Source of the DNA: a virus | Taxonomy: Duplodnaviria; Heunggongvirae; Uroviricota; Caudoviricetes | Length of the DNA stretch: 2,875 nt | Strand: one strand, 5' to 3' | IMG/VR virus record: IMGVR_UViG_2693429700_000017 | The notes under the pieces: generated by a model | The model's input: only the letters and a program-made list of their open reading frames with translations | What the model was told of the DNA's origin: nothing | Databases searched by the model: none | Part shown: positions 1 through 2,875 of the stretch, one piece after another | How the letters are laid out: each line of letters starts with the position of its first letter | How positions within the stretch are numbered: the stretch's first letter is position 1 | Made by a program: the position numbers and the translations under genes

Positions 1-97
1 CCTTTGCGGTAAATTTACATCGCACTCCTCTTGTGCCATAGTAATCGGGCACTGGCAAAATCCAGTGCCGGGATTGGCGTCCCGGATTACTAAAAGG
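1..97. repeat. 97-bp direct repeat, copy 1 (identical to 2779-2875); may extend beyond the window edge
   Basis: Base-by-base comparison of 1-97 with 2779-2875 shows 97/97 identity. Contains the palindrome GTAAATTTAC (9-18) and a hairpin GGCACTGG-CAAAAT-CCAGTGCC (48-69). Confidence 0.9.
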
Positions 98-104
98 CGC
101 ATTC

Positions 105-124
105 ACCGCGCAAGCGGTTTTTTT
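105..124 (+). terminator. Candidate intrinsic terminator immediately 3' of the repeat
   Basis: Stem ACCGC (105-109), GCAA tetraloop (110-113), stem GCGGT (114-118), followed by a run of 7 T (118-124). The stem is only 5 bp, so the call is moderate. Confidence 0.45.
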
Positions 125-281
125 ATGCGTATAGCACGGCCACATTCGTATTATGGTGGGCTGTGTGGGGGCACCGAAAGGTGCGCCGGGTCCTTTTAGC
201 CGGTTACGCCAACCCTGCACAGTTCACCACCAACCGATTGGCGTCGGTAGTGGTGATTAACCAGACTAAAAGGTAACCACT

Positions 282-977
282 ATGACAGCTACAAAAAGCA
301 CGTCCATTTTTTCTTTCGAATCCCAAGCCGATATACGGGTAATCGTCATTAATGGTGAGCCATGGTTTATCGCTTCAGATGTTTGTCGGGCTATAGGCAT
401 AGCAAACCATCGAGATGCTGTTCGAAAACTTGATGATGATGAGAAGGGCGTCGCTTCAACCGACACCCCTGGCGGTGAGCAAGAATCGATCATCATCTCC
501 GAGTCAGGCCTCTACACACTGATCCTCCGCTGCCGCGACGCAGTGACACCAGGCACTATCCCCTACCGCTTTCGTAAATGGGTTACAGGTGAGGTTCTTC
601 CTCAGATCCGCCGCACCGGAAGTTACATTAAAAACTCGCTCCCGCAGGAAGAACGCATAAAGATGGTTGCCGACCAGGTAGCCAACGCCACGGCGTCAGC
701 AGTGATAAAGGCGATGAAGATAGAGAACAAAACCTACAGCGCCCCGCTGAAGCCAGGCTACCGCAGCCTGATTCACTCGCCGTCTGGTGTTCTCGGCCTG
801 ACGGAGAACTCACTGCTGATGAATCTGCTGAACCAGTTACAGGAAGACGGGCACGACGTATCGGGCGCGGCGGCGGAGCTGACCACCATGTTCTGCTACA
901 TCGTCGGTGTGAGCAAATGCCTGCGTGATATCCAGACGCACGCGGAGTACATCAACGACAAAGCAGGGTTCTTCTGA
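282..977 (+). CDS. Bro-N domain protein (phage antirepressor-like, KilA-N/Bro-N superfamily) with an uncharacterised C-terminal half
   Basis: 231-aa ORF with AAGG Shine-Dalgarno (270-273) 8 nt upstream of ATG. The N-terminal ~110 aa carry the hallmark Bro-N pattern: F-x-F, VINGEPWF-x-A-x-DV, LDDDEKG, GG-x-Q, ISESGLY-x-LIL, FRKWVTGEVLPQIRRTGSY. The C-terminal ~115 aa have no motif I recognise. Assignment is from remembered family consensus, not a search. Confidence 0.8.
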   Translation: MTATKSTSIFSFESQADIRVIVINGEPWFIASDVCRAIGIANHRDAVRKLDDDEKGVASTDTPGGEQESIIISESGLYTLILRCRDAVTPGTIPYRFRKWVTGEVLPQIRRTGSYIKNSLPQEERIKMVADQVANATASAVIKAMKIENKTYSAPLKPGYRSLIHSPSGVLGLTENSLLMNLLNQLQEDGHDVSGAAAELTTMFCYIVGVSKCLRDIQTHAEYINDKAGFF

Positions 978-985
978 CGGGCGGT

Positions 986-1010
986 GGCACAGGGATGTGC
1001 CTTTAAATAA
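986..1010 (+). terminator. Weak candidate terminator or attenuator after ORF1
   Basis: Perfect hairpin GGCACA-GGGA-TGTGCC (986-1001) followed by TTTAAATAATT. The T tract is interrupted, so it is probably leaky at best. Confidence 0.3.
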
Positions 1011-1021
1011 TTCTGTACAGA

Positions 1022-1050
1022 TTGCAGACTGGGGCTGAATAGCGTACTAT
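1022..1050 (+). promoter_or_regulatory. Candidate sigma70 promoter for ORF2 (TTGCAG-17 nt-TACTAT)
   Basis: -35-like TTGCAG (1022-1027) and -10-like TACTAT (1045-1050) with a 17-nt spacer. Hexamer match only; no experimental support. Confidence 0.3.
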
Positions 1051-1101
1051 TACCTCACGGGTGATCCATAGCGATTAGGCACCGATACAGGAGGAGCCCA
1101 C

Positions 1102-1134
1102 ATGAGAAAATTTGACGAGTACGAAGGCGTTTAA
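1102..1134 (+). CDS. Possible 10-codon leader micro-ORF (MRKFDEYEGV) with a strong Shine-Dalgarno
   Basis: AGGAGG at 1089-1094, 7 nt upstream of ATG 1102; stop TAA at 1132-1134. It lies in the ORF2 5' leader, upstream of the palindrome at 1149-1167. Very short, so it could be fortuitous. Confidence 0.2.
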   Translation: MRKFDEYEGV

Positions 1135-1148
1135 CATTCGGATAGTTC

Positions 1149-1167
1149 ATTTACCCTAATGGTAAAT
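1149..1167. promoter_or_regulatory. Operator-like palindrome, site B: ATTTACC-CTAAT-GGTAAAT
   Basis: Perfect 7-bp inverted repeat with a 5-bp spacer, 39 bp upstream of the ORF2 start. Same half-site as the palindromes at 2682-2698 and 2775-2792. Confidence 0.5.
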
Positions 1168-1205
1168 CCCGCTTAAAGAAGCATCTATATATTATGAGGT
1201 GATGT

Positions 1206-1841
1206 ATGCCACAACAACTGCTGAATCCGGCAAAGGTAACTGAGGTTTTCGCTCATCTGAACGAAACTCCAGACAACCGCGCCCTGTATTCAGAGTTAGT
1301 GAACGGCAACGATGTCACATCTGATGTCAAAGGCGTTTCTCTGGCTCCTGGATACCGCGTTGTCCGTGTAGACGATCGTAAGAAAGGCGAGATTCCACAG
1401 GCGCACTTTGAACTGTCATTGATAAATGACCTCACCGAAGAGGTAGTGTATTACAATCGTGTCATTATCCAGCCTGACAGCTATCTTAACTGCCGTCCTG
1501 TCACGCAGATATTGGTATGGAGAACCCAGAAGCCTAAGCATCGTGCTGTGCTTCATGATTTCGCCGGCATCATCTTCATGAACTACCTCTTGGAACGGTA
1601 CGATATCATCGTGTCTGATCGCAACCAGACTCATGAAGGCATGTCGTTCTGGCAGGCTCGCATGTATGACGCACTGGAACTTGGCCTCCACCTCTATGGT
1701 TACGACATGATGACATGCGAGCTGATAGAGATGAATAACGAGGAAGAGCTTGAGAAAGGTGAAACCTGGTTGTGGGGTGATGCGGAAAACTTCCAAAACA
1801 GATTGGCCATAATTTCAAAGCATAAGCTGCCAATAAAATAG
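1206..1841 (+). CDS. Hypothetical protein, 211 aa, no recognisable domain
   Basis: Uninterrupted 636-nt ORF with GAGGT Shine-Dalgarno (1196-1200) 5 nt before ATG, and a canonical intrinsic terminator directly downstream. No transmembrane segment, no signal peptide and no catalytic motif I can name. Acidic C-terminal stretch (EMNNEEELEKGE). Confidence 0.75.
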   Translation: MPQQLLNPAKVTEVFAHLNETPDNRALYSELVNGNDVTSDVKGVSLAPGYRVVRVDDRKKGEIPQAHFELSLINDLTEEVVYYNRVIIQPDSYLNCRPVTQILVWRTQKPKHRAVLHDFAGIIFMNYLLERYDIIVSDRNQTHEGMSFWQARMYDALELGLHLYGYDMMTCELIEMNNEEELEKGETWLWGDAENFQNRLAIISKHKLPIK

Positions 1842-1849
1842 TTCTTTAA

Positions 1850-1870
1850 GCCCGCGACGCGGGCTTTTTT
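1850..1870 (+). terminator. Rho-independent terminator of ORF2
   Basis: GCCCGCG-A-CGCGGGC perfect GC-rich inverted repeat (1850-1864) followed by TTTTTT (1865-1870), 9 nt after the ORF2 stop codon. Confidence 0.75.
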
Positions 1871-1884
1871 GTGTCTGCGGATTC

Positions 1885-1896
1885 CCGCCCGGGCGG
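1885..1896. repeat. GC-only 12-bp palindrome CCGCCCGGGCGG between the two terminators
   Basis: Perfect palindrome read directly from the sequence; function unknown. Confidence 0.3.
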
Positions 1897-1910
1897 CGGT
1901 GGCATTCGTT

Positions 1911-1934
1911 AAAAACAAGGCCGCAAGAGCGGCC
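1911..1934 (-). terminator. Rho-independent terminator of ORF3 (minus strand)
   Basis: GGCCGC-AAGA-GCGGCC (1919-1934) read on the minus strand is followed by TTGTTTTT (complement of 1911-1918). The stem overlaps the ORF3 stop codon by 1 nt. Confidence 0.6.
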
Positions 1935-2662
1935 TAGCGTTTCGCTTTGTGCTCGTCCCAGCACGTTTTGCACCATGCCATTAAGCCATCCGCATTTTGA
2001 TTATTAGGGTAAAAGCTGGTTCGTTTTCTGCGGACATTACAAATTGGGCACCACTTCATATGACGTGTATTCTTTGGGCCATCGAGACACCTTGCACACC
2101 ACTTAGTCAATCCATCTGGATTTTTTGACGATTTCCTGAATTTTTCATATGGAAGGTTTATTCTGCATCGCAAACACTGCTTGCGGGCACTTGAAACTTC
2201 GTTAGCTGATTCTTCTTTTGACGGCGATACAGAAGGTATTCTTGCTGGCTCTGATACTGCCTGAGGTGCTTTTCTAGGTGACTGAGACGATACGTCATCA
2301 CCAGGGAATCTTCCATGATATGCCGGACGCGTTAACACCCCAGGTGGAAGCTCTGCTGTAAATGGCTTTGGCTGAATCAGTTGCCTCTCTTTTGCTAACT
2401 CCTGCTGTTTATAATATGTCTGGATTACCGCACTATCATAAGCAGAAGGTGCGGAAATATTAGGCGCATTACCTCCAGTTTTTTGAAACTGAGTAGAGGT
2501 GTGTTCTATCACCTGTGTACGATTAATCGTTATCTCCCCATCTTCGGTCTTTATCGTTTTGTTATGATTAACGACCGTACGATCAGAGATCTTAGTCTTG
2601 TTCTGGTTGATAACGTAAATAATCACCGCAACCACACCAACAACTATCCAGAAAACTTCCAT
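1934..2662 (-). CDS. Membrane-anchored protein with two tandem C4 zinc-ribbon-like repeats (hypothetical)
   Basis: 242-aa ORF with GAGGAA Shine-Dalgarno 5 nt upstream of the ATG (minus strand). N-terminal hydrophobic helix (EVFWIVVGVVAVIIYVI) followed by basic residues. Pro/Ser-rich low-complexity linker. The C-terminal ~72 aa hold two 30-residue repeats with identical spacing C-x2-C-x8-F-x7-DGL-x2-WC-x2-C. This gene is the most AT-rich in the window (hand counts about 35-47% GC in 60-nt samples). Confidence 0.75.
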   Translation of the reverse strand: MEVFWIVVGVVAVIIYVINQNKTKISDRTVVNHNKTIKTEDGEITINRTQVIEHTSTQFQKTGGNAPNISAPSAYDSAVIQTYYKQQELAKERQLIQPKPFTAELPPGVLTRPAYHGRFPGDDVSSQSPRKAPQAVSEPARIPSVSPSKEESANEVSSARKQCLRCRINLPYEKFRKSSKNPDGLTKWCARCLDGPKNTRHMKWCPICNVRRKRTSFYPNNQNADGLMAWCKTCWDEHKAKR

Positions 2663-2681
2663 TGCTTTTCCTCACAATAAC

Positions 2682-2698
2682 ATTACCTTAAAGGTAAT
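2682..2698. promoter_or_regulatory. Operator-like palindrome, site C: ATTACC-TTAAA-GGTAAT
   Basis: Perfect 6-bp inverted repeat with a 5-bp spacer, 20-36 bp upstream of the ORF3 start codon. Same half-site as sites A and B. Confidence 0.5.
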
Positions 2699-2719
2699 AT
2701 CTTGCTTTCAGGTGATCAA
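2691..2719 (-). promoter_or_regulatory. Candidate ORF3 promoter (minus strand TTGATC-17 nt-TACCTT) overlapping site C
   Basis: Minus-strand -35-like TTGATC (complement of 2714-2719) and a weak -10-like TACCTT (complement of 2691-2696). The -10 is poor and sits inside the palindrome; low confidence. Confidence 0.2.
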
Positions 2720-2750
2720 GCGTTAAACGCAATCAACCAAATACGGTTGA
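2720..2750. promoter_or_regulatory. Two further palindromes in the region upstream of ORF3: GCGTT-A-AACGC and TCAACC-N6-GGTTGA
   Basis: Perfect inverted repeats at 2720-2730 and 2733-2750, read directly. They could be regulator sites or RNA hairpins. Confidence 0.3.
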
Positions 2751-2774
2751 TTTTAATATTTCTTCGCGTTTATC

Positions 2775-2792
2775 ATTACCTTTGCGGTAAAT
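2775..2792. promoter_or_regulatory. Operator-like palindrome, site A: ATTACC-TTTGC-GGTAAAT, straddling the start of the terminal repeat
   Basis: Half-site ATTACC (2775-2780), 5-bp spacer, half-site GGTAAAT (2786-2792). The right half and spacer recur at window positions 3-14. Overlaps the palindrome GTAAATTTAC. Confidence 0.45.
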
Positions 2793-2875
2793 TTACATCG
2801 CACTCCTCTTGTGCCATAGTAATCGGGCACTGGCAAAATCCAGTGCCGGGATTGGCGTCCCGGATTACTAAAAGG
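2779..2875. repeat. 97-bp direct repeat, copy 2 (identical to 1-97)
   Basis: 97/97 identity with window positions 1-97; it ends exactly at the window edge, so the true repeat may be longer. Confidence 0.9.

Follow-up and report, generated by a model that had tools for sequence, protein, structure and literature searches.

A stretch of phage DNA whose two ends are identical raises the question of whether it is a self-contained element or a piece of something larger. The window analyzed here (the entire stretch of 2,875 bp) poses this question in a sharp form: a repeat search finds one direct-repeat family in it, with positions 1-97 and 2779-2875 being 100% identical over 97 nt at a start-to-start distance of 2778 nt, an exact match that is far above the chance expectation for 2.9 kb. 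The search confirms the perfect 97-bp direct repeat and the 2,778-bp unit described in the first-pass annotation, which had read the unit either as a small circular or tandemly repeated element written linearly or as a discrete cassette with att-like repeats, while also allowing for an assembly artefact arising from the overlap of a contig with itself. It is to this last option that the evidence essentially points: the window is probably a self-overlapping short-read contig derived from a two-module E. coli prophage with anti-repressors predicted to be RNA-locked. The 97-bp direct repeat is most likely the promoter and 5' half of an IsrK RNA, with one genomic site printed twice, and the interpretation of the window as a circular or mobile element is not supported.

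Between the repeat copies are three long ORFs, at 282-977 (+), 1206-1841 (+) and 1934-2662 (-). The first encodes a 231-aa Bro-N anti-repressor (Pfam Bro-N, 2.2e-21; PHROG 130 'anti-repressor Ant', 3.3e-63), and positions 1-1062 of the window match the anti-repressor region of phage ZX5 with 98.9% identity; the ZX5 protein promotes the lytic cycle when overexpressed (PMC9782041). ORF2 (211 aa) is a widespread cargo gene in anti-repressor operons, and its product is predicted to adopt a GNAT-like fold. ORF3 (242 aa; PHROG 6762, 2.8e-147) combines an N-terminal membrane anchor with two C-terminal CxxC...WCxxC zinc-ribbon repeats; the zinc-ribbon part shows weak matches to the endonuclease VII and Lar-like families, and a match of ORF3 to Pfam Stc1 lies below the Pfam cut-off. 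Scans with Pfam, PHROGs, PADLOC and NCBIfam, along with a fold search for ORF2, found neither a recombinase nor a replication gene in the unit, and the earlier statement that it lacks an integrase, a transposase and a replication initiator holds. Two further candidates were rejected: an associated recombinase for a cassette, as the unit has none and the prophage integrase acts at guaA; and an independent circular replicon, as the full-length matches are chromosomal prophages and no maintenance function was found in these scans. The description of three genes filling the interval was right as to the long ORFs. It is nonetheless incomplete, because two RNA genes scored by Rfam, isrK (49-124) and C4 (149-234), and a 35-aa leader ORF (153-260) also lie between the copies.

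These features form the leader of the anti-repressor gene. A consensus scan places a putative sigma-70-like promoter, PisrK (TTTACA-17-CATAGT with an extended -10 TG), at 14-42 (+) and a second copy of it at 2792-2820 (+); this placement would set the transcription start near nt 49, which is where the isrK model begins. The IsrK-type sRNA (49-124, +) matches Rfam RF01394 over its full length (model 1-77; 77.9 bits versus a gathering threshold of 50) and ends in an intrinsic terminator recovered on the same strand by a terminator scan (stem 105-118, T-run to 124). The C4-type antisense RNA (149-234, +) is likewise full length (Rfam RF01695, clan CL00128; model 1-87; 77.7 bits versus a gathering threshold of 45). 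Within IsrK lie the plus-strand elements b1 (TTGGCGT, 74-80) and a1 (CTAAAAGG, 90-97), which are exact copies of the downstream C4 targets read from the sequence of the same strand, b2 (TTGGCGT, 238-244) and a2 (CTAAAAGG, 266-273); a2 is positioned over the Shine-Dalgarno region of the anti-repressor gene, 8 nt before its ATG at 282. Within C4, also on the plus strand, a' (CCTTTTAG, 192-199) is the exact reverse complement of a1/a2 and b' (ACGCCAA, 206-212) that of b1/b2. Across 32 leaders a'/b' covary three ways with a1/b1 and a2/b2, with compensatory changes seen in other leaders. The c4-a1b1 family (Rfam RF03163) matches at 36-88 with 45.1 bits, just below its gathering threshold of 46.7. 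Repeat copy 1 (1-97, +), an exact repeat, comprises the promoter and the first 49 nt of IsrK, including the b1 hairpin and the a1 element, and overlaps both the c4-a1b1 and the isrK matches; copy 2 (2779-2875, +) forms the contig end and has an isrK match that is cut at the 3' end (49.8 bits, Rfam). Traits of two known families are present: those of IsrK, namely a 3' rho-independent terminator followed by a short ORF and then an anti-repressor gene, and those of immI/C4, namely an a'/b' pair complementary to a downstream pair over the ribosome-binding site, with the anti-repressor gene after it. In all 6 loci with more than one leader (6/6), leaders residing together differ in their co-varying C4/target codes.

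The region belongs to an ordinary type of regulatory DNA that has been described before, with an anti-repressor under IsrK/C4 control, and sequences of the phage group already exist. Heteroimmunity between P1 and P7 involves compensating changes in the C4 elements and their targets, and compensating changes in a'/b' and the targets also distinguish the leaders here. As in the immI locus of these phages, C4 lies between an upstream a1/b1 and a downstream a2/b2 overlapping the anti-repressor ribosome-binding site. The immI order is c4 - icd - ant, according to Citron & Schuster (1990) as relayed in PMC8198154; in contrast, no icd homologue was identified here, the anti-repressor belongs to an unrelated sequence family (Bro-N), and the element sits within an integrated prophage rather than a plasmid prophage. 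A close counterpart in layout is isrK-orf45-anrP of Gifsy-1 from Salmonella (PMC4825925), which shares the full-length isrK, the terminator, a short ORF at about +105 and the anti-repressor gene; it also has a processed/read-through region downstream of IsrK, with STnc1160 as the counterpart of C4. The short Gifsy-1 IsrK RNA activates the translation of its own long isoform in trans and is Hfq-associated (PMC4825925). Our 35-aa ORF (153-260, +, from the ORF list) overlaps C4 and would start at about +105 from the putative transcription start; by position only, it may be taken as the counterpart of Gifsy-1 orf45, in which the first AUG lies at +107 (Hershko-Shalev et al. 2016, PMC4825925). Unlike the lambdoid Gifsy prophages, the host prophage here is short-tailed and phiV10-like; moreover, it has a Bro-N anti-repressor with cargo (ORF2, and YafO in relatives) and up to three IsrK/C4 leaders per prophage. 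Among the Uetakevirus-type phages, phiV10, vB_EcoP_ZX5 and TL-2011b are 95-99% identical at the nucleotide level over window 1-1062 (TL-2011b over ORF3 too) and have the region in the same place, between the tail-fibre gene and the internal virion/DUF919 genes; each of them differs from the two-module form described below in showing one module in this orientation. IsrK/C4 RNA annotation is absent from the TL-2011b record and from the feature labels of the other phage matches inspected.

The 97-nt repeat is carried by 456 of 5426 complete E. coli genomes, with a single copy in most carriers. In relatives, leader-2-type sequence comes next after copy 1, and in eight of them (L001, L002, L004, L006, L007, L008, L011 and L014) copy 2 is the same physical site as copy 1, i.e., leader 2, continuing into window 98 onward. 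In each of these eight the C1-B2 junction holds the 97 nt just once, and the BLAST pieces of the window overlap by exactly 97 nt in subject coordinates. The parent context is found in longer contigs and one complete chromosome (99.8-99.9% identity), which contain a phiV10/TL-2011b-like prophage with two tandem modules in the order leader1-BRO228-ORF2-ORF3(-)-leader2-BRO231-YafO. Window 500-2875 is collinear at 99.8-99.9% in contigs L006 and L008 and in the complete chromosome L003. After position 2875, L006 and L008 continue with window 98-1062 and L003 with a divergent leader 2; before position 500, all three have a different leader1/BRO N-terminus. L007, a contig beginning at window 879, has the C1-leader2 junction as well. 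There are three isrK+C4 pairs in L006 and two in L003.

The two modules have two repeats in common. R1, the leader head, is exact over 95 nt in L006 and L008 and over 87 nt in L003, with a spacing of 2766. R2 (500-1062, +), comprising the BRO 3' half and downstream DNA, occurs twice in two-module prophages (563 nt, 99.1% identical), and its spacing in self-BLAST of L006, L008 and L003 is exactly 2778, the period of the window. Positions 500-961 (462 nt) are identical in both R2 copies, and copy-diagnostic SNPs are found at 962, 965, 985, 1032 and 1058. In the window, 1-499 is of the leader-2 type, with 100% identity to L011 and L014, and 962-1062 carries the copy-1 SNPs. Among 5,426 complete genomes, the two-module form with ORF2 abutting ORF3 is seen in one (L003); a complete single-module genome (L001) has BRO231 directly before ORF2.

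The window itself is the reverse complement of an entire draft-genome contig, CYAS01000143.1 (2,875 bp, short-read WGS), of the source isolate GCA_001283645.1. A sibling contig, CYFR01000147.1, holds the same 2,778-bp unit with 2 SNPs and a 72-nt overlap starting at window 2776; because the overlap in the sibling assembly differs in length and starts 3 nt away, its length is no biological property. Nor do positions 1-97 coincide with the natural repeat, which spans -3 to 92 (95 nt), and no simple rule of k or k-1 accounts for overlaps of 97 and 72 nt together. The edges of other short contigs fall in R2, at points where breaks at this repeat are expected from a de Bruijn graph: L014 has its end at 598 and its start at 863, each lying 99 nt inside the repeat (500-961), and the start is at 879 in L007 and at 900 in L012 and L013. 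The unit is thus a whole contig, resolved genomes and every longer relative place its two ends at a single site (leader 2), and the parent locus holds repeats long enough for a closed path. As in other repeat-induced self-overlapping short-read contigs, the overlap length varies by assembly and a second internal repeat closes the path.

These observations are best accommodated by a source that would be a phiV10/TL-2011b-like (Uetakevirus-type) E. coli prophage integrated beside yfgI, with two tandem immI-like modules in a layout taken from the close relatives: X - leader1 - BRO(228 aa) - ORF2 - ORF3(-) - leader2 - BRO(231 aa) - YafO. Each leader would consist of a promoter, IsrK (b1, a1), a terminator, C4 (b', a'), a short ORF and b2/a2 over the anti-repressor ribosome-binding site. 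Because the modules have R1 and R2 in common, an assembly-graph path leader2 - BRO231 5' half - R2 - ORF2 - ORF3 - leader2 would close on itself, to be output as a loop of 2,778 bp that begins and ends with the leader head. By analogy with P1 immI and Gifsy-1 isrK, C4 would pair with a2/b2 and block anti-repressor translation, and the short IsrK, with the same a/b elements, might act against this block or compete for it; RNA would thereby gate both the synthesis of the anti-repressor and the induction of the prophage. The BRO231-ORF2 link in the source strain may be real, because a read-pair assembler normally avoids the wrong branch across a 462-nt repeat.

The alternative that survives best takes that link at face value and posits a real tandem duplication, either X - leader - BRO231 - ORF2 - ORF3(-) - leader - BRO231 - ... 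or a run of complete units of 2,778 bp produced by unequal crossing-over at R1/R2, with a contig that is correct but collapsed; the repeat would then be real and much longer than 97 bp. The direct succession of BRO231 and ORF2 in the complete genome L001 is consistent with this, two copies of a 563-nt repeat that are 99% identical could readily recombine unequally, and the crossing of R2 by the assembler in two independent isolates (L009, L010) is more easily explained if the BRO231-ORF2 link is real. However, such a duplication is seen in none of the 5,426 complete genomes, and the two BRO heads differ in L003, the sole genome in which ORF2 and ORF3 adjoin. In the longer contigs with an identical ORF3, L006 and L008, it is BRO228 that precedes ORF2 (L007 belongs to the same project), and two identical leaders would be atypical, because the a/b codes differ within all six multi-leader loci. 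We accordingly regard a tandem duplication as unlikely, though worth keeping in view. What stands of the earlier suggestion of a circular or tandem element in linear form is the terminal redundancy and the 2,778-bp tandem periodicity in the parent prophage, and not a small circular replicon.

A whole contig with redundant ends usually reflects a circular assembly path, and RecA recombination between the copies of R2 or R1 could be expected to free exactly such a circle; hence, the window might be a real circle of small size, be it plasmid-like, a satellite or a product of excision by recombination, correctly reported with its redundancy. This is highly improbable: neither the ORF2 fold search nor the scans with Pfam, PHROGs, PADLOC and NCBIfam turned up a gene for replication initiation, partition or mobilisation in the unit; no plasmid record covers more than 35% of the window, a share reached by two records of ~41 kb; and the close matches are all chromosomal prophages. 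Further, the cuts in the two assemblies lie no more than 3 nt apart, at the very position from which leader 1 and leader 2 have different flanks in resolved genomes, which marks a branch in the graph rather than the random opening of a free circle; an excision circle unable to replicate would also be too scarce to assemble on its own. Least credible of all is a discrete mobile cassette with att-like 97-bp repeats and a recombinase encoded elsewhere: modules of the region are indeed shuffled between prophages, with homology blocks ending at recurring leader head, terminator hairpin and TTACC-N5-GGTAA sites, but the reading fails because the repeat is a promoter and sRNA 5' half with a function of its own, its exact extent varies (97 and 72 nt in sibling assemblies, 95 and 87 nt in resolved genomes), the single-copy sites, which would have pointed to attB had they been empty, are complete leader-anti-repressor operons in related genomes, and the block edges resemble homologous-recombination joints of 26-563 nt with no fixed core site.

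Returning to the self-overlapping contig from a two-module prophage, such joints can be located within the window. The terminator scan places intrinsic terminators for ORF2 (1848-1873, +) and ORF3 (1935-1918, -) back-to-back (1848-1935), and the 26 bp at 1910-1935 form the overlap joining two homology blocks, which, judged from the sequence, is a recombination joint: the blocks 1650-1935 and 1910-2150 are contiguous in only 1 of 491 genomes. The terminator hairpin also occurs at module ends in L001-L004. An operator-like palindrome, TTACCTTTGCGGTAA (2776-2790), spans the point where the repeat begins and lies directly next to the -35 hexamer, and the exact leader repeat of L003, L006 and L008 begins at its first base. 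A motif scan finds further operator-like copies at 2683-2697, 1151-1165 and 1050-1064, giving 4 TTACC-N5-GGTAA sites in the window and 9 in L003, versus 0.8 expected from shuffles. The operator-like motif is found at module edges.

A caution follows for the interpretation of short contigs: a perfect terminal repeat here mimicked a circular or att-flanked element, the probable cause being repeated prophage regulatory DNA, and screens that call small circular elements by their terminal repeats will catch such self-overlapping contigs. The modest new points concern the regulation itself, i.e., multiple leaders with distinct co-varying codes, and RNAs that are unannotated in the records inspected. 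We tentatively raise the possibility that phiV10-like prophages carry 2-3 IsrK/C4-locked modules in which the N-terminal domain of the anti-repressor can be exchanged and the cargo, a GNAT-fold protein or YafO, is toxin-like. Each module would have an RNA code, one of at least 6 a/b combinations, that no other module of its prophage shares, and homologous recombination would shuffle the modules at the leader head, the BRO 3' half, the terminator hairpin and TTACC-N5-GGTAA. Were this so, the 2,778-bp period would be one step of a combinatorial system, by which one prophage would answer to, or induce, several repressors independently.

A repeat search confirmed the perfect direct repeat claimed by the first-pass annotation: positions 1-97 match 2779-2875 at 100% identity, the two copies start 2,778 bp apart, and a perfect match of 97 nt cannot be due to chance. 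An ORF search recovered three long ORFs between the copies, at 282-977 (+), 1206-1841 (+; ORF2) and 1934-2662 (-; ORF3); besides these, the interval also holds Rfam RNA matches, which were beyond the first, sequence-only reading. Its claim that no integrase, transposase or replication initiator is encoded here holds, since none of the three window proteins matched any such family, nor any replication, partition or mobilisation family. Searches with PADLOC, NCBIfam and PDB sequences returned nothing for ORF2 or ORF3, and ORF3 gave weak matches only, to the zinc-binding parts of the endonuclease VII and Lar-like families. In the ORF3 protein, a low-complexity linker joins an N-terminal membrane anchor to two tandem C-x2-C...DGL-x2-WC-x2-C zinc-ribbon repeats, which resemble those of endonuclease VII and Lar-type proteins.

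Given the Rfam elements at 1-97, the repeat overlaps known RNA elements, and its 97 nt comprise a promoter and the first 49 nt of IsrK, including the target elements b1 and a1. For this putative sigma-70-like promoter (TTTACA-17-CATAGT with an upstream TG), consensus matching gave positions 14-42 and, in the second repeat copy, 2792-2820. The promoter precedes isrK (49-124; Rfam 77.9 bits, gathering score 50), with an intrinsic terminator at the isrK 3' end (105-124), and a C4 antisense RNA (149-234; Rfam 77.7 bits, gathering score 45). The second repeat copy contains a 3'-truncated isrK match (2827-2875), and the C4 target family c4-a1b1 is matched at 36-88 and 2814-2866 with 45.1 bits, just below its gathering score of 46.7. 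Both b1 (TTGGCGT; 74-80) and a1 (CTAAAAGG; 90-97) fall within IsrK, and their sequences recur downstream of C4 as b2 (238-244) and a2 (266-273), the latter spanning the Shine-Dalgarno region for the ORF starting at 282. Within C4, a' (192-199) and b' (206-212) are exact reverse complements of these a/b target elements. A 35-aa ORF (153-260) overlaps C4 where the Gifsy-1 isrK locus has orf45, and the ORF at 282 encodes a Bro-N anti-repressor (Pfam, 2.2e-21; PHROG "anti-repressor Ant", 3.3e-63). The leader and anti-repressor match the anatomy of both P1 immI (c4-icd-ant; PMC8198154) and Gifsy-1 isrK-orf45-anrP (PMC4825925). The isrK and C4 RNAs are unannotated in the genome records we inspected.

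By analogy with these known families, the window leader is likely to follow an IsrK/C4 regulatory scheme. The repeat-borne promoter would produce a short IsrK stopping at the terminator, and read-through of the terminator would yield a long RNA serving as the source of C4. Pairing of a'/b' in C4 with a2/b2 would then prevent the leader ORF and the anti-repressor from being translated, while IsrK, via a1/b1, could titrate C4 or remodel the long RNA; action of IsrK on the long RNA has been demonstrated in Gifsy-1 (PMC4825925). The anti-repressor, once made, would inactivate the prophage repressor.

We compared the a/b elements (window 74-97, 192-212 and 238-273) across leaders from loci L003, L006-L008, L010-L014 and L016-L027, and found at least six a/b code classes among 32 leaders. 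The a element occurs as CTAAAAGG, CTAAGTGG, CTACA(A/G)AGG or CTAGTAGG, and the b element as TTGGCGT or TTGGTCT. In 27 of the 32 leaders, those whose a'/b' a sequence pattern recovered, a'/b' vary in step with both target copies (a1/b1 and a2/b2). Co-resident leaders have different codes in all six loci with two or three leaders. These leader-to-leader code changes resemble the established heteroimmunity of P1 and P7. The L013 leader, with b1 TTGGCGT versus b2 TTGGTCT, has a mismatched code and may be a recombinant. Whole-RNA duplex energies did not discriminate cognate from non-cognate C4 targets because they ignore intramolecular structure, and the comparison was instead made directly on the short a/b elements.

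A nucleotide search found some window match in 986 of 5,426 complete E. coli genomes, in chromosomal prophages; coverage of the window by plasmid records was never above 35%. Phages TL-2011b, vB_EcoP_ZX5 and phiV10, the last classified in Uetakevirus, show 95-99% identity to segments of the window. Genome annotations place the region between a tail-fibre gene and the DUF919/internal virion protein genes, and the prophage adjoins yfgI; the integration site of ZX5 is the 3' end of guaA, and overexpression of its Bro-N anti-repressor shifted the phage toward lysis (PMC9782041).

The surrounding context was resolved from contigs with an identical ORF3, L006 (9.6 kb), L007 (7.4 kb) and L008 (5.2 kb), together with the complete chromosome NZ_CP148401 (L003/L005). 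The order in these relatives is gene X (85 aa), leader 1, a 228-aa BRO anti-repressor (BRO228), ORF2, ORF3 (-), leader 2, a second BRO of 231 or 236 aa, and a YafO-family toxin. L006, L008 and L003 are collinear with window 500-2875 at 99.8-99.9% identity, and L007 covers the window only from 879 onward. In L006, L007 and L008 the window's end is followed by window 98-1062, with the 97 nt present singly at the junction; two short contigs (L011 and L014) and three single-module genomes (L001, L002 and L004) share this one-copy junction. Therefore, in every relative both window ends correspond to one physical site, leader 2. The 97-nt segment is present in 456 of the 5,426 complete genomes, usually once (median 1, maximum 3 copies per genome); in other two-copy genomes the second leader is convergent and drives an AntA anti-repressor. 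Three isrK+C4 leaders are possible per prophage, two in tandem and one convergent driving an AntA-type anti-repressor (L006, L026 and L027); those of L006 lie at 1461-1647 (+), 4270-4455 (-) and 7040-7221 (-).

Via the identical ORF3 protein, we traced the window to contig CYAS01000143.1 (2,875 bp; GCA_001283645.1), of which it is the exact reverse complement in its entirety. Two segments are repeated in the relatives. R1, the leader head, is exact over 95 nt in L006 and L008 (TTA plus window 1-92) and over 87 nt in L003, with copies spaced 2,766 bp; identity between leaders 1 and 2 ends at nt 92, inside a1, because their codes differ. R2, the BRO 3' half and downstream DNA (window 500-1062; 563 nt, 99.1% identity), recurs at a distance of exactly 2,778 bp, which is the window's period; its two copies show no difference over 500-961 and diverge at 962, 965, 985, 1032 and 1058, where copy 2 reads G, T, C, T and A. 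Window 1-499 is of the leader-2 type, 100% identical to L011 and L014, and 962-1062 carries the copy-1 SNPs, those linked to ORF2; the window is therefore a closed walk through R1 and R2. The walk runs from R1 through the remainder of leader 2 and the 5' half of the 231-aa anti-repressor (BRO231), the R2 core, and the copy-1 tail with ORF2 and ORF3, back to R1. The termini of other short contigs are those expected of a de Bruijn graph interrupted by R2: both termini of L014, 598 (end) and 863 (start), lie 99 nt inside the 500-961 repeat, and the first window positions covered are 879 in L007 and 900 in L012 and L013.

The window's exact BRO protein was found on the source contig only, because of a private SNP at nt 707 (M142I). 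A707 and C1035 are the sole differences from the closest relatives across the whole 2,778-bp unit, and both lie inside R2 (20% of the unit); they could represent divergence between the source strain's two copies or errors in the consensus of a collapsed repeat.

That the source prophage has a true, larger tandem duplication is unlikely, though it stays a rival because the BRO231-ORF2 link exists in the complete single-module genome L001, whose order (X-ORF3(-)-leader-BRO231-ORF2) corresponds to the window circularly permuted, with 192 extra bp. Against it, ORF2 abuts ORF3 in just one of the 5,426 complete genomes, and the two BRO heads there differ from each other; BRO228 is upstream of ORF2 in the complete chromosome and in L006 and L008, the longer contigs reaching that far; and co-resident leaders always differ in RNA code. 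An origin from a single module of the L001 type, in which a 26-62-nt terminator segment would close the loop, was rejected because the window is without L001's extra 192 bp and because both the source contig and its sibling, CYFR01000147.1, are cut at the leader, not the terminator. The sibling (2,850 bp) contains the window's 2,778-bp unit with 2 SNPs, and its terminal overlap is 72 nt (window 2776 to 69), beginning 3 nt left of the 97-nt repeat. A biological repeat would be expected to have a defined extent and a free circle an arbitrary cut; with overlaps of 97 versus 72 nt and a near-identical cut point, neither fits. As for assembler k, 72 equals k-1 for k=73, but 97 is compatible neither with this rule nor with the boundaries of the natural 95-nt repeat; no single k rule explaining both overlaps could be fitted. 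Thus, of the initial interpretation, terminal redundancy and tandem periodicity (the 2,778-bp R2 spacing) stand, but a small circular element does not, given this shared cut point and the lack of replication, partition or mobilisation family matches. The proposed att-like cassette fails as well, as the single copies inspected are not empty sites and head complete anti-repressor operons.

A 15-bp palindrome, TTACC-N5-GGTAA (at most one mismatch), recurs at promoters and module edges. It occurs at nine sites in 24 kb of L003 versus 0.8 expected from shuffles, among them positions 6700, 9131, 9511, 10551, 10652, 12184, 12277 and 13344, and in the window at 1050-1064, 1151-1165, 2683-2697 and 2776-2790. 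One site adjoins the -35 of the isrK promoter, which is divergent from ORF3 with two operator-like palindromes between them; the first base of one site is the start of the exact leader repeat, and R2 ends at another. The palindrome looks like a putative repressor operator doubling as a recombination joint. A LexA-box scan of the window gave no convincing site. The homology blocks ending with ORF2 and ORF3 meet at a 26-bp terminator hairpin (window 1910-1935, within 1847-1935), and single-module prophages have this hairpin on either side of the accessory region; the blocks are contiguous across it in only one of the 5,426 complete genomes. The hairpin is apparently where two common single-module forms were fused to give the two-module form.

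The unit most likely looks repeat-bounded because repeats in regulatory and coding DNA let a short-read contig close on itself, and the element is an already known RNA-controlled anti-repressor module of an already known prophage group. Its anti-repressors (228, 230, 231 and 236 aa, with AntA-type proteins occupying the same slot) are nearly identical in their C-terminal two-thirds, with swapped N-terminal Bro-N domains (window 282-500 vs 500-977), a pattern that suggests that Bro-N domain shuffling may alter target specificity.

What the first reader, a model, noticed from the sequence alone, without database searches (positions are those of the whole stretch)
282..1841. Three-gene module resembling a phage-derived accessory cassette, with the Bro-N protein as a possible sensor or regulator
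Bro-N domains are DNA-binding modules typical of phage antirepressors and regulatory proteins. Here one is fused to an unknown C-terminal half and is followed in the same direction by the orphan ORF2, with a structured 228-bp spacer carrying a weak hairpin and a candidate promoter. Together with the convergent membrane protein and the shared operator motif, the architecture looks like a self-contained regulatory or defence-like module rather than housekeeping genes. The function is entirely hypothetical.
Basis: partly seen in the sequence, partly recalled or inferred. Interest (0 to 1): 0.6.

Follow-up and report, generated by a model that had tools for sequence, protein, structure and literature searches.

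The report
RNA-controlled prophage antirepressor plus swappable cargo

Summary
The ORFs, the Bro-N domain and the shared palindrome are real. The three-gene module is not.

- **ORF1 (282-977)** is 229/231 identical to the antirepressor ORF4 of phage vB_EcoP_ZX5, which has been tested by overexpression.
The C4 loop pairs with ORF1's Shine-Dalgarno sequence. Across 40 loop variants the loop and its targets covary (0 of 20,000 permutations).
- **TTACC-N5-GGTAA** is not private to the module. It occurs 19 times in the whole prophage against 0.73 expected, including the cI/cro region, so it is probably the master repressor's operator.
- **ORF3** is linked to the promoter region of the next cassette, not to ORF2.
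- All three genes occur together in 2 of 5,426 genomes.

The residual interest lies in ORF2 and the cargo slot.

The parts
1..12 (.). 3' part of a repressor operator (TTACCTTTGCGGTAA, complete at 2776-2790), directly upstream of the -35 of the leader promoter
   Evidence: The motif is enriched in the whole prophage, including the cI/cro intergenic region.
14..42 (+). Leader promoter, TTTACA-17-CATAGT with TG. The predicted start near 49 coincides with position 1 of the isrK model.
   Evidence: Consensus match only; not shown experimentally.
49..124 (+). isrK-like small RNA. It carries the upstream C4 target sites (UUGGCGU 74-80, CUAAAAGG 90-97) and its own terminator (105-124).
   Evidence: Rfam RF01394 77.9 bits (gathering score 50); RF03163 c4-a1b1 at 36-88, 45.1 bits.
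149..234 (+). C4 antisense RNA. Its antisense elements are CCUUUUAG (192-199, variable loop) and ACGCCAA (206-212).
   Evidence: Rfam RF01695 77.7 bits (gathering score 45). Loop-target covariation.
238..273 (+). Downstream C4 target sites: UUGGCGU (238-244) and CUAAAAGG (266-273). The second covers the Shine-Dalgarno sequence and ends 8 nt before the ORF1 ATG.
   Evidence: Read directly from the sequence. Own-versus-cross complementarity 8.0 against 4.2 nt over 40 loop variants.
282..977 (+). ORF1, the antirepressor. The Bro-N domain is at nt 330-602. A shared antirepressor C-terminal module is at nt 672-974.
   Evidence: Pfam; phrog_130 'anti-repressor Ant' 3e-63; 229/231 identical to ZX5 ORF4 (PMC9782041); C-terminus shared with a P22_AR_N antirepressor.
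986..1001 (+). Small conserved hairpin GGCACA-GGGA-TGTGCC after ORF1, possibly a weak terminator
   Evidence: It did not pass the terminator scan.
1022..1064 (+). Putative cargo promoter TTGCAG-17-TACTAT (1022-1050), abutting an operator site (1050-1064). The site is degenerate here (GGTGA) but exact in most other cassettes.
   Evidence: Conserved about 70 nt after the Bro-N stop in cassettes with different cargo; site with one mismatch. Promoter activity is inferred.
1103..1135 (+). Mini-ORF MRKFDEYEGV with an AGGAGG Shine-Dalgarno sequence; significance unknown
   Evidence: Sequence. The same block is present in a DUF4760-cargo cassette.
1151..1165 (.). Exact repressor operator TTACCCTAATGGTAA, 41 nt upstream of ORF2
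1206..1841 (+). ORF2, a cargo gene of the uncharacterised family phrog_1349, with a predicted GNAT-like fold
1848..1876 (+). Intrinsic terminator of the ORF2 transcription unit
1874..1935 (.). Conserved 62-nt block that recurs as the right boundary of the cargo slot. It contains the ORF3 terminator (1935-1918, minus strand).
1934..2662 (-). ORF3: an N-terminal membrane anchor and two C-terminal CxxC...WCxxC zinc ribbons (nt 1961-2176). Family phrog_6762, function unknown.
   Evidence: It is always contiguous with the following leader promoter.
2683..2697 (.). Exact repressor operator TTACCTTAAAGGTAA, 21-35 nt upstream of the ORF3 start codon
2776..2875 (+). Start of the next cassette: operator (2776-2790), promoter (2792-2820) and an isrK copy cut off by the window end (2827-2875)

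Best explanation
**What the window is.** It is one repeat unit of the anti-immunity region of a phiV10/epsilon15-like (Uetakevirus-type) E. coli prophage. This region lies between the tailspike gene and the internal virion protein genes.

**Unit 1 (1-977): a P1-immI/Gifsy-1-type riboregulated antirepressor operon.**
- A promoter at 14-42 transcribes an isrK-like RNA. Transcripts either stop at the terminator (105-124) or read through into the C4 RNA (149-234) and ORF1.
- The two single-stranded elements of C4 pair with UUGGCGU and CUAAAAGG just upstream of ORF1. This occludes the Shine-Dalgarno sequence and keeps the antirepressor untranslated.
- The same two target sequences occur in the isrK part of the leader. 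There they can mask or titrate C4.
- When ORF1 is made, it antagonises the prophage's non-cleavable Rep-type repressor and pushes the phage towards lytic growth.

**Unit 2 (about 1022-1876): an independently acquired cargo gene.** ORF2 sits in a slot that holds different genes in different phages. It has its own operator-flanked putative promoter and its own terminator. It encodes a solitary GNAT-fold protein, probably an acyl-CoA-dependent acyltransferase of unknown target.

**Unit 3 (ORF3, minus strand): a separate accessory gene.** It belongs to the divergent promoter region of the next cassette.

**Common control.** All three promoter regions carry TTACC-N5-GGTAA, the operator motif of the prophage's master repressor. 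The genes share a regulon, not a function.

**Shown:** the RNA family matches, the complementarity and its covariation, the operator enrichment, the identity to the tested ZX5 protein, and the variability of the slot.

**Inferred:** translational occlusion by C4, Rep binding to the motif, a direct ORF1-Rep contact, and ORF2 enzymology.
For: **Riboregulators**
- isrK scores 77.9 bits and C4 77.7 bits. The leader folds far better than shuffles (z=-5.5), with the C4 loops paired to the upstream targets.
- The C4 loop and both of its targets covary. The window has CCUUUUAG/CUAAAAGG. The two tandem cassettes of NZ_CP148401 have CCUUUGUAG/CUACAAAGG and CCACUUAG/CUAAGUGG.
- Over 40 distinct loops, the mean longest complement in a locus's own leader is 8.0 nt at the SD site and 7.4 nt at the upstream site. 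Across different loci it is 4.2 and 3.6 nt. None of 20,000 permutations reached the observed values.
- The downstream target usually ends about 8-11 nt before the start codon.

**ORF1**
- It matches phrog_130 'anti-repressor Ant' over its full length.
- It is 229/231 identical to ZX5 ORF4. Overexpression of ORF4 lowered the prophage titre from 1e9 to 1e6 and repressor mRNA by 75%. ZX5 has the same isrK and C4.
- The C-terminal 101 aa are 84% identical to the C-terminus of TL-2011b gp42. That protein is a P22_AR_N antirepressor lying next to an Arc-like repressor and a sar RNA.

**Phage context**
- The locus lies between the tailspike and internal virion protein genes of a prophage inserted between yfgI and guaA.
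- The prophage repressor has an HTH but no S24 peptidase domain. It is homologous to SPC32H Rep, PDB 5D50_A, E=4e-42.

**Operator**
- The motif occurs 19 times in the prophage against 0.73 expected. The sites include the cI/cro intergenic region and the stretch downstream of cI.

**Modularity**
- The variable cargo includes DUF4760, YafO, DUF1902 and unknown proteins.
- ORF2 homologues occur in a Dickeya epsilon15-like prophage without Bro-N, a Pseudomonas P2-like prophage next to the portal gene, a Yersinia myovirus prophage, and Erwinia and Photorhabdus chromosomes.

**Precedents**
- Gifsy-1 has isrK-C4-AnrP.
- APSE phages have isrK, c4 and a BRO-N gene.
Against: - No transcript or binding data exist for this locus.
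- The window has no Icd-like leader ORF, unlike P1 or Gifsy-1 orf45. C4 must therefore act directly on ORF1's ribosome-binding site, which is untested.
- In Gifsy-1 the short IsrK RNA activates translation. The net sign of isrK's effect here is therefore unknown.
- The ZX5 evidence is overexpression only. No ORF1-Rep interaction has been shown.
- This phage family already has a small LexA-controlled Ant. The specific role of a second antirepressor is unclear.
- The operator at the leader promoter lies upstream of the -35, centred near -43. It may not repress that promoter.
- ORF2's GNAT assignment rests on a predicted structure. It has no Pfam or PDB sequence match and lacks the canonical Q/RxxGxG/A motif.
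Confidence: 0.85

Rival explanations
1. ORF1, ORF2 and ORF3 form one self-contained regulatory or defence-like module in which the Bro-N protein senses or regulates and the other two genes act as effectors.
For: - The three genes are adjacent and all have the same palindrome upstream.
- The exact combination recurs in two complete E. coli genomes.
- Other occupants of the ORF2 slot include toxins such as YafO.
Against: - All three genes occur together in only 2 of 5,426 genomes. Part of the window occurs in 986, ORF3 in 129 and ORF2 in 13.
- ORF2 homologues occur alone in unrelated prophages and in chromosomes.
- ORF3 is linked to the following leader, not to ORF2.
- The palindrome is prophage-wide.
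- PADLOC finds nothing.
- ORF1 is a tested antirepressor.
Confidence: 0.04
2. ORF1 and ORF2 are a functional pair. The antirepressor operon deliberately co-expresses a GNAT-fold enzyme that acts with it at induction, for example by acetylating the repressor or a host factor.
For: - The two genes have the same orientation, and no strong terminator lies between them.
- ORF2 is always found after a Bro-N gene in the 13 E. coli genomes inspected or implied.
- An operator lies upstream of ORF2.
Against: - The slot holds many unrelated genes behind near-identical Bro-N genes.
- The same ORF2 follows different Bro-N alleles: WP_047089533, WP_230905453 and the IAI39 'Ant'.
- The Dickeya epsilon15-like prophage has ORF2 in the same slot with no Bro-N gene.
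- ORF2 has its own promoter-like element and terminator.
Confidence: 0.06
3. ORF2 is a GNAT-type toxin of a toxin-antitoxin pair, like TacT or AtaT. This would fit a slot that elsewhere carries YafO toxin cassettes.
For: - Other occupants of the slot are YafO toxins with a small upstream ORF.
Against: - No antitoxin-sized ORF is adjacent. Only a 10-codon mini-ORF lies upstream and a terminator lies downstream.
- The best structural matches are NatD, Hat1 and the Rv1916 GNAT domain, not the toxins.
- Solitary chromosomal copies are conserved in Erwinia and Photorhabdus.
Confidence: 0.07
4. The window is a small autonomous circular element, such as a mini-plasmid or satellite. The identical 97-nt ends would suggest this.
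For: Positions 1-97 are identical to 2779-2875.
Against: - The window has no replication, integration or packaging gene.
- The same sequence is colinear inside chromosomal prophages. NZ_CP148401 has two tandem cassettes, which reproduces window 500-2871 at 99.8% identity.
- The repeat is the conserved leader of successive cassettes.
Confidence: 0.03

Closest known systems
vB_EcoP_ZX5 ORF4 anti-repressor (Uetakevirus; PMC9782041) and phiV10 gp23 'putative anti-immunity protein'
   Same: - ORF1 is 229/231 identical to ZX5 ORF4.
- It occupies the same genome position after the tailspike and the small Ant gene.
- It has the same isrK and C4 leader.
   Different: - ZX5 and phiV10 carry other genes in the cargo slot and have no ORF3.
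- The passages of the ZX5 paper that I read describe no RNA control of ORF4.
Phage P1/P7 immI region (c4 antisense RNA - icd - ant)
   Same: - A C4 RNA lies inside the leader of an antirepressor operon.
- Target sites lie both upstream and downstream of C4, and the downstream site covers a ribosome-binding site.
- Specificity is set by the loop sequence, as in P1/P7 heteroimmunity (P1 biology from the summary in PMC7313666 and from general knowledge).
- Operators of the master repressor are dispersed over the genome.
   Different: - There is no Icd-like leader ORF, so the target covers the antirepressor's own SD.
- The antirepressor is of the Bro-N type, unrelated to P1 Ant.
- An isrK-type terminator is present in the leader.
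Gifsy-1 isrK - orf45/STnc1160 - anrP locus (PMC4825925)
   Same: - The same two Rfam families occur in the same order in front of an antirepressor gene.
- The short terminated RNA and the read-through mRNA come from one promoter.
   Different: - AnrP has an ORF6N domain and no detectable similarity to ORF1.
- Gifsy-1 uses translational coupling through orf45.
- The locus lies next to the Q antiterminator gene, not next to tail genes.
SPC32H Rep/Ant switch (PDB 5D50)
   Same: The host prophage encodes homologues of both proteins: Rep (E=4e-42) and the 85-aa Ant (E=5e-47). The Ant gene has a LexA box and lies just upstream of this region.
   Different: Both genes lie outside the window. ORF1 is a second antirepressor, unrelated in sequence and controlled by RNA rather than by LexA.
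GNAT (GCN5-related N-acetyltransferase) superfamily, for ORF2
   Same: - The viral structure library gives uncharacterised phage proteins first, then NAT_SF-annotated ones.
   Different: - ORF2 has no sequence-level match to any GNAT Pfam model or PDB chain.
- The canonical acetyl-CoA motif is not recognisable.

Membership tests
C4 antisense RNA-controlled antirepressor operon (P1 immI type) | C4 RNA with the family's sequence and secondary structure | tested here: met
   RF01695, 77.7 bits against a gathering score of 45, full length 1-87.
C4 antisense RNA-controlled antirepressor operon (P1 immI type) | Upstream target sites (a1/b1) complementary to C4 | tested here: met
   UUGGCGU (74-80) and CUAAAAGG (90-97) are complementary to 206-212 and 192-199. 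RF03163 scores 45.1 bits, just under its gathering score of 46.7, and isrK RF01394 scores 77.9. Covariation.
C4 antisense RNA-controlled antirepressor operon (P1 immI type) | Downstream target sites (a2/b2) overlapping the ribosome-binding site of the first ORF | tested here: met
   UUGGCGU (238-244) and CUAAAAGG (266-273) are present, and the second ends 8 nt before the ATG. Own-versus-cross complementarity is 8.0 against 4.2 nt, with 0 of 20,000 permutations reaching it.
C4 antisense RNA-controlled antirepressor operon (P1 immI type) | Icd-like leader ORF translationally coupled to ant | tested here: not met
   No ORF lies between C4 and ORF1. Icd-like 63-65-aa ORFs do follow C4 in other loci.
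C4 antisense RNA-controlled antirepressor operon (P1 immI type) | C4 is processed from the leader transcript and blocks translation in vivo | not testable with these tools
   Needs Northern blots, RNase P assays and reporter fusions.
isrK sRNA locus (Gifsy-1 type) | isrK RNA with its own intrinsic terminator, followed by an antirepressor gene on the read-through transcript | tested here: met
   RF01394, 77.9 bits. The terminator is at 105-124. ORF1 lies downstream with no further terminator before it.
isrK sRNA locus (Gifsy-1 type) | The short IsrK RNA activates translation of the long isoform through orf45 | tested here: not met
   There is no orf45 equivalent. Activation itself is not testable here.
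Bro-N domain proteins (PF02498) | A match to the Bro-N profile above the curated cut-off | tested here: met
   76.7 bits against a cut-off of 25.6, residues 17-107.
Phage antirepressor (functional class) | Antagonises the cognate repressor and promotes lytic development | not tested
   Not tested on this sequence. The 99% identical ZX5 ORF4 reduced lysogeny when overexpressed (PMC9782041). Direct repressor binding has not been shown.
Known anti-phage defence systems (PADLOC-DB v2) | Any of the three proteins matches a defence-system model | tested here: not met
   No hit at E<=0.1 for ORF1, ORF2 or ORF3.
GNAT acetyltransferases (ORF2) | GNAT fold | tested here: met
   [not shown]
GNAT acetyltransferases (ORF2) | A sequence-profile match or the acetyl-CoA-binding motif Q/RxxGxG/A | tested here: not met
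   No member of the 41-sequence alignment hits any Pfam family significantly (best E-value 0.068, none of them a GNAT model). None of the 120 listed homologues carries a Pfam domain. The PDB profile search found nothing. The motif is not visible in the beta4-alpha3 segment.
GNAT-toxin/antitoxin pairs (ORF2) | An adjacent small antitoxin gene | tested here: not met
   No antitoxin-sized ORF flanks ORF2 on its strand: the only + strand ORF of 30 aa or more in the spacer is a 37-aa frame (925-1038) that overlaps the end of ORF1. Solitary copies occur elsewhere.

The most novel reading that the evidence does not exclude
The slot immediately downstream of the riboregulated antirepressor in phiV10/epsilon15-like prophages may be an unrecognised hotspot for phage-competition genes, each with its own promoter controlled by the prophage repressor. 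Under this reading ORF2 is a new single-gene, GNAT-fold effector: a defence, exclusion or counter-defence acyltransferase switched on at infection or induction.

Support is by location only:
- ORF2 homologues occupy moron positions in four unrelated prophage types. One of these is next to the portal gene Q of a P2-like prophage, and gene Q bounds one side of P2 moron position 1.
- Other occupants of the slot are toxins and membrane proteins.
Probability: 0.25. Interest if true: 0.5.

Novelty: new member of a known kind. Interest (0 to 1): 0.25.

Why it matters
As stated, the finding is ordinary. It is a prophage antirepressor locus whose protein has already been tested and whose RNA regulators are curated Rfam families.

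Three points have modest value:
1. The isrK/C4 riboregulator can be assigned to the Bro-N antirepressor of Uetakevirus-type coliphages. The covariation over 40 specificities is a clean natural mutagenesis of the C4-target pairing.
2. Annotated 'Ash family' and 'hypothetical' CDSs in these phages overlap the RNA genes and are probably mis-annotations.
3. The slot behind the antirepressor is a recombination hotspot. Its occupants, including the uncharacterised GNAT-fold family of ORF2, are cheap candidates to screen for roles in phage-phage competition.

Tried and rejected
- **Sequence searches for ORF2 found no annotated relative.** I tried Pfam on ORF2 alone and on 41 family members. I also tried a PDB profile search and a profile search of 5.8 billion proteins. 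Only structure prediction linked ORF2 to GNAT.
- **PADLOC gave nothing usable.** It found no hit for the three proteins. For eight alternative cargo proteins it returned only one chance-level Cas8b match (E=0.0092).
- **There is no credible LexA box in the window.** One site with one mismatch was found, which is the chance expectation. SOS control of ORF1 is therefore rejected. The family's LexA box lies outside the window, upstream of the small Ant gene.
- **The structured spacer is rejected** (z=+0.24).
- **A Trp-leader-like hit at 1765-1872 is chance** (21.6 bits against a gathering score of 41). It merely overlaps the ORF2 terminator.
- **The circular mini-element idea is rejected** (see rival explanations).
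- **AnrP of Gifsy-1 is not a homologue of ORF1.** It has an ORF6N domain and BLASTP finds nothing.
- **Some resources were unavailable.** The afdb50 fold library was not available. The two SPC32H primary papers (PMC3807360, PMC4983836) are not held. The published Rep operator sequence could therefore not be compared with TTACC-N5-GGTAA.
- **tblastn of ORF2 against 50,697 phage records gave one weak hit**. The family is poorly represented among isolated phages.
Full report
**1. What is in the window**

The six-frame ORF list confirms three genes:
- ORF1 at 282-977 (+), 231 aa.
- ORF2 at 1206-1841 (+), 211 aa.
- ORF3 at 1934-2662 (-), 242 aa.

ORF1 has a Bro-N domain at residues 17-107 (PF02498, E=2.2e-21).

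Window positions 1-97 are identical to 2779-2875. The window therefore begins and ends in the same sequence.

The palindrome TTACC-N5-GGTAA has three exact sites (1151-1165, 2683-2697, 2776-2790) and one site with one mismatch (1050-1064). The chance expectation is 0.04.

The 228-nt ORF1-ORF2 spacer folds no better than shuffled sequence (z=+0.24). It does contain a small conserved hairpin at 986-1001.

**2.

Rfam finds two RNA genes upstream of ORF1:
- An isrK RNA at 49-124 (77.9 bits, gathering score 50), with its own terminator at 105-124.
- A C4 antisense RNA at 149-234 (77.7 bits, gathering score 45).

A promoter-like site, TTTACA-17-CATAGT at 14-42, would start transcription near 49, which is position 1 of the isrK model.

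C4's two single-stranded elements are CCUUUUAG (192-199) and ACGCCAA (206-212). Their complements occur at two places:
- Upstream in the isrK part: UUGGCGU (74-80) and CUAAAAGG (90-97).
- Downstream: UUGGCGU (238-244) and CUAAAAGG (266-273).

The last site covers ORF1's Shine-Dalgarno sequence and ends 8 nt before the ATG.

The leader at 43-290 folds far better than shuffles (z=-5.5). In that fold the upstream targets are paired to the C4 elements.

This is the arrangement of the P1/P7 immI region and of the Gifsy-1 isrK-STnc1160-anrP locus (PMC4825925). I confirmed isrK and C4 in front of anrP in Gifsy-1 itself. The same trio of isrK, c4 and a BRO-N gene has been noted in APSE phages (PMC7313666).

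**3. Test of the RNA-target pairing**

In E. coli NZ_CP148401 two cassettes lie in tandem. Their C4 loops and both of their targets differ in a compensatory way:
- CCUUUGUAG with CUACAAAGG.
- CCACUUAG with CUAAGUGG.
- The window, for comparison, has CCUUUUAG with CUAAAAGG.

I then collected 120 viral contigs with the conserved isrK core and found 40 distinct C4 loop sequences. I measured the longest perfect complement of each loop.

| Site | Own leader (mean) | Other loci's leaders (mean) | Highest permuted mean |
|---|---|---|---|
| SD site | 8.0 nt | 4.2 nt | 5.2 nt |
| Upstream site | 7.4 nt | 3.6 nt | 4.8 nt |

None of 20,000 permutations reached the observed values.

The downstream target ends about 8-11 nt before the start codon of the first ORF in most loci. 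That ORF may be a Bro-N protein, another Ant-type protein, or a 63-65-aa protein that I take, from recollection of P1 Icd rather than from a test, to be Icd-like. The leader is thus a portable riboregulator with many specificities. The window holds one of them.

**4. ORF1 is a known antirepressor**

- PHROGs assign the whole protein to phrog_130 'anti-repressor Ant' (3e-63).
- ORF1 is 229/231 identical to ORF4 of phage vB_EcoP_ZX5. Overexpression of ORF4 lowered the prophage titre from 1e9 to 1e6 and repressor mRNA by 75% (PMC9782041). ZX5 has the same isrK and C4.
- phiV10 annotates the orthologue as a 'putative anti-immunity protein'.
- The 'unknown' C-terminal half (residues 131-231) is 84% identical to the C-terminus of TL-2011b gp42, and the last 76 residues are identical. 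The N-terminus of gp42 is the P22 antirepressor domain. gp42 lies next to an Arc-like repressor and a sar RNA.

The C-terminal module is thus shared by antirepressors with different N-domains in this phage group. I infer that it is the part that addresses the common repressor.

**5. Genomic context**

In complete E. coli genomes the locus lies in a roughly 40-kb prophage between yfgI and guaA. It sits between the tailspike gene and the internal virion protein genes. The prophage has epsilon15/phiV10-type structural genes.

The prophage repressor has an HTH but no S24 peptidase domain. It is homologous to SPC32H Rep (PDB 5D50_A, E=4e-42).

Just upstream of the region lies an 85-aa gene with a perfect LexA box. 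It is homologous to SPC32H Ant (5D50_E, E=5e-47).

The family therefore relies on antirepressors for induction, and ORF1 is a second one, controlled by RNA. The window itself has no credible LexA box.

**6. The operator is prophage-wide**

TTACC-N5-GGTAA, allowing one mismatch, occurs 19 times in the prophage against 0.73 expected. The sites include:
- Two in the cro/cI intergenic region.
- Two directly downstream of cI.
- Others in front of early and accessory genes.

It is therefore most likely the Rep operator. I could not read the SPC32H papers to compare the published operator.

The three genes of the finding share a regulon with the rest of the phage. They do not share a private switch.

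**7. There is no three-gene module**

Genome counts among 5,426 E. coli genomes:

| Sequence | Genomes |
|---|---|
| Any part of the window | 986 |
| ORF3 | 129 |
| ORF2 | 13 |
| All three (at least 80% of the window) | 2 |

Behind near-identical Bro-N genes the next gene varies. It can be any of:
- a DUF4760 protein;
- a YafO toxin with a small upstream ORF;
- a 287-aa membrane protein;
- a DUF1902 protein;
- one of several unknown proteins.

The conserved sequence stops at about 1062 or 1147. It resumes at a 62-nt block (1874-1935) that recurs as the right boundary of the slot.

About 70 nt after the Bro-N stop, most cassettes have a conserved promoter-like element, TTGCAG-17-TACTAT, abutting an exact operator. 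In the window this is 1022-1064 with a degenerate operator, followed by a second, exact operator at 1151-1165. The cargo thus appears to have its own repressor-controlled promoter, with possible read-through from ORF1.

ORF3 is always contiguous with the following leader promoter. In single-cassette prophages it lies upstream of Bro-N and diverges from it. It is convergent with ORF2 only where cassettes are tandem, which is the arrangement the window reproduces (window 500-2871 is 99.8% identical to NZ_CP148401).

**8. ORF2**

ORF2 belongs to phrog_1349, of unknown function. The family has more than 190 members of about 210 aa in Enterobacterales and Pseudomonas. None of the 120 listed carries a Pfam domain.

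Homologues occur in several unrelated settings:
- In the same slot of a Dickeya epsilon15-like prophage, without a Bro-N gene.
- Next to the portal gene of a Pseudomonas P2-like prophage. The portal gene Q bounds one side of P2 'moron position 1' as defined in PMC3573123.
- Among the tail genes of a Yersinia myovirus prophage.
- As solitary chromosomal genes in Erwinia and Photorhabdus.

The viral structure library returns uncharacterised phage proteins of about 190 aa first, then NAT_SF-annotated proteins.

No sequence-level link to GNAT was found, and the canonical acetyl-CoA motif is absent. I commit to 'solitary GNAT-fold cargo protein, probably an acyltransferase, target unknown'. A role in phage-phage competition is a hypothesis based on location only.

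**9. ORF3**

ORF3 has an N-terminal membrane anchor, a Pro/Ser-rich linker and two CxxC...WCxxC zinc ribbons. These resemble the zinc-binding N-termini of EndoVII/HNH and Lar-like proteins.

It belongs to phrog_6762, of unknown function. Few isolated phages have it. In Aeromonas phage phiARM81mr a homologue directly follows cI. Its function remains unknown. It is independent of ORF1 and ORF2.

**10. Verdict**

The locus is a new, well-supported member of the C4/isrK-controlled antirepressor class, and its protein is already characterised. The only open question of some interest is what ORF2 and the other occupants of the cargo slot do.

Noticed in passing
L003 4993-5342 (NZ_AP041805.1 2782792-2783141), just outside the window's equivalent: A perfect LexA box (CTGTATAAATATACAG, 5047-5062) and a Rep-type operator (4993-5007) precede an 85-aa gene homologous to the SPC32H antirepressor Ant (PDB 5D50_E, E=5e-47). 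The prophage repressor matches SPC32H Rep (5D50_A, E=4e-42). The phage therefore has two antirepressors, one controlled by SOS and one controlled by RNA.
   Followed up: partly
L002 7562-7743 and 10328-10512; L130, L058, L112, L066: Many prophages of this type carry two isrK-C4-BroN cassettes, tandem or convergent. In L002 the two C4 loops have different specificities. TL-2011b (L005) adds a P22-type sar RNA/Arc/Ant module next door. The region seems to accumulate antirepressor modules. Why one phage needs several is unexplained.
   Followed up: partly
L133 2672-2785 (ZX5 'ash family protein'); L004 4099-4166 (phiV10 'similar to SF0880'): Annotated protein features overlap the C4 and isrK RNA genes. 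They are probably mis-annotations of RNA genes as CDSs.
   Followed up: partly
window 1103-1135: A ten-codon mini-ORF (MRKFDEYEGV) follows a consensus AGGAGG Shine-Dalgarno sequence. The same block occurs in a cassette whose cargo is DUF4760 (L095). It could be a leader peptide or a remnant.
   Followed up: no
window 2776-2790 (equivalent to -2..12) relative to the predicted transcription start at 49: The operator next to the leader promoter lies just upstream of the -35, centred near -43. That is the position of a class II activator site, like lambda OR2 at PRM. Rep might activate isrK/C4 synthesis in lysogens rather than repress it. This is untested.
   Followed up: no
L135 2438-3142 (Aeromonas phage phiARM81mr): A 29.5%-identical homologue of ORF3 lies 19 nt downstream of the CI repressor gene on the same strand. 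That position is typical of lysogeny-expressed exclusion genes.
   Followed up: no
L136/L137 5001-5672; L138/L139; L140/L141; L006-L008: ORF2 homologues occupy moron positions in unrelated prophages. One lies next to the portal gene of a Pseudomonas P2-like prophage and one among the tail genes of a Yersinia myovirus. Others are single-gene chromosomal insertions: between ihfA and a btuE-like gene in Erwinia, and in a Photorhabdus island between T6SS genes and an RtxA toxin gene (L006/L007).
   Followed up: partly
window 1874-1935: A 62-nt block containing a GC-rich hairpin recurs at about 95-97% identity as the right-hand boundary of the cargo slot in many loci with different cargo. It may be a recombination boundary.
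   Followed up: partly
window 1-97 and 2779-2875: The window's ends are identical. This could reflect true tandem cassettes, as in NZ_CP148401, or an assembly-graph cycle through the repeated leader. The window alone cannot distinguish the two.
   Followed up: partly

Follow-up and report, generated by a model that had tools for sequence, protein, structure and literature searches.

Sequence comparison places the stretch of DNA analyzed here (2,875 nucleotides; hereafter the window) within an epsilon15-like (Uetakevirus) E. coli prophage. The window runs collinear with NZ_CP148401 and with the prophage of NZ_AP041805, and it shares 95-99% identity with parts of TL-2011b, phiV10, and ZX5. The window opens with a c4/isrK-antirepressor unit on the plus strand. 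A promoter-like site at 14-42, with an identical copy at 2792-2820 on the same strand (TTTACA-17-(TG)CATAGT), has a -10 block that is invariant in seven relatives and a predicted transcription start at ~49, where the isrK model match begins. The leader RNA (36-124, plus strand) comprises an isrK-type sRNA with its terminator (49-124) and a candidate a1/b1 C4-target element (36-88); the isrK match (Rfam, 77.9 bits; gathering score, 50) overlaps a c4-a1b1 match (RF03163) that, at 45.1 bits, falls just below its gathering score of 46.7. Downstream are a C4-type antisense RNA (149-234, plus strand; full-length match to RF01695 at 77.7 bits, gathering score 45) and ORF1 (282-977, plus strand), and no ORF was found between 234 and 282, the icd position.

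ORF1 joins a Bro-N domain (residues 17-107) to a C-terminal domain (residues 150-226) resembling the antirepressor (Ant) of SPC32H. It matches Pfam Bro-N (2.2e-21) and PHROG 130, anti-repressor Ant (3.3e-63), and its C-terminal domain matches chain E of PDB 5D50, "Anti-repressor protein" (1e-13). Positions 1-1002 of the window, which include ORF1, are 99% identical at the nucleotide level to ZX5, where the features are labelled "anti-repressor" and "ash family protein." Overexpression of ORF4 of ZX5, the sole annotated antirepressor of that phage, lowered lysogeny (PMC9782041); because of the 99% nucleotide match, we took ORF4 to be the counterpart of ORF1. Secondary reports (PMC9638917) describe SPC32H Ant as binding the repressor protein. 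Judged from these similarities, ORF1 is a Bro-N::Ant fusion antirepressor. The LexA box CTGT-N8-ACAG is absent from the window; it belongs to a neighbouring short ant gene of relatives (at 5047 in the NZ_AP041805 prophage and 19958 in SPC32H). In TL-2011b, a separate arc-ant pair adjoins the module.

The remainder of the window holds two cargo genes. ORF2 (1206-1841, plus strand) encodes a 211-aa protein of PHROG 1349 (unknown function; 2.9e-78) and is followed by an intrinsic terminator at 1848-1866. ORF3 (1934-2662, minus strand; terminator at 1918-1935 on the same strand) encodes a 242-aa protein that carries a membrane anchor at its N terminus and CxxC zinc-ribbon repeats at its C terminus; it belongs to PHROG 6762 (2.8e-147) and has weak matches to endonuclease VII and Lar-like zinc ribbons. 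Pfam and PADLOC returned nothing informative for either protein (zero matches for ORF2). At its far end, positions 2779-2875 directly repeat positions 1-97 on the plus strand, because the window ends inside the start of a second operator-promoter-c4-antirepressor module. The same tandem layout is found in NZ_CP148401 (95.8% identity over 2877 bp), which has a whole second copy of the module, the two copies being 83.5% identical over ~1.1 kb. We also considered a small circular element or plasmid, for which the repeat would be a 97-bp terminal repeat, and rejected it: the window is collinear with tandem modules in a chromosomal prophage, and plasmid matches to the window are partial.

The spaces between these genes contain a recurring palindrome. 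The sequence-only reading of the window had reported three copies, with a common half-site and a 5-bp spacer, all in noncoding DNA. Direct reading confirmed the three, and each lies outside the three real ORFs, as does a fourth copy that had been missed. Site A (2775-2792, ATTACC-TTTGC-GGTAAAT) lies directly 5' of the c4/isrK-antirepressor promoter, overlapping its -35 by one base, with its centre at about -43.5 from the predicted transcription start; its right half recurs at 8-14. It had been placed at a repeat boundary, and a repeat is indeed there, but the boundary is a window-edge effect of the tandem module. Site B (1149-1167, ATTTACC-CTAAT-GGTAAAT) is 39 bp 5' of the ORF2 start codon and is kept in the NZ_AP041805 prophage (at 7359) and in NZ_CP148401 (at 6652). 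Site C (2682-2698, ATTACC-TTAAA-GGTAAT) is 20-36 bp 5' of the ORF3 start codon (2662, minus strand), and identical copies are present in the NZ_AP041805 prophage (6113), NZ_CP148401 (8184), and TL-2011b (34478). The additional copy, site D (1049-1065, ATTACC-TCACG-GGTGAT), lies 72 bp past the ORF1 stop codon and has one mismatch; the orthologous place holds a perfect site in NZ_CP148401 (9344) and TL-2011b (33333), and its GGTGA half-site variant is also seen at OR of TL-2011b, phiV10, and Tyrion.

Sites A, B, and C have in common the core TTACC-N5-GGTAA, the extra T or A being flank that leaves the spacing unchanged. The exact core occurs three times in the window against 0.01 expected, with at least three copies in 0 of 200 shuffles, and the core with up to two mismatches occurs seven times against 0.93 expected. 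The central base is T in site A and A in sites B, C, and D, as read from the window. Centre to centre, A and C are 93.5 bp apart, and D and B 101 bp. In promoter scans of the window, site A alone had a convincing promoter; the candidates at B, C, and D were weak or ambiguous. Site C overlaps every candidate core promoter of ORF3, and site D overlaps a promoter-like TTGCAG-17-TACTAT at 1022-1050. At site B, the scans showed no convincing sigma-70 promoter; this site may serve in promoter control, as a roadblock, or as a partner site for cooperative binding.

The motif extends beyond the module. The 17-bp palindrome A-TTACC-N5-GGTAA-T heads most transcription units of epsilon15-like phages, including those at OR and OL, the unit after the replication genes, and the terminase, head, tail fibre, lysis, and int units. 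Perfect TTACC-N5-GGTAA sites number 10 in TL-2011b, 8 in phiV10, 11 in epsilon15, 9 in Tyrion, 10 in SPC32H, and 10 in the NZ_AP041805 prophage, and whole epsilon15-like genomes hold 14-19 dispersed noncoding sites when one mismatch is allowed. In TL-2011b, the genome for which noncoding location was checked exhaustively, annotated CDS leave 16.8% of the genome uncovered and 0.82 sites would be expected; all 14 sites with up to one mismatch fall outside annotated CDS (chance probability, ~1e-11). The sampled host DNA, in contrast, held no perfect site in 120.5 kb, against 10 in a 40-kb prophage, so the comparable host density that the sequence-only reading had named as a refutation of its proposal was not found, and a host regulon is unlikely.

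Conservation of the sites is of the kind expected for protein-binding DNA, as had been suggested. The 58 perfect sites compared have identical half-sites but 41 different spacers, with A or T as the central base in 114 of 116 counts (both strands counted per site); likewise, the spacer varies and the half-sites are invariant among seven orthologous copies of site A. In each genome examined, sites lie in the gap between rep and cro (OR) and just downstream of rep (OL), and the epsilon15 GenBank record labels seven such 17-mers "protein_bind: repressor, lysogeny." The palindromes are very probably copies of an already known prophage-repressor operator, present at 10-15 promoter regions per phage genome. 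A full-text literature search for the half-site strings returned no relevant paper.

The repressor in question, Rep, is a 194-aa two-domain helix-turn-helix protein homologous to SPC32H Rep (4e-42 between PDB 5D50_A and Rep of the closest complete relative). The window has no repressor gene; in that relative, Rep is encoded ~28 kb from the module, which bears out the fallback option of the earlier reading, a regulator encoded outside the unit. Its broader proposal, a single regulator for the module, holds insofar as the sites form one family with an external regulator, but the motif is phage-wide and not specific to the module. A SPC32H-family Rep gene, whose product is annotated in NZ_AP041805 as WP_000836290.1, is flanked by the motif at both OR and OL in the NZ_AP041805 prophage, TL-2011b, phiV10, Tyrion, epsilon15, and SPC32H. 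Rep proteins with only 43% overall identity go with the same half-site, and the block NLVNRW in their N-terminal domains is invariant. A search of 50,697 phage records gave 37 with Rep homologues, 36 of them full-length and all of these in phages of enteric hosts; each full-length match examined was epsilon15-like. The remaining match, the cI protein of Pseudomonas phage PseuP_224, is distantly homologous to Rep in the N-terminal domain (39% identity over residues 4-68), and directly 5' of its gene are ATTACC-N4-GGTAAT, AATACC-N4-GGGAAT, and TTTACC-N4-GGTAAC. A related-locus search with a Rep alignment recovered only repressors that were 99-100% identical, and thus added no further test of covariation. 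In a Stx phage whose isrK/C4-ant module is homologous, the promoter differs and the site is absent; the search detected no Rep homologue in the Stx phage group. By these comparisons, the motif goes with the phage backbone, not with the module.

Together, these data make it very probable that A, B, C, and D are operators of Rep, the main lysogeny repressor of an epsilon15-like prophage, a link drawn from database annotation, genomic position, and co-occurrence. The distances that recur between paired sites (62, 48, and 17-18 bp) fit a tetrameric palindrome-binding repressor, as reported for SPC32H Rep. Secondary reports (PMC9638917) describe that protein as a dimer of dimers on palindromic sites, and as noncleavable, being removed by the antirepressor and not by RecA-mediated cleavage.

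We infer that, in a lysogen, Rep would physically occupy A-D, possibly looping the DNA by pairing A with C and D with B, and that this occupancy would silence both the antirepressor unit and the cargo genes. Site A adjoins the -35 of the promoter predicted to drive the a1b1/isrK leader, the C4 RNA, and Bro-N::Ant; site C would cover the divergent ORF3 promoter, and the space separating ant from ORF2 holds D and B. Were Rep to be inactivated, as the neighbouring short Ant under LexA control might do, the sites would clear, and Bro-N::Ant, subject to the C4 RNA, would be made and would reinforce the lytic switch. In this way, the sites of the window would tie an accessory immI-like region into the phage-wide Rep circuit.

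The sign of regulation at site A is less certain. Lambda CI activates at PRM from a comparable position, so that a centre at -43.5 would also allow activation, which makes repression there uncertain. An extended version of the model, which we consider unlikely, is that Rep operators serve as portable joints that bring cargo under the lysis-lysogeny switch and that site A could activate the C4/isrK RNA in the lysogen. The cassettes c4-ant, ORF3, and ORF2, and a YafO cassette in relatives, are each headed by an operator, and some mosaic breakpoints are located within operators. If the model were true, newly recombined cargo would at once come under the lysis-lysogeny switch, and activation by Rep at site A would couple protein-based and RNA-based immunity.

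Other explanations fared worse than the Rep operator model. It is improbable that the main binder is another phage regulator, such as a Cro-like protein divergent from rep, or a host factor. Operators are common to CI and Cro in lambda-type switches, and a 76-aa gene does lie opposite rep across two OR sites; one would expect the Rep operators to be used by a Cro-like protein as well. This is, however, compatible with Rep binding and not exclusive of it, and the dispersed sites fit a lysogeny-maintaining protein, the epsilon15 annotation names a repressor, and the same half-sites accompany the Pseudomonas cI homologue, which implicates the Rep N-terminal domain. More doubtful still is the suggestion that the 17-mers are primarily recombination linkers at cassette boundaries, with regulation secondary. 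Homology between the window and TL-2011b stops at 1062, within site D, that with phiV10 and Tyrion starts at 8, inside the right half of A, and the tandem repeat of NZ_CP148401 begins at the left edge of site A. These are few junctions, however, and most copies (those at OR, OL, terminase, and head among them) are flanked by family-conserved genes; a short conserved operator heading each transcription unit would fall at module junctions even if it played no dedicated part in recombination.

We regard it as highly improbable that the palindromes function as hairpins in the transcripts, signalling RNA processing, stability, or termination, instead of as protein-binding DNA. Each site can form a 5-7 bp stem, and the epsilon15 record also marks separate intergenic RNase III sites, but these stems are only weakly stable (-3.7 to -5.3 kcal/mol) and lack a U-tract. 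Moreover, the arms are fixed in sequence, beyond what pairing would require, over the 58 sites. No scanned site has substitutions in both arms, and one-mismatch variants alter a single arm, mostly unpairing it (TCACC, GGTAT, GTACC). The sites also lie upstream of promoters, as with A 5' of the -35, or at divergent promoters, outside both transcripts. Finally, binding and autoregulation of the module by the Bro-N protein of ORF1, the candidate favored by the sequence-only reading on the view that Bro-N is a DNA-binding fold, can be practically dismissed despite the location of site A 5' of ORF1: epsilon15 and SPC32H, with 11 and 10 perfect sites, have no Bro-N CDS (zero tblastn matches), the motif stands at OR and OL beside rep and far from the module, ORF1 has a C-terminal domain homologous to the SPC32H Ant, which secondary reports describe as repressor-binding, the presumed ZX5 counterpart behaves like an antirepressor on overexpression (PMC9782041), and the homologous c4-ant module of a Stx phage lacks the site.

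The motif is therefore best viewed as the phage-wide operator of a structurally studied repressor family, and not as the mark of an autonomous, self-regulated 2.8-kb element. The window makes a modest addition, a regulatory wiring diagram for epsilon15-like prophages of E. coli. As the C4-gated Bro-N::Ant and the adjacent cargo genes have Rep operators, their expression is predicted to follow the loss of Rep, with positive feedback in induction as a possible outcome, and the operators indicate when the cargo proteins ORF2, ORF3, and YafO are likely made.

The nearest known counterparts are the epsilon15-like operators themselves (epsilon15, SPC32H/SPN1S, and phiV10; Rep PDB 5D50/5D4Z), which have the identical 17-bp ATTACC-N5-GGTAAT, the same dispersed intergenic distribution, and the same phage backbone, with the Rep family present in the closest complete relatives. 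Epsilon15 and SPC32H lack this accessory module (Bro-N::Ant with C4 RNA, ORF2, and ORF3), and hence its copies of the site, and sites A-D are unannotated among the records examined, unlike the seven of epsilon15.

The module itself resembles immI of P1 and P7. C4 antisense RNA is the P1/P7 immI-type regulator of antirepressor synthesis, immI is arranged as Op51-P51-c4-icd-ant, and P1 has dispersed C1 operators. The unit described here likewise has a C4 RNA with candidate upstream a1/b1 targets followed by an antirepressor gene, and its promoter has an operator of the primary repressor, whose operators scatter genome-wide. The 17-mer operator of P1 C1, however, is asymmetric, and C1 is not known to be related to Rep; the site here is symmetric, there is no icd, and a Bro-N::SPC32H-Ant fusion takes the place of Ant1/2. 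The c4-ant unit would work like immI, but it is not the P1 unit. In P22 immI (Mnt/Arc operators, ant, and sar RNA), as predicted here, an accessory immunity region places its antirepressor under negative control of its own, with an antisense RNA as one component, but the window has no mnt or arc, and has instead the operator of the primary repressor and a C4-type RNA. Like the CI/Cro operators of lambda, the sites are palindromic 17-mers with a variable centre and a helix-turn-helix repressor, occur in multiple copies around rep/cro, and likely act in cooperative pairs; unlike them, they extend past OR and OL and are found at 10-15 places in all, late and accessory units among them. The stoperators of mycobacteriophage L5 are asymmetric 13-mers that block elongation in an orientation-dependent manner. 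They share with the sites described here the placement of many repressor sites in short intergenic spaces genome-wide, whereas the present sites are perfect palindromes, several of which overlap core promoters.

The window contains three intergenic palindromes, with exactly the positions and sequences that the sequence-only reading had given: site B (1149-1167, ATTTACC-CTAAT-GGTAAAT), site C (2682-2698, ATTACC-TTAAA-GGTAAT) and site A (2775-2792, ATTACC-TTTGC-GGTAAAT), all read directly from the sequence. Their common core, TTACC-N5-GGTAA, has three exact matches in the window against 0.01 expected, a number that none of 200 shuffles reached. When two mismatches were allowed, the window gave seven matches against 0.93 expected; among the weaker ones, site D (1049-1065, ATTACC-TCACG-GGTGAT, one mismatch), missed by that reading, is on sequence grounds a genuine fourth site. 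Its orthologue is perfect in two relatives (NZ_CP148401 and TL-2011b), and its GGTGA half-site variant recurs in several phages at OR, which separates the repressor gene from the divergently oriented cro-like gene. None of the four sites lies within the three credible ORFs of the window. The "repeat boundary" at which site A had been placed is an artefact of the window end, positions 1-97 being repeated at 2779-2875.

By homology, the window is a piece of an epsilon15-like (Uetakevirus) Escherichia coli prophage. It shares segments of 95-99% identity with phages TL-2011b, phiV10 and vB_EcoP_ZX5 and is covered fully by a prophage of NZ_AP041805 that sits between yfgI and guaA. It is also collinear with the E. 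coli chromosome NZ_CP148401 (95.8% over 2877 bp), which carries two tandem operator-promoter-c4-antirepressor modules with ORF2 and ORF3 in between. Rfam searches revealed a P1-type immunity-I layout at the 5' end, with a putative a1/b1 target element (36-88), an isrK-type sRNA (49-124, 77.9 bits) and a full-length C4 antisense RNA (149-234, 77.7 bits), followed by ORF1 (282-977, plus strand); these RNA elements (36-234) stand between site A and ORF1. Pfam, PHROG and PADLOC searches assigned no function to ORF2 (1206-1841, plus strand; PHROG 1349) or ORF3 (1934-2662, minus strand; PHROG 6762). ORF3 has a membrane anchor and repeated CxxC zinc ribbons, weakly like endonuclease VII or Lar ribbons, and in relatives a YafO-family toxin cassette, also preceded by an operator, fills the ORF2 slot. 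A 10-codon ORF (MRKFDEYEGV), preceded by a strong Shine-Dalgarno sequence (AGGAGG), lies in 1089-1134, between sites D and B; this arrangement occurs in the NZ_AP041805 prophage as well.

The palindrome had been proposed to define a module, but scans of whole genomes with TTACC-N5-GGTAA, counting perfect and one-mismatch sites, showed that it is dispersed through each of six epsilon15-like phages or prophages, with 8 to 11 perfect copies apiece: 10 perfect and 4 one-mismatch sites in TL-2011b, 8 and 6 in phiV10, 11 and 4 in epsilon15, 9 and 6 in Enterobacter phage Tyrion, 10 and 8 in SPC32H, and 10 and 9 in the 40-kb NZ_AP041805 prophage. The host does not carry it at similar density: 120.5 kb sampled from the chromosome of the NZ_AP041805 strain held no perfect site and eight one-mismatch sites. 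The 14 TL-2011b sites (at most one mismatch; 0.82 expected by chance) all lie outside annotated coding sequence, which leaves only 16.8% of the genome uncovered (chance P ~1e-11). Placement is syntenic from phage to phage. OR has two or three sites, as does OL, which immediately follows the repressor gene; pairs stand behind the replication genes and ahead of the small terminase gene; and the head operon, tail-fibre gene, lysis cassette and int are each preceded by one site. Seven 16-17-mers in the epsilon15 GenBank record, annotated "protein_bind, repressor, lysogeny", have the sequence ATTACC-N5-GGTAAT. Two operator copies fall inside the small terminase gene where it is annotated at 675 bp, in phiV10 (41-715) and the NZ_AP041805 prophage (27601-28275); in TL-2011b, epsilon15 and SPC32H the start is further downstream and the copies are intergenic. 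The 675-bp version probably reflects a misannotated start.

We considered what might recognize these sites. The palindromes are poor candidates for RNA stems, as the hairpins are weak (-3.7 to -5.3 kcal/mol) and the half-site sequence is fixed. Across 58 perfect sites, all ten half-site positions are fixed while the spacers take 41 different forms, with A or T at the central base in 114 of 116 counts (both strands counted per site). Likewise, site A orthologues in seven genomes have TTTGC, TTTTC, GCAAA or TCACA as spacer, with constant half-sites and -10. Fixed half-sites with a free spacer suggest that a symmetric protein recognizes the sequence itself, and speak against an RNA stem.

Two proteins were weighed as the binder, the Bro-N protein encoded by ORF1, which the sequence-only reading had favored, and Rep, the main lysogeny repressor of epsilon15-like phages, and three distribution tests distinguished between them. 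No Bro-N coding sequence is present in epsilon15 or SPC32H, both of which bear the motif. The homologous isrK/C4-ant module of a Stx phage (Traversvirus) is headed by a separate promoter, TTGACG...TATATT, and even a scan at two mismatches gave no Rep-type site near it. Rep homologues were found in 37 of 50,697 phage records, none of them a Stx phage; the 36 full-length matches come from phages that infect enteric bacteria, and each one examined is epsilon15-like. The remaining match, a partial one, is to Pseudomonas phage PseuP_224 cI, which has an N-terminal domain with 39% identity to Rep residues 4-68 and an unrelated C-terminal half. Directly upstream of this cI (2421-2475) are three palindromes, ATTACC-cgta-GGTAAT, AATACC-cgca-GGGAAT and TTTACC-tgtt-GGTAAC, with half-sites as for Rep but a 4-bp spacer. 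It follows from these tests that the half-site travels with the Rep N-terminal domain, and ORF1 was rejected as the binder. Six Rep proteins, down to 43% overall identity, go with the same half-site, and an NLVNRW block is invariant within their N-terminal domain, the DNA-binding domain in SPC32H Rep. In the closest complete relative, the repressor aligns along its entire length with SPC32H Rep (5D50 chain A; 4e-42). The broader proposal of one symmetric regulator for all sites, with encoding outside the unit as its fallback, appears borne out.

ORF1 is instead an antirepressor. Behind its N-terminal Bro-N domain is a region (residues 150-226) homologous to the 86-aa SPC32H "Anti-repressor protein" (PDB 5D50 chain E, 1e-13), and the full protein matches PHROG "anti-repressor Ant" (3.3e-63). 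At the nucleotide level, window positions 1-1002 share 99% identity with phage ZX5, where the features are "anti-repressor" and "ash family protein"; overexpression of ZX5 ORF4, a Bro-N protein and the one annotated antirepressor of that phage, cut lysogeny ~1000-fold (PMC9782041). The segment encoding the SPC32H-Ant-like C-terminal domain (748-1000) is 96% identical in nucleotides to the end of a different "Ant" gene, TL-2011b 31300-32244, which adjoins an Arc-like repressor. This domain also exists alone, as a short ant under LexA control; in relatives such a gene, with LexA box CTGTATAAATATACAG, directly adjoins the region. Several antirepressors with different inputs appear to have one Rep-binding domain in common. 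A hairpin at 2731-2752, AATCAACC-AAATAC-GGTTGATT, is terminator-like by score, and its AACC-N6-GGTT core is kept in phiV10 and Tyrion, after the short ant. It may insulate the c4-ant unit from the LexA-controlled ant.

A sigma-70-type promoter with extended -10 (TTTACA-17-TGcCATAGT) is predicted at 14-42 and 2792-2820. Because the -10 of the 14-42 copy ends 7 nt ahead of the first isrK-match base, we infer that it is the real start of the c4-ant unit. The last base of site A is also the first of the c4-ant promoter's -35 hexamer, and the site is centred near -43.5 relative to the predicted start, a placement compatible with activation; from a second promoter-like site (TTGATT-18-TATCAT, 2747-2776), transcription would begin inside site A. 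The sequence is compatible with either repression or activation by Rep there and does not decide between them. Site C overlaps every candidate ORF3 core promoter, and site D overlaps the -10 and start region of a candidate promoter (TTGCAG-17-TACTAT); the promoter scan found no credible promoter at site B. Elsewhere in the phage, at PL and at the unit after gene P, a promoter sits within a pair of sites spaced 62 bp apart, the first lying before its -35 and the second covering its -10 and start. A published account (PMC9638917) describes SPC32H Rep as a tetramer on its palindromic sites, in which the paired DNA-binding domains belong to different dimers, and describes Ant as breaking the tetramer apart. 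Given such a tetramer, A and C, whose centres lie 93.5 bp apart, could plausibly be occupied as a pair, as could D and B (101 bp). In the proposed circuit, SOS would induce the short Ant, Rep would be stripped off its operators, and site A would open; Bro-N::Ant, with the C4 RNA gate still on it, would then reinforce the decision.

Homology breakpoints between mosaic relatives fall within operators. TL-2011b homology to the window stops at 1062, within site D; that of phiV10 and Tyrion begins at 8, in the right half of site A; and the NZ_CP148401 tandem repeat (5505/8271) begins at the left edge of site A. The phiV10 site A spacer, GCAAA, is the reverse complement of the TTTGC in the window. 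The isrK/C4 region is matched by more than 100 records of Stx-converting phages; in vB_EcoP_phi296 (2380-2560), the sole Stx phage examined, the module is part of the nin region; it has a promoter of its own and lacks a Rep-type operator.

Since motif, dispersed distribution and repressor family are all those of epsilon15/SPC32H-type phages, the palindromes can be regarded as an already known feature, of which the window copies are predicted, unannotated instances. The points of interest left are the coincidence of mosaic breakpoints with operators and a site A position compatible with activation. Unlike the epsilon15 and SPC32H sites, the window copies sit in an accessory region that those phages lack. 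In P1 immI, a primary-repressor operator is followed by c4 RNA and ant. The window unit, with a predicted primary-repressor operator before c4 RNA and ant, resembles it in function, but it has no icd gene and its operator is symmetric, so that it is not a member of that system.

Follow-up and report, generated by a model that had tools for sequence, protein, structure and literature searches.

Genomic setting of ORF2

What is the function of a phage gene that carries clear expression signals of its own, sits directly behind an antirepressor gene and shows no catalytic or binding motif by eye? This question is raised by ORF2, located in a 2,875-nt stretch of Caudoviricetes DNA (IMG/VR record IMGVR_UViG_2693429700_000017), hereafter referred to as the window. 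A first-pass annotation, made from the sequence alone, had described its product as an orphan protein without a recognisable domain and had considered it a candidate effector or anti-defence protein.

ORF2 occupies positions 1206–1841 of the plus strand, starts with ATG and encodes 211 residues, for which we predict a divergent GNAT fold (see below). Upstream on the same strand lies an immI-like RNA leader of the antirepressor (36–234), in which Rfam places c4-a1b1 targets at 36–88 (45.1 bits, slightly below the gathering threshold of 46.7), isrK at 49–124 (77.9 bits, gathering 50) and C4 antisense RNA at 149–234 (77.7 bits, gathering 45). It is followed by the Bro-N antirepressor gene itself (282–977, plus strand; Pfam Bro-N, E=2.2e-21; phrog_130 anti-repressor Ant, E=3.3e-63). 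Downstream, the minus strand encodes ORF3 (1934–2662), a 242-residue protein anchored in the membrane at its N-terminus and bearing Cys-rich zinc-ribbon repeats in its C-terminal part, which matches phrog_6762 (E=2.8e-147) and, weakly, the Stc1, endonuclease VII and Lar-like families. The window ends with the second copy of a 97-bp repeat (2779–2875, plus strand), identical to positions 1–97, with which the next tandem isrK–antirepressor cassette begins.

The placement of ORF2 between an antirepressor-like and a zinc-ribbon gene inside a repeat-bounded unit, as originally described, recurs in E. coli NZ_CP148401, where the Bro-N gene, ORF2 and the minus-strand ORF3 lie between two 97-bp repeats. 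Since the linear order in this genome is identical, there is no need to regard the window as a circular-assembly artefact, a possibility raised by the exact terminal repeat and by the permuted order in NZ_AP041805. The arrangement is not a conserved one. ORF3 is optional, being missing in most E. coli prophages that carry ORF2, and a survey of 53 species-level homologue loci in other species found neither a Bro nor an ORF3 relative within 6 kb of any of them. ORF2 is linked to Bro-N or ORF3 only in E. coli phiV10/epsilon15-like prophages, so the conserved linkage that the annotation had suggested looking for is not there.

ORF2 is a real gene with its own transcription unit

The expression signals noted earlier for the gene itself were readily recovered. 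The Shine-Dalgarno sequence GAGGTG (1196–1201, plus strand), as read from the sequence, has its GAGG core 6 nt from the ATG, and a GGAGG/GGGGG-type site stands at an equal distance in all ORF2 homologues checked. Seven nucleotides past the stop codon begins a canonical intrinsic terminator (1848–1872, plus strand) of the form AAGCCCGCG-ACG-CGCGGGCTT followed by TTTTTT. Its stem (1848–1866) comprises eight pairs, six of them G-C, and the hairpin is the centroid fold. A terminator of its own follows ORF2 in E. coli and also the homologue in Dickeya. In comparisons of ORF2 with its homologues, synonymous sites are saturated (pS 0.77–0.91 versus pN 0.07–0.35), and by this codon-level measure ORF2 is under purifying selection. 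Together with the terminator and with a promoter/operator segment that is kept while the cargo behind it is swapped (see below), this upholds the view that ORF2 is a real, separately transcribed gene.

The leader is a more mixed case. Both elements attributed to it, a palindrome (discussed below) and a micro-ORF, are present, but the latter is not conserved outside E. coli cassettes. This 10-codon frame (MRKFDEYEGV; 1102–1134, plus strand), preceded by AGGAGG (1089–1094), is common to the ORF2 and DUF4760 cassettes, with homology to the DUF4760 cassette reaching window position 1147. It is absent from the YafO cassette, the paralogue cassette and the ORF2 homologues of other genera. For this reason a conserved function, be it as leader peptide or as antitoxin, was rejected. 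Two other readings of the leader were also discarded: a degenerate copy of the isrK leader (local alignment score 16 versus a shuffle mean of 16.7) and an IsrJ-like sRNA (no Rfam match in 978–1205).

ORF2 belongs to a large uncharacterised family

The orphan status of ORF2 did not survive database searches. By sequence similarity ORF2 is a member of a large uncharacterised family: 94 homologous clusters from many genera of Enterobacterales were detected at E<=1e-3, and the family overall comprises 915 representative clusters at 50% identity. ORF2 matches PHROG phrog_1349 (E=2.9e-78), and a protein identical to it is indexed in 1525 blocks of an assembly collection. In every source, members are named "hypothetical" or "phage" protein.

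The absence of a recognisable domain, on the other hand, holds at the level of both visual inspection and HMMs, although, as shown below, not at the level of predicted structure. ORF2 has no match at E<=1 in Pfam, NCBIfam or PADLOC (PADLOC-DB v2), and neither its sequence nor profiles of the close and distant family match any PDB sequence, GNATs included. No Pfam/NCBIfam match at E<=0.1 was found for 45 diverse family members, and 112 homologues have no precomputed Pfam/NCBIfam domain. A second profile search, against a set of 5.8 billion proteins, returned no Pfam domains and no informative names. Literature searches on the ORF2 protein, its PHROG, GNAT anti-defence and DUF4760 turned up nothing relevant. 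The lack of a sequence-level link to GNATs across the 45 diverse members is a counterpoint to the idea of a GNAT enzyme.

Predicted structure and conserved residues

The AlphaFold2 model of ORF2 (pLDDT 84.8, pTM 0.81) has a predicted GNAT-like fold, a mixed alpha/beta structure with a central sheet and a beta4/beta5 splay. The order of its elements is that of GNATs: two helices, four strands, a long helix, a strand, a helix and further strands. Foldseek searches against PDB returned KKT23 (E=3e-5), ICL2 with acetyl-CoA, AAC(2')-Ia and TmcA, with TM-scores to solved GNATs of just 0.35–0.44. Against BFVD, the matches were uncharacterised phage proteins (TM 0.6–0.73) and then NAT_SF proteins. Further structural matches included MccE and the streptothricin and phosphinothricin acetyltransferases; protein and tRNA acetyltransferases resembled ORF2 at least as much as resistance GNATs did.

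Conservation mapped onto the model is consistent with a functional site at the place where GNATs have theirs. Among 45 members sharing 22–53% identity, the residues that are kept cluster around the C-terminal ends of the central strands of the model and in the helix after them. The candidate site at the beta4/beta5 ends and helix alpha4 comprises Q101, W105, R106, S137, D138, Q141, T142, G145, F148 and W149. In our reading, T142-x2-G145-x2-F148-W149 corresponds in spacing to the GNAT motif B, N-x2-A-x2-L-Y. The region of motif A, the acetyl-CoA motif that forms the pyrophosphate-binding loop (canonically Q/R-x-x-G-x-G/A), reads H112-R113-A-V-L-H-D118-F-A120-G121 and is less canonical: basic and small residues are present, but their spacing deviates and an extra short helix (110–116) is inserted between beta4 and alpha3. 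In distant family members, position 118 is G, which yields G-L-A/P.

The N-terminal MPxx(L/I) peptide is invariant; residues 1–14 have pLDDT <50 and are probably disordered. The invariance of M1-P2 in close relatives also brought to mind an N-terminal Pro nucleophile of the tautomerase/Fpg-like kind. It is unlikely to apply to the whole family, given that some distant members have (M/T/N)PQ internally or a residue other than Met before the Pro.

Is the predicted site catalytic? The main competing explanation is that ORF2 is a non-catalytic GNAT-like module, a sensor or inhibitor that works by binding acyl-CoA or another ligand or by docking on a protein. The C-terminal domain of M. tuberculosis ICL2/Rv1916, which binds acetyl-CoA, sets a precedent, and the best structural match of ORF2 is a non-catalytic, acyl-CoA-sensing domain. 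Such a role would fit the degenerate motif A with its inserted helix, the presence of F148/W149 where the catalytic Tyr often is, and the resemblance of the invariant N-terminal peptide to a docking motif. Against it, the polar residues Q101, R106, S137, D138, Q141 and T142 at the beta4 and beta5 ends are strongly conserved, as would be expected of an active site, and small stand-alone GNAT proteins are mostly enzymes. On balance we regard a non-catalytic ORF2 as unlikely, though less so than the other rivals considered below. The reading we lean towards is that ORF2 may be a stand-alone, highly divergent GNAT-class acyltransferase forming a self-contained one-gene moron. In biochemical terms it would most likely use acyl-CoA as donor and move an acetyl or acyl group onto a specific target, at the conserved beta4/beta5/alpha4 site.

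A cargo slot with exchangeable contents

In E. coli phiV10/epsilon15-like prophages, one and the same Bro gene stands ahead of four different cargo genes: ORF2, a paralogue with 30% identity to it (WP_001260052.1; E=2e-17), a gene for a YafO-family toxin or one for a DUF4760 protein. The slot lies between the tailspike and ejection-protein genes. Among 5426 complete E. coli genomes, the paralogue occurs in 93, DUF4760 in 82, YafO in 61 and ORF2 in 13. One lysogen with ORF2 is E. coli IAI39 (NC_011750), where the gene spans 2758288–2758923. Segment 978–1062 is kept at 98–99% identity ahead of all four alternative cargo genes. The cassette breakpoints coincide with an operator-like site (1062) and the terminator (1847): the DNA shared with the YafO and paralogue cassettes stops at 1050–1064, and homology between alternative cassettes restarts at 1847–1873. 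The N-domain of the antirepressor is itself swappable (Bro-N or AntA), and ORF2 is replaceable independently of it. The result is a slot with a fixed promoter–operator and terminator and with exchanged contents, namely two GNAT-like alleles, a YafO-like toxin and a DUF4760 protein. Judged by these sequence features, that is, its terminator, variable presence, insertion between conserved blocks and predicted promoter, ORF2 is a phage moron. Cargo slots of this kind are the usual source of new defence or counter-defence functions; the alternative cargo proteins had no match in PADLOC-DB v2 at E<=0.1.

The candidate promoter proposed in the first-pass annotation is weak by consensus. A promoter scan upstream of ORF2 listed only GTGGCA-16-AATAAT (984–1011), itself a poor match to consensus, and the total of promoter-like matches was no higher than in shuffles. 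A putative cargo-slot promoter on the plus strand, TTGCAG (1022–1027), a 17-nt spacer and TACTAT (1045–1050), scores 7/12 to consensus, below the threshold of the scan. It is the better supported candidate: it abuts an operator-like site, and a Dickeya prophage that has diverged from the E. coli ones shows this arrangement again. There, the homologue is preceded by TTGCAT-17-TAGGAT running directly into the operator, a layout retained despite saturated synonymous divergence.

The operator-like site in E. coli, TTACCTCACGGGTGA (1050–1064), has one mismatch to TTACC-N5-GGTAA and overlaps the predicted transcription start near position 1057; its counterpart in the cassettes with YafO or the paralogue is the perfect TTACCTCAAGGGTAA. 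An exact palindrome, TTACC-CTAAT-GGTAA (1151–1165; TTTACC-CTAAT-GGTAAA at 1150–1166 in its extended form), lies in the leader of ORF2, 41 nt before the ATG, and two more exact copies (2683–2697 and 2776–2790) occupy the divergent region between ORF3 and isrK. Overall, the window contains four matches with at most one mismatch versus 0.04 expected. Exact sites number 10 in the ~40-kb prophage versus 0.00–0.02 expected, and the flanking chromosome has none. Palindromes also lie between a divergent gene for a 76-aa Cro-like protein and the gene of a Cro/C1-type (CI-like) HTH protein, WP_000836290.1, as well as just downstream of the latter. From this placement we infer that the repressor binds the palindrome, and the ORF2 promoter appears to be controlled by the CI-like repressor of the prophage. 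The dispersed operators further suggest that in this phage group, as in P1, accessory genes at separate places are under the direct control of the main repressor.

Contexts of homologues and possible role

Elsewhere, most members of the ORF2 family are solo genes on bacterial chromosomes and plasmids, and few come from isolated or virulent phages. A host-beneficial enzyme would explain this distribution no worse than a phage weapon. Solo homologues are found between core genes such as ihfA/btuE in Erwinia amylovora and ssb/fec in Enterobacter. Those of Photorhabdus occur in minCD-rnd-ldhA neighbourhoods, and both Photorhabdus and Xenorhabdus carry homologues at core loci, often as two paralogues per genome. 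Aeromonas, Pseudomonas, Shewanella and Photobacterium have plasmid-borne copies. Other homologues take moron positions in unrelated prophages: one is in the tail-gene module of a Yersinia myovirus (tail genes assigned from Pfam names), one adjoins the portal gene of a Pseudomonas P2-like prophage, and one occupies, in a Dickeya podovirus, the same slot as E. coli ORF2 but without Bro. One Photorhabdus copy upstream of an RtxA-like gene suggested an RtxC-like toxin-activating acyltransferase; this was rejected because the identical gene with its flanking repeats is also found in a carotenoid cluster. The annotation had held that confident homology to a known structural or metabolic protein, or homologues never linked to ORF1 (the Bro-N gene) or ORF3 and scattered through core-genome contexts, would refute its proposal. 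Both were found in part, as fold-level homology to a known enzyme superfamily and as 53 loci lacking Bro and ORF3 relatives, with many solo homologues between core genes.

Could ORF2 be a resistance or detoxification acetyltransferase, directed at a small molecule or peptide such as an antibiotic, a microcin-like toxin or a plant/insect metabolite, and serve as a host-beneficial lysogenic-conversion or housekeeping accessory gene instead of a phage-conflict gene? The solo homologues fixed between core genes in the four genera named above, the plasmid copies, the rarity in virulent phages and the structural matches to AAC(2')-Ia, MccE and the streptothricin and phosphinothricin acetyltransferases all speak for such a role. 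However, resistance GNATs are no closer than protein/tRNA acetyltransferases, the slot alternates with a YafO-like toxin, and in the E. coli and Dickeya prophages the gene is preceded by an operator that the immunity region also carries, which predicts silence in the lysogen. We consider this explanation quite improbable. A GNAT-type toxin of the TacT, AtaT and KacT kind, which acetylate aminoacyl-tRNA, would arrest translation, whether in abortive infection, in host shut-off or within a toxin–antitoxin pair. It would suit the slot shared with a YafO-family toxin and the apparently tight repression, with one operator at the transcription start and another in the leader, but is very improbable, since no RHH/DUF1778 antitoxin gene is adjacent (upstream there is only the unconserved 10-codon micro-ORF), many chromosomal homologues are solo with unrelated neighbours, and ORF2 has no sequence similarity to GNAT toxins.

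We tentatively favor, as the best single account but at somewhat less than even odds, a divergent GNAT-fold acyltransferase moron that is controlled by the repressor and acts in conflict between phage, host and competitor. ORF2 would occupy a cargo slot directly downstream of the antirepressor gene, with TTGCAG-17-TACTAT as its promoter, overlapped by one palindrome, and a second copy in the leader. In a lysogen, the repressor would keep ORF2 off, as the palindromes flanking the CI-like repressor gene suggest. When the repressor is absent, upon infection or induction, ORF2 would be transcribed, with transcription stopping at its own terminator. The most likely role would lie in phage/host/competing-element conflict, that is, exclusion, counter-defence or host takeover. 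The effector or anti-defence role proposed in the annotation is still a candidate, with some support from the hypervariable slot shared with a YafO-like toxin and from repressor–operator control.

A bolder extension, which we hold to be rather doubtful, is that the family forms a class of its own, not described before, of one-gene conflict effectors with a GNAT-like fold, switched on directly by loss of a CI-type repressor. If so, ORF2 would acylate a translation factor, a component of host defence, or a protein or nucleic acid of a competing phage. The four alternative occupants of the slot, namely the two alleles that share 30% identity, the YafO-like toxin and the DUF4760 protein, would then be functionally analogous weapons, polymorphic through an arms race. 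If the favored account is true, it would provide a fold and a testable biochemical hypothesis for a family of at least 900 clusters without a Pfam model. GNAT morons and cargo hotspots are already known kinds, and the value of the finding is moderate until a target is found.

Comparison with known systems

ORF2 shares with members of the GNAT superfamily such as NatD/Naa40, Hat1 and AAC(2')-Ia the predicted alpha/beta fold and order of elements, the conserved residues around the C-terminal ends of beta4/beta5 and in alpha4, and the motif-B-like T-x2-G-x2-F-W. It differs from them in the absence of an HMM-detectable relationship (3–16% identity in structural alignments), in the degenerate motif A with an inserted helix, in having both N-terminal helices before the first strand, and in the conserved MPxx(L/I) peptide. 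The GNAT-like C-terminal domain of M. tuberculosis ICL2/Rv1916 is an allosteric acyl-CoA sensor fused to isocitrate lyase, whereas ORF2, 8% identical to it, is a free-standing protein of 211 residues on mobile elements. AcrVA5, which acetylates Cas12a, Mu Mom, a DNA-modification protein, and TacT/AtaT have nothing specific in common with ORF2 beyond the fold: AcrVA5 differs in size and N-terminus, the Com/Dam-type control of Mom has no counterpart in ORF2, and ORF2 has no antitoxin partner.

As for the surrounding region, matches to the Rfam isrK and C4 RNA models precede the antirepressor gene upstream of ORF2, a resemblance to the antirepressor modules of P1 immI (c4-icd-ant) and Gifsy-1 (isrK-orf45-anrP-isrJ). 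In Gifsy-1, a separately terminated unit, isrJ, comes after the antirepressor (PMC4825925). ORF2 itself is not part of such a module, as the antirepressor N-domain and ORF2 are exchanged independently, and Rfam detected no IsrJ match in the spacer.

Parallels in organisation are found in morons and hotspots such as lambda bor/lom, phiCTX ctx and P2 old/tin, which likewise consist of one gene with its own promoter (predicted for ORF2) and terminator, placed between functional blocks. As in these, the ORF2 position is open to unrelated genes, and one ORF2 homologue adjoins the portal gene of a P2-like Pseudomonas prophage. Classical morons, however, are expressed in the lysogen, whereas the ORF2 promoter is overlapped by an immunity-region operator and ORF2 is accordingly predicted to be repressed there.

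ORF2 belongs to a widespread family with a predicted GNAT-like fold

ORF2 (1206-1841, plus strand; 211 aa) is one of three substantial ORFs in the 2875-bp window. The first-pass annotation took its product for an orphan without a recognizable domain, a view that did not survive database searches. ORF2 matches phrog_1349 with E=2.9e-78, and its homologs form 94 clusters at 90% identity, drawn from Escherichia, Salmonella, Klebsiella, Enterobacter, Dickeya, Serratia, Yersinia, Erwinia, Photorhabdus, Xenorhabdus and other genera. An exhaustive profile search detected 915 clusters (50% identity), 410 of them at E<=1e-10; members of the best 150 of these 915 clusters are 59-273 aa long, mostly near 200 aa, and their matched stretches are single. 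Within the assembly collection, 1525 indexed blocks contain a protein identical to ORF2, and plasmids of Aeromonas and Pseudomonas carry copies with 37-43% identity to it. No Pfam domain or informative name is attached to any family member checked, and the literature searched contains no mention of the ORF2 accession or PHROG number. Across the alignment of 44 homologs, mean column identity is 57% and 30 positions are invariant. ORF2 is a real gene: comparisons of homologs from different genera give saturated synonymous sites (pS 0.77-0.91) but a pN of 0.07-0.35.

The AlphaFold2 model of ORF2, based on this 44-sequence alignment, is confident (pLDDT 84.8, pTM 0.81), residues 1-14 being its sole poorly defined part. 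Foldseek matches in PDB included KKT23 (E=3e-5), ICL2 with acetyl-CoA, AAC(2')-Ia and TmcA, with modest TM-scores of 0.35-0.44. Among viral models, uncharacterized phage proteins came first (TM 0.6-0.73; one source being Agrobacterium jumbo phage Atu_ph07), followed by NAT_SF proteins. Taken together, the model and these matches indicate that ORF2 very probably adopts a GNAT-like fold that sequence methods miss. An N-terminal MPxx(L/I) peptide is retained even among distant family members.

Genomic contexts of ORF2 homologs

It had also been proposed that ORF2 may be functionally tied to its neighbors, the Bro-N antirepressor gene (ORF1) and the membrane/zinc-ribbon gene (ORF3). The linkage holds locally, in one prophage lineage, but no Bro or ORF3 relative lies within 6 kb of any of the 53 homologs from other species (50-66% identity). 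The homolog stands alone between ihfA and btuE in Erwinia amylovora, and between ssb and a fec-type transporter in Enterobacter pasteurii. In Photorhabdus, it occupies a 1553-bp unit (6724-8276 in each of two loci, L066 and L068) flanked by ~127-bp repeats, which are ERIC-like in size and present many times in the Photorhabdus loci. This unit is identical in two unrelated chromosomal contexts, one beside an RtxA-like gene and the other within a carotenoid cluster; further Photorhabdus copies reside in minCD, rnd, ldhA, dapD and glnD neighborhoods. Several genomes encode two ORF2 paralogs.

Prophage-borne homologs occur in Yersinia enterocolitica, where a myovirus prophage has one inside its tail module, and in Pseudomonas, where a P2-like prophage has one next to its portal gene. 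Isolated phages rarely carry the family: we found it only in LLS, where it follows the spanins as the last gene, in contigs associated with Stx phages and in two jumbo phages, Atu_ph07 and BCSR5. Distant members (about 30% identity; contigs of P0274 and P0276) directly follow a MoxR-DUF58-DUF4381 (Bat-type) operon and, on at least three metagenomic contigs, begin 1-4 nt from where the DUF4381 gene ends, suggesting operon-level coupling in that branch.

A cargo slot in epsilon15-like prophages

The best full match to the window is NZ_AP041805, where the region lies inside a ~40-kb prophage between yfgI and guaA. The prophage encodes a capsid staple protein, a Bbp16-type cement protein, a T7-gp14-like core protein and a tailspike. 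With phages TL-2011b and phiV10 it shares 99% identity in the major capsid protein, which places it in the epsilon15-like group. In each of eight different ORF2-bearing assemblies, ORF2 is located between the tailspike and ejection-protein genes and is preceded by an antirepressor with a Bro-N or AntA N-domain; ORF3 is present in one of the eight.

The position after the antirepressor behaves as a one-gene cargo slot, and this can be observed directly. Four alternative genes follow the Bro protein WP_000127505.1: ORF2, its paralog WP_001260052.1 (210 aa, 30% identity, E=2e-17), a YafO-family toxin and a DUF4760 protein. In the YafO case, the Bro protein is WP_000127504.1, whose encoding DNA is 98% identical to that of WP_000127505.1. 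Cassette homology ends at 1062 (YafO and paralog cassettes) or 1147 (DUF4760 cassette) and picks up again at 1847 or 1874, the recombination breakpoints coinciding with an operator and a terminator (window 978-1873; compared loci L079-L082). Among 5426 complete E. coli genomes, ORF2 is found in 13, the paralog in 93, the DUF4760 gene in 82 and the YafO-family toxin in 61; 986 genomes contain segments of the window. PADLOC gave no matches among the slot proteins, whether ORF2 or its alternatives. The YafO-family toxin has a small ORF ahead of it.

The first-pass annotation describes the anatomy of the ORF2 gene correctly, and the following elements are present: a Shine-Dalgarno sequence (GAGGTG), a 10-codon micro-ORF (MRKFDEYEGV, 1102-1134) behind a strong AGGAGG, a leader palindrome (TTTACC-N5-GGTAAA, 1150-1166) and a terminator (1848-1866 plus T-run). 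A generic promoter scan gave a count no higher than in shuffled sequence, and the sole listed site, at 984-1011, is weak. ORF2 cassettes share the micro-ORF with DUF4760 cassettes, where (L080, about 3400-3555) a GGGGCC-ATTA-GGCCCC hairpin with a T-run comes after it and could be an attenuator.

Tandem antirepressor cassettes and ORF3

Upstream of the Bro-N antirepressor gene (282-977, plus strand; Pfam Bro-N E=2.2e-21) we identified an isrK sRNA (49-124; Rfam 77.9 bits), a C4 antisense RNA (149-234; 77.7 bits) and C4 a1/b1 targets (36-88; 45.1 bits, slightly below the gathering score). The start of the isrK match at 49 is consistent with a TTTACA-17-CATAGT promoter at 14-42. This arrangement is a translational control module of the P1 immI/Gifsy-1 isrK-orf45-anrP type (PMC4825925).

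Bases 1-97 recur exactly at 2779-2875, where second, cut-off isrK and a1b1 matches are found (2814-2875). The repeat previously thought to bound a unit is real; it is the start of a second tandem isrK-antirepressor cassette. NZ_CP148401 (L079 2514-7204) displays the window order (isrK leader, Bro, ORF2, ORF3, isrK leader), and its next tandem antirepressor cassette carries a YafO-family toxin, so that the supposed unit corresponds to two successive immI-like cassettes. In NZ_AP041805, these parts are circularly permuted, with a 26-bp direct repeat (a terminator hairpin) at the junctions.

ORF3 (1934-2662, minus strand; 242 aa; phrog_6762) is optional, being carried by a subset of the prophages in this lineage. 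It combines a hydrophobic N-terminal membrane anchor with two C-terminal Cys-rich repeats whose similarity to Stc1, endonuclease VII, Lar-like and HNH zinc ribbons is weak.

An 85-aa plus-strand ORF (L001 11746-12003) lies between the cassette and the tailspike gene of the E. coli prophage; it is 44% identical to Bro residues 146-223, in the C-terminal part of that protein, and has its own upstream operator. An ORF of matching size and position (L072 6562-6822) precedes the ORF2 homolog in a Dickeya prophage that lacks Bro.

A network of operator-like palindromes

The leader palindrome does not stand alone: the window contains exact copies of TTACC-N5-GGTAA at 1151-1165 (in the leader), 2683-2697 and 2776-2790 and a one-mismatch copy at 1050-1064, compared with 0.04 sites expected; one palindrome lies 21 nt upstream of the ORF3 start codon. 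The whole ~40-kb prophage has 10 exact sites versus 0.00-0.02 expected (L001 11654-14034; L078 4438-15065), and the flanking chromosome has none. By our reading of the annotation, most of the 10 are intergenic. Sites are present in the 154-bp gap that separates a 194-aa Cro/C1-type HTH gene from a divergent 76-aa gene, and immediately downstream of the HTH gene, ahead of recombination genes. In the late region, an exact site precedes the 85-aa plus-strand gene and a one-mismatch site precedes a 282-aa plus-strand gene. This layout would fit OR- and OL-type operators together with dispersed operators, as in P1. The 282-aa gene itself (L078 5077-5925) lies within the minus-strand late region of the NZ_AP041805 prophage; it has weak coiled-coil-type PADLOC matches to LmuB, DruC and JetC (E=1.7e-4 to 4e-2) that are probably compositional.

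The site at 1050-1064 abuts TACTAT, with TTGCAG 17 nt upstream of that hexamer. The ORF2 homolog of the Dickeya prophage is 89% identical in protein, with saturated synonymous sites, and has its own hairpin terminator; there, TTGCAT-17-TAGGAT runs into ATTACCCATAAGGTAAT, 70 nt upstream of the start codon. From the operator network and the promoter-operator layout in both E. coli and Dickeya we infer, with fair confidence, a candidate cargo-slot promoter under repressor control. In a lysogen, the repressor would keep ORF2 silent; upon infection or induction, ORF2 would be expressed.

Possible function of ORF2

In GNATs, acyl-CoA and substrate binding takes place at the central strand ends and on the helix that comes next. 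In the model, the ORF2 residues kept in the distant alignment (Y82, Q101, W105, R106, S137, D138, Q141, T142, G145, F148, W149, A156, Y164, W190, G191, I203 and S204) appear to map to these same elements. T142-x2-G145-x2-F148-W149 matches GNAT motif B in spacing, whereas motif A is non-canonical (H112-R113-x3-H-D/G118-L/F-A-G) and its loop has a short extra helix. Given these deviations, ORF2 has about an even chance of being catalytic. A non-catalytic GNAT-like module that binds a ligand or a protein is a possible but unlikely alternative. We tentatively favor, at somewhat below even probability for the whole chain, a mechanism in which ORF2 would modify a specific target in an acyl-CoA-dependent manner and would be switched on by the absence of the prophage repressor. 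It is rather improbable that ORF2 is instead a small-molecule resistance acetyltransferase benefiting the host. A GNAT-type toxin is very improbable, given that there is no antitoxin and that many homologs are solo chromosomal copies.

ORF2 is a mobile, self-sufficient one-gene module for a divergent GNAT-like protein, an uncharacterized variant inside a well-known fold class. Its cargo slot is an interesting yet conventional kind of prophage hotspot, and the palindrome network around it resembles a dispersed operator regulon in the style of P1.
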